Assembly (NCBI GenBank): GCA_963678315.1
Contig: OY782781.1
Span: 2,048,001 to 2,112,000 of the forward strand
Source: Candidatus Cloacimonadales bacterium
Lineage (GTDB): Bacteria; Cloacimonadota; Cloacimonadia; Cloacimonadales; JAFGVF01
DNA length: 64,000 nucleotides
Reading direction: 5' to 3'
Shown here: positions 1 to 64,000 of the stretch, piece by piece
How the letters are laid out: every line of letters begins with the position of its first letter
How positions within the stretch are numbered: position 1 is the stretch's first letter
Notes under the pieces: generated by a model
Told to the model about the DNA's origin: nothing
The model's input: only the letters and a program-made list of their open reading frames with translations
The model's database searches: none
Program-made: the position numbers and the translations under genes

Positions 1-769
1 TAAATACAGACTTGATAAAGAAGAAGCTATTGATATTCTTGAAATTGATAACTCATCAGTTAGAGTAGCTCAAATTAAACGTTTAGAAAAATTAAAAGCT
101 GAACGTGACAATGATAAAGTAAAAAAATGCTTAGCAGCTATAACTAAAGCAGCAGAAACAGGTCAAGGTAACTTACTTGAACTCTCAATCTACGCTGCTC
201 GTGAAAGAGCTACACTAGGCGAAATCTCAGATGCTATGGAGGTCGTTTTCGAAAGACATCAAGCTAATAACAAATTAATCTCAAATGTTTACAGCGCAGA
301 ATATGCTAAAAACGAAGAAGTTGATGAAGTTAGAGGAATGACAGACCAGTTCGAAGAGAATGAAGGTCGCCGTCCTAGAATTATGGTTGCGAAAATGGGA
401 CAAGATGGTCATGACCGTGGTGCTAAAGTTGTTTCAACAGCTTACGCAGATATGGGCTTTGACGTAGATGTTGGACCATTATTCCAAACTCCAGCAGAAA
501 CTGCAAAACAAGCGGTTGAAAATGATGTTCATGTTATTGGTATGTCTTCATTGGCTGCTGGTCACAAGACTTTACTTCCTCAACTAATTGAGGAATTAAA
601 GAAACTTGGTAGAGAAGATATCATGGTTATTTGTGGTGGTGTAATTCCAGCTCAAGACTATGATTTCTTATATGAACATGGTGCAGCTGCAATCTTCGGA
701 CCAGGAACAGTGCTTCCTTATGCAGCGAAAACTATTATGGAAAAATTGAATGAAAGATTAGGTTACTAA
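1..769 (+). CDS. scpA: Methylmalonyl-CoA mutase, B12-dependent (3' part; begins before the window)
   Basis: Frame is open from position 2 (KYRLDKEEAIDILEIDNSSVR...RATLGEISDAM). B12-binding motif KMGQDGHDRGAK...SSLAAGH present. MeaB follows. Confidence 0.95.
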   Translation, partial: KYRLDKEEAIDILEIDNSSVRVAQIKRLEKLKAERDNDKVKKCLAAITKAAETGQGNLLELSIYAARERATLGEISDAMEVVFERHQANNKLISNVYSAEYAKNEEVDEVRGMTDQFEENEGRRPRIMVAKMGQDGHDRGAKVVSTAYADMGFDVDVGPLFQTPAETAKQAVENDVHVIGMSSLAAGHKTLLPQLIEELKKLGREDIMVICGGVIPAQDYDFLYEHGAAAIFGPGTVLPYAAKTIMEKLNERLGY

Positions 770-791
770 TCAAAGTTATATAAATTAAGAT

Positions 792-823
792 GAAGTGGTA
801 GATTTTATATATTCTACCACTTC
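792..823 (+). terminator. Stem-loop between mutase and meaB
   Basis: GAAGTGGTAGA-N10-TCTACCACTTC perfect 11-bp stem with a weak U-tail. Confidence 0.55.
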
Positions 824-857
824 TTATATATGCAAATCTAATAGATGTTTATGATTT

Positions 858-2003
858 TTGGAGGAAGCTATTATTAAGAGCAATAGACCAGAATGGGTTC
901 CTAAAGATGGAGGGAATGAGTTTACTACAGTAGTTAATCCTGGTAAGAGTGTTAATCACGATGGATTACCTAGTAAAGAAAATACTTCAATTAAGAAGTA
1001 TAAGTCTGTGAAAAGAAAACAGATAACAACAGAAGAATACTATAATGGCATCATGAATAGGGATAAAACAATTTTAGCTAGGGCAATAACTTTAGTAGAA
1101 AGTAATTCTTCAAAACACTTTTCAATGGCTCAAGATCTTATAAAGCAAATTCTACCAAAAACAGGAAAATCTATAAGAATAGGCATTACAGGTGTCCCAG
1201 GAGCTGGTAAAAGCACTTTTATTGAACGCTTTGGTTTGTTCTTGTTGGACCTAGGATATAAAGTCGCTGTCTTAGCAGTTGACCCTTCCAGCACTGTTAC
1301 TAAAGGTTCTATACTGGGGGATAAAACCAGAATGGAGAAACTATCTAGAGAGCAAGATTGCTTTATTAGACCTTCTCCTGCAGCAGGTACCTTAGGTGGT
1401 GTTAATAGAAAAACAAGAGAAACCATGCTCATGTGTGAAGCTTTTGGTTATGATGTTATACTTGTTGAGACTGTTGGAGTAGGGCAGAACGAAGTTACTG
1501 TTAGAGATATGGTTGACTTCTTTATGCTTATTCAAATAGCAGGCGCAGGAGATGAACTTCAAGGTATTAAAAAAGGTGTTATTGAAATTGCAGACGCTAT
1601 AGTTGTTAACAAGGCTGACGGTGATAATATTAACAGAGCAAAGTTAGCTCAAGGTGAATATATGACTGCTTTACACTATATTGCACCAGCAACACCAGGC
1701 TGGAAAACTAAAGCTTTTACTTGCTCAGCACTAAATGGAACTGGCTTGCCTGAAATATGGGATGTTATCAATAAGTTTAAAGAAGTAACAAGTAAGAGTA
1801 AAGTCTTTGATTTACGTAGAAGAGAACAAATAATGACTTGGGTTAAATCAATGATTAATAATCATCTAATCTCATCTTTCTATAATGATAAGAGAATTAA
1901 AGCAGTTATGCCTTCAATACAAAATCAAGTACTTTCAGGACAGTTAACACCTTCTAACTCAGTTGAGAAACTTCTTGAAATATATGAGGATAAAAATGAT
2001 TAA
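858..2003 (+). CDS. meaB: Methylmalonyl-CoA mutase-associated GTPase MeaB/ArgK
   Basis: GITGVPGAGKS P-loop, AVDPSS, GSILGDKTRM, ETVGVGQ, VNKAD; adjacent to mutase. Confidence 0.95.
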   Translation: MEEAIIKSNRPEWVPKDGGNEFTTVVNPGKSVNHDGLPSKENTSIKKYKSVKRKQITTEEYYNGIMNRDKTILARAITLVESNSSKHFSMAQDLIKQILPKTGKSIRIGITGVPGAGKSTFIERFGLFLLDLGYKVAVLAVDPSSTVTKGSILGDKTRMEKLSREQDCFIRPSPAAGTLGGVNRKTRETMLMCEAFGYDVILVETVGVGQNEVTVRDMVDFFMLIQIAGAGDELQGIKKGVIEIADAIVVNKADGDNINRAKLAQGEYMTALHYIAPATPGWKTKAFTCSALNGTGLPEIWDVINKFKEVTSKSKVFDLRRREQIMTWVKSMINNHLISSFYNDKRIKAVMPSIQNQVLSGQLTPSNSVEKLLEIYEDKND

Positions 2004-3291
2004 ATACTACCATCTAATCAGTTTGGGTTGCCCTAAGAATCTAATAGATAGTGAGATATTTGCTTTTCTTACTGAAGAAGCAGGATATTTACCTACCCAA
2101 GAGAGCGATAAAGCAGAACTTATCATTATCAACACTTGTGGCTTTATTAATTCAGCAAAAGAAGAAGGTATTGATACAATCTTTGAAGCAGCTAAGCTTA
2201 AAAAGGAAGGCAACTGCAAAACTTTAATAGTTACAGGGTGCTTAGTTAAAAGATATTTTGACCAGTTGAAAGAAGATATTCCTGAGATTGATATTCTTGT
2301 TAACCTCAAAGACTTTAAATCTTTCGCCCAAATACTTGGTTTGAAAGATTATGCCTACAATCGTAAGCTTATGACCCCTAAGCATTATGCCTATCTTAGA
2401 ATTAGCGATGGTTGTAACAATAATTGTACTTATTGTGCAATTCCCTTAATCAGAGGAAAGCTCAAGTCTATTCCAATGGAAGAGGTAATAGCTGATGCAC
2501 AGAATTTAGCTTCCCAAGGAGTTAAAGAAGTTATCATAACAGCACAGGATACTACCCAATATGGCACTGACTTATATGGTGAAAAGAGACTTATTCCTTT
2601 GTTAAAGGAGATTTCTAAGATAGAGGGTATTCAATGGATTAGATTGCTTTATTTACATCCTGCCCATATTACTCATGACTTAGTAGATGAGATTGCGAAA
2701 CTTCCAAAAATACTTCATTATTTTGATATACCACTTCAACACATCTCTGATAAGATTATGCGTGCTATGAATAGACGCAAATTCAGTGACCACTGTATTG
2801 ATATTATTGAATACATAAGAAGAAAAATGCCTGATGCTATCTTGAGGACAACTTTTATAGTTGGTTTCCCTGGAGAAGAGCGTAGTGATTATGAGAAACT
2901 TAAAAAGTTTATTACACAAGAGAAGTTCGGTAGAATGGGCATATTTACATATTCAGCTGAAGAAGACACTGCAGCTTATGGTTTTGAGAATCCTGTTAAC
3001 AGGCAAACAGCCCTTAATAGGTACAACAAGTTAATGGAAATCCAACAAGATATTTCTACTGAGATTATGGCTTCTTTTATTGGTCAGGAAGTAGATTGTA
3101 TAATTGATAGCCTTTCTGAAGAAGACGCTTATGATTATGAAGGAAGATCATGGTTCGATGCTCCGGATGTAGATGGTATCGTTTATATTTCAGACCCTGA
3201 GGACAAGGCTAAGATTGGTGATATAGTAACTATCAAGGTTACTGATGCCTGGGAATATGACTTGATAGGGGAGATAGTTAAGATTAAGTAG
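1996..3291 (+). CDS. rimO: Ribosomal protein S12 methylthiotransferase
   Basis: SLGCPKN N-terminus, radical SAM CNNNCTYC, C-terminal TRAM (APDVDG). ATG at 1996 preceded by GAGGA is preferred over 1963. Confidence 0.93.
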   Translation: MIKYYHLISLGCPKNLIDSEIFAFLTEEAGYLPTQESDKAELIIINTCGFINSAKEEGIDTIFEAAKLKKEGNCKTLIVTGCLVKRYFDQLKEDIPEIDILVNLKDFKSFAQILGLKDYAYNRKLMTPKHYAYLRISDGCNNNCTYCAIPLIRGKLKSIPMEEVIADAQNLASQGVKEVIITAQDTTQYGTDLYGEKRLIPLLKEISKIEGIQWIRLLYLHPAHITHDLVDEIAKLPKILHYFDIPLQHISDKIMRAMNRRKFSDHCIDIIEYIRRKMPDAILRTTFIVGFPGEERSDYEKLKKFITQEKFGRMGIFTYSAEEDTAAYGFENPVNRQTALNRYNKLMEIQQDISTEIMASFIGQEVDCIIDSLSEEDAYDYEGRSWFDAPDVDGIVYISDPEDKAKIGDIVTIKVTDAWEYDLIGEIVKIK

Positions 3292-3293
3292 TA

Positions 3294-4568
3294 CTATTTA
3301 ACACGGGGTAGTTGGTACCAGCTTGTAGTGTATTTGGGTGATAAGTAATTTCTACGCATTGCCCACTTATTGGATGTGCCTAAACTACTAGAATAAATAG
3401 TATTTGCTCCATAGTGTCTATTAATGCTATCGACCACTGTCATAACTTCTTTTTTAGGACTATCTGGATAAAGGACTTCAAAAATGTCATAGGGGAGATT
3501 ATCTTCTTGCGATATATCTGTAATCATTACACCAGCTTTCTTATAAAGGAAACCATTTCTATATATCTTTCTAAGAATTGTAAGACCTGCTGTTATGAAA
3601 TCAGCTGTATAAGCTGTAGGGCTGTTAAACTTTATTGAGGCATTATTGTTGTATTGAGGAGTGTCTTTAAATCTATTTGTTGTAATAAACACCGATATAA
3701 GCTTTGCTACAGATCCTTGATTTCTTAGTTTCTGAACAGCAATTGTAGTGTAGTTGCTTACTGCTTCTTCAAGTTCTTGTAGAGAAGAAACAGGACGTCC
3801 AAAAGACTTTGAAGAAACAATACCCTTTTTAGCAGGTGTAAGCATTTCTAAGTCTATACATGATATACCTCTTAATTCCAAAACAGTCTTATGACCAATA
3901 GATGTTAAATACTTATCTATCCATTCATCATTACAATGCATGAGGTCGTAAGCAGTCATAATTCCGTGCAAAGTTAGGAACTTTGTGTACTGTCTGCCTA
4001 TTCCCCAAATGCTCTTAACAGGAACTTTCTGCAGTACTCTTTCAGTGTTTGTTTCTGTTAAAAGATTGTATACTCCTTGATAGCGACTATTCTTTTTTGC
4101 TATATGATTAGCTATCTTTGCCAAAGTCTTGGTCTTTCCAATTCCTACTGATACCGGTATGCCTGTTCTTTGTTTTACAGCTTTTCCTATCTGTTGACAG
4201 TAGGCTGTTAAATCTCTATTCTTAAAACCACTCAATTCCAAGAATGATTCGTCAATGGAATATACTTCAACATCAGGACAAAACTCAGCTATTGTATCCA
4301 TAACTCTTGCTGACATATCGGCATAGAGAGTGTAGTTTGAAGAGAAAAGCGATACATTATGCTTTTTAAGAAGAGCTTCATGCTTGAAGGCAGGAAGCCC
4401 CATTTCTATTCCTAAATCTTTTACTTCTTGAGAGCGAGCAATTATACATCCATCATTGTTAGAAAGCACTGCAATTGGTACATTCTCCAAGTTAGGTCTA
4501 AATACCCTTTCGCATGATGCATAAAAGTTATTGCAGTCAATGAGTGCATATATTGCTTCATTTCTCAT
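3294..4568 (-). CDS. umuC: Y-family DNA polymerase V catalytic subunit
   Basis: ALIDCNNFYASCERVF, VLSNNDGC, YSIDESF, C-terminal WAMRRNYLSPKYTTSW. Confidence 0.95.
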   Translation of the reverse strand: MRNEAIYALIDCNNFYASCERVFRPNLENVPIAVLSNNDGCIIARSQEVKDLGIEMGLPAFKHEALLKKHNVSLFSSNYTLYADMSARVMDTIAEFCPDVEVYSIDESFLELSGFKNRDLTAYCQQIGKAVKQRTGIPVSVGIGKTKTLAKIANHIAKKNSRYQGVYNLLTETNTERVLQKVPVKSIWGIGRQYTKFLTLHGIMTAYDLMHCNDEWIDKYLTSIGHKTVLELRGISCIDLEMLTPAKKGIVSSKSFGRPVSSLQELEEAVSNYTTIAVQKLRNQGSVAKLISVFITTNRFKDTPQYNNNASIKFNSPTAYTADFITAGLTILRKIYRNGFLYKKAGVMITDISQEDNLPYDIFEVLYPDSPKKEVMTVVDSINRHYGANTIYSSSLGTSNKWAMRRNYLSPKYTTSWYQLPRVK

Positions 4569-4578
4569 AGTTCCTCGA

Positions 4579-5031
4579 TTACACTTTATGTATTACATAG
4601 CTTACAACACCCCATATTGAAAACTGGTCATCAGACTTTATCATTATAGCTTTATATTCAGGATTCTCTGGTTTGAGGTAGTATATCCCATTTTTTATTA
4701 TAAGACGTTTTACAGTTAGCTCTCCATTAAGAACAGCAATTATAACCTTCTTATTGAAAGCCTCTAAAGACCTATCTACAATTAGTATATCATCAGGAAA
4801 TATTCCAGCATTTACCATAGAAAACCCATCAACTCTTACAAAATATGTTGCTGAAGGATGCTCAATTAAGTATTCATTAAGATCTAATCTATCTTCAATA
4901 TAATCTTGAGCTGGAGAAGGAAAACCAGCTGACACATCCGTTCCTAACAAGGGCCTAAGAACTTTAGTGCTTGTGTCTACTTTGAAGATTCCTTTAATTG
5001 AACCATCAGTCTTTATTTTCTGTTTATGCAT
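4579..5031 (-). CDS. umuD: Pol V accessory subunit UmuD (S24 peptidase)
   Basis: VSAGFPSPAQDY cleavage site, RVDGFSM, GELTVKRL; directly upstream of umuC. Confidence 0.93.
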   Translation of the reverse strand: MHKQKIKTDGSIKGIFKVDTSTKVLRPLLGTDVSAGFPSPAQDYIEDRLDLNEYLIEHPSATYFVRVDGFSMVNAGIFPDDILIVDRSLEAFNKKVIIAVLNGELTVKRLIIKNGIYYLKPENPEYKAIMIKSDDQFSIWGVVSYVIHKV

Positions 5032-5705
5032 GCAATCCTTACAGTTTTATATCTACTAGGATCAATTTCTAGTTTGGCAGTAATTGTTACTGTGCCAACT
5101 TGATTAGGAGCAAAGAAATTGTTATAAGCAATCCCATCTTCGTCAGTAGCAACACTTTCATATTGCAGGTTACCGGCGGTACTTGTGAATAATACGTTAT
5201 GACCATTCATATAATCATTATCACAACTTATATAGGCTTGAATACTTGTTGATGAATTACCATCAGCTAGAAGTGTGTCAGACGTAGCCACTAATGAGTC
5301 AATTCTTGGCATATCAAGAACTTCAATATCGAAATCCTCATGTTCAGAAGGCCAATCTTCTAGTGTGAACTTAATATTCACAACGCCTGTAGTATCGTAA
5401 GCAGCAAATCTTCCATCGGCAAAGCCATTTTCATCAGTTATCATATACTCACTGCTACCAGTCCCAATGAAATTACCGAATCGGTCATTGTAATCTACCA
5501 GTATTTTCCTTTCATAAAGCTTAGAACTAGGACCATCTAATTGAATTTCAAAGAGAACTTCATTGTATCCAGCTTCATTATATACAAAACTATCTGCAGC
5601 TGATATATCCATGGTTGGGTCATCATCACCTCTACTATCACATGCAACAAATAGAACAAATAGTGCTAAAACACAGACAAGTTTAATAAAAGTTTTCTTT
5701 TTCAT
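5013..5705 (-). CDS. Lipoprotein with invasin-like Ig (Big_1) domains
   Basis: Signal peptide with lipobox FVAC; two TDE(N/D)G motifs, LLADGNSSTSI and GTVTITA typical of Big_1. Confidence 0.7.
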   Translation of the reverse strand: MKKKTFIKLVCVLALFVLFVACDSRGDDDPTMDISAADSFVYNEAGYNEVLFEIQLDGPSSKLYERKILVDYNDRFGNFIGTGSSEYMITDENGFADGRFAAYDTTGVVNIKFTLEDWPSEHEDFDIEVLDMPRIDSLVATSDTLLADGNSSTSIQAYISCDNDYMNGHNVLFTSTAGNLQYESVATDEDGIAYNNFFAPNQVGTVTITAKLEIDPSRYKTVRIACINRK

Positions 5706-5708
5706 AGT

Positions 5709-6596
5709 TTAACCTCTCGGGTGATATAGTTTGTGTTCTTCAATTAAGTAATTAATGCTCATATTGGTATAAATCTGTGTAGTGTCCAAACTTGCGTGCC
5801 CTAGTAATGTTTGAACTATACGCAGATTTGCTCCAGCTTCAAGTAGATGAGTTGCAAAGGAATGTCTAATTGTATGTGGGGATATGTTTCTTGAAATACC
5901 GGCATTTAAAGCACATTTACGTAATATCTTCCAAAATCCCATTCTAGACATTTTGTCTCCTCTACTATTAAGAAATAGAGTATCTGTTACTTTATCCTTT
6001 TTTATTTTGAATCTCACAACTTTCATGTATTGCAATAGATATTCCATAGCAACATTTGGAATAGGTAGAATTCTTTGTTTATTTCCTTTTCCATGAATTA
6101 GAACAGTTAATTCTTTGCTATTTACATCATGAATGGAAAGATTTAGAAGTTCAGAAACACGAATACCAGTAGCATACATTAATTCTAGCATTGCTTTATT
6201 CCTATAGCCTAATTTGCTATCAGTGTTTATACTTTCTAGTAAATTGAGCATTTCTTCCACAGAAACAACATCAGGTATATTTCTATTATAAGATATTGAG
6301 GGAATATCATCTATATTAACTAAAATAGGTATATCATCCTCTAAAAAATAGAGAAACATATTCTTGATAGCAGATCGTTTTCTAGCAATTGACGAGTTTA
6401 CTAAGCCTGCTTCATTTAAAAGCATTAAGTAATTCATAATGTCATCATTAGAGACTAAGCTTAGATCTTTGTCTAAATAATCAATAAAAGCGACTAAGTC
6501 AGACTTATAGCTATCAAGAGAGTTTTTTGATAAACCCTTTTCTAGTTTTATATAATACATATATCCGTTTAATAATGATTTATTTCTATTATCCAT
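5709..6596 (-). CDS. xerD: Tyrosine recombinase XerD
   Basis: EKGLSKNSLDSYKSDL, LELMYATGIRVSEL, GKGNKQR, SPHTIRHSFATHLL, LGHASLDTTQIYT, C-terminal YHPR. Confidence 0.9.
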   Translation of the reverse strand: MDNRNKSLLNGYMYYIKLEKGLSKNSLDSYKSDLVAFIDYLDKDLSLVSNDDIMNYLMLLNEAGLVNSSIARKRSAIKNMFLYFLEDDIPILVNIDDIPSISYNRNIPDVVSVEEMLNLLESINTDSKLGYRNKAMLELMYATGIRVSELLNLSIHDVNSKELTVLIHGKGNKQRILPIPNVAMEYLLQYMKVVRFKIKKDKVTDTLFLNSRGDKMSRMGFWKILRKCALNAGISRNISPHTIRHSFATHLLEAGANLRIVQTLLGHASLDTTQIYTNMSINYLIEEHKLYHPRG

Positions 6597-6602
6597 GATT
6601 CA

Positions 6603-6630
6603 ATTATATTATGTTGTAATTTCTTGTAAA
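6603..6630 (-). promoter_or_regulatory. Putative sigma70 promoter immediately before the xerD ATG (leaderless)
   Basis: Minus strand TTTACA-N16-TATAAT ending 6 nt before the ATG; no Shine-Dalgarno sequence. Confidence 0.5.
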
Positions 6631-6732
6631 GTAAATTTAAATATTATTGAAAATAATTAACCAACACTTATTATAATGTTACTTATTGAAGGCAGGTAAA
6701 TCTTATGCTTATCTTGTAAAATTAACTACAAA

Positions 6733-6782
6733 CTTAATAGTCTCTTGCATTAAAATGCGATTTAGTGCAGGAGGTTATTAAT
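6733..6782. repeat. Dispersed ~50-bp palindromic element, copy 1 (TGCA subtype)
   Basis: CTTAATAGTCTCTTGCATTAAA...TTTAGTGCAGGAGGTTATTAA; similar to 16832-16881. Confidence 0.75.
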
Positions 6783-6889
6783 AAAACACATATCTTAAAG
6801 AAAATTCTACTTCTGCTCTGAACAAAGTATTCATAGAATTTGTAAGCATTTTTTAAAGAATATTAAACTACTAAAAGAAGTGCAAAGTC

Positions 6890-7765
6890 TTAGTTAGATT
6901 TTGCAGAAGCTTTATGAGAAGCAATGAGAATAGCACCAAGCACAGCAGGAATCATTGTGTTGATTATGAAGATAATCAAAGCCGTTGTTACAGCAGAAGT
7001 TTCAGAAACATTGTACTTACTTAAAACATTAATTGCAAAATATTCCCTTAGACCAAGACCCGAATATGTTATTGGTATTACATTAGCAGATAATATTAAG
7101 GCTGTCGAAATACATGAATGAAGAATTGAGACATCTGTAAAAGTTGATAAAATGAGCCAATACTGAATCATAGTTAGGGGAATAAAGAAAAGCTGACTAA
7201 GGATTATCTTAGGAAAAATGTTCTTTAACTGTTTTGTATGCTTTCTGTATTTAGGGATGAGATAAACCACTATAAACAAAATCAAAGGGGAAAGGGTTAC
7301 GAAAATCAATAGAGATAATCTTAAAGAAAAAGCTAGTTCAGTAAAATAAAACATGGTCGCTATTGAAGCATAAAATAGGTTACCCCAAGTTTGAAAGAAC
7401 TTTTCTATGAGTACAGAAACGAATGTTGCCTTCTTGGAATTGTCAATGAAGTACATTTTACCATAAGTAGCATGACCACCAGGGACAACAAATCTTAGGG
7501 ATAAACCAATAAAATAAGTTTTAAGTATTTCCAGTAACTTTGGTTTATAGTTTGGATTAATTGTTAAGGCATTATACCAATTACTACATTGGGTTACATG
7601 TTTTAGTAAAGAGCTTATTAGTAATATAAGAATAGTAGTAAAAGATAGATGTTTGATATTATCAACAAAAATATTAAAATCTACTTTGCTATAAATATAT
7701 GCCAATATAGCAATAGATATTATTATCTTTAGAAAAAAAATTAGTTTCTTTTTTACTTTTTCCAT
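6890..7765 (-). CDS. Lysylphosphatidylglycerol synthase TM / flippase-like membrane protein (UPF0104)
   Basis: Multiple TM helices; LKIIISIAILAYI start and IPITYSGLGLRE motif. Confidence 0.75.
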   Translation of the reverse strand: MEKVKKKLIFFLKIIISIAILAYIYSKVDFNIFVDNIKHLSFTTILILLISSLLKHVTQCSNWYNALTINPNYKPKLLEILKTYFIGLSLRFVVPGGHATYGKMYFIDNSKKATFVSVLIEKFFQTWGNLFYASIATMFYFTELAFSLRLSLLIFVTLSPLILFIVVYLIPKYRKHTKQLKNIFPKIILSQLFFIPLTMIQYWLILSTFTDVSILHSCISTALILSANVIPITYSGLGLREYFAINVLSKYNVSETSAVTTALIIFIINTMIPAVLGAILIASHKASAKSN

Positions 7766-8793
7766 TTTACCTCTGAAAAGCTTCCTATCAATGAGTAGTA
7801 CAACATATAATATGGATAACTTATGCTTGCAAAGAAGTCTGTAATTGTATATCTTTCATTATGTTTTGCTACTGAACATAGATAGAACATATTTATACCT
7901 AATAAATAAGTTAGCACAGGTTTAACATCGAATATTACACTTACAGGAAGAGTGATATAAAATACTAAAACAAGAATAGAAAAGAATTTATGGAATGGGG
8001 AAGACATAGAGTATTTGCCATAGTGTCTTCTTGCTTGACTCTTTCTTTGTTCCTTATTGACTATTCTTTCTTGTTCAATAACTTTTGTGTCTGAGTTATA
8101 GACAACCTTCCACTTAGTCTTGCAGATAAGATTAAGAAGTTGTTTGTCATCTCCAGATTGATTATGTTTGATTTTGGAGTATCCTCCAACTTCATTAATT
8201 ACTTCTCTTCTAATAGCTAAATTACCACCTGAACAAGAAAAGGGTTTTCCGATTCCAACCATAGAAGCAAATAATCCAGAAGAAAATACTCTCTTGAACT
8301 TCATTAAACTGCTTAGTCTTTGGCCTCTAATGTAGCCTAGAACAAGTCCTGTATCCTTCAAGAAATACTTATCAAAACTTTGAATCCAATTAGGAGGAAC
8401 AATAGCATCAGCATCAGTAAATAGTATTATATCTTTGGAAGAGTAATCTACAGCTGTTTGCAAAGCAGCTTTTTTCCCAAGATAGTCATGGTATTTGCTT
8501 TCAGGTTTTAGTAGAATCCAATTGCTATGCTTGTTTGTATATCTACTAATTACTTGTGATGTCTGGTCGGTTGAGTTGTCATCTACTAATATAATCTCAT
8601 AAAGAGAATAATCATAAGTTAAATTCTCTAAAGAGATTAATAATCTTTCAATAATAGCTTCTTCATTATAAGCACTAATGACAATAGAAAACGAGTTATC
8701 ATTCTTTGAAGTAGGATATTTTCTTAATATGAAAAGTCCTAAGATAGCGTATGACAAGCTAAAGAGGTAAATAAATAAATAAAAAATCTGCAT
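7753..8793 (-). CDS. Glycosyltransferase family 2, membrane-anchored
   Basis: FSIVISAYNEE, DDNSTDQT, GKKAAL, FTDAD, SGDD; N- and C-terminal TM segments. Confidence 0.9.
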   Translation of the reverse strand: MQIFYLFIYLFSLSYAILGLFILRKYPTSKNDNSFSIVISAYNEEAIIERLLISLENLTYDYSLYEIILVDDNSTDQTSQVISRYTNKHSNWILLKPESKYHDYLGKKAALQTAVDYSSKDIILFTDADAIVPPNWIQSFDKYFLKDTGLVLGYIRGQRLSSLMKFKRVFSSGLFASMVGIGKPFSCSGGNLAIRREVINEVGGYSKIKHNQSGDDKQLLNLICKTKWKVVYNSDTKVIEQERIVNKEQRKSQARRHYGKYSMSSPFHKFFSILVLVFYITLPVSVIFDVKPVLTYLLGINMFYLCSVAKHNERYTITDFFASISYPYYMLYYSLIGSFSEVKWKK

Positions 8794-10301
8794 TAGAATT
8801 TTGTATGATAACTTACTACCAATTCTTTATCAAATGATTGATCATTCTCTTTAACCAACTCTAAAGATAGCTTCAAATTATGACTATATAAGATGTTGAA
8901 ATTTACTTCATTCTTGATTGATAAGATATCATTAACATCACCTTCAAGCCATGATGCTGACGAATTATCAATATCATCAATTTCATAAGTATAATTTAAA
9001 TCATAAGAGTTTGCTTCAGAACCTTGTCTAATATAAGAAGCATTAGCACAGTAATCTATGTAATCATTGAATAATGAGAAATTAGCTTCTATAGTATATT
9101 TGATTAAATTTGTACCGTCAGGGAATCCTAATGGTGTGTTATCATTGGATACTTTTGTATATAAATATTTATGAGTGTAGAGCCATGGACGTATTGCTGT
9201 AAACTCAATTCCAATATTTTCCATCGAGAAAAGACTCGATTGAATAATGTCTTTTCTAACATAACCTAATTGAAAAGCGTACTTGTTGCCCCACCAACTG
9301 GTGAATAATTTGCTTTTGGAAAGTTCATCAAAGATAGCGTTAGAATAGATCAAGTCTTTACTTGTTGGCATATAGTTTAATCCACCAAAGATTAAGACAT
9401 TGCCTCTATCGCCTTGGTTGTGCTCAACTATGCGCCAGAAGCCTAAAGGAATCAAATAATTGATGTCTATGTTTCTGTTGCCATAAAAGATTTGTTCTCC
9501 AAAAAAGATATTGAATTTTTCGCTTGGATTCCATGAAAAGGAGTGCATTGCTAAATACTTGTCTGGAGCATCATGTTTATTAATAGACCCTAAGCCATCA
9601 GTTCTTGTGCTATCACAAACTAGACTAGCATGTACAAAATCTAAATTGAAATGACCAAATTCTAATGAGTAATTAAGGAAACCATAATCATTGGTGTTTT
9701 CATCACTAAGAATGATAGATCCTCCAATATTAGAACCAACTTCAATTTTATCTCTTCTTATTGAGGCATAACTATTTTCATTAAAGTTATAAGTAATGTC
9801 TCCTTTCATTTTATCAATGTATATGGTGTCATCTTCTTCTTGTACCCAAGAGTTAACTAGATATGAGGATTGAGAGTAATCATCGTTTGTTGATGTATGC
9901 CCTTTCCACCAATGCCCATTGATAGATAAGTTCTGATATTGGCCATTGAATTCAAAGCCCCAGTAAGTGAAGGTATAATTTTCCCTATCTGCTTTAGAGT
10001 AATCAAAACCACCTAATACGTGTCCTTCTACTTTATATGAATTATCCTGATAAAAGAGTAAACTTTGCTTTTTATATCGTGCAAACAGGTAGTTTGCTAA
10101 AGTATTTTTAAACTTTTTGCTAGATTGTAAAGGAAAAGAATAACCATTCGAAAGAATATCATCATTATCAAACTTAGTTGGCTTATAGTCTTCTTTCAAT
10201 ATACTTTTATCATAGTTTGAATCTATGTAGTTATTAATCTGTAACGCTTTCGCTAATAGGGGAGAAGTAATAAGAAGTAACAATAAAAGTTTCTTAATCA
10301 T
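8793..10301 (-). CDS. Outer-membrane beta-barrel protein, Wzi/capsule-assembly-like
   Basis: Signal peptide, aromatic-rich strands, NYLIPLGF..EH, NKYAFQLG, RPWLYTH, PLGFPDG motifs, terminal Phe. Confidence 0.55.
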   Translation of the reverse strand: MIKKLLLLLLITSPLLAKALQINNYIDSNYDKSILKEDYKPTKFDNDDILSNGYSFPLQSSKKFKNTLANYLFARYKKQSLLFYQDNSYKVEGHVLGGFDYSKADRENYTFTYWGFEFNGQYQNLSINGHWWKGHTSTNDDYSQSSYLVNSWVQEEDDTIYIDKMKGDITYNFNENSYASIRRDKIEVGSNIGGSIILSDENTNDYGFLNYSLEFGHFNLDFVHASLVCDSTRTDGLGSINKHDAPDKYLAMHSFSWNPSEKFNIFFGEQIFYGNRNIDINYLIPLGFWRIVEHNQGDRGNVLIFGGLNYMPTSKDLIYSNAIFDELSKSKLFTSWWGNKYAFQLGYVRKDIIQSSLFSMENIGIEFTAIRPWLYTHKYLYTKVSNDNTPLGFPDGTNLIKYTIEANFSLFNDYIDYCANASYIRQGSEANSYDLNYTYEIDDIDNSSASWLEGDVNDILSIKNEVNFNILYSHNLKLSLELVKENDQSFDKELVVSYHTKF

Positions 10302-11392
10302 TACATACGTCCAAGCTTATCAACTATCTTATTGATATTTTCAATAGACATGTTAAGTTCTTTTGCAATAGCTTCAGGTTTCCAGCCATTTTTATAGAGT
10401 TTAACAATTATTCTATCCTTAGTTGTTTCATCATGAATTATACCTTTTTTTAACTTGTTTTCTAAAGAATATAGTTCATCCTTCAATTGTTCATTCTCTA
10501 ATAGATAATATCTTGATTTGCTTGACTTCTTGATAATGATAATTAATTGAATGACAACAATAATAATTAAGCCGATTATGTAATAAATAGAATTGGCTAA
10601 GAAGCTTGTTTGTTCTTGTTTTTTATTGCTTGTCGCTAAAGTATCTACAGCCTTTTGCTGATCTTTGTTATTAGAAGTAACCTTTTTGTCTGTGCTTGTA
10701 GAAAGAGATACTTTCGGGACAATAGTTTCTTTACTAAAATACTCGGGTTTAACTTCATAGTCTAAGAAGACATTATTTTTTACTTTATTGATATTTGCTT
10801 TTGCTATAGCGAACAAATCTGAGTTTTCAGAAACATTACTATAATACTGTAAAGATAGTTTTTTGTTTCTATTTCGTGAATATAAATGTCCTAGATATAA
10901 ATTAACAAGATTATCATTTGTATACTTGGATGTTAATTTCTTAATAGATTTATCTGCTTTCTTTAATGAAAATTTCTGTGCTAAATAAAGGACTTTAGCT
11001 AAATCATTTTCTTTATCTTCAATAGAATTATAAACATCACAGATAACCAGATATCTATTGTCTTCATTTGTATAATTGTAAGTATCTATTTTAATAGGGA
11101 AATTGAATTTAGTATTTAAAATAAGTTTGCTTTTTTTACTATATTTATTAAAATTAATAATGTTCTCTGAATCAAGTTTAAGTGGTATTGCATCTTCATA
11201 AGATTCTTTATCAAATGCAATGGATAAAGTACTATCTTTATAACTAATATTGTTATCTATTTTACTAGTAAATTCTAAGACAATTCTTGAAATATTACCA
11301 AAATCACCAACTCTTGCATCTATGTACATACCACTAGAAAACACAACAAGTGGAATAAATAATAACAAACTCATGATAAACAATTTCTTCAT
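10301..11392 (-). CDS. Hypothetical single-pass membrane protein with C-terminal HTH
   Basis: Signal peptide, AMIN/TPR-like region, S/T/K linker, TM (IYYIIGLIIIVVIQLIIII), coiled coil, GWKPEAIAKELNMSIENI. Confidence 0.65.
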   Translation of the reverse strand: MKKLFIMSLLLFIPLVVFSSGMYIDARVGDFGNISRIVLEFTSKIDNNISYKDSTLSIAFDKESYEDAIPLKLDSENIINFNKYSKKSKLILNTKFNFPIKIDTYNYTNEDNRYLVICDVYNSIEDKENDLAKVLYLAQKFSLKKADKSIKKLTSKYTNDNLVNLYLGHLYSRNRNKKLSLQYYSNVSENSDLFAIAKANINKVKNNVFLDYEVKPEYFSKETIVPKVSLSTSTDKKVTSNNKDQQKAVDTLATSNKKQEQTSFLANSIYYIIGLIIIVVIQLIIIIKKSSKSRYYLLENEQLKDELYSLENKLKKGIIHDETTKDRIIVKLYKNGWKPEAIAKELNMSIENINKIVDKLGRM

Positions 11393-11442
11393 TGAAACTC
11401 CTTTAATCTAGAAAACAAAAATATCAATAACTAGTCAAGATT

Positions 11443-12363
11443 TTACTTCCAAATTGTTATTGGATACATATAATTGTTATTAAAGCAAAAGTCGTTCCAA
11501 GCATTAAAGCAATCTTTAGATAGCCTATCTTTAGCCTTATTAGTATGAGCTCCTACATGTGAAGATAAGATTAGGTCATCTCGTTTTTCCCAACCTTCAT
11601 ATTGCCAGGGTTCATTTTCATAAACATCTATGGCTCCAGCAAATAGCTTATCCGTTTCTAAGCCTTGTCTGACCGCGTCTATATCTACAACACCACCTCT
11701 TGCTACATTAACAATAAATATCTTATGTTCGAGCATTGATAAAGTTTCTTTTGAAAACATGTGATGCGTCTTGCTATATAAAGGACAGTGAAAAGTTACA
11801 AGGTTACACCATTTTAATCCATCAGTGTAGCTAGTCTTGAAAAAATCAGGATTGTCTACATAAGGATCGCAATATCTAATATTAGCTCCTAGATAGGATA
11901 GCATTTCTGCTACTTTGCTTCCAATTCTGCCTAGTCCAACTATCAGAACATTCAAATCTGAGATTTCTAGATTAGGTGAAAGATCTTTCTTCCATTGATT
12001 CTTTACCAACATTTCATTACCAAGTTTTAACTGCTTTGTTAGTGCAAAAATCATACTTAAGGTGTGTTCAGATGCTGATTGAACATTAGCTTCAGGTGTA
12101 TTTTGGACAACAACTTGGTATTTCTCGGTTGCCTCAACATCGATATTGTCATAACCTGAACCAGCTCGAATAATTGTTTTTACATTTGGGAATCTTTTTA
12201 AATGTGATTCAGTTATGCTGCTTTTTGTCCTTAGAATTATACATTCAATATCTTCTGAAAAGAGTAGATTATCTTGTGTAAAATATTCTTCTACTTTATT
12301 GTCAGAGACTAAGTCCCAAAATAACTTAGGCATTTCATCAAGTACCAGTGTATTTTTATGCAT
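11443..12363 (-). CDS. D-2-hydroxyacid dehydrogenase (phosphoglycerate dehydrogenase-like, no ACT domain)
   Basis: RAGSGYDNID, GLGRIG, NVARGGVVD, DVYENEP, SHVGAHT. Confidence 0.88.
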   Translation of the reverse strand: MHKNTLVLDEMPKLFWDLVSDNKVEEYFTQDNLLFSEDIECIILRTKSSITESHLKRFPNVKTIIRAGSGYDNIDVEATEKYQVVVQNTPEANVQSASEHTLSMIFALTKQLKLGNEMLVKNQWKKDLSPNLEISDLNVLIVGLGRIGSKVAEMLSYLGANIRYCDPYVDNPDFFKTSYTDGLKWCNLVTFHCPLYSKTHHMFSKETLSMLEHKIFIVNVARGGVVDIDAVRQGLETDKLFAGAIDVYENEPWQYEGWEKRDDLILSSHVGAHTNKAKDRLSKDCFNAWNDFCFNNNYMYPITIWK

Positions 12364-12434
12364 TTCTCCCTCTATAAAGAAGAAAATGAGGTTTATAAAA
12401 AAACCTCACTTTCATATATTTTTCTTATCTACTA

Positions 12435-14543
12435 TTATTTTATAGTAAAGATTGAATCATCGATTTCTGTATTAAATTTAATTGATTCATATTGAACTGT
12501 TTTAAGAACGGTACCATCATCAAGTTTTGAAGTAATCTTTGAAGGACAAAGAACATTATCAAATCTTTTAAAATCTTCGAAGTAATTTCTTACATTTACC
12601 ATTCCATTTTGAGTTGCTTGTTTAGATTCTGTAAAATAGACATTGTTACTTTCAGAATCAACATACCACTTTTCACTAGCAGAACCAAATTCAACTTTAA
12701 GAACGTGTAGCAATTTACCATCAATTTCTGTTTGTTCTACATAACCAACTTCAACGTTATCTAAATTATTCAAGATACCGAAATATGATGTTTTCATTTG
12801 TTCTAGAACAGGAGCAATCATTTCTGAAGGAATAGGACCAACTTGACCCATAAACTCTTGATATCCCTTATCTTTGTTAATAACAATAGTAATAGTACCT
12901 TGTTGTGAAGATGTCAATAAGTGTACTTTAGCAGGGAAAACAACAGAACTAGTAACTTGTGCTTGAATCTCTCCAAACATACTGTTAGCAACATCATTTT
13001 CTTTACTAACAAAGTTGCTAATTAATTTCTTACCTTTGATGTCATCCATAAGACCAAGGAAGATTTCTTTACCTTTTTTATAGTCCAGTTCTTGAGTTTC
13101 TAATGACTCTTTAATGGTGATATCAAGTTCTGTTACAGGACCATATTTATCTAATGATTCAGGTAATTCATCTTGATTACAAACAAATACATAGATTAAT
13201 TCATCAGGTTTAAGATATTTTTTAGCTACTCGATAAATATCATTAACTGTTACTTTTTCAATTTTTCTTTTTAACTCATTAGGGTAGTTATCATCGATAT
13301 TATATCTTTCATATACAAGCTTTTTAGAAAGAAAACTTCTTCTTGATGCAAATTGGAAGACCCAAGAATTTAAATACACTTCTTTAGCAAAATCTAGCTC
13401 TTCTTGTGTTACTTTTTCTTTAGAAATTTTAACAAGTTCTTCGACGAGAGCATCTGCAGCTAAAATAGTTTTTTCTGTAGCAGTTGGAGCTAAAAGATAT
13501 AATGCACCAGGTCTATCCCAACCAGTTGATAAGAAACCAGATGGAGAATAAGAAAGCCCTTTAGCAGTTCTTACAGATTGGAAGATACGACTATTAAATG
13601 AACCACCAAGGATTTCGTTCAAAAGAACAAGTGCTGGGTAGTCGTCATCATCTCTTCTAGATTCAGAGGGGTGACCGATTAATACCCATGATTGAGTAGC
13701 ATCTTTTTTATCCACAACGTAAACACCTTTCTCTTTAGCTACAGGATTGTACTCTATTTTGTTATCTTGTTTAGGTTTATCTGATACAAAAGAAGCAAAT
13801 CTATATTCTAATGATTTCATCATATCATCCATATCAAAATCACCATAGACTTCTATAGTCATATTGTTTGAATAGTAATAGTCATTGTAGAACTTTCTCA
13901 AATCATCAACAGAAATGTTGTTTATGGTAAATATTTCTTTTTGTCTAATTGGTATATAATCTTCTCCGAAAAGTGCCTTTTGGAATTCTCTGAAGGCAAT
14001 AGCAGAAGCTTCATCATTTCGTGAATAGATACTTGATATTTCTCTATTTTTTAGAATTTCAAACTCATTCTTGTCAAATGTTGGGTTTAAAAGTAAATCT
14101 GAAAAAATATCTAAAGCTAATTCCTTATCTTCTTTTAGAAATGAAATAGATTGATTGCTTTCATAGAATGAACCATATCCATAAACGCTAATAGCATTTT
14201 CTTCGCAGATAACTTTCAAATCTTCAGCAGGATATTTTTTTGAACTTACTGAAATCATATTTGAAGCTAAAGATGCAAGACCTATTTTATCTTCAGGGTC
14301 AAGTATAGAACCCGATTCTGCAGCAATAGAAATATCAACAACAGGTAATTTGTCATCCTGAAGCATATAAACTTTCATTCCATTTGAAAGGGTTCTTACT
14401 TCAACTTCTGGTATCTCAATTTTGTTTAGCTTTGGATATTTTAAATTATCGATTGCTCTTTTTGGTTTAGGACTTGTTGAGTTTGTAGCACAACCAGCTA
14501 AAAGAGTCAAGAAAACCAATAATAATAAACTTAATTTTTTCAT
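12435..14543 (-). CDS. M16 peptidase non-catalytic subunit, lipoprotein, with extra C-terminal beta-rich domain
   Basis: Lipobox LAGC; LSNGMKV; HXXEH replaced (GLASLASNM); ILGGSFNSRIFQSVRTAKGLSY; ~220 aa C-terminal extension. Confidence 0.8.
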   Translation of the reverse strand: MKKLSLLLLVFLTLLAGCATNSTSPKPKRAIDNLKYPKLNKIEIPEVEVRTLSNGMKVYMLQDDKLPVVDISIAAESGSILDPEDKIGLASLASNMISVSSKKYPAEDLKVICEENAISVYGYGSFYESNQSISFLKEDKELALDIFSDLLLNPTFDKNEFEILKNREISSIYSRNDEASAIAFREFQKALFGEDYIPIRQKEIFTINNISVDDLRKFYNDYYYSNNMTIEVYGDFDMDDMMKSLEYRFASFVSDKPKQDNKIEYNPVAKEKGVYVVDKKDATQSWVLIGHPSESRRDDDDYPALVLLNEILGGSFNSRIFQSVRTAKGLSYSPSGFLSTGWDRPGALYLLAPTATEKTILAADALVEELVKISKEKVTQEELDFAKEVYLNSWVFQFASRRSFLSKKLVYERYNIDDNYPNELKRKIEKVTVNDIYRVAKKYLKPDELIYVFVCNQDELPESLDKYGPVTELDITIKESLETQELDYKKGKEIFLGLMDDIKGKKLISNFVSKENDVANSMFGEIQAQVTSSVVFPAKVHLLTSSQQGTITIVINKDKGYQEFMGQVGPIPSEMIAPVLEQMKTSYFGILNNLDNVEVGYVEQTEIDGKLLHVLKVEFGSASEKWYVDSESNNVYFTESKQATQNGMVNVRNYFEDFKRFDNVLCPSKITSKLDDGTVLKTVQYESIKFNTEIDDSIFTIK

Positions 14544-14547
14544 CTTC

Positions 14548-16023
14548 CTACTCCTCTGGTTTTTCTAATATTGCAACAGTTCTATTTGTTTTAACTAAGT
14601 ATTTTTTTGCAACGTCTTCAATATCTTGTGTTGTGATTTTATCTAAATCTGATAAGGTATTAAAGAAATCGTTAATGTTACCATCAATAGCATCAGACCA
14701 CACAATTTGAATTGGTAAATAGATACCAGTATCTAAACTAGAGAGCATTCTTTTCTTCATATTTTTCTTATAACTAGTCAACTTTTGTTCATCAATCTTA
14801 CTAGCTAAGAATTCTTCTAGAATTCTATCATATTCTGCAATACAATCTTCTATTGCAACACCTTGTAAAGGCATACACATAAATGAGAATAAGTTCTCAT
14901 ATTTTGTGCCAGGTAGTCCAGCATAAGTTCCTGCAAACATAGCAAGTTTCTTTTCTTCAACCATAGTTTTATATATAGGAGAAGTTTGATTTTGTCCAAG
15001 AATATTAGCTAAAGCTTCAAGATCTTTAAATTCTTCAGATCTTCCTGAAGGAATATGGTAACTAATCATTACCATAGGAGTTGCATCATGTTCAACAACA
15101 ACTCTTTTTTCTTGAGTTTGCTTTGGTTCTCTAACTGTTAAATATTCAGTTTTAGTTCTTGCAGGAATCTTACGTAAGTATTTCTCTGAAAGGTCTTGAA
15201 CTTGTTTATAAGTAACATCGCCATAAAGTACAAAAAGAAGATTTTGTGCACCATAATATTTGTTGAAGAATTCTTTAACATCTGTTCTAGTGATGTTTTC
15301 TATATCTTCTTTGTGACCAATAGTAGTAACTTTGTAAGGGTGTTTTTCGAAGGCAGTATCAACAAGCTTAGCCATTAACTTTCCTTGAGCACTATTAACT
15401 TCACGCATTAATCTTTCATCAAGAATAACTTGTCTTTCTTTATAGAATTCTCTAAAAACAGGGTTAGTAAATCTGTCTGATTCCATATTGAACCATAACT
15501 CTACTCTGTTTGATGGTAAAGAAACTTGGTAGAAGGTCATATCTTGAGCTGTTGCAGCATTAAAGTTTTCTCCACCATTTTGCTTGTAGATTTTTGAATA
15601 CTCATTTGAAATTGCATATTTAGAAGCTTCAACTTCTAGACTATCCAATGTCATTTGGTATTTTTCAACTAAAGCTTCATCTCCAGATTTCTTAGCTAAT
15701 AAAAGTTTTTCAAATACTTGGTCTTCTTTATCCAAAATAACTTTTTCAGCTTCATAATTGGATGTGCCTATAGTCTTAGTTCCTTTGAATGCTAAATGTT
15801 CCAAGAAATGAGCTATACCGGTTATACCTTCAACTTCATTAACTCCACCTACATCAGCCTTTGTTACACAATGTACAATCGGTGCAGTATGGTCTTCAAT
15901 AACCAATATTCTTGCACCATTTCTTAAATTAATCTCTTGAACCTGATCTTTCATTTCTGCAAATTCAATTGCACCTATTGAAAGAATCCCAAAAAGAAAT
16001 ACAAAGAAAATAACTCTCTTCAT
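14548..16023 (-). CDS. M16 zinc peptidase, catalytic subunit
   Basis: TGIAHFLEHLAFKGT (HXXEH), NAAT, ERQVILDER; signal peptide. Confidence 0.9.
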   Translation of the reverse strand: MKRVIFFVFLFGILSIGAIEFAEMKDQVQEINLRNGARILVIEDHTAPIVHCVTKADVGGVNEVEGITGIAHFLEHLAFKGTKTIGTSNYEAEKVILDKEDQVFEKLLLAKKSGDEALVEKYQMTLDSLEVEASKYAISNEYSKIYKQNGGENFNAATAQDMTFYQVSLPSNRVELWFNMESDRFTNPVFREFYKERQVILDERLMREVNSAQGKLMAKLVDTAFEKHPYKVTTIGHKEDIENITRTDVKEFFNKYYGAQNLLFVLYGDVTYKQVQDLSEKYLRKIPARTKTEYLTVREPKQTQEKRVVVEHDATPMVMISYHIPSGRSEEFKDLEALANILGQNQTSPIYKTMVEEKKLAMFAGTYAGLPGTKYENLFSFMCMPLQGVAIEDCIAEYDRILEEFLASKIDEQKLTSYKKNMKKRMLSSLDTGIYLPIQIVWSDAIDGNINDFFNTLSDLDKITTQDIEDVAKKYLVKTNRTVAILEKPEE

Positions 16024-16037
16024 TAGAATCTCCTTTT

Positions 16038-16613
16038 TTATTTTTTATTTAACTTTTCTATTAATTTAGCAGCACTTAGCAAATCTTTAACAATAAAATC
16101 TGCTTTTATATCACTGTTTAAGCTTTTTTCAAAAGTATTTTTTCCATTGCCTGTAAGAACTAAGATTGTTTTTAAATTGAAATTAAAACCAAACTCAATA
16201 TCTGATAGTTTATCTCCAATCATAAACGACTTACTTGTTGCAAAGTTACTTTTTTTATTATATGTTTTTAATAAGCCAGTGCAAGGCTTTCTATCCTCAT
16301 GTTCAATATTATATGGCTCAATTACACCATCTTTATGATAGGGAGCAATTAAGATGTCTTCAATAACCCCGCCATCAGCTTCTATTAACCTAATCATTTT
16401 TTCGTGTATCAGTTCTAATTCTTTGAAGCCGTAGTAACCTCTAGCTATGCCTGATTGATTTGTCACGACTACAATCTTATAACCTAATTTATTAAAATTA
16501 TGTATAGCTTTTCCTACATTTGGATAAAGATTAAAATCCTCAGGAGAGCTAATATAGCCAGATTCATCAGCATTTATAGTTCCATCCCTGTCTAGAAATA
16601 TTATCTTTTCCAT
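16038..16613 (-). CDS. gmhB: D-glycero-D-manno-heptose 1,7-bisphosphate phosphatase (HAD IIIA)
   Basis: FLDRDGTIN, VVTNQSGIARG, RKP, MIGDKLSD. Confidence 0.85.
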   Translation of the reverse strand: MEKIIFLDRDGTINADESGYISSPEDFNLYPNVGKAIHNFNKLGYKIVVVTNQSGIARGYYGFKELELIHEKMIRLIEADGGVIEDILIAPYHKDGVIEPYNIEHEDRKPCTGLLKTYNKKSNFATSKSFMIGDKLSDIEFGFNFNLKTILVLTGNGKNTFEKSLNSDIKADFIVKDLLSAAKLIEKLNKK

Positions 16614-16831
16614 AAATTATCATCCTTTTATAAGTTTGTCTCTAAATACTAATATTGAAATTAATAGTCAAGATTTACTTAAAAATAAAACATCCATACA
16701 TTAATATGATTCTATATGTAGAAAATCCAGTAGAGAATTTTGATAAATAAGATTCTCTTTGTTTTTGCTTGGGTTTATCCCAAAATATAGTACTTAATAT
16801 CTTTCAGAATTTAGTTAATATTGACTTCAAA

Positions 16832-16881
16832 CTTAAAAGCCACCTGCATTAAATTGCACTTTTATGCAGGAGGCTACTAAG
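16832..16881. repeat. Dispersed ~50-bp palindromic element, copy 2 (TGCA subtype)
   Basis: CTTAAAAGCCACCTGCATTAAA...TTTTATGCAGGAGGCTACTAAG. Confidence 0.75.
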
Positions 16882-16964
16882 TGTAACCCTATATTAAAGT
16901 GTAATTCTTCTAATAATTATTAAACACTCGGCTAGTTACCATCTAATTAAAAGTAAAAAATGAA

Positions 16965-19412
16965 TTACTTTCTACCTTCTAATGGGAATTTCATAATATC
17001 TGATAATTGGTTGTTTGATAGTACTACCTTGTATTCCCAATATTCATTAGATTTGGTATAGTCAAATGTTAATGTCCAGCAGTGTAAATTTCTAACTAAA
17101 CCAAGGCTTTGAGATAAAATTTCTCCATCAAGTATATCAAGACCACTATTATAAGTAACTGACCAATTTTTAGTTAAGTTAAAATTGGCAGTAACATTAA
17201 GATTGTTTGATCGTACGTGAAAGATATCTTTCTCAAAAGATGCAGAATTACTTAATGATAATGACCAGTCTCTAACTTCTGAATTAGATTTATAATAATC
17301 ATAATCTAACTTAGCATACTTCAAGGTATCTTGGATAACTCTTTGACCTGTCTTTAATGGATTTTTAGGTCTTGGAAAGTAATCAAAGAAGCTAGCATTT
17401 CCTGATAAAGACACAGATTGTCTCATTGACCAATCTCTAAAATTTAGGTCTAACCATTCTCTATCATAAAAGTCATTGGAAAAAGAGAAGCTATTATTAT
17501 AACTGACTGATACATCTCCAATGTTAAAACCTGGCGGGTTAAAGCTTAATGTATGTTTCAACTTAGATAGCTTTTTAGTGTCCTTTTCTAAGTCATAACT
17601 AGCTGAACTATTAAAAGAAATAAGATTATTTAATTTTTTATCTTGTTTGCTAGTAGTATCGAAGTACTTAACTTGCCACTTCTGATTCAGACTAAAGTTA
17701 ATACTTCTTCTTCTTTTTGAACTTGAGACCCCAACATTAGACCATGAATAAAACTTGTCATTCGAGGTAAAGTCAGGGGCATAAGTAAAGGAAACTTTCG
17801 GTGTAAGTACGTGTCTTATAGCTTTTATATTACCTAAATTGATTTTCCTAATTCCGTTTAAATTGGTGTTTATAGAACTTGAAGAATAATATGAGAATCC
17901 TCGTGCAAATCCATTATCCTCTTTAGTTCTGTCAAACCAAGATTCTGTATAGGATAATGATTGAGAGATATTGAAGTAGTCACTTACCTTAGGACTAAGA
18001 CTTAGTGATAGACTATGTTTTGCCCCAGCATAGTGTTTGTTTATTTCAGTTACATTACCTAATGAATCGGTTTCAGAAGTGTTATCCCAGATTATATCAC
18101 TGAATTCAGAATCTTCTTCAGTTACAGAACCATAATGTGATGCAGTAAAACCATAATTTAAAGAAAGACTTTTCCACCACAAATCTTTAGATTCTTTACT
18201 CGTGTATCCTAACATCTCATAGATTGGTTTAGGTGATTGAGAATAAGAAAGTGAAGGGAGTGTAATAGTTTTAGTATCAGTTACAAAATTCTGAGAATAA
18301 ACAGACGATATGTTCAAGGAAGAATTATCAAACTGCTTAGAATAAGAAACATTAGAAGACATTCTTTCTCTTAAACGCTCATCTATATCTGTAGAACTTT
18401 CATAAAGCTTTTTACTAGTAGCATAATCTATTTTTGCTGTCAATTTGGATTGGTCCTCAAAAGTTTGACGATGGTTACCTATAATACTCCAGTCTAATTG
18501 GGAAGCTGAATTTGCATAATCTCTACGTCTTACAAGAAAATTCAAATTGCCATTAAAAAGATAACGTTGAATATAGCGGTTGTTTATTGAAAAGTTCCAA
18601 CCTTTCTTTTCATAAAAATCAAAAGCAACTTTGCTATCAAAATAATCTTTATAAGCATAGTAATAAGCAATATTTTTAATATACTTTCCATCAGAGCTGT
18701 TCCAACCTGGTTGAGGAATCAAAACACCAGAATGTCTACCTTTTTTGATAGTAAAGGTAGCAAACGGAAAAGCCATAACAGGAAAATGATTAACATAATA
18801 AACAAAAGGTTTTCCTGCTATCTTATCACCAAAATAAACTCTAAGCTTTTTACCTTTAATATAGAAATGGGGATCGACATCATCACATGTAGTAAATTTA
18901 CCATCATCTATATCATAAACTTTGTCTGCAACTTTTCTAATTTGCTTTCCATATAAAAAACCATTTTCAATAGAACCAGAGCCGTATTCCATTAGACCAT
19001 TTTCTGAATCAATATCTATCTTAACATCATTACTTAGGAAAATTTGTCCATCCTGCTTTATCATTGCATCGCCACTAGAATAAGCGATCTTTTTATCCAT
19101 ATCTAAGTAAAGTGAATCTGCATCAACGGTGATATCTTTATATGTTATATGTGCGTTTCCTGACAACCACATTGTATTGTTTTCTTTATCATAAGAGGCA
19201 TTTTTAGCTGTGTATAATAGAGAATCAGGCTCTGTATATTCGGAATATTCAGTTTCAAGAGTATCAGATTTTACTCCAAGTGAATCACTTCCTGCAGTTA
19301 TAATATCTTTGTTCTCATCTATTTCTTGAGAAGAGAGCATTGTACTATGTATAACTAAGAGTACAGAGGCTATTAATATATATTTAATCGAATTTTTCAT
19401 GTTATTTTTCAT
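16965..19412 (-). CDS. lptD: LPS assembly outer-membrane protein LptD
   Basis: OstA-like N-domain, FTTCDDVDPHF, GRHSGVLIP, IRHVLTP, RNLHCW. Start is ATG 19412 or 19400 rather than TTG 19448. Confidence 0.85.
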   Translation of the reverse strand: MKNNMKNSIKYILIASVLLVIHSTMLSSQEIDENKDIITAGSDSLGVKSDTLETEYSEYTEPDSLLYTAKNASYDKENNTMWLSGNAHITYKDITVDADSLYLDMDKKIAYSSGDAMIKQDGQIFLSNDVKIDIDSENGLMEYGSGSIENGFLYGKQIRKVADKVYDIDDGKFTTCDDVDPHFYIKGKKLRVYFGDKIAGKPFVYYVNHFPVMAFPFATFTIKKGRHSGVLIPQPGWNSSDGKYIKNIAYYYAYKDYFDSKVAFDFYEKKGWNFSINNRYIQRYLFNGNLNFLVRRRDYANSASQLDWSIIGNHRQTFEDQSKLTAKIDYATSKKLYESSTDIDERLRERMSSNVSYSKQFDNSSLNISSVYSQNFVTDTKTITLPSLSYSQSPKPIYEMLGYTSKESKDLWWKSLSLNYGFTASHYGSVTEEDSEFSDIIWDNTSETDSLGNVTEINKHYAGAKHSLSLSLSPKVSDYFNISQSLSYTESWFDRTKEDNGFARGFSYYSSSSINTNLNGIRKINLGNIKAIRHVLTPKVSFTYAPDFTSNDKFYSWSNVGVSSSKRRRSINFSLNQKWQVKYFDTTSKQDKKLNNLISFNSSASYDLEKDTKKLSKLKHTLSFNPPGFNIGDVSVSYNNSFSFSNDFYDREWLDLNFRDWSMRQSVSLSGNASFFDYFPRPKNPLKTGQRVIQDTLKYAKLDYDYYKSNSEVRDWSLSLSNSASFEKDIFHVRSNNLNVTANFNLTKNWSVTYNSGLDILDGEILSQSLGLVRNLHCWTLTFDYTKSNEYWEYKVVLSNNQLSDIMKFPLEGRK

Positions 19413-19602
19413 TAAATGATATATTCTTATCTCTGTAAAATTTGTCAAGTCATGATAATTTCAATTTATCAGTCAAAATAAATAGATTTATAATGGCTCA
19501 ATACTTTAGTGAATTTTATATAAGCCTTAACAATTTTATGATAATTCTATCTTGACAAAATTGCTGCATTAAAAAAAATAAAAATAAAACTACTGGAGAA
19601 AA

Positions 19603-20406
19603 ATGGAAAAGCAACCAATTGGAATTTTTGATTCTGGGGTAGGAGGCTTAACAGTCTTTAAATCAATAAGAGAAACTTTCCCTCAAGAAGATATTGTCTA
19701 TTTTGGAGATACAGCAAGAGTCCCTTATGGTCCCAAGTCTAAAAAGACAGTCATTGATTACTCTATTCAAAACACAAGATTTTTACTTCAACATAACATT
19801 AAACTTTTAGTAATAGCATGTAATACTTCATCCTCAGTAGCTATTCCTTATATCCAGAAAATTACATCTATTCCAGTTATCGGAGTGATTTTACCTGGTG
19901 CTGAAGCTGCTTATAATATATCATCAAACAAAAGAATTGGTATTATTGGAACAGAAGGAACTATTAGATCTAATGCCTATGTTGATGAAATATTGAAGTT
20001 TAATGATTCAGTAGAAACTTTCTCTAAAGCCTGTCCTCTCTTCGTTTCTTTAGTAGAGGAAGGATGGATAAAGAATCCTGCTACAGAAATAATTATTGAT
20101 AATTATCTGAGCTATTTTAAGGAAAAAGATATAGATACTCTTGTTCTTGGTTGCACACATTATCCAGTATTATCCCCAGTTCTAAACAAGTACTTTGAGG
20201 GTAAAGTTAACCTTGTTGATTCATCACATGCTATATTAAGTAAAATACAGCAATACGTTGATGAAGATAAAACATGCATTGGAACTTCACAATTTTTTGT
20301 AAGTGATAATGAAGAAAAGTTTATGAAGATTGCTAATATGATTTTAGGCTATCCAATTCATGATTTAAAACGTGTCGCCTTAGGCGAGAGTTGGTTTGTA
20401 GACTAA
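19603..20406 (+). CDS. murI: Glutamate racemase
   Basis: IGIFDSGVGGLTV, GDTARVPYG, IACNTSS, LGCTHYP. Confidence 0.96.
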   Translation: MEKQPIGIFDSGVGGLTVFKSIRETFPQEDIVYFGDTARVPYGPKSKKTVIDYSIQNTRFLLQHNIKLLVIACNTSSSVAIPYIQKITSIPVIGVILPGAEAAYNISSNKRIGIIGTEGTIRSNAYVDEILKFNDSVETFSKACPLFVSLVEEGWIKNPATEIIIDNYLSYFKEKDIDTLVLGCTHYPVLSPVLNKYFEGKVNLVDSSHAILSKIQQYVDEDKTCIGTSQFFVSDNEEKFMKIANMILGYPIHDLKRVALGESWFVD

Positions 20407-21437
20407 TGAGACTTTCAGATCTCTATAAATACCTGATAGAAAACTATATAAACTTACCAGAGAAAAGTGTAGTTGTTCTTGCAGGACTAATCAAGGCACA
20501 ATCTGCAAATAAGTTTGAAGATTACGAACATATTGAAGAGTTATCTCTTGAGGTAAGGAAACATGGATCTTACCCAATGTTAGATATTTCTTCAGAATCA
20601 TTAAAAATAAGAACCCTTAAAGAGGTTCCAGAAGAAAAATATTATGTGCCAAGTGACTATTACTCCAATTGGGTATCTTTGTTTGATTTGATTATTGATG
20701 TTGGTTTTCCTAAATTCAATAATTTGAAAGCTGAGATGGTATATGGAGAAACAAAGAAACAAGATATAGATGATTCTATTCAACAAATTTTTAGACATTT
20801 ACTCATTTCTGGAAAGAAAATGTTAATTCCTAATTTTCCAAAAGACTCACTTGCAGATTATTATAACCTTGATTTAATTAGCTTAACAAACTTTTATCTG
20901 AACACATTCCAGATGATAAGTCAGAAGATGGTAACTTTTTCAATGAGAGTTGTTGGCTTATTAGAAAATACAATTACTACAAAGTTCTCTATCCAAGATA
21001 ATGAAGATATGTTTATTCATTTTGAAGCAAATAATGAAGAAATAGTAAATGAAACTGATACGTTCTCCAATACTATAACTTACTTACCATTTGGATATGT
21101 CAAGTGTACGTCAAAATCTTCATCTTTAAATTGTCACTTCGTAGCTGAAAGATTTTATTATAAAAACAGAATATGGACTAATGTGGAAGTTAAGTTTTCT
21201 GATGGTAATTTAACTTATTTAAAATTTGAGAACCCAGAGATCGAACAGGAATTTGTTAAAACAAGTTTAATTAATCGTAGGGATCTTATAGAAGTTTATA
21301 TTGGCACTAATAATGGGGTGGAAGACTTTTCAAACTATAATTATTATGATAGATGTATTCAAAACAATTTAAGTATTGTTTTCTATGACGAAGAATATAA
21401 TTTAATACAAATTTCTACAAACAAGATTAAAATTTAA
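20406..21437 (+). CDS. Hypothetical protein, degenerate M29 aminopeptidase-like
   Basis: ATG overlaps the murI stop (TAATG). Motif order YLPFGYV...FSDG...EVYIGTN...YDRCI parallels M29 NLPxGEV...FxxG...ELGIGxN...xDEK. Confidence 0.6.
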   Translation: MRLSDLYKYLIENYINLPEKSVVVLAGLIKAQSANKFEDYEHIEELSLEVRKHGSYPMLDISSESLKIRTLKEVPEEKYYVPSDYYSNWVSLFDLIIDVGFPKFNNLKAEMVYGETKKQDIDDSIQQIFRHLLISGKKMLIPNFPKDSLADYYNLDLISLTNFYLNTFQMISQKMVTFSMRVVGLLENTITTKFSIQDNEDMFIHFEANNEEIVNETDTFSNTITYLPFGYVKCTSKSSSLNCHFVAERFYYKNRIWTNVEVKFSDGNLTYLKFENPEIEQEFVKTSLINRRDLIEVYIGTNNGVEDFSNYNYYDRCIQNNLSIVFYDEEYNLIQISTNKIKI

Positions 21438-21463
21438 AATATTATATAAAATGAGAGGAATCA

Positions 21464-23065
21464 ATGGCAAAGTATATTTTTGTTATGGGTGGAGTTTTAT
21501 CATCATTAGGTAAAGGTATTGCTTCCGCTTCAATCGGTTATTTATTGAAAAATATGGGCTATAACGTTGGATTACAGAAAATGGATCCATATTTAAATGT
21601 TGATCCAGGAACAATGTCTCCTTATCAACATGGTGAAGTTTTTGTTACAGATGATGGGGCAGAGACAGATCTTGATTTAGGTCATTATGAAAGATTTATT
21701 GATATTTCACTTACTAAACTATCAAGTACTTCTGCAGGTCAAATTTATGAATCTGTGTTAGAAAAAGAAAGACGTGGTGACTATTTAGGCAAAACAGTTC
21801 AGGTTATTCCTCATGTTACAGATGAGATTATATCTAGAATTAAGAGAATGGGTGAGAGATATGATATTGTAATAACAGAAATCGGTGGAACTGTAGGTGA
21901 TATTGAGTCCTTACCTTTCCTGGAAGCAGTTAGACAATTCAGAATGGAAGTAGGACGCGAAAATTCATTATTCCTACTTTTAACCTATGTCCCATTCTTA
22001 AAAGCTGCTGGTGAATTAAAGACTAAACCAACTCAACACTGTGTTATAAAACTCAGAGAAATTGGTATTCAAGCAGATATTCTTTTATGTCGTTCAGAAA
22101 AACCTTTCTCTCAAGATGTAATCAAGAAGATATCTTTATTCACTAATGTACAACAAAAATCTGTTATAAATGCTATTGATGTTGCATCAGTTTTTTCTGT
22201 TCCTCATAACTATTATGTAGAAGGACTTCACAAAACAATTTGTAAGCAACTTGAACTAAGTTGTAAAGAAATCGACTTTAGTCAAGTTGATGATTATGTA
22301 AAAAGAATTGCTTCTCCATCTGATACAGTGAAAATAGCTATTTGTGGTAAATATGTAAAACATCAAGATGCTTATAAGAGTATTGAGCAAGCATTGATTC
22401 ATTCAGGAACTCATCATGGTATTAAGGTTGATATCAAGTGGGTGGATTCTGAAAAAACTAATGATTATGAATCTATAAAAAGCAATTTAAAAGATGTTCA
22501 TGGCATTCTAATTCCAGGTGGATTTGGAGTTAGAGGTATTGAAGGTAAAATAGAAATTGTTAACTTTGCTAGAGAAAAGAATATTCCTTTCTTTGGTATC
22601 TGCCTTGGAATGCAAGTTGCAGTTATTGAGTTTGCAAGAAATGTTTGTAATATAGAAGATGCCTTTTCTTCAGAGTTTGACGACTATTGTGATAATCCTG
22701 TAATCCATCTTATGGAAGATCAACAATATATTGATAAGATGGGTGGTACAATGAGATTAGGTTCTTTCCCATGTAAAATCAAGAAAGATACTCTTGCTTT
22801 TGATATCTATCAAAAAGAGAACATTGATGAAAGACATCGACATAGATTCGAGTTCAATAACAAATACCGTGAAATAATGCAGGAACATGGATTAGTTATC
22901 TCTGGTACTTCACCTGATGACTTGCTTGTTGAAATTGTAGAATACCCTAAGAATGATTTCTTTGTTGCAGCCCAATTCCATCCAGAGTTTAAGTCAAGAC
23001 CTCTAAATCCTCAACCGATTTTTAGAGAGTTCGTGAAAGCAGCATTAAACCATAAAAATAAATAA
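21464..23065 (+). CDS. pyrG: CTP synthase
   Basis: GGVLSSLGKG, DPYLNVDPGTMSP, GICLGMQ, ERHRHR, QFHPEF. Confidence 0.97.
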   Translation: MAKYIFVMGGVLSSLGKGIASASIGYLLKNMGYNVGLQKMDPYLNVDPGTMSPYQHGEVFVTDDGAETDLDLGHYERFIDISLTKLSSTSAGQIYESVLEKERRGDYLGKTVQVIPHVTDEIISRIKRMGERYDIVITEIGGTVGDIESLPFLEAVRQFRMEVGRENSLFLLLTYVPFLKAAGELKTKPTQHCVIKLREIGIQADILLCRSEKPFSQDVIKKISLFTNVQQKSVINAIDVASVFSVPHNYYVEGLHKTICKQLELSCKEIDFSQVDDYVKRIASPSDTVKIAICGKYVKHQDAYKSIEQALIHSGTHHGIKVDIKWVDSEKTNDYESIKSNLKDVHGILIPGGFGVRGIEGKIEIVNFAREKNIPFFGICLGMQVAVIEFARNVCNIEDAFSSEFDDYCDNPVIHLMEDQQYIDKMGGTMRLGSFPCKIKKDTLAFDIYQKENIDERHRHRFEFNNKYREIMQEHGLVISGTSPDDLLVEIVEYPKNDFFVAAQFHPEFKSRPLNPQPIFREFVKAALNHKNK

Positions 23066-23097
23066 GATATAATTATTATAATATAGTTTAGATTTAA

Positions 23098-23126
23098 TAA
23101 AGGCACGATTTAAAACCGTGCCTTTA
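23098..23126. terminator. Probable bidirectional terminator between convergent genes
   Basis: TAAAGGCACG-N9-CGTGCCTTTA perfect 10-bp stem. Confidence 0.75.
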
Positions 23127-23188
23127 ATTATATTTTCTACTTCAGCCTTTATTATAATATAGGGCTAAAGACATGTGATCATATGATA

Positions 23189-26100
23189 CTATTTCATAAG
23201 AATCATCTTGTTTGTTTTTGATGTATTTCCACTTTTAAGTCGATAGAAATAAACACCTGAAGCTACATTACGACCTGCATCATCTTTACCATTCCAAGTT
23301 ACTGAATGATTCCCTGCATCATTTATCTCATTAACTAAAGTTTTTACCTTTTGTCCTAGAAGATTATATACTTGTAGTTTTACAGGACCTTTTTTGCTTA
23401 GAGAGTAATCTATCCTAGTTCCATTGCTGCGACCACCTTCTGCAGGTTTGAATGGGTTTGGATAGTTTGATTTCAAGTCAGTTACAAGCACTTGTTCGCT
23501 ATTATCATTAGCCACTCCCATGTCCGATTCTATAATAATATCATCTACCATAAAAGCTATTGTATCGTCAGATACACAATGTATAGCTAATCTGATAGTC
23601 TGACCTGTAAAATCATTTAAATTATATAGATAATGTTCCCATTCATTAGGCACCTCGATATATGAATCTCCAGAGATAAGTATAAAATCATTTGGATCGG
23701 TTGAACCAGAAGAAACTAACACCTCAAATCTTTCATTACCGTATCCATAAGTAAATGATTTTGCAAAAAAGTTAAAATAACCATCAACTCCAATTTCTAT
23801 AGCATCAGAAATAAGCCAATCATCATTTTGATTGCCAATTGCGGCAAAACTAGCAAGGTACTTGTCACCAGTATGAGCAAGAGCTTCTTCATTAGTACAA
23901 GGGGGAGTGGTTGCAGATGGATTAAATACCATGTATGCCATTGGATATTCTTCATTAGTGTAAGTATAAGAATATAAGCCGTATGTGTCACTTAAATCTC
24001 CGTCAACAAGTAACCAATTGTCTAATTCTAAAGCAAAATCATCATATTCTTCAAAGCTATCGTTGATTAAAATATGTTCTGGATTAGGTAAATATACAGT
24101 AGCTACTACAGGAGCAGAATAAGCTAATTCACCACTACTAAATAATGCTCCTACACGATACTCGTATTGATTATTAGCCAAAGCCAAGTCATCGTAGGCA
24201 AGGATGTTAGGCCCAAGCTCTGCAATTTCAAAACCATTACGATATATTTTGTAAGATATCAACTCTATATCTATAGTAATAATTGTAGGTAACCAGTTAA
24301 GAGTAACATCATTTTCATTTACTGTAGCAGTTAGGTTATATGGAGGATATATATGATTAGTATCAAACATAAAAGCAGAAACAACGTTTGAAGCATCAGA
24401 TTCTCCTTCAGTATAAGAAGCAGTTACATAATAGTTGTATGTTCCATTAGCTAATCCATTCTCCACATAAGTATATGTGTATTGATTTACTGTTGCTATC
24501 AATTGGTCATCACGATAGATATTAAATCCCTCTAAAAATCTACTATCATTCTTCCTACAAGATAGTTGTGATGTTTTATGCTTACTGGACCTTAATAATG
24601 TGTCTCTGGTTGGGGCTTGCCAATTTAGGACAACATTAGGTAATGTTACAGTTACAGTTAGATTTATAGGTGGAACTATCACATCGTTGAGTATCCATAC
24701 TATTTCAGAAATCTCAGGTTCTGACATTCTATCTCCATCATATACTGCTTTTACTGCGTATTTATAATAGTCATTAAGTTGGTTTATATCACTATCATTA
24801 TAAGTCAAATCAGTTAATGGCTCTGGATTAAGCAGAGTCCACACATCTTCATTATTAAAGTCAGAAGCTAAAAATCTATAGACATTATAACCTTGCATTG
24901 GTCTGTCTTTAGCTGCCTTTACTTTAACTGATGTTTTAGTCTTGCTCTTAGACAAAGTTGTTTCTGGAGCTGACCATGTAATATGGACTACATCTTCTTC
25001 TAGTACTGCACTAACATCTCTTGGAGGTGCAGGAGTATCAAAAAGCTCTATAGTACCTAAATCTATATCTGTGTTGTTTGGGCTAAATTGAGTAGTGTAA
25101 GTATCATATCCTTCAGCAGAAGCAGTTAATGTATAAGTATGATAAGCAGGAACACCTTCTATAGTGAAGTAACCTAATGAATCTGATGTTGCTTGGAATT
25201 CATTTGAGCTTGTGAGTACAATCTGGCCTTCGAGACCAAGATCAGTGTATTGATCTACTAATTGACCACTTACAGTTACATAATTGCTAACATAGCCAGA
25301 AGTGTTAGGAACAGGGAATGTTATATCAATAGCAGTATACTCCATACTTCCCCCAGTTTGTTGACCTATACTTTGAATTGAAGATCCATAAGTTTCGTCA
25401 TCTAGATAGGATAGGTAGAGACGTCCTACTTTAGTACTGTCAGCATTTTCAATAATATAATCTATTTTAGTAGAAGGATAAGGGAACTCAGGTATTTGAC
25501 CTAACATCTCAGCTGTATCAACTCCATTAAGAGTGATTGGGTCAGACCAAGAAAGTCCATTATCTTGTGAAACAGCAATGACTAAATCACACATTTGAGC
25601 ATAATCAGCTAATTCTGGATTTGTAGAAGGATCGCTATTATATCTTCTAGCCTTATCAGAATCTTGCCAGATTATAGCCATCATGCCTTCTTCATTCGCT
25701 TCTGTTATTCTCGCTGTTTGTAGATGGAATTGCATTGCAAAGTCGGCAGCGTTTTCATCCCAGTACATAAAAGGCCAAATATTGTATAATACAGGTTGTC
25801 CCCAATAATCAGTATCATTCTCAGTTATACCATCATCTATTCCATCATAGCTTCCATCATCAAGAACTTCATCAATGATTCCATTTCCATCTTTATCCCA
25901 CCATAACCAGGGAGAATAATCATCATGAGGATTACTTGTATTACCCGTAAAGTTAAACGGAGTATCCGCTTTTCTCGGGTAGACATCATTTACAAACCAT
26001 TCAAGTGTGTTAGTATCAAAAATGATATCTTTTATCACATGCAAATCAGGGTAATAAGAACCATCATCTTTACATACAGTATAGAAGGTAGGCATGTGAA

Positions 26101-27259
26101 TTTTACCTGTATTATCTAAAGAAACATTAAAATGGTTTGATTGACCAATCCCCACAGAAAGTTGATTGTCACTATATGGATTACCATTATCATTGAAGTA
26201 AAATCTTGCTGGTTCTTGAGGAAGTCCAGTATATGGATCTAAGTACTGTGGGTTTTCCATTGCAAAAGAGCTGTTAATAGCATAGTGTTCCCAAGTACCT
26301 TCCCCATAATTATCACAAATAAACACTTCTGTTTTAGCTTCTTCGATAGCATCATCGGCCTGAGTATCAGTAAAAGCAGTATGATGACCTATATAATAAA
26401 CTTTATCTTCATATACTTTTAAAGCCATGAAGGGTCTTCGCCACTCAGAAGAACTTACATTCCATTCATCCAATAATGGGATACTTGTTGATTCCCATCC
26501 ACTATTATCCAAGGATAAGAATTCCAGCACATTTTCTGTAAAGTCCTTATAAACAAGATAAATATTTTCTGATGAGCCACTTGTTCCACCATTGAAATCA
26601 GCATTTTTTCCCAAAATATAGAGTCGTTGACTGCCAGCAATTGGAGAAGGACCAATCTGAACTGAAGGCCAAATAAATTCATTAGTTGATACTGAAGTAC
26701 CATTGACATTGATAGTTATCGGATTATCAATAACAGTTAGAAGATCTGAATGAATTCCTATACAGCTGTTACCTATTAGGGCATCATACCCAGCAACAAT
26801 TTCTAAAGGGTAATCATCATCTTCATTTCTATGATAGGCTAAAATAGGCCTACCCTCGTTTGTAATGGCAAGGTCTGGATATCCTTCCCATACATCAGAT
26901 ACACCAAATGCAAAGTTTGAAATAACATTTCCATTTACATCAATAAATGCTTGATAAACCCGTCGATTCGTTGGGAAAGCAGGTTTTGTATGATAAACTA
27001 ACCAGTTGCCGTTAATGTTCCCTTCAACTCTTTGCATAGGAGAGCCATTATACGAACCAGGGAAATAGTCATAGTAATTGTCTATTAAAGATATTGGTTG
27101 AGTGAAAAACTCATATTCAGGTACATTTCTAGAATTTTGAACATTAGATTTAAGCTTTTTGCTATCAAGTTTTAAAGCTTTTCTAGGATCGTCAACACTT
27201 GCGTATACTATCCCTATTACAAAAAGAATAGTAATTGTTAAAAACAGTTTCTTAATCAT
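23189..27259 (-). CDS. Large secreted protein: N-terminal domain, carboxypeptidase-regulatory-like domain, three Fn3, cleaved-adhesin (choice-of-anchor J)-like domain, FlgD-Ig/T9SS-like CTD
   Basis: ATG 27259 with GGAGG and signal peptide; Fn3 W...GYNVYR...Y motifs; NDDWLIS; NYPNPF...VTWNGKDDAGRNVASGVYFYRL...KMILMK. Confidence 0.85.
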   Translation of the reverse strand: MIKKLFLTITILFVIGIVYASVDDPRKALKLDSKKLKSNVQNSRNVPEYEFFTQPISLIDNYYDYFPGSYNGSPMQRVEGNINGNWLVYHTKPAFPTNRRVYQAFIDVNGNVISNFAFGVSDVWEGYPDLAITNEGRPILAYHRNEDDDYPLEIVAGYDALIGNSCIGIHSDLLTVIDNPITINVNGTSVSTNEFIWPSVQIGPSPIAGSQRLYILGKNADFNGGTSGSSENIYLVYKDFTENVLEFLSLDNSGWESTSIPLLDEWNVSSSEWRRPFMALKVYEDKVYYIGHHTAFTDTQADDAIEEAKTEVFICDNYGEGTWEHYAINSSFAMENPQYLDPYTGLPQEPARFYFNDNGNPYSDNQLSVGIGQSNHFNVSLDNTGKIHMPTFYTVCKDDGSYYPDLHVIKDIIFDTNTLEWFVNDVYPRKADTPFNFTGNTSNPHDDYSPWLWWDKDGNGIIDEVLDDGSYDGIDDGITENDTDYWGQPVLYNIWPFMYWDENAADFAMQFHLQTARITEANEEGMMAIIWQDSDKARRYNSDPSTNPELADYAQMCDLVIAVSQDNGLSWSDPITLNGVDTAEMLGQIPEFPYPSTKIDYIIENADSTKVGRLYLSYLDDETYGSSIQSIGQQTGGSMEYTAIDITFPVPNTSGYVSNYVTVSGQLVDQYTDLGLEGQIVLTSSNEFQATSDSLGYFTIEGVPAYHTYTLTASAEGYDTYTTQFSPNNTDIDLGTIELFDTPAPPRDVSAVLEEDVVHITWSAPETTLSKSKTKTSVKVKAAKDRPMQGYNVYRFLASDFNNEDVWTLLNPEPLTDLTYNDSDINQLNDYYKYAVKAVYDGDRMSEPEISEIVWILNDVIVPPINLTVTVTLPNVVLNWQAPTRDTLLRSSKHKTSQLSCRKNDSRFLEGFNIYRDDQLIATVNQYTYTYVENGLANGTYNYYVTASYTEGESDASNVVSAFMFDTNHIYPPYNLTATVNENDVTLNWLPTIITIDIELISYKIYRNGFEIAELGPNILAYDDLALANNQYEYRVGALFSSGELAYSAPVVATVYLPNPEHILINDSFEEYDDFALELDNWLLVDGDLSDTYGLYSYTYTNEEYPMAYMVFNPSATTPPCTNEEALAHTGDKYLASFAAIGNQNDDWLISDAIEIGVDGYFNFFAKSFTYGYGNERFEVLVSSGSTDPNDFILISGDSYIEVPNEWEHYLYNLNDFTGQTIRLAIHCVSDDTIAFMVDDIIIESDMGVANDNSEQVLVTDLKSNYPNPFKPAEGGRSNGTRIDYSLSKKGPVKLQVYNLLGQKVKTLVNEINDAGNHSVTWNGKDDAGRNVASGVYFYRLKSGNTSKTNKMILMK

Positions 27260-27709
27260 GATGCCTCCACAGTCAATAGAATTAGCGACTAAGTCTAGAA
27301 TTAACCCCGAATGTATTATTTGGGATAAAGTCATAACTCTAGCATACTTACGACTAGTCTTAATCATGTAAGGATGATACAATTGTTAAAATAATTTATA
27401 AATATACCCTGTCTTAACTATTTAACAAAGATAACCATCTTGACTCTTATAACCAATATACTGAATTAGACTTCTCCTAGCTCTTTTAGCCTTTTTCAAA
27501 ATTAATCCAGCTTTTTAAATATGTCAAAGTATTTAATATAAAAATCTAATATATCTTTTTAAAGAGGTTGACTGAAAGATTTATGTAGGATGTTGTTTTT
27601 TGTAAGAGTGTGATTTACTTTGCGTAAGCATGAACCTAGTTCAACCTATCGGTGGATGCTTACACTCCTTCATCATCAATGCAGAATCTATCTGCACCGG
27701 ACTAAAATC

Positions 27710-27868
27710 TATGTCGTCCCTTTGGGACTCAATTCATTTATATCATTGTACATGGGGTACAAGACTCAGTCAAAGCCTGACACGGCCCTGGCTTAATACA
27801 TGATGACCTTTCAGGACTAATACATAACATCCGTTTGGGATTAATACATTATGACGTCCATTAGGAAC
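27710..27868 (+). repeat. Degenerate REP-like hairpin cluster
   Basis: TATGTCGTCCC-TTT-GGGACT at 27710; TAATACAT recurs at 27794, 27818 and 27842 (24-bp period), each followed by a decayed hairpin. Confidence 0.6.
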
Positions 27869-28007
27869 TAAATACCAAATAAGAGAACTATCCACGAATG
27901 GCACAAATTACCCTAATTAAAACATTATAATCACAAAGCATTTAGATAGTAGGCAAGTTTTGTCACTAACTCCTCATCTCTGTCCAGTCCTAAATAATTT
28001 GACTATT

Positions 28008-29477
28008 TTTTCGTGTTATTCGTGCTTTTCGTGGTAAACTTCTCTGTTTGCAGATAAAGCTTAGCCTTTATGTCGCCCTTTCAGGGCTTTTTTTATTTTT
28101 TAACTATTACATGGAGGGTAAGCCTCCATGCTTAGTATATGCCACCCCTTCGGGGTTTTTATGGATAGCATCTCCTCAATTCTTCATTCATCATTCTTCA
28201 TTTTTAATTTCTTCCCTTTATCCGTGCTTATCTGTGTAATCCGTGGCTAAAAACAATTAAGACTTTCTTCCCTTTATTCTTGCTTTTCGTAGTAAACTTC
28301 TCTGTTTGCAGATAAAGCTTAGCCTTTATGTCGCCCTTTCAGGGCTTTTTTTATTTTTTTAACTATTACATGGAGGGCAAGCCTCCATGCTTAGTATATG
28401 CCACTCCTTCGGGGTTTTTATGGATAGCAACTCCTCAATTCTTCATTCATCATTCTTCATTTTTAATTTCTTCCCTTTATCCGTGCTTATCTGTGTAATC
28501 CGTGGCTAAAAACAATTAAGACTTTCTTTCGTGTCTTTTTGTGTATTTCGTGGTAAACTTTCCTGTTTGCAGATAAAGCCTAGCCTTTATGTCGCCCTTT
28601 CAGGGCTTTTTTTATTTTTTAACTATTACATGGAGGGCAAGCCTCCATGCTTAGTATATGCCACCCCTTCGGGGTTTTTATGGATAGCATCTCCTCAATT
28701 CTTCATTCATCATTCTTCATTTTTAATTTCTTCCCTTTATCCGTGCTTATCTGTGTAATCCGTGGCTAAAAACAATTAAGACTTTCTTTCGTGTCTTTTT
28801 GTGTATTTCGTGGTAAACTTTCCTGTTTGCAGATAAAGCCTAGCCTTTATGTCGCCCTTTCAGGGCTTTTTTTATTTTTTAACTATTACATGGAGGGCAA
28901 GCCTCCATGCTTAGTATATGCCACCCCTTCGGGGTTTTTATGGATAGCATCTCCTCAATTCTTCATTCATCATTCTTCATTTTTAATTTCTTCCCTTTAT
29001 CCGTGCTTATCTGTGTAATCCGTGGCTAAAAACAATTAAGACTTTCTTTCGTGTCTTTTTGTGTATTTCGTGGTAAACTTTCCTGTTTGCAGATAAAGCC
29101 TAGCCTTTATGTCGCCCTTTCAGGGCTTTTTTTATTTTTTAACTATTACATGGAGGGCAAGCCTCCATGCTTAGTATATGCCACCCCTTCGGGGTTTTTA
29201 TGGATAGCATCTCCTCAATTCTTCATTCATCATTCTTCATTTTTAATTTCTTCCCTTTATCCGTGCTTATCTGTGTAATCCGTGGCTAAAAACAATTAAG
29301 ACTTTCTTTCGTGTCTTTTTGTGTATTTCGTGGTAAACTTTCCTGTTTGCAGATAAAGCCTAGCCTTTATGTCGCTCTTTCAGGGCTTTTTTTATTTTTT
29401 AACTATTACATGGAGGGCAAGCCTCCATGCTTAGTATATGCCACCCCTTCGGGGTTTTTATGGATAGCATCTCCTCA
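28008..29477 (+). repeat. Tandem array of ~5.6 x 260-bp composite units (REP-like hairpin triplet plus micro-repeats)
   Basis: ATGTCGC(C/T)CTTTCAGGGCT starts at 28070, 28328, 28589, 28849, 29109, 29369 (spacings 258, 261, 260, 260, 260); units nearly identical. Confidence 0.97.
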
Positions 29478-29514
29478 CTAACTTCTAACTCCTAACTCCT
29501 AACTTCTAACTCCT
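29478..29514 (+). repeat. Heptamer tandem repeat (CTAACTY)x5
   Basis: CTAACTT CTAACTC CTAACTC CTAACTT CTAACTC CT. Confidence 0.9.
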
Positions 29515-29516
29515 GC

Positions 29517-29565
29517 CTTAAGGGTCACCTTGAAAAATCGGCTTTTTTTCAAGGAGGCAAGTAAG
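29517..29565. repeat. Dispersed ~50-bp palindromic element, copy 3 (TGAA subtype)
   Basis: CTTAAGGGTCACCTTGAAAAATCGGCTTTTTTTCAAGGAGGCAAGTAAG. Confidence 0.8.
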
Positions 29566-29599
29566 GGACAAGTGTCTGCTATGTGTTATATGAAACTGA

Positions 29600-30817
29600 T
29601 TAATGTGAGAATCTATTCAAGAATGCAGTTATTTTATCTTTATGCAAACCCTTCAAGACAATTTGATGATTGCCTATTAGATTATCAACCCAAGAATCAT
29701 CTTCATTAATTCTCATAATAGCTTGAGTTCTACAAATATCTTTATTTCCCATACTAGAATCGATGACAGAAGCTTCCATTATTGAATAAGTTTGGTGGTT
29801 TTCTCCGATTCTTAGGATAGTAACATTTTCATTATTTAGATGACCATTGATTGCTAGATTAAGATTTGATTCCATGTGAGTATCTAAGGAAATCCTCTTT
29901 TGAAAAGCTAAGAAGTCAATTGGAACAGTACAATGGGCTAAAGTAAGAAGATTTTCTTCTGCGTCTATATCTGATACATTAGCCATCCAGCCAATTTGAT
30001 TAGTGATAGCCTTTGCTAAGACAAGAGTGTACAATGCTTGAGTATCTCCTTCACAACCGGCAATAAGACCATTTCTATTCAATTCTGCTAAGGCAAGACA
30101 TGCTGTAACCTTATGTTTTAGCAAATCGAAACATTTGATTGTTAATGCAGACAGTTTATATTTTTTTGTAATTATATAAAGGGCATAGTATAATTTAGCT
30201 GACTTTTCAAGTTCAAGCTTGTCTATATTACTTGTATTAAATGTATTAGACCATTTATCTAAAGTAGAATTGATATCATCAATTGAAGATTGATGATAAA
30301 TATCTAAGACTTCTTTTAATTCTATATTGATTAAATTTATATTGAAAGTAGGGGGGAAGTTACATCTTTTAGGTCCAATCAACCAATCAGAAATCCCACC
30401 AATTAGACCAAAGTTCATTTTAGTAATTTGTTGTGCTTTCTTATAAACCTCAATAATAGAATTGTAGTTTTCTCTGCATTGGTCAAGATTATCATATCTA
30501 AAATGAAACATTTCTACTTTAGGATTATCTTTATAATAAGTTCTTAACTCAATACTTGCAGGTAAAGAATTTTCATTATCAAATGCTACAATCAGGGATT
30601 TCATAGAAGAATTATCAATGATACTTTGTGCTAAAGACTCTGTTCCACCAGTTAAGATAAAGACAACAGAATAGATTATGTTTTCGTTAGCAAAATCTAT
30701 TCGCTGATTGTCATTAATAATGTTAATCTCTTCTGAGTAAAGATTATACTTTTTTAGTTTATTAAGAGCAAAATCATTACTTGATAAGCTAGAATGTAGA
30801 GCGAAATATTTTATCAA
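29600..30817 (-). CDS. L-fucose/L-arabinose isomerase-related protein
   Basis: TGGTE, NSLPASIE, ALTIKCF, GCEGD, AHCTVP, CRTQ, IGNHQ motifs; TTG start overlapping the rnr stop. Confidence 0.7.
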   Translation of the reverse strand: MIKYFALHSSLSSNDFALNKLKKYNLYSEEINIINDNQRIDFANENIIYSVVFILTGGTESLAQSIIDNSSMKSLIVAFDNENSLPASIELRTYYKDNPKVEMFHFRYDNLDQCRENYNSIIEVYKKAQQITKMNFGLIGGISDWLIGPKRCNFPPTFNINLINIELKEVLDIYHQSSIDDINSTLDKWSNTFNTSNIDKLELEKSAKLYYALYIITKKYKLSALTIKCFDLLKHKVTACLALAELNRNGLIAGCEGDTQALYTLVLAKAITNQIGWMANVSDIDAEENLLTLAHCTVPIDFLAFQKRISLDTHMESNLNLAINGHLNNENVTILRIGENHQTYSIMEASVIDSSMGNKDICRTQAIMRINEDDSWVDNLIGNHQIVLKGLHKDKITAFLNRFSH

Positions 30818-32943
30818 TCTTCCTCCACAATATCTAAATAAATATCGTCAGTAACAGCACTAACTTGCACATTTATCACTTGAGCTAATTTAAAAGATTT
30901 CTTAGATTTACGTCCTCTAATAATCATTCTTTCTTCATCCAAGATATAGTAATCACCAACAATATTGCTCATTCTTATTACTCCTGTAACAGGGAAATCG
31001 TTAATTGTAGCAAATATATTAGATTTGTTCATACCAGTAATTACAGCTTGATATTCATTTCCTACACGGTCGTGCATAAAATACATTATCATCTTTTTCA
31101 TAATATCTCGGTAAGCTGAATCACTTAATATCTCTCTTTCCGTAGCTATCTGGGCAAATTCTTTCAATTTTACATTTTTGAAATTATAGCCTGATTTAGC
31201 TATAACATCCTTTAACTGATGGTGAATAATCAAGTCAGATAAACGTCTGATTGGAGAAGTAAAATGAGTGTAGTTTTGGATTGAGAGTCCAAAGTGTGCT
31301 TGGTTTTTAGTAGAATACTGAGCTTTTTTCATTGCTCTTAAAATCATTTTATTAAAGACTTTTTCTTCTGGCTTACCTTCAAACGATTTAAGCACTTTCT
31401 GTAAAACATGATTTAAAGTACCATCAAAAGTAATTTTATAACCATAAGCTCTTAGTAGTTTAGCTACTTTCTCAATCCTATCTTTATCTGGGAATTCATG
31501 AATTCTATAAATTGTTGTTGGACATTGTTCCTTTAGATAGCTAGCAACATATTCATTAGCAAGAAGCATGAAGTTCTCAATCAACTTGTGTGACTCAGTT
31601 TCTTCGCTTTCTGTAATATTAGCTAAATTACCTTCATCATCATAAATATATTCAATATCTGGAAGCTTAAAATTAATATAACCGCTTTCTTTTAGCTTAG
31701 CTGACAGCTTTCTAGAAAGTTCTCTAGCTTTAAAAAGCATGTCTTTTACTTCATCAGAATATTCAAAAACATCTTTATCAAACAAGGCATCAACTTCTTC
31801 ATAGTTTAAACGTGCATCAGAGAGAATAATAGATTCTGTAGCAGACTGTTCAATGATATTAAGATTTGTATCAAATCTTGTTACTACTGTAAGAGTCAGC
31901 TTCTCTTCATCAGGTCTGAGTGAACATAAACCATTAGAAATTTGTTCAGGTAACATAGGAATAACTCTCTTAGGAAAGTAAAAACTATTACCTCTTTGAC
32001 AAGCTTCGGTAAAGACCTTCATTCTAGGTTTAACGTAATGTCCTACATCAGCAATATGCACATACAATGTAGAGCCGTTTTCATCTTGAGTATATGAAAT
32101 AGCATCATCATAGTCTTTAGCGGTGATGGGATCAATGGTTATTGTAAGAAGGTCTCTATAGTCAGCTCTTTTAGCTATCTCATAGTAAGTTATATCCTTA
32201 TCAATAGAATTAACTTCCTCAATGATATCTTCTTCAAAAGATAGAGGTAAATCATATTGCTCGATTACTCCAAGAACTTCTATATCTGGATCATGTGCAT
32301 TTCCTAAAACATCTAGAACTGACCCTTTAGGCAATACTCCAGAATGATAATTACCCCAATTGTCTATCTGAATCTTTACCTTTTTATTGTTTATATCTTC
32401 TTGTTTGTAAGGCTTAACCTTAATCGATGAGTGTATTTTGTGATTATCACAAATGAAAAGATATTCATTATTGACAAGAGTAACATTACCTACCATCTCT
32501 TGGTTAACTCGGCTGGTAATCTTTCTTACAACACCATATTTCTTATCTTTACGTGATTTGTAAGGCTCAATTAAAACTATGTCTCCGTGAAAAGCACCAT
32601 TAGTATCTTCAATAGAAATAAAGTAGTCAGACTCTTCAGTAATAACAAAGGCAAAGGAATAGCCTTTTGCTAAGGATGTTGCATCAAATCTACCTTCAAT
32701 CAAAATTTCATCTCTCTTACTGAAATTCTTTTTATTAGATGTTTTTTTCTTGTTCATGATAAAGAGTCTATTTCGCCTAATTAAAAAGCCACTCTTTTCC
32801 AGCTTATTCATAGTATCTTTAATATTTCTAAAGTCATGCTTTCTAATATTTAAGATTGAGGAAACTTCATTGATTGTTAAATTTGCTCCTGGATACTGCT
32901 TAAACAGTTCAACTATCTTTTTTTCTAAGTCTTGCTTATACAT
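30814..32943 (-). CDS. rnr: Ribonuclease R (VacB/RNase II family)
   Basis: N-terminal HTH, cold-shock domains, TIDPITAKDYDDAIS, HIADV, YTHFTSPIRR, S1 domain. Confidence 0.92.
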   Translation of the reverse strand: MYKQDLEKKIVELFKQYPGANLTINEVSSILNIRKHDFRNIKDTMNKLEKSGFLIRRNRLFIMNKKKTSNKKNFSKRDEILIEGRFDATSLAKGYSFAFVITEESDYFISIEDTNGAFHGDIVLIEPYKSRKDKKYGVVRKITSRVNQEMVGNVTLVNNEYLFICDNHKIHSSIKVKPYKQEDINNKKVKIQIDNWGNYHSGVLPKGSVLDVLGNAHDPDIEVLGVIEQYDLPLSFEEDIIEEVNSIDKDITYYEIAKRADYRDLLTITIDPITAKDYDDAISYTQDENGSTLYVHIADVGHYVKPRMKVFTEACQRGNSFYFPKRVIPMLPEQISNGLCSLRPDEEKLTLTVVTRFDTNLNIIEQSATESIILSDARLNYEEVDALFDKDVFEYSDEVKDMLFKARELSRKLSAKLKESGYINFKLPDIEYIYDDEGNLANITESEETESHKLIENFMLLANEYVASYLKEQCPTTIYRIHEFPDKDRIEKVAKLLRAYGYKITFDGTLNHVLQKVLKSFEGKPEEKVFNKMILRAMKKAQYSTKNQAHFGLSIQNYTHFTSPIRRLSDLIIHHQLKDVIAKSGYNFKNVKLKEFAQIATEREILSDSAYRDIMKKMIMYFMHDRVGNEYQAVITGMNKSNIFATINDFPVTGVIRMSNIVGDYYILDEERMIIRGRKSKKSFKLAQVINVQVSAVTDDIYLDIVEED

Positions 32944-33392
32944 TAATACCTTTTACCTATTTTTTCTTCGAGGAATGCTAACAAATCAGCCTTTTCTTCT
33001 TGTGTTTTAGAATACCTTATTGATGTACCTCTAAAAGGGTCTAATCTTCGTGGCTGACTAAAGGTCGAGAGCATAACTCCATATTTATCTGAATAAAAAC
33101 AACCAAAATCTGAGTATGGTCTTTCTATTTTAAAGAACCAATATCTTATCTCTACCTTCTTTCTAAAGAAAGTATATCTTGTTGGAATAAAGTATGTTGT
33201 AACAGATGTTACGATTAATAATATACCAATAATCCACCATAAACCTGGCAACTGCAGGGCGATGATTGTATATTTTAAAAGATATACAAAAACTAGCAGA
33301 AAAACTGATAGTAGGGCAGAGGTGCTTGGTCTATCAACAAATGGAAAAGATATCCAATCAAACTTAGGTTGATCATCTTTCTTATTGGACAT
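32943..33392 (-). CDS. Hypothetical membrane protein (2 TM)
   Basis: Two hydrophobic helices; coupled to both neighbours. Confidence 0.7.
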   Translation of the reverse strand: MSNKKDDQPKFDWISFPFVDRPSTSALLSVFLLVFVYLLKYTIIALQLPGLWWIIGILLIVTSVTTYFIPTRYTFFRKKVEIRYWFFKIERPYSDFGCFYSDKYGVMLSTFSQPRRLDPFRGTSIRYSKTQEEKADLLAFLEEKIGKRY

Positions 33393-34266
33393 TCAGAATC
33401 ATCTCCTTACATTTATCTATCTCTTCTTTTATAACCAAGATGTGCTCAAAGGTCGCAGGAATACTAAATTTAGAACCTAGAGTATTAGCTTCTCTATGCA
33501 TTTCTTGGACTATAAACATCAACTTCTTACCAGAAGCAGAATCGTCGTTTTCTAAGTTACTTAGGAACTTCTCAATGTGGTTTTCTAATCTAATTACCTC
33601 TTCAGTAACATCATTTTTATCAACATAGAAGGATGCTTCTATAACGACTCTTCTAAGAATTTCATCAGTGATATCACTCTGAAGTAGTTCTTTAATATTT
33701 GTTTTTATCTTATTGAATATCTGTTCTTTATAGTTAGGTATAATAGATCTTACTTCTTTGACACTGTCCAACATGAGAGCTAGGGAAGACCTAAAGAACT
33801 CTTTCATAGATTCGCCTTCTTCAAAAGCCATTTGCTGTTGTCTTTCCAAAGCTAATACTAAACATTCTAATACACTCTTGATTAATAAGTCATCATCAGG
33901 ATCTTTATTAGACTTCATTTCTATGATACCTTGATAGAGCAAGATACGATCGAGTGGAATTTCAGAATCTACTCCTAGTATTGAAGACGCCTTTTTGCCA
34001 GCTTCCCAGATAGCTTTAAGCTTTCCTTCATTAATCTTCATTTCAGGTTCAGATAAATCAGTAATGTTTATTCTACATTCGATAGAACCACGGTTTATAT
34101 ATTCTTTAACTTTCTTTGTTACTATTGGCTCTACGAATGAATATTCTTTACCAGAATAAAACTTAAAATCAAAGTATTTAGAATTTAGTGTCTTTATCTC
34201 AATTTCAATTTCATATTTCTCATTTACTAAGTTGGCTTTACCAAAGCCAGTCATACTTTTTATCAT
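33382..34266 (-). CDS. yicC: YicC/YloC family endoribonuclease
   Basis: MIKSMTGFG, DVTEEVIRL, GKKLMFIVQEMHREANTLGSK. Confidence 0.92.
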   Translation of the reverse strand: MIKSMTGFGKANLVNEKYEIEIEIKTLNSKYFDFKFYSGKEYSFVEPIVTKKVKEYINRGSIECRINITDLSEPEMKINEGKLKAIWEAGKKASSILGVDSEIPLDRILLYQGIIEMKSNKDPDDDLLIKSVLECLVLALERQQQMAFEEGESMKEFFRSSLALMLDSVKEVRSIIPNYKEQIFNKIKTNIKELLQSDITDEILRRVVIEASFYVDKNDVTEEVIRLENHIEKFLSNLENDDSASGKKLMFIVQEMHREANTLGSKFSIPATFEHILVIKEEIDKCKEMILNVQ

Positions 34267-34351
34267 TATATTGTCTCCAAGAGCATAAGAATATACTCGT
34301 TTGTTTACATAATATGCGTTATGCGATTAATTAATAAGTGTCAAATATCTC

Positions 34352-37315
34352 TTATTGACTAACAAATCCAATACCATTCTTCCCGTCCATCTTTATTTTA
34401 AGGGAATTTGGTGCTTTAACTAGTTTAACATATTTTGTCTCTTCTACAACTTCAAAGCTGTTTAATTTTTCCCAAGATACTAGATTATCTTTTTCACCAT
34501 AAGGAACTGTTATATAGCCGATATTCATAGATAAAATATTGTGGAAGAAATGGGTACCTTGTGATGGGTCAACCCTGAAGTTATCAAGGCCAGATTCAAC
34601 AATAACTCTAGCATTACTTATATTAGAAAAGGCAATTGGAATGCCCAAAAATCTATCTCTAGAGCCCCAACGACCAGGACCAATAAGCACATAGTTTTCA
34701 TCTCTTTCTAGCATTAGCTTATTAAAATGGTTAATCTCATCTTTAATTTGAACAGTCTCAGTATTATTAAAAGCGTCAGGCTTAACAAATAGAATGTGAT
34801 TAACACCATCAATCACACCATTACCCATTACATGAGTTGAGTAAATCAAACATTCCTCAGGATTAGCATCTTCTGCGTTAATGATAATGTCTTCTCCATT
34901 AACAGATAGTGGTCTAATTTGAAGCAAGTAGAATGTTGGTATCGGAAGCTTCTTTTCATTAGCTTCAAGATTAACTGAGAATTCTATCTCAACAGGAATA
35001 CCCATAGCAATCTCACCGATTTCCAGTAGGTCAGATAGGACATTTGCAAGAGGAATCTTATTGTACTTAACGATATTCTCGAAAGTGACTACAGGTCTAC
35101 CCTTTGCGAATATGCCATTAGTAAAGGTTCTGTTGTTATAGTCCCAATATGAGAATATATCTTTAAAGGCATCAGTTACTTCTTTGTTAGTTACTGAAAC
35201 AGAAGTTAAACAAGCGTCTTCTCCATTTAAAAGGTCATAGTCACAGTCTTCAAGATTTATTGCATAGAAATACTTTTGTGAGTTTCCCACTACATACTCT
35301 GGAGTCATTAGATTCTTTTTAGGATACTTTGGACTAAATCTAAAGTTGTTTTCACCTTCTACAACAGCCTTTCCTAATCCCACAGCTAAAGTTGCAAGCC
35401 CATCTGAGTGTTTCAAATCAGAAGTAGGATAGAAATTATATGATTGTGCAACACCTGAGAAGTTAGGGAAATAATATTTACCATATTTAGAGCCTGTAAC
35501 TTCCTGAACGATAACCGCCATCTTTTCTTCGCCTATCATATAATTAACATTCTCAATATATGCTCTTGCTTGAGTAACAAATATGGAAGAATACACTAGC
35601 TTAACAGCTGCAATTAAATCATTCAATCGTTTATCTTTATCAGCATAAGAATTACTTAACATATAAGTTGAATAAATACCTGCAAAAGGTTGAGCCTGAG
35701 AATCTTCTAATAAGCTTGAAGACCTCACAGCAAGAGGCTTATCAAGTTCATCAATGATACCACTTAACATCTCTTCTAGTTCTTTAGAAATATTACATTG
35801 AAGAAAAAGTTTTTGAATTTCAATATCACTATCTTTTGCAATATCAACATTTATACCATTTATATCAATGAAATTATCATATTCATTTGTTCCAATAATA
35901 CAGGTTGATGGTATTGAAATATTTATATCCTTGTACTTTTCATCAAATTCCATTGCGTTAAGAAAAGAGTTCATGAAAGCTAGCCCCCTCCCCTTTCCTC
36001 CTAAGGAACCTTCAGATATTCTAACAATTTGATCCTCTAAATCAATATCTGCATTATCAATATTAATAATTTTACCTCTAGCCCTAAGCTTTCTTACTTG
36101 CTTGAAAGTCGTAAGGACATACTGACGTAACTCTGAAACAGAATCAAATTGTGAAGTCTTTACAGGTCTAATTCTTTTAGCAACAAGAAATTCACCATGA
36201 GCTATCAACCAGTTTGAAAAATGATTCTTTAATGCATGGAAGAGTAATGATTTATCAGGAATCGTTTTAAGTACTTTTTCAAATTCTTTTAGGGTTTTAG
36301 CTTTTGCGTAATTGCAGTCGTTCTCATCTTTAAAGATAAAGTCCCCATATCCTAGGTTATTAGTAATGAATTTCTTAAGATTAGTAATTAAATTTCTTTC
36401 TCTTTTATATAAGAATGATGCATCATGCTTTAAAACTCCATCTTCATATTTCATATTAGATGATTGCATTAAAATAGGTAAATCTGCAGTTATGCTTCTA
36501 ATTTCGGAAAGAAGCTTAATGCCTGCCCCATGATATTCATCATCTTTCTTTGGGAAGTCAATATCGGAAATGAGGCATACAATAAACTCTTTGTACTTGT
36601 TATAGTATTTTATCGCTTCCTCATAATTATGAACTAATATAACCTTAGGTCTTGCTCTCATACGTAATCTTTTATTGATATCATTCATTTCAGTCTCAAT
36701 CAATAGCTGAGTCTGACGCATAATCGCTTCGTATAAGAGTGGAAGATAGGAAGAATAGAAGTTAATAGAATCCTCGACTAATAAAATAACTCTTACAAGT
36801 CCAACTTTAGTATCGTATTCACAATTCCATACATCTTCGACATATTTTATCATAGCTAAGAACAACTTACTATCACCATTCCAGAAAAAGGTATTATCAA
36901 TATACTGCATCTGTTCTGGGTACTTCTTAATTAAGTTTAAATCACTAGAGTTATTAAGAAGTAGCAAAACAGGTGTATCAGGGGATAGTTCTTTGATAGA
37001 TTTAGATAATTCATAGGGAATAGTCTCCCCTACTCGCATCATGGTAATTACTAGATCGTATTTATGAATTGAGAACTTCTTTAATGCTGCTTCCTTAGAT
37101 GGAACAGAAGTTATTCTAGGATTAGTGCTAAGGTTAAGATGTTTATATTCACCAAAGATCTGTTCAGATAAACGGCCATCTTGTTCAAAGATATAAGCAT
37201 CATAAAATGAAGATACAAGCAAAATTTCTTTAACTCTTTTCTTCATTAAGTAATGGAAGTTATCTTCTCCAAATTTGAACTTGTTGTAATAGTAATTCAG
37301 TTCTTTAATATCCAT
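34352..37315 (-). CDS. Receiver-like domains fused to a PPDK/PEP-synthase nucleotide-binding (ATP-grasp) domain
   Basis: YDLVITM and CLISDIDFP receiver-like segments; LGGKGRGL, PLAVRSSSLLEDS..FAGIYST, FYLLQIRP; no PEP-binding barrel. Confidence 0.8.
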   Translation of the reverse strand: MDIKELNYYYNKFKFGEDNFHYLMKKRVKEILLVSSFYDAYIFEQDGRLSEQIFGEYKHLNLSTNPRITSVPSKEAALKKFSIHKYDLVITMMRVGETIPYELSKSIKELSPDTPVLLLLNNSSDLNLIKKYPEQMQYIDNTFFWNGDSKLFLAMIKYVEDVWNCEYDTKVGLVRVILLVEDSINFYSSYLPLLYEAIMRQTQLLIETEMNDINKRLRMRARPKVILVHNYEEAIKYYNKYKEFIVCLISDIDFPKKDDEYHGAGIKLLSEIRSITADLPILMQSSNMKYEDGVLKHDASFLYKRERNLITNLKKFITNNLGYGDFIFKDENDCNYAKAKTLKEFEKVLKTIPDKSLLFHALKNHFSNWLIAHGEFLVAKRIRPVKTSQFDSVSELRQYVLTTFKQVRKLRARGKIINIDNADIDLEDQIVRISEGSLGGKGRGLAFMNSFLNAMEFDEKYKDINISIPSTCIIGTNEYDNFIDINGINVDIAKDSDIEIQKLFLQCNISKELEEMLSGIIDELDKPLAVRSSSLLEDSQAQPFAGIYSTYMLSNSYADKDKRLNDLIAAVKLVYSSIFVTQARAYIENVNYMIGEEKMAVIVQEVTGSKYGKYYFPNFSGVAQSYNFYPTSDLKHSDGLATLAVGLGKAVVEGENNFRFSPKYPKKNLMTPEYVVGNSQKYFYAINLEDCDYDLLNGEDACLTSVSVTNKEVTDAFKDIFSYWDYNNRTFTNGIFAKGRPVVTFENIVKYNKIPLANVLSDLLEIGEIAMGIPVEIEFSVNLEANEKKLPIPTFYLLQIRPLSVNGEDIIINAEDANPEECLIYSTHVMGNGVIDGVNHILFVKPDAFNNTETVQIKDEINHFNKLMLERDENYVLIGPGRWGSRDRFLGIPIAFSNISNARVIVESGLDNFRVDPSQGTHFFHNILSMNIGYITVPYGEKDNLVSWEKLNSFEVVEETKYVKLVKAPNSLKIKMDGKNGIGFVSQ

Positions 37316-37383
37316 GAATAATCCTTAGTTTTAGTTTATTTATATTGTTATACAAATTCATTAATTTGTCAAGAATAGTATTG

Positions 37384-37418
37384 AAAAAAGAGAGCCTTGA
37401 CTTAGTCATGACTCTCTT
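37384..37418 (-). terminator. Rho-independent terminator after the kor-mce operon
   Basis: Minus strand AAGAGAGTCATGAC-TAA-GTCAAGGCTCTCTT followed by a U-tract. Confidence 0.7.
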
Positions 37419-37449
37419 AAGTAAATTTATTTATCTATGATGTTCGAGT

Positions 37450-37851
37450 CTAGTGTTTATCTTTACAGAGTTCTAGAAGAACACCCTTAGTTGATTTTGG
37501 ATGTAAGAAAGCAATATCAGCGCCATGAGCACCAGGTCTTGGTTCCTTATCAATAAGTCTAAAACCTTTGTCTTCTTTATCTTTAAGTTCAGCTTTTAAA
37601 TCATCAACACCAAAAGCAATATGTTGAATCCCTTCGCCTTTTTTCTCAATGAATTTAGCAATTGGACTATCTTCACTAGTTGCCGCTAGAAGTTCTATTC
37701 TAGTGTCACCAATAGTAAAGAATGCAACTTTAAGCTTTTGAGATTCAACTTCTTCTGTTGACTCTAAAGTTAAACCTAATGATTCATACATCTTGATTGA
37801 TTCTTCTAGGTCTTTTACTGCAATACCAATATGACTTAGATTTTTTATCAT
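37450..37851 (-). CDS. mce: Methylmalonyl-CoA epimerase
   Basis: HIGIAV, IELL, IAKFIEKKGEGIQHIAF, PRPGAHG..IAFLHPKSTKGVLLEL. Confidence 0.93.
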   Translation of the reverse strand: MIKNLSHIGIAVKDLEESIKMYESLGLTLESTEEVESQKLKVAFFTIGDTRIELLAATSEDSPIAKFIEKKGEGIQHIAFGVDDLKAELKDKEDKGFRLIDKEPRPGAHGADIAFLHPKSTKGVLLELCKDKH

Positions 37852-37860
37852 GATTATATC

Positions 37861-38415
37861 CTATTTATTATATTCTTTTGCTAATTTGAAACCAAGTTTC
37901 ATAGCTTTAATATTCAATTCAACAAAAGCAGGTTTAACAGAATTTCTGATAGCAGTTTCTAAAGACTTTTCTGTAACAACTTTAGTGATTTTAACTAAAA
38001 ATGCTAAAGAAAGAATGTTAGTAACAACTTCATTACCGATTTCTTCTTGAGCTATTTGAGTGAATGGAACTTCATAAGTATTATTATTAATAACAGAAAT
38101 ATTCTTAACGAAAGTTGAATCTGCAATCAGAACACCTTCATTCTTAAGATCAAATACATATTTATCACAAGCTTCTTGAGTTAAAGAAAGTAAGATGTCA
38201 AGATTTGTAGCTTCAGGGAAGTTAATTTCATCATTAGAAACAACAACATCAGCTTTTGAATAACCACCTCTAGATTCAGGACCATAACTTTGTGTTTGAG
38301 TTACGTTAAGACCTTCTTCTACAGATGCTCTAGCTAATACTATACCAGCTAGGATAAGACCTTGTCCACCGCTACCGCTTAATCTGATATCTTTTTTAAA
38401 TTTCTTGATTGCCAT
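37861..38415 (-). CDS. korC: 2-oxoacid:ferredoxin oxidoreductase gamma subunit
   Basis: SGSGGQGLIL, QSYGPESRGG. Confidence 0.88.
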   Translation of the reverse strand: MAIKKFKKDIRLSGSGGQGLILAGIVLARASVEEGLNVTQTQSYGPESRGGYSKADVVVSNDEINFPEATNLDILLSLTQEACDKYVFDLKNEGVLIADSTFVKNISVINNNTYEVPFTQIAQEEIGNEVVTNILSLAFLVKITKVVTEKSLETAIRNSVKPAFVELNIKAMKLGFKLAKEYNK

Positions 38416-39254
38416 TATTTACCTTCCTTTTCTGAAAGCTGCTTTACTAAGTTTTGATAAGCTTGAGTATATTCAATTTTATTCTCCTTAATAAATGTTC
38501 CTCTTAGAATTTTACCTTCAACTTTTTCAGCTGGTAATTTTTCTGCAGCTTTAATAGTAATAGTATTATCTCTCATAGCTTTCATCATTTCAGGAGCTTT
38601 ACCCTTTTTGTTAAGCCTACCATAAATAACAGGGCAAGCACAAATTGCTTCAACAATTGAGAAACCTTCATGTTGAAGGGCATCCTTAATTTGAGATTGA
38701 AGTTCAATTGCATGATATGCAGTAGATCTTGCAACATGTGTAGCACCTGCGCCAATAGCTAATTTACAAATATCGAAGTTAGGGTCGATATTACCATAAG
38801 GTGTTGTAGTAGCTCTATCACCTTGTGGAGTTGCAGGTGAGAATTGACCACCAGTCATACCATAGATATTGTTGTTTAGAACTATAACTGTAAGATCAAG
38901 ATTTCTTCTAGCAGCATGAATAAGGTGATTACCACCAATAGCTGTTGCATCACCATCACCTGTGATAACAATAACTTTCATACCAGGTTTATACATTTTT
39001 ACACCAGTAGCGTATGAGATAGCTCTACCGTGAAGTGAATGCAATGTATTAAAATCTACATAAACAGGCATACGTGATGAACAACCAATACCTGAAACCA
39101 TAACTATATTATCTCTATTTAGTTTTAACTCATCAATTGCTCTTATAACAGCTCCAAGAACAATACCATTACTACAACCAGCACACCAAACATGTGGAAA
39201 TTTCTTATCATGTCTGAGGTAACTGTGAATAATTCTTTGTGGTATTTTAGCCAT
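38415..39254 (-). CDS. korB: 2-oxoacid:ferredoxin oxidoreductase beta subunit (TPP-binding)
   Basis: WCAGC, SGIGCS, GDGD...NN, YGMTGGQ; ATG at 39254 with GGAGG. Confidence 0.9.
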   Translation of the reverse strand: MAKIPQRIIHSYLRHDKKFPHVWCAGCSNGIVLGAVIRAIDELKLNRDNIVMVSGIGCSSRMPVYVDFNTLHSLHGRAISYATGVKMYKPGMKVIVITGDGDATAIGGNHLIHAARRNLDLTVIVLNNNIYGMTGGQFSPATPQGDRATTTPYGNIDPNFDICKLAIGAGATHVARSTAYHAIELQSQIKDALQHEGFSIVEAICACPVIYGRLNKKGKAPEMMKAMRDNTITIKAAEKLPAEKVEGKILRGTFIKENKIEYTQAYQNLVKQLSEKEGK

Positions 39255-40458
39255 TGTAAGCCTCCTTAATTTTAGCAAGAATTTCAGCAGGTGTAATTAG
39301 AGTTCCATTATTTCTATTGAATCTAATTAATGAACCATCTTTTTTATCTCTTACTAATCTTTCAAGTTCATGGAATAATTGACCTTCATTTAATTCAGGA
39401 ACAACTACAGCATCAACATTCTTTAACATTTTTGTAACAGCATCATCTGGGAAAGGCCAGATTGTAAGAGGTCTTAACAAACCAACTTTCATACCTTCTG
39501 CTCTTGCCATTTTAACAGCTTCTTTAGAAGCTCTTGATAAGATACCTGCTGCGAAGACAGCTACTTTAGCATCTTCCATGTGTTTAGTTTCAATTTGAAC
39601 TAAATCACGGATGTTATGTTTTATTTTTTTATTTAATCTTTCCATCATTTTACCAGCTTCGCTTGGTTTATTTGTAGGGAAACCATGGTCGTCATGTGTA
39701 AGACCTGTAACATGGAATCTGTAGCCATCGCCGAAGCTAGCCAATGGAGAAAGATACTTTTGATTTTCATCATAGTGTTTATACCAGCTAGGAGGAACAG
39801 TAGGTTTGATTCTGTTGATAACTCTAACTTTAGAAAGGTCAGGAAGAACAACTGCTTCACGCATGTGACCTAAAACTTCGTCTAATAAGAGAACAACTAA
39901 TGTTCTATATTTTTCAGAAAGGTTTACAGCTCTAATAGTTAATTCAAATGCTTCTTTTACTGAATCTGGGTATAATACAATAGCTGGCGCATCACCGTGT
40001 GAACCCCATCTTGATTGCATGATATCACCTTGAGCAGGACTAGTAGGCATACCGGTACTTGGTCCCATTCTTTGAACATTAACGACAACAGTTGGTGTTT
40101 CAGTAATCTTTGCGAAACCTATTCCTTCTTGCATTAATGAGAAACCAGGTCCGCTTGTAGCTGTTAATGCTTTAGCACCTGCTAAAGACGCTCCAATGAT
40201 AGCTCCGATACTAGCAATTTCATCTTCCATTTGGATGAATGTTCCACCTACTTTAGGAAGTTCTGTAGCCAATATTTCAGCAACTTCTGTTGATGGTGTT
40301 ATTGGATATCCTGCAAAGAAATCAACTCCTGCAGCTAAAGCACCTTTAGCAACCGCTTCGTTACCTTGCATTATTACAGCTTTTGGTTCGTATTCTTTTT
40401 TCACAGTTTCTTTAACCTCTGGTTGTTTTACTTCAGGTTTTTTCTCTGTTTTATTCAT
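39247..40458 (-). CDS. korA: 2-oxoacid:ferredoxin oxidoreductase alpha subunit
   Basis: GYPITPSTE, QMEDEI, TATSGPGFSLMQE, QRMGPSTGMPT. Confidence 0.92.
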   Translation of the reverse strand: MNKTEKKPEVKQPEVKETVKKEYEPKAVIMQGNEAVAKGALAAGVDFFAGYPITPSTEVAEILATELPKVGGTFIQMEDEIASIGAIIGASLAGAKALTATSGPGFSLMQEGIGFAKITETPTVVVNVQRMGPSTGMPTSPAQGDIMQSRWGSHGDAPAIVLYPDSVKEAFELTIRAVNLSEKYRTLVVLLLDEVLGHMREAVVLPDLSKVRVINRIKPTVPPSWYKHYDENQKYLSPLASFGDGYRFHVTGLTHDDHGFPTNKPSEAGKMMERLNKKIKHNIRDLVQIETKHMEDAKVAVFAAGILSRASKEAVKMARAEGMKVGLLRPLTIWPFPDDAVTKMLKNVDAVVVPELNEGQLFHELERLVRDKKDGSLIRFNRNNGTLITPAEILAKIKEAYNG

Positions 40459-40771
40459 TGCAATTCTCCTCTTTTTTTACTGCAGCACCAGTAATTGCAA
40501 AATCAGGACATAATCTGTCACATGTTTCACAATGGATACATTTTTCAGGATGAGCAACAAATGGTGATCCATCGGCTTTTCGTTCTAAGCAACCTGTAGG
40601 ACAAAATTCAACACAAATACCGCATTTTTTACACCAGTTATAATAGATGTATACAGGTGAATCAAAATCACCAGCAGTTTTTACTTCATTATACTCCACT
40701 TCCATTTTTTCAGGAGTATCGTTTTCATGGATTATCGTTCCTACTCGATCTCTTTCAACTTTTTCGGACAT
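40451..40771 (-). CDS. korD: 2[4Fe-4S] ferredoxin, delta subunit
   Basis: CKKCGICVEFCP and CIHCETCDRLCP. Confidence 0.88.
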   Translation of the reverse strand: MSEKVERDRVGTIIHENDTPEKMEVEYNEVKTAGDFDSPVYIYYNWCKKCGICVEFCPTGCLERKADGSPFVAHPEKCIHCETCDRLCPDFAITGAAVKKEENCNE

Positions 40772-40837
40772 CACTTCCTCCAGTTCTTTTTTATACTATT
40801 ATATTTTACATTGATATTTTTATCAAGTTATTTATTT

Positions 40838-41593
40838 TTATTGATTTAAGAAAAACTTTTTAGCATTTCTATAAGTCATTTCTGCAATCTGTTTAGGACT
40901 CTGCATGCGTATCCTTGATATTTCATGAACAATTTCAGGAATATAGTAGGGCGCATTTCTTTTACCTCTATAAGGAACAGGAGTCAAGTATGGACAATCT
41001 GTTTCAACAAAGAAGCTATCATCAGGTAACATTCTAACTACATCTTTCAAATCAAAGGCATTTTTATAGGTTACTACCCCAGTAATAGATATCTTCCAAT
41101 TTTCTTGAAGGATTTTTTCAGCGTATACCACATCTCCAGAATAACAATGATAAACAACATTTTTAGGTTTATGATTTTTTAGAATATCTAAGCAATCTTC
41201 ATGTGCTTCTCTATCATGAATTACAATTGGTAGATTAAGTTTTATTGCTAACTCTATTTGCTTGTTGAATGCATTAATTTGATCTTTTTTAGCTGAATGA
41301 TTACGATAATAGTCTAGTCCTATCTCACCAATAGCAACAACTTTTGGATGCTTTGCCATCTTTTCTATAGCTTGTTCATTATAAGAACTAGCTTCGTGTG
41401 GATGGTATCCAACTGTTGCATAGATAAAATCATATTGATCAGCTAAATCAATTGACTTCTGAGAAGTTACTTCATCGCAACCTATGTTAATAATTTTATT
41501 AACACCATACTTTAAACATTTCTGTATTACTTGATCTCGATCCTTGTTAAACTCTTTAGAATCAAGATGTGCATGAGTTTCAAATATTTCCAT
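40838..41593 (-). CDS. tatD: TatD family hydrolase/DNase
   Basis: ETHAHL, GYHPH, AIGEIGLDY, IHDREA, HCYSG, ETDCPYL. Confidence 0.92.
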   Translation of the reverse strand: MEIFETHAHLDSKEFNKDRDQVIQKCLKYGVNKIINIGCDEVTSQKSIDLADQYDFIYATVGYHPHEASSYNEQAIEKMAKHPKVVAIGEIGLDYYRNHSAKKDQINAFNKQIELAIKLNLPIVIHDREAHEDCLDILKNHKPKNVVYHCYSGDVVYAEKILQENWKISITGVVTYKNAFDLKDVVRMLPDDSFFVETDCPYLTPVPYRGKRNAPYYIPEIVHEISRIRMQSPKQIAEMTYRNAKKFFLNQ

Positions 41594-41821
41594 TTTCTCC
41601 TCATTTCGCTTATAGCAAAATTATTGTTACAACTCTTGTCAAAACTAGTTTAATGTCAATAGCAAATGTAAAAAATATTTCTTTTAAGTTTGGACAAATA
41701 ATTGCATATACAATAAACCTTTTGAATTTTAATTTTATAGTGCTTTCTTTCCCTGCTTTAAAGTTGCTAGATAGAGTAATTTAAGTTATTATATGAATAA
41801 AACTATAAAGGAGTTTATATT

Positions 41822-42448
41822 ATGAATATTTTAATTGTTAAATATCTTCCTTCTGGGGAATTCTCAAATTCTAAGAAGCTTTATGATTATTTTTTGGCTA
41901 ATGTTATTGAGTCAGAAATACATGAAGTAGATTTGGTCAATGATCCAATCCCCCACTTTAATCAAGATTCGTTAACAGCATATTATTCTAGAAATTTCTT
42001 AAACAATAAACTAACACCTGAACAAGAATTATTGCTTAAACCTTTTGATGAGATAGCCAACAGAGTAGTTAACTCAGATTTGATTGTCTTTGTATTTCCA
42101 ATGCATAATTTCTCTTTACCTGGGATTGTTAAGTTATACTTCGATGCCTTCATGCAAAAGGGTAAAGTTTATCAAGAAGAAGATGGAAAGTTGATACCCT
42201 TGTTAATTAACAAGAAGGCTTTAGTGCTATATTCTCATGGAGGAGATTATTCACCAGGCACAGCATACGCATCAATGGATATTGTTAGATCACTAATCTT
42301 GCAAGAATTTAGTTTCATGGGGATTTCTAAGAATGAGTTAATCTCATTTGCTACAAATAATAAGGCTGTCTATGAAATCAAATTGGAGGAAGCTCAAAAG
42401 AAGATTTATGATACCTTATTTAATTGGAATATTCTAAAAAAGGAGTAG
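41822..42448 (+). CDS. FMN-dependent NAD(P)H azoreductase/quinone reductase (flavodoxin_2)
   Basis: SNSKKL, FPMHNFSLPGIVKLYFD, SHGGDY. Confidence 0.85.
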   Translation: MNILIVKYLPSGEFSNSKKLYDYFLANVIESEIHEVDLVNDPIPHFNQDSLTAYYSRNFLNNKLTPEQELLLKPFDEIANRVVNSDLIVFVFPMHNFSLPGIVKLYFDAFMQKGKVYQEEDGKLIPLLINKKALVLYSHGGDYSPGTAYASMDIVRSLILQEFSFMGISKNELISFATNNKAVYEIKLEEAQKKIYDTLFNWNILKKE

Positions 42449-43090
42449 GATATCGTCTATTCTAACAAAATTAATGACCAATAACAGCATACCTTGATCA
42501 AAAGTGATAGTCTGCCTATCAGAGTTAGTTTTGTTACTTACTCCACGGGCTGAAGTTGAATAAAGACTTTCATTTTTAAGAGGATAATATAAACCAGATG
42601 TTGTTATACCTTTTACTTCTGAGCTGAATGGTATTAGGGACACTTCTAACCCAACTTTGAGTTTGATTTCAGTACTAGTATTAAGGAAAAGAAGGGCTTG
42701 GTGATTGCTTAGGATCATGGAATGTATTCCTTGTTGATGCAAGTTTGCTAGGGTGGCAATAATTCCTAAGGCATGATCAGTTCTGTTTTGCATATCATTT
42801 ACAATAATTATGGATTTAGAATCTTTATTAATCGCATAATCTACAGCTAATTCTGTATCAGTAAAGTCTTTTTCAGGAGGATGTGAGATTTTCTTAATAT
42901 TGTCCGATGCAAGATATTTATTGTCTAATTTAATTGAATCAAAGTCTCCAATAATAACATCAGGAACTAAATCAATGTTGAAAAGAGTATCTACTCCTCC
43001 ATCAACACCAATGATTGTATCTCCTCTTTTAATTACTCTCTTTAACGTAGCATTAAAATCAGAATTTGTAAATAGAAATGTCCTCTTCAT
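42434..43090 (-). CDS. thiN: Thiamine diphosphokinase
   Basis: GVDGG, IIGDFDSI, EKDFTDTELA, RTDH, GLYYPL, GVSN. Confidence 0.9.
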   Translation of the reverse strand: MKRTFLFTNSDFNATLKRVIKRGDTIIGVDGGVDTLFNIDLVPDVIIGDFDSIKLDNKYLASDNIKKISHPPEKDFTDTELAVDYAINKDSKSIIIVNDMQNRTDHALGIIATLANLHQQGIHSMILSNHQALLFLNTSTEIKLKVGLEVSLIPFSSEVKGITTSGLYYPLKNESLYSTSARGVSNKTNSDRQTITFDQGMLLLVINFVRIDDILLLF

Positions 43091-43947
43091 TAAGCAATTT
43101 TTCTTTTTAAAGATTTTCTATAAGACTTATTAACATACTTCCATGGATTTTTCAACTTTCTATTTCTGGTTACTTCATAATGTAAATGAACACCTGTTGT
43201 AACACCTGTATTACCCATTTCTCCAATTATATCACCAGCTTTAACTATTTCTCCTGCCTTTACTAACCTTTTTGATAAGTGTGCATATCTTGTCTCAAAT
43301 CCACCACTGTGTTTGACCTTGATATATCTACCATAATGTGCATCCCAGCTTGACTTAATCACAATACCATCTGCTGTTGCATAGATTGGTGTACCAATAT
43401 CGTTAGCGATATCTATACCTTTATGGAAGATTCTCCTTTTATATACAGGATGTTTTCTATATCCATAACCAGAAGTAACAACGCCAAAAGTTGGAGAAAT
43501 GTTTGGTTCTTCATCAAGAGATTTAATGTAGAAGTCATAGTTGCCATGACCTATTTCATTATAAAGAACTACTTTTCTTGAATTGTTCTTTAAATTATCA
43601 ATAATCTTATCAATTTCAACTAGAGCTAGTTGTCCATTTTTATTACTATTAATAATTTCATTGAAAGTTAAGATTGAATCTGGGTATGTTAACTCATATT
43701 CCCCAGTATCATACTCCTCATGAAAACTCTTAATTGAATCTAACGATGTTTGAATTCTTTCAATAATCTGTTCATTTAGATTATTAAGCGAATCAATTTT
43801 CGTTTGAGCGACATTAAAATCTCTTTTATAATGATTATTATCTTTTATATACCTAATAGCATAGTAACTTACAGTTATATTTGCTAAGACAAAAACAATA
43901 ATCATTATCATATATATAATTGGTATATTTATACTTACTTTTTTCAT
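43090..43947 (-). CDS. M23 family peptidoglycan endopeptidase
   Basis: N-terminal TM, HKGID, YAHL, STG-like TTGVHLHYEV; alternative TTG start at 43971. Confidence 0.88.
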   Translation of the reverse strand: MKKVSINIPIIYMIMIIVFVLANITVSYYAIRYIKDNNHYKRDFNVAQTKIDSLNNLNEQIIERIQTSLDSIKSFHEEYDTGEYELTYPDSILTFNEIINSNKNGQLALVEIDKIIDNLKNNSRKVVLYNEIGHGNYDFYIKSLDEEPNISPTFGVVTSGYGYRKHPVYKRRIFHKGIDIANDIGTPIYATADGIVIKSSWDAHYGRYIKVKHSGGFETRYAHLSKRLVKAGEIVKAGDIIGEMGNTGVTTGVHLHYEVTRNRKLKNPWKYVNKSYRKSLKRKIA

Positions 43948-44129
43948 ATATTCTTCTTTATTTTTATTCAATTTTATAATTTCTTAACATTAATGGATTT
44001 AGTCAATACTTTTTTTTAAAATGTCAGGCACCCCTTTATATTTATATTAGAAACTGATTCGACTGAAAGCTTATGATTCTGGCCAATGTGTCCGATATTT
44101 AATCAATATTATTAAGAAAACACTCGACA

Positions 44130-44178
44130 CTTAAGGACCTCTTTGAAAAAAAGCCAAATTTTCAAGGAGGCAAGTAAG
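44130..44178. repeat. Dispersed ~50-bp palindromic element, copy 4 (TGAA subtype, opposite orientation)
   Basis: CTTAAGGACCTCTTTGAAAAAAAGCCAAATTTTCAAGGAGGCAAGTAAG; loop is the reverse complement of the loop in copies 3 and 5. Confidence 0.8.
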
Positions 44179-44551
44179 GACGGAGTTAGCTGTTACTGGG
44201 AACGTTTTGACTTTAGACAGATTTCTGCCGGATAGCTGGCAAAGATGGGTTAGGTATAGTAGCACAGACATTTTGTCTACTAAATGAAAACTTCAGTCAG
44301 ACTTTGATGGAAGCACAATTGAGAAGGATTGATTCAATTAAAGAATCAATATCGAAAGAAAAAGAAAGTCTCTTGCTTTTACATAATTTAGAAAGTTTTC
44401 AGTTGAAAGCACCTTCGATAATGATATTTTACATTGTGATAAAGTATGTAGTGCTGTTTTTTTTAATATTTAATTATCAATGTATATTGTTGTAAAAAAG
44501 TTATTTACTAAATTGGCAAAAGTTTATTTAAAATTAATATAAAAAAAACTA

Positions 44552-44580
44552 TTGACACAAAAAGGAGATTCAAATAAAAA
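44552..44580 (+). promoter_or_regulatory. Putative sigma70 promoter of the tRNA operon
   Basis: TTGACA-N17-TAAAAA with an A/T-rich UP-like region. Confidence 0.55.
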
Positions 44581-44628
44581 GATACAACATCACTTGAGAT
44601 GTTAGATATTTGAAGAATTAACCTTAGT

Positions 44629-44705
44629 GGGGGTGTAGTTCAGTTGGTTAGAACGTCTGCCTGTCACGCAGAAGGTCGCGAGTTCGAGTCCCGTCACTCC
44701 CGCCA
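44629..44705 (+). tRNA. tRNA-Asp(GTC) copy 1
   Basis: 77 nt cloverleaf, anticodon loop CTGTCAC, TTCGAGT, G73, encoded CCA. Confidence 0.97.
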
Positions 44706-44751
44706 TTTCATTAAGGTTTAACATAAATTATTAGATAAAGATACCCGAGTT

Positions 44752-44828
44752 GGGGGTGTAGTTCAGTTGGTTAGAACGTCTGCCTGTCACGCAGAAGGTC
44801 GCGAGTTCGAGTCCCGTCACTCCCGCCA
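44752..44828 (+). tRNA. tRNA-Asp(GTC) copy 2
   Basis: Identical to copy 1. Confidence 0.97.
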
Positions 44829-44863
44829 TTTCTTTATTTAGATAATAACTTTTTTAAACACCT

Positions 44864-44940
44864 GGGGGTGTAGTTCAGTTGGTTAGAACGTCTGCCTGTC
44901 ACGCAGAAGGTCGCGAGTTCGAGTCCCGTCACTCCCGCCA
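44864..44940 (+). tRNA. tRNA-Asp(GTC) copy 3
   Basis: Identical to copy 1. Confidence 0.97.
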
Positions 44941-44944
44941 TTTT

Positions 44945-44969
44945 AGCCGTTTCTTAAAACGGCTTTTTT
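44945..44969 (+). terminator. Terminator after the tRNA cluster
   Basis: AGCCGTTT-CTTA-AAACGGCT followed by a T-run. Confidence 0.85.
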
Positions 44970-44976
44970 AATATCT

Positions 44977-46206
44977 ATGAATTTATATAAAATCTTTTAT
45001 GTTCCATTATTAAATGCAGTTGGATTTATATCTTTACCTTTCTTGTATATGTTTAAGAATACTAGAGAGCGATTAGGACTAAATTATCCAAAATTAAGAG
45101 AATCTCTTTGGATTCATGCTTCTTCAGTTGGGGAAATAAATGGAGCTAAACCTCTCATTAAGAAGATACAAAAAGATTCACCCAACATACAAATTGTCAT
45201 CACAACAATGACTTATACCGGTAAAACTGTAGCAGAAAAAATATCACCAAAGATTGTTGTTAGAATAATCCCTTTAGATTTCCCTTTTCTTATTAGATCT
45301 ATTTTAAAGAAAATAAATCCAGACTTGTTAATAATTATTGAAACTGAGATATGGCCAGCAATGATTAATGAATCTGCTAATCATGGTACAAAGATTGTTT
45401 TTTCTAATGCTCGTTTATCAGATAAATCTTATCCAAAATATTTTAAAATAAAAAGATTTTTAAAGTCTATAATTAATTCTACTGATTTAGTTATTAGTCA
45501 ATCCGTTAAAGACTCTAAAAGATTTACAGAAATAGGTTTTAAAAAAGTAATTTCAGCTGGGAATTTGAAGTTTGCTATTGATTTACCAGAGATAAACAAA
45601 AATGCAGTATCATCCAAATTTAAGGTAAATGACCAGCACATTGTAATTACTTTCGGAAGTTCAAGACCAGGAGAAGAAGAACTTATTATAAAATGCTTCT
45701 CTGAACTTAGTAAAGACTATTCTTCATTACGACTGATAATTGTTCCAAGACATTTAAGCAGACTTGCTGAACTTTCTTCTATGATAAAAAATTATGATAT
45801 TGGATTATATTCAAAAGACCAATTAGATAAAAAAATTCTTATTATTGATGAAATGGGTATTCTTACACAGCTCTATTCTATTTCTGATATCACTCTTGTT
45901 GGGGGAAGCTTCTTTGATTTCGGAGGTCATAATCCTTTAGAGCCTGCTTTCTATTCAAAAGCAATAATCATGGGAAAATATCATAATTCTTGCCAAGCTA
46001 GTGTAAATGAGTTAAAAAAGAACAATGGAATTATAATTTCAGAAGCGGTTAATTTGAAAGATAACTTGCAAGAATTAATTGTTAATGAAGATTTGAGAAA
46101 AACTCTTGGATTAAATGCTAAAAGGACATTGCTTGAAAACGCTAATGCTCTTGAAACTAATTCTAATGAAATAGAAAAATATATAAAAAATAAAAATAAT
46201 GATTAA
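44977..46206 (+). CDS. waaA: 3-deoxy-D-manno-octulosonic acid (Kdo) transferase
   Basis: WIHASSVGE, IETEIWP, NARLSDKS, GNLKF, VPRH, GGHNPLEPA. Confidence 0.92.
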   Translation: MNLYKIFYVPLLNAVGFISLPFLYMFKNTRERLGLNYPKLRESLWIHASSVGEINGAKPLIKKIQKDSPNIQIVITTMTYTGKTVAEKISPKIVVRIIPLDFPFLIRSILKKINPDLLIIIETEIWPAMINESANHGTKIVFSNARLSDKSYPKYFKIKRFLKSIINSTDLVISQSVKDSKRFTEIGFKKVISAGNLKFAIDLPEINKNAVSSKFKVNDQHIVITFGSSRPGEEELIIKCFSELSKDYSSLRLIIVPRHLSRLAELSSMIKNYDIGLYSKDQLDKKILIIDEMGILTQLYSISDITLVGGSFFDFGGHNPLEPAFYSKAIIMGKYHNSCQASVNELKKNNGIIISEAVNLKDNLQELIVNEDLRKTLGLNAKRTLLENANALETNSNEIEKYIKNKNND

Positions 46207-46579
46207 ATATAAAAAATACCTTAAATTATATAGCAAATCTGATATCTTTCTTATAATTATATTAGTGATTGTTTCCATAAGCTATTATTTCATATTTTCG
46301 CAAAAGCAAGGTAATAATGTGTCAGTTTATCTAAATAATGAGTTAATAGGCAAATACTCTTTAGATAATAATCAAGAAATAGTAATAAAAGATAATGAGA
46401 TTATTGTAGAAATTAATGAAGGGAAAGCTAGGTTTAAAAAAAATAATTGCAAGAATCAATTATGTGTTAAACAGGGATGGAGCAACAATCTACCTATAAT
46501 CTGTTTACCTAATAAACTAGAACTTAGGTTTGATAGTAACGAAAATGACAAGAAATATATTAGGAAAATAATAAAATAA
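46199..46579 (+). CDS. NusG domain II-containing membrane protein
   Basis: N-terminal TM; CKNQLCVKQGW...IICLPNKL motif. Confidence 0.8.
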   Translation: MIKYKKYLKLYSKSDIFLIIILVIVSISYYFIFSQKQGNNVSVYLNNELIGKYSLDNNQEIVIKDNEIIVEINEGKARFKKNNCKNQLCVKQGWSNNLPIICLPNKLELRFDSNENDKKYIRKIIK

Positions 46580-46580
46580 A

Positions 46581-48152
46581 ATGAGTAATCAAAAATTAGC
46601 TAAGAACATTAGCATAATGTCTATAGCAGTGGCTATTAGCCGTGTATTAGGTCTAGTTAGAGACCAAGTTATGGCTTTTTTCTTTGGTGCAACATTCTTT
46701 AATGATGCATTTCAAATTGCCGTAAGTATACCCAACCTTTTAAGATTACTCTTCGGAGAAGGTGCATTGTCTGCAGCCTTTATTCCCTTATACGACAAAG
46801 AAGGGATAGAAAATGGGAAAAAAGCTCAGATTAAATTTGCTCTTAATATGCTTTCTATATTAACATTATTCCTGCTTTTATTGACGATAATAGGGATTGC
46901 TTTCGCACCATTGATAGTAAAATTAGTTTCTGGAGGATTACCTAAAGAGACATCTTTACTAACAATTAAACTTTGTAGAATAACCTTTCCTTACTTATTC
47001 TTTATTGGATTATCTTCCACTATGATTGCAATATTAAACTCACATAACAAATTCTTTATGACTGGCTTGTCTTCTGGTCTATATAATATCGGAATAATTA
47101 TGTCAGTGACAATACCTTACTTCCTATATAAATTACCTCAGAGTTCACTTATATACTGGGCAGCTTCCGGGGTATTTGTAGGTGGATTCTTGCAAACGAT
47201 AATCAATCTACCATTCTTAAGAAAAGTAGGATACAATTTAAAGCTAACTTTTTCTATATCTGGTAAAAACATGAAAGTTTTATGGCAGAAGTTTCTACCT
47301 GGAGCGATAGGGATAGGTGTTCGTCAGATAAACCTTCTAGCCGATGTTTACGTTGCTAGCTTTTTACCATTAGGGTCTATTACTTGTTTGCGTTATGGTG
47401 CTAGGTTAATGCAACTCCCACTTGGAATATTTGGTGTTGCAACAGGTACCGCTGTTCTTCCTGAGTTTTCTAATTTAATCAATCTTAAGAAATGGGATGA
47501 CCTTGGTGAAAGAATCAGATTTGCTATGTTATCATTGATTTATATAATGATTCCTATTACTTTCTTTTTAGGCTCAATAGGAAAGGATTTTATAAGGCTG
47601 TTATTCCAAAGAGGGTCCTTCGATGAGACTGCGACAACACTTACTTATCAAGCATTCTTGTTTTACATAACAGGCTTAATATTCTACTCATTGAATAAAA
47701 TTATTACACCTTTGTTTTTTGCTGCTGGGGATACAAAAACACCTGTAAAAATATCATCTTTGATGGTAATTCTAAATATTGTTTTAAATGTGTCATTACT
47801 GCTTGTATTAAAGCACATTGGTATAGCTTTAGCTACTTCCCTTACTGCTTTAATTCAGTTTGTTATACTCTTTGTCTTAATAAGAAAGAAACTCCCTTAT
47901 GTAAAAATAAAAAGTATGAAGATAAATATTATCAAGATTACTTCAATTTCATTAATAATATTTGCTTTTAACCTATTGGTAAATTATATTTTAAATAGTT
48001 CAGATACGTTTACTTCTATTGTAAGATTTGCTATAAATGGTGTAATATTTGCCTTGATTCTAGTCGTTGGAGCTGTAGTTACAAAGTTGGAATATTCTGA
48101 AATTATAATTAATAAGCTTAGATTGAACAAGTTTCTTAGAAAGCTCAAATGA
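46581..48152 (+). CDS. murJ: Lipid II flippase MurJ
   Basis: SRVLGLVRD, PNLLRLLFGEGALSAAFIP, RLMQLPLG, DTKTPV. Confidence 0.94.
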   Translation: MSNQKLAKNISIMSIAVAISRVLGLVRDQVMAFFFGATFFNDAFQIAVSIPNLLRLLFGEGALSAAFIPLYDKEGIENGKKAQIKFALNMLSILTLFLLLLTIIGIAFAPLIVKLVSGGLPKETSLLTIKLCRITFPYLFFIGLSSTMIAILNSHNKFFMTGLSSGLYNIGIIMSVTIPYFLYKLPQSSLIYWAASGVFVGGFLQTIINLPFLRKVGYNLKLTFSISGKNMKVLWQKFLPGAIGIGVRQINLLADVYVASFLPLGSITCLRYGARLMQLPLGIFGVATGTAVLPEFSNLINLKKWDDLGERIRFAMLSLIYIMIPITFFLGSIGKDFIRLLFQRGSFDETATTLTYQAFLFYITGLIFYSLNKIITPLFFAAGDTKTPVKISSLMVILNIVLNVSLLLVLKHIGIALATSLTALIQFVILFVLIRKKLPYVKIKSMKINIIKITSISLIIFAFNLLVNYILNSSDTFTSIVRFAINGVIFALILVVGAVVTKLEYSEIIINKLRLNKFLRKLK

Positions 48153-48248
48153 TGACTGATAAGAAAGGTATAGCATCTAAATTAAAAAATTTATTTACAA
48201 AATAATAAGCTTATAAAATATGTCTAACAAATTACTTTTGGAGATGAA

Positions 48249-48608
48249 ATGTTAAGATCTTTTTTAATCTCAAAAATTCACAGAGCAACTGTGACTCAAA
48301 CAGATTTAGATTATGTAGGAAGTATCACAATTGATACAAAGCTCTTAGAAGCAACTGGTATATTGCTTAATGAAGAAGTTTATATATACAACATTAATAA
48401 TGGGAAACGCTTTTCTACTTATGTGATTCCTGGTGAATATGGTTCAGGTATAATTGGAGTTAATGGTGCTGCAGCTCACATGGTTGAGCTCGGTGATAAA
48501 GTTATCATAGTCAATTATGGAATGCTTTCAGCAGATGAAATCGAAAACCACCAACCAACAGTAATAGTTGTTGATGACAATAACTCCCCTATTCCTTTGG
48601 AAAAATAA
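48249..48608 (+). CDS. panD: Aspartate 1-decarboxylase
   Basis: KIHRATVT, YVGSITID (G-S autocleavage site), NGAAA. Confidence 0.96.
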   Translation: MLRSFLISKIHRATVTQTDLDYVGSITIDTKLLEATGILLNEEVYIYNINNGKRFSTYVIPGEYGSGIIGVNGAAAHMVELGDKVIIVNYGMLSADEIENHQPTVIVVDDNNSPIPLEK

Positions 48609-49444
48609 TGCGAGTAATTGAAACTGTTTCAGAAATGCTCCATATATCCTCTCAGTGGGATAACAATCAAGTTATTGGCTTTGTACCAACTATGGGGGCA
48701 CTTCACCAAGGTCATCTTGCTTTAGTTAAAGAATCCAAAAAACAAAGTGATTTAACTATTGTTTCTATATATGTAAATCCTTCTCAGTTTGGACCTAATG
48801 AAGATTTTGATAAATATCCTAAAACTTTTGAAGCAGATAGCAAGCTTTTAGAAGCTCTTGATGTAGACTATATCTTTTTGCCAAACGATAAGGAAATGTA
48901 TCCTCAAGGATATAATACTTGGGTTGAAGTTAACGAACTTACTTCAGTTTTATGTGGTGCTAAGCGTCCTGGACACTTTAGAGGTGTTTGCACAATTGTT
49001 CTAAAGCTAGTTAATATAGTAAGACCTAGTTTAATGTTTATGGGTGAAAAAGACTTTCAACAAGTAGCTGTTCTTAAAACAATGTTGAAAGATTTAAACA
49101 TCTTAACCAAAATTGTAGCCTGTCCAATCGTCAGAGATGTTGATGGATTAGCATTAAGTTCTAGAAATAAATATCTTAATGATTCAGATAGAACAATTGC
49201 TCCTACAATTTATAAAACTCTTCTTAAAGCAAAAGAAGCTTTTTATAACAATGAACTAGATACTTTGGAGCAACTTGCATCTTATGTAGAAAATGAACTA
49301 GACTTGACAAGATTTATAATAGATTATATAGAGATTGTGGATTCTGGTGATTTGAAGCGACGAAAATATATTGAAAAAGGGAACCGCTTACTCATAGCTG
49401 TTTACCTTGGTCAAACACGCTTAATCGACAATATCGAGATTTAA
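48608..49444 (+). CDS. panC: Pantoate-beta-alanine ligase
   Basis: FVPTMGALHQGH, RPGHFRGV, GEKDFQQ, LALSSRN, RLIDN. Confidence 0.96.
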   Translation: MRVIETVSEMLHISSQWDNNQVIGFVPTMGALHQGHLALVKESKKQSDLTIVSIYVNPSQFGPNEDFDKYPKTFEADSKLLEALDVDYIFLPNDKEMYPQGYNTWVEVNELTSVLCGAKRPGHFRGVCTIVLKLVNIVRPSLMFMGEKDFQQVAVLKTMLKDLNILTKIVACPIVRDVDGLALSSRNKYLNDSDRTIAPTIYKTLLKAKEAFYNNELDTLEQLASYVENELDLTRFIIDYIEIVDSGDLKRRKYIEKGNRLLIAVYLGQTRLIDNIEI

Positions 49445-49448
49445 CATA

Positions 49449-49476
49449 ACGCCGGATTTAATTCGGCGTCTTTTTT
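49449..49476 (+). terminator. Terminator after panC
   Basis: ACGCCGGA-TTTAA-TTCGGCGT followed by CTTTTTT. Confidence 0.75.
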
Positions 49477-49498
49477 ATATATAAATAAATTTAATTAA

Positions 49499-50977
<1,479 letters not shown>

Positions 50978-50996
50978 TTAATATATAAATCATTAT

Positions 50997-51033
50997 GAAG
51001 GTTACTTTTGTTTATAAGTAGCCTTCTTTGTTT
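50997..51033 (+). terminator. Terminator after guaB
   Basis: GAAGGTTACTT...AAGTAGCCTTC followed by TTTGTTT. Confidence 0.65.
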
Positions 51034-51078
51034 AATTATATCTTGTTTATTCCATCTAATATCTTTATCAAAGGGCAT

Positions 51079-51106
51079 AAAAAAGAGTGTAGCAATTACT
51101 ACACTC
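51079..51106 (-). terminator. Terminator after the phosphomannomutase gene
   Basis: Minus strand GAGTGTAGT-AATT-GCTACACTC followed by TTTTTT. Confidence 0.75.
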
Positions 51107-51125
51107 ATATTATTTAAGCTAACTT

Positions 51126-52481
51126 CTATTTAGCAAATTTATTTAGTTTTAATTCAAAGAGGTCTTTAATTTCATTCATTCTTTCTTCTGTTTCTGCTTC
51201 ATATCTAAGTACTAAAACAGGAGTAGTATTAGAAGCTCTGCATAATCCCCAACCATCTTTAAATGTAACTCTTACACCATCGATATCTATCGCTTCATAG
51301 CCTTCAGCAATGAATTCATCTCTTATCTTATCAACAATAGCAAACTTCTTTTCTTCAGGAACACTAAAGTGAATTTCAGGAGTATTGAACATCTTAGGTT
51401 GGTCTTCTAAGAATCTGCTAACAGGAATATCAGTATTTGAAGCTATCTCAACAAATCTACAGCAAACATAAATTGCATCATCGAAGCCAAGATATCTGTC
51501 ACCTAAGAATACATGACCAGACATTTCACCACCAACTTTAATGCCACGGTTTTTCATTTCATTCTTAATGTTAGCATGACCTGTTTTATACATCACCGGT
51601 TTACCACCATGTTTAGCAATATCATCATAAAGGTTTTTAGAACACTTAACATCAGCAAGAACTGATTCACCAGGATTCTTGGCTAAGAAATCTCTTGCTA
51701 TGATATTCAAGATTTGATCTCCATATAACATGTTACCTTTTTCGTCAATAACACCTATTCTATCAGCATCACCGTCAAGACCAAGACCAATATCTGCACC
51801 AATCTCTTTAACTTTAGCAATAAGGTCTTGATTGTTCTTAAGAACAGTTGGATCTGGATGATGATTTGGGAAAGTTCCATCTGGCTCACAGTAAAGCTCA
51901 GTAACATCACAACCTAATTCTCTAAGAATACCAGGAAGGAATGGTCCACCAGCACCATTACCACCATCTACAACAACTTTTAAAGGTCTTTTTATATTAA
52001 TATTATCAACAACATATTTATGGTAAACAGGAACAACTTCTCTATCTTCTTTTACAGAACCATTACCAGAAGCAAATTCACCTTTTTCAACTATTGAATA
52101 AACGTCTTGAATTCCTTGACCATATACAGAAGCTAAACCTAAGTTAAGTTTAATGCCATTGTAGTTAGAAGGATTGTGACTAGCAGTTATCATTGTTCCT
52201 GCATCAACACCATAATGCCAAATAGCAAAATATAAAATAGGGGTTGCTACAAAACCAATATCTGTAACATCCATTCCGGTCTCCATTAGACCTTTTATGA
52301 ATGATGCTTTATATGATGGTGTTGTTAAACGAGCATCTCCACCAATAACGATACTCTTTTTATCTAAGTTTCTTAGGTAAGTACCGAAACCCTTACCGAT
52401 AAGATATAAGTTTTCTTCATTTAAATCTTGGTCTACTATTCCTCTAATGTCATATTGTCTAAAAATCTGCTTGTTTAACAT
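51126..52481 (-). CDS. Phosphomannomutase/phosphoglucomutase (AlgC-like)
   Basis: FRQYDIRG, TASHNP, DGDADR, GEMSGH, RASNT. Confidence 0.93.
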   Translation of the reverse strand: MLNKQIFRQYDIRGIVDQDLNEENLYLIGKGFGTYLRNLDKKSIVIGGDARLTTPSYKASFIKGLMETGMDVTDIGFVATPILYFAIWHYGVDAGTMITASHNPSNYNGIKLNLGLASVYGQGIQDVYSIVEKGEFASGNGSVKEDREVVPVYHKYVVDNINIKRPLKVVVDGGNGAGGPFLPGILRELGCDVTELYCEPDGTFPNHHPDPTVLKNNQDLIAKVKEIGADIGLGLDGDADRIGVIDEKGNMLYGDQILNIIARDFLAKNPGESVLADVKCSKNLYDDIAKHGGKPVMYKTGHANIKNEMKNRGIKVGGEMSGHVFLGDRYLGFDDAIYVCCRFVEIASNTDIPVSRFLEDQPKMFNTPEIHFSVPEEKKFAIVDKIRDEFIAEGYEAIDIDGVRVTFKDGWGLCRASNTTPVLVLRYEAETEERMNEIKDLFELKLNKFAK

Positions 52482-52493
52482 ATATCTTCTCCT

Positions 52494-53099
52494 CTACTGT
52501 AATTTAAAGTATTTTTCAATTTCTTCTTTTATTAAATTAAATGCTTTTGCTCTGTGACTAATAGTATTTTTATCTTCATTACTCATTTCAGAATAAGTTT
52601 GTTTTGCTTGTTCAACATAGAATATTGGGTCGTAACCAAAACCTGCCTCTCCCCTACATTCTAAGGTAATTCTACCTGGAACTATCCCTGTTGCTGTAGC
52701 TACTAAACCATTTGCATCAGCAAGGGCTACAACTGTTCTGAACTCAGCATATCTATCTTCTTTATCTTTCATCTCTAGTAACATTTTATCTCTGTTATCT
52801 TTATAAGAACACTCAGGACCTGCATACCTTGCTGAATAAACTCCTGGCCGCCAGTCAAGTGCTCTTACGAACAAGCCTGTATCATCAGCGACAGTTGGCT
52901 TACCTGTAAAGGCAGCTACTTCAACAGCTTTCTTGATTGCATTTTCTTCTATAGTGTCTTTATCTTCAATAACCTCAGGTACATCAGGAATATCTCTCAT
53001 TGATAAGATATTATAACCAATCATTATCTTTTCGATTTCAACAAGTTTATCTTTATTCTTTGTACCTACGAATATCTCTTTTATTTGCTTCTTTTCCAT
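52494..53099 (-). CDS. rdgB: Non-canonical purine NTP pyrophosphatase (Ham1/RdgB)
   Basis: TKNKDK, ENAIKKA, ADDTGL, PGVYSARY, GFGYDPIF, SHR. Confidence 0.92.
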   Translation of the reverse strand: MEKKQIKEIFVGTKNKDKLVEIEKIMIGYNILSMRDIPDVPEVIEDKDTIEENAIKKAVEVAAFTGKPTVADDTGLFVRALDWRPGVYSARYAGPECSYKDNRDKMLLEMKDKEDRYAEFRTVVALADANGLVATATGIVPGRITLECRGEAGFGYDPIFYVEQAKQTYSEMSNEDKNTISHRAKAFNLIKEEIEKYFKLQ

Positions 53100-53611
53100 A
53101 TCCAGTTCTTAACTTTCCTAAGTATGTTTTTATTAATCATTTGGTCTGTTTTCTCTAAAATTGTCTGTACTAATTCAATAATATTATCCTTTCCACTCCA
53201 GTTTTCCATAATTATGCTTTGATCTACATTGTTCATCAAATTGTCCAATGCATATATTGCAATACATAAATCATCTGTGTAGCCTATAACAGGAATAAAG
53301 TCAGGAATAAAATCTATTGGCGATATTAAGTAACCTATAACTGCACCTAAAAAGACTTTTTTAGAAGTTGGCACTCTTTTGTCAGCAATAAGTCTTGTTA
53401 GAAGAATGAATAAATCAGGTAATAAAACCAGATACTGAAAAACTTCATTACCAGGTTTTCCTCCTCTTTTTTTAGTCCATTTATCTAGTCTTTCCCTTAA
53501 GGTCTCGTAGAATTTAAGTTTCTTATCATCAAGTAGTTTTACTTCGTCAAATTGATTTTTATCAAATTCCGATTCTTCACAATGAATTACATCTTCTTCT
53601 GTCTTAGTCAT
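53081..53611 (-). CDS. YkvA/DUF1232 family membrane protein
   Basis: YLISPIDFIPDFIPVIGYTDD. Confidence 0.88.
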   Translation of the reverse strand: MTKTEEDVIHCEESEFDKNQFDEVKLLDDKKLKFYETLRERLDKWTKKRGGKPGNEVFQYLVLLPDLFILLTRLIADKRVPTSKKVFLGAVIGYLISPIDFIPDFIPVIGYTDDLCIAIYALDNLMNNVDQSIIMENWSGKDNIIELVQTILEKTDQMINKNILRKVKNWIWKRSK

Positions 53612-53619
53612 GATAAATC

Positions 53620-55428
53620 CTAAATTGATTTTAAGCTATTAGTAAGATTGATGATAGTTTCATCTTCTTCTAAATCTGAATGCCAGTGAGCATAATCGTC
53701 AATTATCTTTGAACCTCTAATAGAATCTTTCGATTTAGATTCTATTACACTGTCTAATATTTCATTAAACATTTTTTTATATTGCTTTCTAATGTCATCT
53801 TTTGCTAGCTCAGTTATCTCAAAGAATTCAACTAAGTTATCCAATAAATTGTTTGAGTTTTCCAGGTACATTTCTCTAAACAAGTAGTACTTTAAGTAAA
53901 AGTCATAAGTCTTAATTGCTTTTAGTCTATTTGACTCAGTTAAAATATTCTTCCCTATATCAAGGTTATCTCTATCAGTGTAGAATTCTTTTCCTGAAAG
54001 GGACTTCAGACTCTCAGAAGCTATAAATATTTTTTCCATAATTTCTTCTCTAAATATTCTAAAATCATATTCAGTTCTTTGAGCTCTATTTCTTTTGATA
54101 AACTTATCTTCATTTCTAAAAATCATATAGCTGTTGTCACTTAGAACCCAAGCAGGTAGAATCTCATTATAAGCAGGAGAAACATCTTGATATTGTTTGA
54201 ATGGAGTTGATATGAGAGAGAAAGGTAAATTAACTTTTTGCGGTAAAGTTGTTACGCCAGTTGCAATAATTGAGTATGGTGAGTTAGAATAGTTTGCTGG
54301 AAATTTAATATTACATCCTAATCCATAAAAGATTCCTTCTCCACATAAGTGTTCTTGGTCAGGAAGTTTAGAAGTGTGGTTTGAACCAATATTCGCACCA
54401 TAACCAACATTTCCTCTGCCATTGAACCAAAGTGAAGCAATTAGCATTGATTGATGATGGAATCCTACAAATGGACCTATAATTGAGGCTGTGATTTCAC
54501 CTTCACCAATAATAGAATTTGGTCCTATGATACTCTCATTTACCTTGGCATGTCTTTCTACTCCTGAATGTTCTGTAAGAAGTGATTTGGACACAATTGC
54601 ACCTGTTTTAACTTTAACCCCCCATTGACATAAAGCAGTATCTAGTATAACTCCATCACTAATTGATGTAGTTTCTTCTTTGCTTGAAAGTATAGTTGAG
54701 TCTTTAATCAAAGTCGTATTATCTATTACAGCATAACTACCAATCATTGAATTAGTTACTTTCATATTATTTGTAACTTTTGCATTTGTACAGATAATTC
54801 CGTAATCTGACTCAACATTATCTACATAGCTGTCAATTAATTGATTATATTTTTCATAACAATCTTTTTCTCTATTGCCTGTAATCAGTTCATTTAAATT
54901 ATTCAGATCTTGTTCAGCATAAAGAATCAAGTCTCTACCACCTACTTCAGAACCTACAGAAATCTGACAACCATTACCAAATTTAGTCTTTTTATTAGCG
55001 TAAATAATGTTATTTCCAAAGACAATAGCATTTTCACTAATATAGTATCTTGAAATTAACTTATTATTTCTAACTAAGGCATTGGAATCTATATAAACAT
55101 CGTTTAAGTATGAATTATAGATACCATTGTTCATTTTAAGTCCCGGGTAAATCTCTATTTCTTTACCAGAGTACTTTCCTAAAAAGATTAATCCCTCAAA
55201 AGTATTGTTAAAAATAAATCCAGTATCGAAATCAGGTTCTACATAAACAGAAGTCCAATCAGAACAAGTGTTTCCTTGATTGCTAAGTCTGCTAACTTCG
55301 CTTTTAGTTATTGGTCTAACAATTTTAACGAGTTCGTTTTGGCTAAGATTTTTTGTACCAATCTCTTCTATTAGATTAGGGAGATAGTACTTTGTTCTAA
55401 AATTGTTTATTAGATTTTGTATATTCAT
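53620..55428 (-). CDS. DUF4954-like protein with left-handed beta-helix repeats
   Basis: QGNTCSDW N-terminus, hexapeptide-like I/V repeats, GPFVGFHHQSMLIA, GANIGSNHT. Confidence 0.7.
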   Translation of the reverse strand: MNIQNLINNFRTKYYLPNLIEEIGTKNLSQNELVKIVRPITKSEVSRLSNQGNTCSDWTSVYVEPDFDTGFIFNNTFEGLIFLGKYSGKEIEIYPGLKMNNGIYNSYLNDVYIDSNALVRNNKLISRYYISENAIVFGNNIIYANKKTKFGNGCQISVGSEVGGRDLILYAEQDLNNLNELITGNREKDCYEKYNQLIDSYVDNVESDYGIICTNAKVTNNMKVTNSMIGSYAVIDNTTLIKDSTILSSKEETTSISDGVILDTALCQWGVKVKTGAIVSKSLLTEHSGVERHAKVNESIIGPNSIIGEGEITASIIGPFVGFHHQSMLIASLWFNGRGNVGYGANIGSNHTSKLPDQEHLCGEGIFYGLGCNIKFPANYSNSPYSIIATGVTTLPQKVNLPFSLISTPFKQYQDVSPAYNEILPAWVLSDNSYMIFRNEDKFIKRNRAQRTEYDFRIFREEIMEKIFIASESLKSLSGKEFYTDRDNLDIGKNILTESNRLKAIKTYDFYLKYYLFREMYLENSNNLLDNLVEFFEITELAKDDIRKQYKKMFNEILDSVIESKSKDSIRGSKIIDDYAHWHSDLEEDETIINLTNSLKSI

Positions 55429-55452
55429 AGTTAATTAAACCTCATCTAGTTA

Positions 55453-55839
55453 TTATAATGGCTGGAAGAATTCGATAATATTACCTTCAGGATCACTTAT
55501 ATGCAACGTTTTCAATCCCCAATCAGGTCTTTCAGTTATATCAACAAGTATTGTTATTCTTTTGTTTAACAAATTAGCTTTTAATTGTATTAAATTATCA
55601 ACCTCAATGATGAACATTGTATTTTGTCTATCTGTATTAATGTTGTTAGAAGACAAGCCCATAGCTTGATATTGTAACTGCTTTTTAAACATTCCAATAG
55701 AATATCCAGTACTAGTTTTAAATGAAGCATAGTTGTCTTTACTATCACCAAAAACAGGAGTAAGCCCAAGAATATCCTTATAAAATAAGTAACAATCTTC
55801 AAAATTATTAACTAATAGTCGTATATTATCAAATTTCAT
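55453..55839 (-). CDS. VOC/glyoxalase family protein
   Basis: IRLLV...FYKDILGL, DWGLKTLHISDPEGNIIEF; ATG 55839 with GAGGA. Confidence 0.85.
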   Translation of the reverse strand: MKFDNIRLLVNNFEDCYLFYKDILGLTPVFGDSKDNYASFKTSTGYSIGMFKKQLQYQAMGLSSNNINTDRQNTMFIIEVDNLIQLKANLLNKRITILVDITERPDWGLKTLHISDPEGNIIEFFQPL

Positions 55840-55932
55840 ATAATCCTCATAAAAGTCATTATTCATAGTAAACAGTCTAATGTTTTTCTGTCTAGATATA
55901 AATTAATAAAATTTCTTAAGATTATATATTAT

Positions 55933-55969
55933 AAAAAAAACGCTCCCTCATTTATCATGAAGAAGCGTT
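55933..55969 (-). terminator. Probable terminator after valS
   Basis: Minus strand AACGCTTC...GGAGCGTT followed by a T-run. Confidence 0.6.
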
Positions 55970-56026
55970 GAATGTATCATATAATTTACATTAAATCATA
56001 TTAATAAGGTTAAATAATTCAATTAA

Positions 56027-58678
56027 TTAACCAAGATTATTGTATAGCTCTTTAGTAGTATCAAGTTTAGCTTTTACTTCATCATATTTGCTTTTTTCTT
56101 TTTCTATAACTTCTGCTTTTGCATTCGCTAAGAATTTTTCATTCTTTAGCTTTCTATCAATTCCAGAAAACTCTTTTTCTAATTTCTGTAATTTTTTAGC
56201 AAGTTTTTCTTTCTCTTTGTCTATATCTACAAGACCATTCAACGGTAGGTAGATTTCAATATTCCTTACAACTGAAGCAATAGCTCCAGAAAGCTTGTCT
56301 CCATTGATATTAACACTTAGTTCTGTTACTTTAGCTAGCTTTGAGAAGTAGTTTTGATAATCTTCCATCAGCTGCTTTTGTTCTTTATCAGCAACATTCA
56401 TAGTTATAGAAATATCAAGTGCCGGAGAAAGGTTAACTTGTTTTCTAAGATTTCTGATAGCAGTAATGGTTTCTTGAACAAATTCCATATTATCATTAAT
56501 AGAACTATCAATAAATGTATCATTAACTTCAGGGAATTTAGCAATAATCAAGGCTTTTTCATCCATCGGGAAATACTCTTTAGTAATTTGCCATACTTCT
56601 TCTGTGATAAATGGCATTAATGGATGTAAAAGTCTCATTGAGCTTTGCAATACATCAAGAAGAATATATTTGGCAGATAACTGAGCTTCTTTGTTGTTAT
56701 CATCATAGATTCTATCTTTTGAGAGCTCAATATACCAAGAACAGAATTCATTCCAAATGAACTGCATTAGTGATTGAGCTGCATCATTAAGTTTAAGATT
56801 TTCATAATGTTCCGTAACTTCTTTAATAACTTGGTTCAATCTAGAATATATCCATTTGTCTGCTAATTCAAGCTTAAGTTCTTCTTGCTTAGGAAGTCCT
56901 TCAATTTTTTCAACATTCATCATGATATATCTAAATGCATTCCAAATTTTGTTAGCAAAGTTTCTTCCTGTTTCTAAGACTGAATCAGAATAGTAACTAT
57001 CTTGACCTTTAGGTGTGTTAAAAATCATACCAAATCTTAAAGCGTCAGCACCAACTTCTTCGATAATATGAATTGGGTCAGGTGAATTGCCTAATGATTT
57101 AGACATCTTTCTACCAATACCATCTCTTACTATGCCATGTAGAAGAACAGTATCAAACGGTATTTTTCCTTTGAATTCAAGTGTAGCCATAATCATTCTA
57201 GCCACCCATAAATAGATAATTTCTGGTGCAGTAACCAAGAGATTTGTCGGTAGGAAATAATCTTGCTCTTTAGTTTCTTCTGGCCAACCCATGGTTGAGA
57301 AAGGCCATAACCAAGATGAGAACCATGTATCAAGAACATCTTCTTCTTGTCTGATATTACTACTTCCACATTTTGAACAAGTTGTTACATCATCTTTAGA
57401 AACATGTATTTCTCCACAATCATCACAATAATATGCTGGGATTCTGTGCCCCCACCAGATTTGTCTTGAGATACACCAATCTCTTACATTTTCCATCCAG
57501 TGCATATAAACTTTTGTCCATCTTTCTGGTTGGAACTTTATCTCTCCACTTCTAACTGCTTCAATTGCTGGCTCAGCAAGTTCTTTCATACTTACAAACC
57601 ATTGGTCAGATAAGTAAGGTTCAATTACTGTATCACATCTATAGCAATGACCAACTGCATGGTCGTGACCTTCAGCTTTAATCAGCAAGCCGTCATCTTC
57701 TAGCATTTTAAGAAGTTTTTTTCTACATTCGTATCTATCCAAGCCTTGGAATTCTTTGCCTGCAGTTTCGTTCATTACACCATGTTCATCAATAACTAGT
57801 ATTCTTTCGAGGTCATGTCTGTTCCCAACTTCAAAATCATTAGGATCATGAGCTGGTGTTATTTTAACACAACCAGAACCAAAATCTTTATCAACATAGT
57901 CATCAGCAATAACTGGTATTTTTCTATTTGTATATGGTAAAATCAGTTCTTTACCAATCAATTCTTGATATCTTTCATCTTTAGGATTAACAGCAACAGC
58001 AACATCGCCTAACATTGTTTCTGGTCTAGTAGTTGCAATTTCAATAAATCCTTCACCTTCAGCATAAGGGTATTTGATATGCCATAAGTGGCCTTTTTCA
58101 TCAGTGTGTTCAACTTCATCATTTGCAAGAGCAGTAACACATCTAGGACACCAGTTAATGATTCTTTTGCCTCTGTAAATTAATCCCTTTTCATAGAGGT
58201 GAACAAAAGTTTCTTTAACGGCTTCAGAAAGACCTTCATCCATTGTGAATCTTTCTCTTGTCCAATCACATGAGCAACCTAAGGTTTTAAGTTGTTCAAT
58301 GATTCTTCCACCCTTTTCTTTTTTAAATTCCCAAATTCTGTCGATAAGAGCTTCACGTCCAATTTTATGTCGATTAGTTCCTTCTTTTTTTAGTTCTTTT
58401 TCTACTACATTTTGAGTAGCAATACCTGCATGGTCAGTTCCAGGAATCCAGAGAGTTGGTATCCCAGTCATTCTTTTATACCTTATTACAACATCCTGAA
58501 TTGTATTATTAAGAACGTGTCCCATGTGAAGAATACCAGTAACATTAGGAGGTGGAATTACTATTGAGAAGGGTTCAACATTCTCGTCCATTTCTGGGGT
58601 AAAGTAACCTTTTTCAGTCCATTCATTATACCATTTCTTTTCAATTTGAGACGGGTCATATATTTTATTAATTTCCAT
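56027..58678 (-). CDS. valS: Valine-tRNA ligase
   Basis: PPPNVTGILHMGH, DWCISRQIWWGH, KMSKS, C-terminal coiled coil. Confidence 0.97.
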   Translation of the reverse strand: MEINKIYDPSQIEKKWYNEWTEKGYFTPEMDENVEPFSIVIPPPNVTGILHMGHVLNNTIQDVVIRYKRMTGIPTLWIPGTDHAGIATQNVVEKELKKEGTNRHKIGREALIDRIWEFKKEKGGRIIEQLKTLGCSCDWTRERFTMDEGLSEAVKETFVHLYEKGLIYRGKRIINWCPRCVTALANDEVEHTDEKGHLWHIKYPYAEGEGFIEIATTRPETMLGDVAVAVNPKDERYQELIGKELILPYTNRKIPVIADDYVDKDFGSGCVKITPAHDPNDFEVGNRHDLERILVIDEHGVMNETAGKEFQGLDRYECRKKLLKMLEDDGLLIKAEGHDHAVGHCYRCDTVIEPYLSDQWFVSMKELAEPAIEAVRSGEIKFQPERWTKVYMHWMENVRDWCISRQIWWGHRIPAYYCDDCGEIHVSKDDVTTCSKCGSSNIRQEEDVLDTWFSSWLWPFSTMGWPEETKEQDYFLPTNLLVTAPEIIYLWVARMIMATLEFKGKIPFDTVLLHGIVRDGIGRKMSKSLGNSPDPIHIIEEVGADALRFGMIFNTPKGQDSYYSDSVLETGRNFANKIWNAFRYIMMNVEKIEGLPKQEELKLELADKWIYSRLNQVIKEVTEHYENLKLNDAAQSLMQFIWNEFCSWYIELSKDRIYDDNNKEAQLSAKYILLDVLQSSMRLLHPLMPFITEEVWQITKEYFPMDEKALIIAKFPEVNDTFIDSSINDNMEFVQETITAIRNLRKQVNLSPALDISITMNVADKEQKQLMEDYQNYFSKLAKVTELSVNINGDKLSGAIASVVRNIEIYLPLNGLVDIDKEKEKLAKKLQKLEKEFSGIDRKLKNEKFLANAKAEVIEKEKSKYDEVKAKLDTTKELYNNLG

Positions 58679-58693
58679 GATTTTTCCTTTTTA

Positions 58694-59218
58694 TTATTTT
58701 CTTGCTTCTAATACCATATTTAAGTAGTAATTCTGTGATATAAAAGGCAATTGACCAATATCTTTTAGTGAGACATATCTTGCTTCAAGAGCATCATCAC
58801 CTGCTTGAAGCTTACCTCCAACCACTTTCATTAAAAAGCCAAAGGAAACGACTTTTTCATAAAATGGGTTTGGACTCATTTTAAAATCGATAAAACTTTC
58901 AACTTCCCCATCAAGTCCAGTTTCTTCTTTCATTTCAGCAATTGCAGCACTTTCAGGGGTTTGATCTATTTCCATGTAACCGCTCGGGAAAGCCCATTGA
59001 CCTTCAGCAGGAGGGAATTTTCTTTTAATTAATACAACTTCATCATTATCATTGATTATTATACAACAAACTACTGGTATAGGATTTTTGTAAAATATCC
59101 AATCACACTCAGTACAATGAGGTCTTGTTTTTCCTTCTCTATCGGTTCTAATTTCTAATTTTGCACCACATTTAATACAATAATTGATGCCTTTATATCT
59201 TTCTTCTGGTATTATCAC
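58694..59218 (-). CDS. NUDIX hydrolase with N-terminal zinc ribbon
   Basis: YCIKCG...CTEC...YKNP; GYMEIDQTPESAAIAEMKEETG Nudix box. Confidence 0.88.
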   Translation of the reverse strand: MIIPEERYKGINYCIKCGAKLEIRTDREGKTRPHCTECDWIFYKNPIPVVCCIIINDNDEVVLIKRKFPPAEGQWAFPSGYMEIDQTPESAAIAEMKEETGLDGEVESFIDFKMSPNPFYEKVVSFGFLMKVVGGKLQAGDDALEARYVSLKDIGQLPFISQNYYLNMVLEARK

Positions 59219-59290
59219 TTTTTTCTCCTAATAAATCAAGCTAACCTTTATATTTATCACTTATATGTCAAGAATTATCATCTTTGAGGT

Positions 59291-59486
59291 AACCTATCTA
59301 GTGCAGTAGGCTTCTCGTGAAGGGTGCAGATTATTTAAGCAAAATAAGTTACAGAATCGAAGTTTGAATAATATATATTCTAGCTGAGATTATGGAAGTT
59401 ATTCTTGCCATAAGTCTTCGCTAAAGCTACGCCGTCACAAGAATAATATAGCACTATTCTAGAAGTTCTACTGTATTAGATGGGTT
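59291..59486 (+). other. ~196-nt fold-back element (candidate structured ncRNA or MITE)
   Basis: 59291-59309 pairs with 59468-59486 (16 Watson-Crick + 3 G-U); pairing continues inward; internal hairpin near 59381-59423. Confidence 0.5.
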
Positions 59487-59496
59487 TAACTCCTTC

Positions 59497-59545
59497 CTTA
59501 CTAGTCTCTTTGAAAAATTGGCTTTTTTTCAAGGAGGTCAGTAAT
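59497..59545. repeat. Dispersed ~50-bp palindromic element, copy 5 (TGAA subtype)
   Basis: CTTACTAGTCTCTTTGAAAAATTGGCTTTTTTTCAAGGAGGTCAGTAAT. Confidence 0.8.
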
Positions 59546-59612
59546 ACAGGCATAAAAATGCTTTAAACTCGAATAAAGTAATAAGATTTGAAAATAGATT
59601 TAAATTCAAGAA

Positions 59613-60386
59613 TTAACTTAAAAAAATATCCCAGAAAACTTTTAAAAAAAGTAGAATTAGCACTGCTATAAAAACTGGCCGAATAAATTTATTACCGTTT
59701 TTTATAACTAAGTGAGAACCTGTGTAGTTACCTAGAATACCACAAATAGCAGCCGGAATAGCAATATCATAAGCAATTTTGCCATTTAGCATATAAGTAA
59801 TAACAGCAGCGAGATTTGAGGCAAGGTTTACAACTTTTGCATTGGCATTTGCTACAACAAAGTCATAGTTCAAAATTGATGTATAAACAAGAATTAGAAA
59901 AGCTCCTGTTCCTGGTCCGAAGAATCCATCATAGAAACCTATAAGTAACCCAGCTAGAATTGCAGTAATAACTTTCTTTTGGAAACTGATAGAAAGAGAC
60001 TTATTTTTGTTTCCAATCTTTTTATTTGTTAAAAGAGTAACTGCTATTATTGGTAAGGCAATCATCAGCAAATAATTTAAAAAATAAGGGTCGAGAAATA
60101 GCACTGTTTTTGTTCCAAGGAAAGAACCAATTAAGGCAAAAAAAGCACTTAAAACGGCAATTTTAGTATCAATAATTCCATGTTTAAAGTATCTTGTGGT
60201 TGTAAGAATTGTTCCAGAACAAGAAGAGAACTTATTGTTTCCGAGGGCAAAATGAGGGGGTAAACCAGCAGCTAAATATGCAGGAATAGATATTAGACCT
60301 CCGCCGCCAGCCATAGAATCCACTAAGCCTGCAAAGAAGATTGCAGGGAAAATAATATATAAACCGTAAGAATTTATAAGCTCCAT
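59613..60386 (-). CDS. TSUP (TauE/SafE) family transporter
   Basis: AGLVDSMAGGGGLI, IGFYDGFFGPGTGAF, AKVVNLASN. Confidence 0.92.
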   Translation of the reverse strand: MELINSYGLYIIFPAIFFAGLVDSMAGGGGLISIPAYLAAGLPPHFALGNNKFSSCSGTILTTTRYFKHGIIDTKIAVLSAFFALIGSFLGTKTVLFLDPYFLNYLLMIALPIIAVTLLTNKKIGNKNKSLSISFQKKVITAILAGLLIGFYDGFFGPGTGAFLILVYTSILNYDFVVANANAKVVNLASNLAAVITYMLNGKIAYDIAIPAAICGILGNYTGSHLVIKNGNKFIRPVFIAVLILLFLKVFWDIFLS

Positions 60387-63300
60387 TAAAACTCCGCCTT
60401 AACTTCGATATTTAATTTGTTATTAACTTTATCCTCAGGGTATTTATCACCAGAGTAATTGAAGTTAACAGTAACATATTTGTTATATTTATATTTCAAA
60501 CTTATGTTCCATTTATTGGAAATACCTTCACGTTTATCCGGTAAATATGTCAAGTATTCACTTCCTGAACGGATATTATATTTCAGTTCATTATTAAACT
60601 GAAGTAAGTATTTGCTTATAAAATTTGATGATACTATGAATTCATAAGATGTTGATAATATTCTATATCTATCATTAGTAATTTGGTTGCTTCCATCTTC
60701 GTCAGTTAAAGAGACAGTGTTAGTAAACTGTGTTTTTTTTAAGTAGCTGAACTTGTTCTTAACAGAGTATCTATTTTGGTCAATATCTGATTGATATTTA
60801 GTATCTTTTTCATTTCTAAATAAATGAGAAATACTTAAATTACCAAATCTAGTTTTCTTAATTAATAACTCGTTTTCTAAAGACTTCAGAGTTATCTTGT
60901 CCGATTCTTGGTACCTATTGTCTAATGTTTTATCAATATCATAAGATACGATGTAATTTAGAGATTTATCATTATTTCTATAATTCATAGAAGTAGAAAG
61001 GTAGTTTCTTCCATATAAAGTAGTTCTTGAGTTCATCAAAGATGATGGTTTTAATAGATAAAGATCTATTTTGTCATCTGTGTTAGATTCTTCTGCTATG
61101 AAACTATTCAGATTGAGTGATAAGTTTCTTAACAGAGCTTTAGAAGTAAATCTACCTAACCTAACATTTATATTGGAATCAAAATTTAATTCAGTAGATA
61201 ATTCTGATTGGCCTGAGTTGATATATACCCATTCATAATCTCCTTCAGAATCATAAACTCCTAAAGAATCGAGGTCACCAAGTCCATCACCGACATATTG
61301 TAATTCTTTAACTTTTGGGTAAAACTCAAGATTATTAATTTTATAGCCTAAATTAACATCTAAACCTTGATCGAAGAAATTGTTATTAGAATTTATCTCA
61401 ATGAAATCAAAATCTTGATCATTCTCAGTTTCCGACTTGTTATCTATTTCTTTATGGGTAAAATCAAATGATGTTGTAGAATTTTCAAATGAAAGTATGT
61501 TACTATTAGAATAAGTTATTGATTTTTGCTTGGACTTCCAACCTTCACTTTTAAGTCTTGTTTCATCATTGGAAAAAGAAAAGGAAGAATTAAAATACTT
61601 CCAATCGTCAGAGGCCAGAGAGTACTTACTTTTTCTGTAATCATTTCCTGACTCACCAACAGACTCGTAAGAATCAATAGTCTTTTCATAAGTATGATTA
61701 TAGTCTAAAGAAAAGACAGACATATTCTTGTGTAAGTCTAGCAAGTAAGAATTATATTTAATTTTTGATATATCATTATCTTCAAAGTCAATATTTGAAT
61801 AGATATAATTCAATCTAAGTTTGGGTGAGTATTTACTTTCAATTAAAGATAAAGAACTGTTATAATAGTCCTTTGTGTAAAGCTCATACAGATTATATTT
61901 AATGAAATCAAAGGCAAGTTGACCTATTAAGTCGTAACTATAATTCAAAGATAAATTATAGTTGTTAGATTTAATGCTATCGACATTTGTATCAATGTTT
62001 AGGTAGTTTAGTTCTAGCGGGTTTTCTAGGTTTTGGAAGGTTGATACATTTTTGGACTTATAAGTATAGGCAAACTGGGATTTGAATTTTGAAGAAGAAT
62101 TATCAAGATTGATGTTTAACTTGTTTCGGCTGATGAAACCTTGATTATCGCTATCATCTATATCGGAAAAAGTATTTTGGTCATTCTCTGAGAATAGAGC
62201 TTCAATCTGATAATTAACTCTTTCATTACCTATGGTTAGAAGAGCATCATAATTAGTCTTTCTCTTAGGAGCTTCAAGTATTCTAGCAGGTATATAATTA
62301 CCGTTGCCCAGTCCAACATACTCAAATTTATCGGGGGCATATTCATTGTAGCTACCTAAGTTGTTGCCTACATAAGAAAAGAAGATATTATATTGGCCAT
62401 TAGCGTTTAGCCCTACATATTCATAGTAATATGTGCTATCAGAAAGAGCAACTTGTATGTAGTTCCCTTGTCCTGTTTCTACTTGATAGATCCCATTAGT
62501 GATAACATTGCTGTCCCCCGCTTCTTTGAATGCTATCAGGTCTTCTTGAGTATGTACATCTTCTAATGGATTATCTTTATCATCTGCTTTACTTAGGACG
62601 TTTACCTGTAACTGGCCATATTTAAAAAGTGAATAATTACCAGAGAAGACATAACTTGTATTGTTGTACTTTTCGTTGGAATACTCAAATGTAATAAAAA
62701 TCTCGGTTTGAGAAGAAACAATCTCTTCAAAAGTAATAGAACCATCACTGTAATCGATGTAATAATCTATTCCTCGTTGAGCTTTATTGCCATCGATATA
62801 AAGAGCTTCTGTTCCTGCAATTATGCTAACATTTGTTTGATTATCATTGATATATATATAGTAAGGACCTTGTTTACCATCAATACAATTAAAGCTATAT
62901 GTATCAGGCTTCCCTTTCGAAACAGCAATGGCAGCTTTCAACTGATTCTTATCATAGAACAATTCATTATCATAAGAAGTATTTCTATATAATCCAAACT
63001 TAAAGCCTTCAAAAAGAGTATAATAATTAATAAAATCTGTATCCTCTATTTTATACTCAACATCTCCAAAAGATAAATCGAAGTAGTCGTTATAAAGCTT
63101 AATAAAGACCTTGTCTAAAGAAGAAAGTTCTTTGCTGCTTCCATCAGTACTTATTGGAGAGTTAGAATCGGATAGCTGAGCATCAATATACAAGTTTTTG
63201 GATAGTTCTCCACTTAGTTTGAGGAATAAGGATTGATTTAGGTCAAATTCTTTGCTATTAGAATATGATATACCAAAGGTTTTGGAACCATTGATATTTA

Positions 63301-63691
63301 GCTTGCTATTATCTAAGAAGTCTAAACTCTTCTTATTCTTAACAACAACATATTGACTATCTGCCTTAACTTGAATCTTATAAAGGTATTCTGCTTCTAA
63401 AAAGTATGCTGGAATTATTTTATAGGTGATCCTTAAGCTAGGATAAGTGAGTATTTTATCTGAGGATAAAGAAATTAACTTTCTTTCATAATCTATTGAA
63501 TAGTCTATATCTCTGGTGAAAACTACTGTGTCAGCGGAAACAACTTCTGAGTTTATGATTGGGTGTTCACTCTGTAAATAGTGATTCTTACTAGAAGTAT
63601 TCATATACTCAACCCTAAGGATATCGAAATCGGAGGCTCTTATTCCAACAACAAGTCCAATAAGAACTAGACAAAAAAGTAACTTATTCAC
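60386..63691 (-). CDS. Large outer-membrane beta-barrel protein of unknown function
   Basis: Signal peptide, repeated RxIDYxIDY motifs, GKQGPY, Y/N/S-rich strands, terminal EVKAEF beta-signal. Confidence 0.7.
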   Translation of the reverse strand: MNKLLFCLVLIGLVVGIRASDFDILRVEYMNTSSKNHYLQSEHPIINSEVVSADTVVFTRDIDYSIDYERKLISLSSDKILTYPSLRITYKIIPAYFLEAEYLYKIQVKADSQYVVVKNKKSLDFLDNSKLNINGSKTFGISYSNSKEFDLNQSLFLKLSGELSKNLYIDAQLSDSNSPISTDGSSKELSSLDKVFIKLYNDYFDLSFGDVEYKIEDTDFINYYTLFEGFKFGLYRNTSYDNELFYDKNQLKAAIAVSKGKPDTYSFNCIDGKQGPYYIYINDNQTNVSIIAGTEALYIDGNKAQRGIDYYIDYSDGSITFEEIVSSQTEIFITFEYSNEKYNNTSYVFSGNYSLFKYGQLQVNVLSKADDKDNPLEDVHTQEDLIAFKEAGDSNVITNGIYQVETGQGNYIQVALSDSTYYYEYVGLNANGQYNIFFSYVGNNLGSYNEYAPDKFEYVGLGNGNYIPARILEAPKRKTNYDALLTIGNERVNYQIEALFSENDQNTFSDIDDSDNQGFISRNKLNINLDNSSSKFKSQFAYTYKSKNVSTFQNLENPLELNYLNIDTNVDSIKSNNYNLSLNYSYDLIGQLAFDFIKYNLYELYTKDYYNSSLSLIESKYSPKLRLNYIYSNIDFEDNDISKIKYNSYLLDLHKNMSVFSLDYNHTYEKTIDSYESVGESGNDYRKSKYSLASDDWKYFNSSFSFSNDETRLKSEGWKSKQKSITYSNSNILSFENSTTSFDFTHKEIDNKSETENDQDFDFIEINSNNNFFDQGLDVNLGYKINNLEFYPKVKELQYVGDGLGDLDSLGVYDSEGDYEWVYINSGQSELSTELNFDSNINVRLGRFTSKALLRNLSLNLNSFIAEESNTDDKIDLYLLKPSSLMNSRTTLYGRNYLSTSMNYRNNDKSLNYIVSYDIDKTLDNRYQESDKITLKSLENELLIKKTRFGNLSISHLFRNEKDTKYQSDIDQNRYSVKNKFSYLKKTQFTNTVSLTDEDGSNQITNDRYRILSTSYEFIVSSNFISKYLLQFNNELKYNIRSGSEYLTYLPDKREGISNKWNISLKYKYNKYVTVNFNYSGDKYPEDKVNNKLNIEVKAEF

Positions 63692-63693
63692 TT

Positions 63694-64000
63694 CTAGTAA
63701 AATACAACTTTGTAATCGATTAACTCACCATTAGAGTAGTTAAATTTGGCTGAAAAGAATTTACCTTCTAACATCCATTTGAGAAATACTTTATCTCCTG
63801 CCCATAGATTAAGATTTAATAATTGATTTGTATCAATCCACTCTAGTGTGCCTTCATTAGAATCGACTATGTTCCCAATAAAAGAATCTGATTTATATAG
63901 ATAGACAATCCAGTCATGTTTGCCATCAAAGTTAGGGAAGGTTATTATTCCTGCCAGCTTTTGATTAAGAAGCGATAGACCACTTTCTTCTAAGACTTCT
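63694..64000 (-). CDS. 8-oxo-dGTP diphosphatase MutX-like NUDIX (3' part; not in the ORF track)
   Basis: Manual translation EVLEESGL...GIITFPNFDGKHDWIVYLY...SNEGTLEWI...LNLWAGDKVFL...FFSAKFNY; TAG at 63694-63696. Confidence 0.85.
   Translation of the reverse strand, partial: EVLEESGLSLLNQKLAGIITFPNFDGKHDWIVYLYKSDSFIGNIVDSNEGTLEWIDTNQLLNLNLWAGDKVFLKWMLEGKFFSAKFNYSNGELIDYKVVFY

Follow-up and report, generated by a model that had tools for sequence, protein, structure and literature searches.

Organization of the repeat locus

The window analyzed here is a 64,000-nucleotide stretch (G000:C1:2048001-2112000) of the chromosome of a Candidatus Cloacimonadales bacterium, the genome of which is represented by a single 2.99-Mb contig. 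At about 2.076 Mb on this chromosome, a cluster of repeats, including a tandem array of 260-bp units, is located between the genes for a 1397-aa secreted protein and a 405-aa protein. Each unit of the array consists of the same modules, denoted A to G and listed here for unit 3 (window positions):

23189..27382, minus strand: gene of the 1397-aa secreted protein, the left neighbour (ORF; Pfam CarboxypepD_reg, FlgD_ig, CHU_C and Por_Secre_tail)
27711..27728, plus strand: solitary REP-type hairpin variant upstream of the array, ATGTC-GTCCC-TTT-GGGAC (pattern scan)
27751..27791, plus strand: long variant of the middle hairpin, CATGGGGTACAAGACTCAG...GCCCTGG, which also adjoins the cognate Y1 gene
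27892..27912, minus strand: inverted variant of the GTG-decamer module, CCACGAA..CACAAA (read from the sequence)
27981..28004, plus strand: 5′ 'head' of the dispersed element, TGTC-CAGTC-loop-GACT, in unit 1 only
28001..29477, plus strand: tandem array, 5.7 x 260-bp units (Tandem Repeats Finder (TRF), sequence and unit comparison)
28521..28556, plus strand: module A, three GTG-decamers ~10 bp apart, TCGTG..TTTGTG..TCGTGG
28557..28585, plus strand: module B, a 29-nt segment with a small ATAAAG/CTTTAT stem
28586..28620, plus strand: module C, REP hairpin 1 with the tag TATGTC and the stem GCCCT/AGGGC, plus a T-run
28621..28648, plus strand: module D, the middle 8-bp hairpin CATGGAGG/CCTCCATG, the first Acido-Lenti-1-like hairpin
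28649..28680, plus strand: module E, REP hairpin 3 with the tag TATGCC and the stem ACCCC/GGGGT, plus a T-run
28681..28735, plus strand: module F, a 21-nt tail followed by an AT-rich tract with a 7-nt period (ATTCTTC/ATTCATC...)
28736..28780, plus strand: module G, the second GTG-decamer triplet, CCGTG..CTGTG..CCGTGG, followed by CTAAAAACAATTAAG
29478..29514, plus strand: (CTAACTC)n heptamer tract, 5.3 copies (TRF)
29528..29554, no strand: palindrome CCTTGAAAAA..TTTTTCAAGG, recurrent in the repeat mosaics of this genome
29600..30817, minus strand: gene of the 405-aa protein, the right neighbour, with no Pfam match and with its 3′ end toward the cluster
30814..32943, minus strand: RNase R gene, context (Pfam RNB, CSD2 and OB_RNB)

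In the interval 28001-29477, TRF detects a period of 260 with 5.7 copies, 97% matches, 0% indels and a score of 2761, in agreement with the ~5.6 near-identical units of the original prediction, which was made from the sequence alone. The units start at approximately 28001, 28261, 28521, 28781, 29041 and 29301, and the last one stops past hairpin 3. All the modules described in that prediction, including the hairpins ATGTC-GCCCT-TTC-AGGGC, CATGGAGG-GCAAG-CCTCCATG and ATGCC-ACCCC-TTC-GGGGT, are present once per unit, on the plus strand. The element starts at 27981, about 27 bases ahead of the extent originally given (28008..29477). The 5′ head that begins there is probably a degenerate tag with its hairpin; the internal units contain it in a diverged form.

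Modules C, D and E together form a core of ~90 nt in which two tagged 5-bp hairpins enclose an 8-bp middle hairpin. Both tagged hairpins of each unit are on the plus strand, that is, in direct rather than inverted orientation, and their tag is conserved as TATGTC or TATGCC, not GTAG; this tag is analogous to the REP tag and lies outside the GTAG superfamily. The stem-loop of module C also adjoins a Y1 gene, in the host genome as well as in several other phyla (see below), and module E supplies the second of the two Acido-Lenti-1-like hairpins of the unit. The other modules, A, B, F and G, account for ~60% of the unit and are left unexplained by the REP model. Module B is invariably located between module A and hairpin 1, and the repeat of module G is common by itself in related genera. 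By analogy with BIMEs, the GTG-decamer and heptamer modules may be treated as linker motifs.

Units 3-5 are mutually 100% identical, and units 3-6 have in common private variants that are missing from units 1-2, the closest copy outside the array being 96.2% identical; these identities and private variants indicate that the array grew locally. Four types of units (1, 2, 3-5 and 6) are distinguishable by sequence, so that at least four copies are needed; only the count of three for the identical central units depends on the assembly.

The claim that the array has no gene of its own holds. The unit ORFs vary in frame and length (63, 56, 75, 75, 75 and 56 aa), and three of them that were searched against Pfam yielded no match at E<=1; a protein-coding array was rejected on both counts, the lack of ORF conservation among the units and the lack of Pfam matches. 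Searching the 26500-31000 interval against Rfam identified no family at the gathering score, and in the whole window, three tRNAs only were found. The window was also correctly described as lacking a transposase: none of the nine Y1 matches in the genome falls inside it.

The repeats around the array belong to the same mosaic. The ATGTC-GTCCC-TTT-GGGAC stem variant recurs genome-wide, the CCACGAA..CACAAA variant is found at other loci on the opposite strand, and tracts of the (CTAACTC)n type are located 3′ of many dispersed copies of the element. The 1397-aa protein contains a type IX secretion C-terminal sorting domain, and its gene start faces the repeat cluster. Homologues of the 405-aa neighbour are encoded in 3 of 11 family relatives, all from other genera. 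In the two relatives that were inspected, the gene for this homologue precedes a convergent 186-aa gene, with a 35-bp gap between the two; the RNase R and 1397-aa genes are not beside the gene for the homologue, so that the locus is not comparable in these relatives.

A dispersed, intergenic repeat family

The array is part of a dispersed family. Comparison of the 260-bp unit with the 2.99-Mb genome yielded 93 BLAST segments at ~50 loci, and a strict hairpin pattern has 130 genome-wide matches compared to ~0.02 expected by chance from base composition; the expectation that the modules recur elsewhere in the genome was thus borne out. The 50 module clusters are intergenic, save for 5 that overlap ORFs produced by a crude ORF caller, which we judge to be spurious. 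Altogether, 112 of the hairpins have perfect 5-bp stems, mainly of the types GCCCT/AGGGC (48), ACCCC/GGGGT (45) and GTCCC/GGGAC (15), and these three types represent compensatory changes that preserve pairing.

The dispersed copies retain the C-D-E order on one strand, and the element ends 5′ of TGTCCAGTCC and 3′ of hairpin 3. Modules A and B are located ahead of hairpin 1 in 40 of 54 copies. A longer composite, consisting of the head, a GTG-decamer triplet, module B and C-D-E, is present at ~25 near-identical sites and has spread recently. At five loci, this composite, together with the heptamer tract and the second GTG triplet, occurs in tandem; apart from the array described here, these are arrays of 2-3 units each at ~373 kb, 1119 kb, 1855 kb and 2623 kb of the contig. 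No rule governs the orientation of the family relative to the neighbouring genes, with 15+11 copies in co-directional, 13 in convergent and 11 in divergent contexts. The GTG-triplet module has 80 matches in the genome, 71 of these intergenic, that are scattered along the chromosome, with no clustering at the origin or terminus; the intergenic matches face a gene start in 26 cases and a gene end in 45, at long distances.

A Y1 gene flanked by the hairpins of the family

The original prediction called for an HUH transposase gene with matching flanking hairpins, and such a gene exists in this genome. It encodes a 150-aa Y1 (HUH) protein (G000:C1:1107162-1107614) and is located beside dnaA, 970 kb from the array. 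On both flanks, the gene is bordered by ATGTCGCCCTTTCAGGGC in inverted orientation, with hairpins 2 and 3 farther out; the flanking hairpin lies at 1107088-1107109 on the minus strand and from 1107622 onward on the plus strand. The commonest 16-mer in these flanks has 45-46 copies genome-wide; in the published survey of such flanking 16-mers, the mean is 41 for RAYTs, compared to ~5 for housekeeping genes (PMC5581495).

The 150-aa protein matches the Pfam family Y1_Tnp and aligns to the TnpA of IS608 (2a6m) with E=1.2e-8, with the HUH and tyrosine motifs conserved. These motifs, KYIHNQKKHH (YIHNQKKHH) and NHIHIL, fit the signature given for TnpA-Y1 subclass 1.2, namely, a Y---Q--HH tyrosine motif, an HUH motif and a length of ~148 aa (PMC6006769), so that the protein can be provisionally assigned to this subclass, by motif signature only. 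The protein scores 63 bits against the IS200 model NF033573, above the cut-off of 55, but only 30.1 bits against the NCBIfam RayT model NF047646, below the cut-off of 80. It is not a canonical RAYT; thus, of the proposed link to HUH enzymes of the Y1, RAYT kind, the REP/HUH part is supported by sequence comparison, whereas the attribution to a canonical RAYT does not stand.

The genome encodes nine Y1 genes, each with a distinct flanking repeat type. Among these, three 150-aa paralogues are 47-59% identical, and each is accompanied by its own hairpin variant; with identity this low, these are not copies of an insertion sequence. The elements of the IS200/IS605 family, such as IS608, which also have gene-less derivatives, carry subterminal hairpins with a short 5′ tag, the left and right ends being on the same strand. 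The present system resembles them in that both tagged hairpins of the repeat unit are on one strand, and the 150-aa protein resembles the IS608 enzyme in its fold and catalytic motifs. Unlike IS200/IS605, however, the gene is flanked by inverted rather than direct units, near-identical gene copies are absent from this genome (paralogues at most 59% identical), and the tandem arrays contain no gene.

Counterparts in other phyla and the Acido-Lenti-1 motif

Hairpins 2 and 3 represent a diverged copy of the Acido-Lenti-1 RNA motif of Rfam (RF01687). Modules D and E align to the RF01687 model as two hairpins with a connecting linker that ends in UAUGYC; the array copies score 20.7 bits, short of the 37-bit gathering score, and 16 sibling copies in the same genome pass it (37.5-45.4 bits). 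This motif is filed as an sRNA and, in 2026, was still described as being 'of unknown function'.

We identified 44 loci encoding homologues of the Y1 protein and scanned 40 of them for Acido-Lenti-1. At 10 of the 40, an outward-facing match at or above the gathering score was found within 200 nt of the gene, on both sides in 6 cases; 3 more loci contain a match in another arrangement only, and 27 have no match at the gathering score. In the zones flanking the genes, 16 matches face outward and 1 inward. A strict detector that requires perfect stems found three-hairpin units that face outward, on one or both sides of the gene, in 22 of the 44 loci and none in the other 22; such units are present upstream at 12 of 42 and downstream at 15 of 42 loci, compared to 2 of 42 and 4 of 42, respectively, in the inward-facing control.

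In the cross-phylum alignment, both-sided changes are observed in 6 of the 10 predicted pairs. RNAalifold recovered hairpins 1 and 3 from this alignment and missed the middle hairpin because MAFFT offsets its stems; read directly from the alignment, the middle hairpin is represented by 8 different 7-8-bp stems among the 10 aligned lineages.

Alternative explanations

Several properties of the array could suggest a set of tandem sRNA genes, in which the GTG triplet would be a promoter or activator site, module B with hairpin 1 would yield an RNA of ~60 nt ending at the T-run, and hairpins 2 and 3 would provide a second RNA or a back-up terminator. Terminator-like sites, that is, a hairpin followed by a T-run, number 12 in the 27400-29700 interval, compared to 2.3 +/- 1.4 in shuffled sequences, and all of them are on the same strand; the regular position of modules A and B ahead of hairpin 1 and the similarity of D-E to a motif filed as an sRNA, weak in the array and above the cut-off in 16 sibling copies, point in the same direction. 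We nevertheless consider such genes very unlikely. A scan for promoters of the sigma-70-like type found five sites in the 27400-29700 interval, none of them within the array, and the RNA fold z-score of modules B-E is just -1.48. The suggestion that the array is processed into structured RNAs found no support. Among the stems with a single mismatch, 4 have G-T on the tag strand and 13 have A-C, so that there is no signal of the G-U tolerance to be expected of a plus-strand RNA. The GTG triplets were rejected as promoters on the basis of their orientation, with more of them facing gene ends than gene starts, and the family as a whole follows no orientation rule relative to genes. The inverted copies of the hairpins around the Y1 gene across phyla also follow the logic of a DNA repeat, not that of an RNA gene. 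The one RNA run inspected, an oligo-dT run labelled as another organism, has 0 reads on the array stretch and is unsuited as a test of expression.

The array could also be a platform for protein binding or chromosome structuring, with the GTG triplets as iteron-like sites to which a protein of the nucleoid, of replication or of termination would bind, and with the REP hairpins as passengers. The triplets indeed consist of three direct repeats with a ~10-bp spacing, two triplets per unit; the GTG module is conserved by itself in other genera of the family and order; the array is only ~55 kb from the terminus defined by skew (~2.02 Mb); and linkers of the E. coli BIMEs are described as binding IHF (PMC3333891). 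The genomic distribution of the triplets, however, is dispersed rather than concentrated at the origin or terminus, no candidate binding protein was identified, and most copies are a single triplet fused to the hairpin core in near-identical form, which fits recent spread better than a conserved function. The repeats are not DnaA boxes either, given that the canonical TTATCCACA is found upstream of dnaA, compared to TTATCCGTG in the module. Taken together, these observations make a dedicated binding array very unlikely. A reading of the array as oriC with DnaA boxes was rejected because the skew minimum is at ~0.74 Mb and dnaA at 1.105 Mb, whereas the array is at 2.076 Mb, and because the decamers differ from the DnaA box.

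An assembly artefact, with a true unit number lower or higher and the three identical central units being the assembler's guess, is suggested by the identity of units 3-5 and by the short-read contigs in three public runs, none of which spans the stretch (they end at 27668 and resume at 29539), but is extremely improbable given the four distinct types of units, the similar arrays at four further loci and the single 2.99-Mb contig; a stretch of 1.5 kb would be well within the length of long reads, if such reads were used for the assembly. Read depth at repeats in the Logan contigs is the sum over all genomic copies and gives no unit count, and exact-pattern scans of metagenome contigs for the G-A and B-C junctions gave 0 matches each.

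A probable REP/BIME-type mosaic with a RAYT-like gene

Taken together, the dispersed family, the flanks of the Y1 gene both here and in other phyla, the likeness to Acido-Lenti-1 and the signature of the protein argue for a REP/BIME-type mosaic with a RAYT-like gene. Thus, we consider it likely that the array is a BIME-like, non-coding and, most probably, selfish mosaic of REP-type hairpins, the C-D-E core of which is the cognate repeat of the Y1 gene. The architecture is a direct tandem composite, a local variant of the REP/BIME repeats of E. coli.

As described for the E. coli BIME/TnpA-REP system (the REPtron; PMC3333891), the array is an extragenic mosaic of tagged hairpins and linker motifs, and the Y1 HUH gene is flanked by matching hairpins. 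It is similar also to BIME-2, for which that account reports multiple tandem copies with good conservation inside a locus and variation among strains: the tandem copies of the array, too, are highly conserved inside one locus (PMC3333891). The differences from the E. coli elements, as these are characterized there, are that the unit here is 260 bp long and contains three direct hairpins in place of an inverted REP/iREP pair, that the tag is TATGYC rather than GTAG, and that there are extra GTG-decamer and heptamer modules (PMC3333891); furthermore, unlike TnpA-REP, the protein belongs by its signature to class 1 (subclass 1.2, IS200-like) and scores below the cut-off of the RayT model. With the REPIN-RAYT systems of Pseudomonas and enterobacteria, as portrayed by Bertels & Rainey 2011 (PMC3116915) and Bertels et al. 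2017 (PMC5581495), the present one has in common a high-copy flanking 16-mer, a non-duplicated Y1 gene and near-identical, intergenic copies. In contrast to a REPIN, the mobile unit is not an inverted doublet, and nine Y1 genes with their own repeat types coexist in one 3-Mb genome.

The two hairpins with a GCU...UAUGYC linker match the description of RF01687 (Weinberg et al. 2010, PMC2864571), but in place of the sRNA under which it is filed, the motif here constitutes the outer two thirds of a DNA repeat flanking a Y1 gene. Likewise, the Y---Q--HH and HUH motifs, the length of ~150 aa, the conserved C-terminal ...DYDERYIW that is seen in homologues and the low copy number are those of TnpA-Y1 subclass 1.2 (Quentin, Siguier, Chandler & Fichant 2018, PMC6006769). 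According to that description, this subclass is generally devoid of terminal secondary structures and is represented mostly in Cyanobacteria and Bacteroidetes, whereas the genes examined here have conserved flanking hairpins and come from many phyla (PMC6006769).

By analogy with TnpA-REP, which acts on REP/BIME in E. coli, the Y1 protein would bind the tagged hairpins in single-stranded DNA and mobilize them. The array itself would have been enlarged in place as entire 260-bp units were duplicated. The mechanism would be either unequal recombination or slippage among the units or an addition of units primed by the HUH enzyme, the latter comparable to the models of TnpA-REP-based BIME amplification that have been proposed (Ton-Hoang et al. 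2012, PMC3333891).

The array is, by itself, one further REP/BIME-style cluster and can be annotated accordingly rather than as a gene or an RNA operon. The pairing within this genome is clean: one Y1 gene with the hairpin on both flanks, 130 dispersed hairpins and five tandem arrays. This pairing links a Y1 subclass that was described without structures, an Rfam motif and a REP/RAYT lifestyle outside Proteobacteria. If the link is correct, the RF01687 matches in genome annotation are best interpreted as DNA repeats. The near-identical copies and the arrays make this genome suitable for testing enzyme-driven movement and amplification of repeats.

A broader scenario can be put forward only tentatively, and we regard it as possible rather than probable. 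Under this scenario, the Y1 proteins of subclass 1.2 would be active repeat-handling enzymes with a three-hairpin single-stranded DNA substrate, two thirds of which is Acido-Lenti-1. Capture of the GTG-decamer module, as a protein-binding module, would have produced a composite non-autonomous element that is spreading now (~25 near-identical copies), with a replication-strand bias, and the 260-bp arrays would have formed by enzyme-primed addition, not by homologous recombination. The strand that bears the tag is the leading-strand template at 29 of 41 loci, a polarity that, to our knowledge, is not that of IS608 and that counts against the REP/BIME reading of the array.

The array and its surroundings

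The array in the window is a REP/BIME-type repeat array of lineage-specific build and is ordinary in kind. It is a direct tandem composite, not an inverted doublet. Tandem Repeats Finder reports window positions 28001-29477 as a single array with a period of 260 bp, 5.7 copies in the assembly, 97% matches and no indels. Sequence reading and pattern scan located all the modules described in the original prediction, in identical order in every unit and on the + strand throughout.

Modules of the 260-bp unit (+ strand; positions counted within unit 3, window 28521-28780) and the adjoining tract
1-36: module A, GTG-decamer triplet
37-65: module B
66-100: module C, hairpin 1 (TATGTC tag; GCCCT/AGGGC stem; T-run)
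101-128: module D, hairpin 2, CATGGAGG/CCTCCATG
129-160: module E, hairpin 3 (TATGCC tag; ACCCC/GGGGT stem; T-run)
161-215: module F, 21-nt tail plus 7-nt periodic tract
216-260: module G, second GTG triplet
Window 29478-29514: (CTAACTC)n tract directly 3' of the array

The ORFs within the units agree in neither frame nor length, and the three compared with Pfam have no match there. As single-stranded DNA, the unit folds into three hairpins and a small stem in B (z-score -2.48). The contigs of three public short-read runs end at 27668 and restart at 29539, leaving the array unspanned.

Most of the 2217-bp gap between the neighbouring genes is occupied by the array. On one flank lies a gene for a 1397-aa secreted protein with a type IX sorting domain (- strand); on the other, a 405-aa gene with no match in Pfam (- strand) is followed by the RNase R gene (- strand). 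The RNase R gene (window 30814-32943) and a YicC-like endoribonuclease gene (33382-34266) thus lie just past the array. RNase R of E. coli degrades REP-structured mRNAs; we take the adjacency of the two genes to the array to be a coincidence. In two relatives from another genus (L078:5980-7802 and L079:2594-4416), a repeat-free interval of 35 bp separates the homologue of the 405-aa gene from a convergent 186-aa gene, so that the repeat-laden gap of the window coincides with a break in gene order.

A dispersed family of hairpin repeats

The unit of the array is a member of a dispersed family, not a one-off. Within the genome, a single contig of 2.99 Mb in which the window occupies G000:C1:2048001-2112000, the 260-bp unit yields 93 BLAST segments that group into 50 module clusters. 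The majority of the dispersed copies are partial: about 25 consist of A-B-C-D-E preceded by a 5' head (TGTCCAGTCCTAAATAATTTGACTG) and are nearly identical to one another, and about 15 comprise C-D-E or C-E only and are more diverged (77-95% identity). Modules F-G are restricted to tandem units or a lone full-length copy, at ~373 kb (2.6 units), 1119 kb, 1855 kb and 2623 kb and in the window. All clusters are intergenic, the five overlaps with ORFs from a crude ORF caller being judged spurious. They are found between co-directional (15+11), convergent (13) and divergent (11) genes, compared with 865+851, 210 and 210, respectively, in the background; in these gene contexts, element strand follows no rule relative to gene strand. 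Dispersed copies abut heptamer tracts, the CCTTGAAAAA palindrome and hairpins of other repeat families, which makes the intergenic DNA of this genome a BIME-like mosaic. At many loci, window 29478-29554 among them, the hairpin unit is followed by (CTAACTC/CTCACTC)n heptamer tracts of widely differing lengths, which look slippage-prone, and by the palindrome CCTTGAAAAA...TTTTTCAAGG.

Under a strict pattern, the tagged hairpin occurs 130 times in the genome, compared with ~0.02 occurrences expected from base composition (GC 33%). Perfect 5-bp stems are present in 112 tag-plus-loop matches; the three main stem types, GCCCT/AGGGC (48), ACCCC/GGGGT (45) and GTCCC/GGGAC (15), differ by paired changes, and the two common forms of hairpin 2, GGAGG.../...CCTCC and GGGGT.../...ACCCC, are compensatory too. 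Stems with one mismatch carry G-T in 4 cases and A-C in 13 on the tag strand; thus, G-U tolerance is not seen among them, that is, they give no pointer to a + strand RNA.

The GTG triplets, which are also found alone in other genera, have 80 matches in the genome, 71 of these intergenic. Facing gene starts is not the rule among the 71 (26 face a gene start and 45 a gene end). The hairpin family shows a strand bias linked to replication: the tag strand is on the leading-strand template at 29 of 41 loci (p=0.012) when origin (~0.74 Mb) and terminus (~2.02 Mb) are taken from skew, and at 28 of 41 (p=0.028) with the origin set at dnaA. The skew minimum (~0.74 Mb) lies 0.36 Mb from dnaA. Such a bias suits single-strand transposition; the strand polarity of IS608 is the reverse of that seen here.

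The cognate Y1 gene

The genome contains nine Pfam Y1_Tnp matches, none of them inside the window, where the original prediction had also seen no transposase. Each of the nine genes is bordered by its own type of inverted hairpin repeat. For the 150-aa gene at 1107162-1107614 of the same contig (G000:C1), this is hairpin 1 of the array (ATGTCGCCCTTTCAGGGC), which faces outward on either side, with D and E farther out. The commonest 16-mer in the flanks of this cognate gene has 45-46 genomic copies; the mean quoted in PMC5581495 is 41 for RAYT flanks vs about 5 for housekeeping genes. The main branch of the original prediction, a REP-type repeat with a Y1 HUH enzyme, is supported, and the array is real.

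Alignment with IS608 TnpA (2a6m; E=1.2e-8) shows that the cognate protein retains both the HUH motif and the tyrosine motif. Among NCBIfam models, it passes IS200 (63 bits, cut-off 55) and fails RayT (30 bits, cut-off 80). Its tyrosine motif, YIHNQKKHH, has the Y---Q--HH signature of TnpA-Y1 subclass 1.2, a group described as low-copy and generally lacking terminal structures (PMC6006769). The three 150-aa paralogues in the genome are only 47-59% identical and hence are not insertion-sequence copies. The array is of interest mainly as a clear example of pairing between subclass 1.2 and a three-hairpin repeat, and for its direct tandem composite build. Among the papers listed for Cloacimonadota with repeats or palindromes, none deals with repeats of this kind, judged by title and abstract.

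The Y1 genes fall into two size classes, 150 aa (n=3) and about 173-190 aa (n=6), and six of the nine are clustered at 1,104-1,126 kb; their distinct inverted repeats are also dispersed, interspersed with the family of the array. The dnaA gene (L080:3056-4402, - strand) is flanked by two 150-aa Y1 paralogues, in a region (L080:2220-5614) equivalent to G000:C1:1104220-1107614. One paralogue is downstream of dnaA on the same strand, and the cognate gene of the array is upstream and divergent. The 760-bp gap upstream of dnaA is packed with hairpin repeats and contains one canonical TTATCCACA box.

The same arrangement in other phyla

With one genome per species scanned, we found 44 homologue loci (29-58% identical in their best matching segment; 33-52% where the match is full-length), named in the records as Ignavibacteria, Cloacimonadales, Bacteroidota, Acidobacteriota, Verrucomicrobia, Planctomycetes and others. 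In eight of these, the flanks, read outward, contain the same three parts as C-D-E: a 5-bp hairpin, often exactly the stem-loop GCCCTTTCAGGGC; a 7-8-bp hairpin of lineage-variable sequence, then CT; and, about 10 nt after this middle hairpin, a second 5-bp hairpin. A strict perfect-stem detector finds the outward three-hairpin unit on at least one side of 22 of the 44 loci, and in 12/42 upstream and 15/42 downstream flanks, vs 2 and 4 in the inward control. For 15 aligned flanks, RNAalifold recovers hairpins 1 and 3, and 6 of its 10 predicted pairs have changes on both sides; the middle hairpin is missed because its stems are offset in the alignment. The 13-nt stem-loop GCCCTTTCAGGGC is identical beside the Y1 genes of L030, L032, L036, L037, L039, L046, L054 and L062 and in the window (28589-28606); the records name these loci as Ignavibacteria, Bacteroidota, Verrucomicrobia and Acidobacteriota, and the middle hairpin is different in each.

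An Rfam scan covering 40 of the 44 loci produced matches to Acido-Lenti-1 (RF01687, filed as an RNA motif) at or above the gathering score of 37 bits in 13 loci and none at that score in the other 27. In 10 of the 13, outward-facing matches lie within 200 nt of the gene.

Arrangement of Acido-Lenti-1 matches around the Y1 homologues
Both sides, outward: L065, L059, L054, L045, L069, L032
One side, outward: L062, L030, L063, L061
Other arrangement: L064, L048, L033

In the genome of the window, 16 D-E copies exceed the RF01687 cut-off, and the variant of the array itself scores 20.7 bits. The Acido-Lenti-1 seed alignment carries the same UAUGYC linker as D-E (PMC2864571, supplementary file 4). 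The motif is listed as a probable RNA in Weinberg 2010 (PMC2864571), and its function is described as unknown in two 2026 preprints.

Growth of the array

Units 3-5 are identical, and unit 6 departs from them at a single base of the compared A-E segment; variants in A and B are common to units 3-6 and absent from units 1 and 2. The nearest copy outside the array, in the 1119-kb array, is 96.2% identical. The unit identities and the common variants indicate that the array grew in place by whole-unit copying. The true 5' head is found on unit 1, the A module of unit 2 is decayed, and comparison of the units implies that exchange with a different variant took place at least once before this growth. 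On our reading of the sequence, the G-to-A junction appears homologous to the head-to-A junction, and in related genera GTG triplets form short arrays of their own; mispairing of triplet with triplet is thus a possible origin of the first duplication.

Growth might have proceeded by enzyme-primed unit addition or by unequal recombination, and the data fit either. The former has been proposed for BIME-2 of E. coli, which, like the array in the window, consists of tandem copies conserved within a locus, and which varies between strains (PMC3333891).

Other repeated features

Three tandem tRNA matches with equal scores (68.1 bits) are present at window 44629-44937, spaced by 123 and 112 bp. Elsewhere on the contig, seven IstB-like ORFs of 246 aa have identical scores (G000:C1:13673, 257846, 440336, 507252, 696957, 1112706 and 2587297). 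For the one that was inspected, the partner is a Mu/rve-type transposase ORF, and the seven are probably copies of an IS21-family element.
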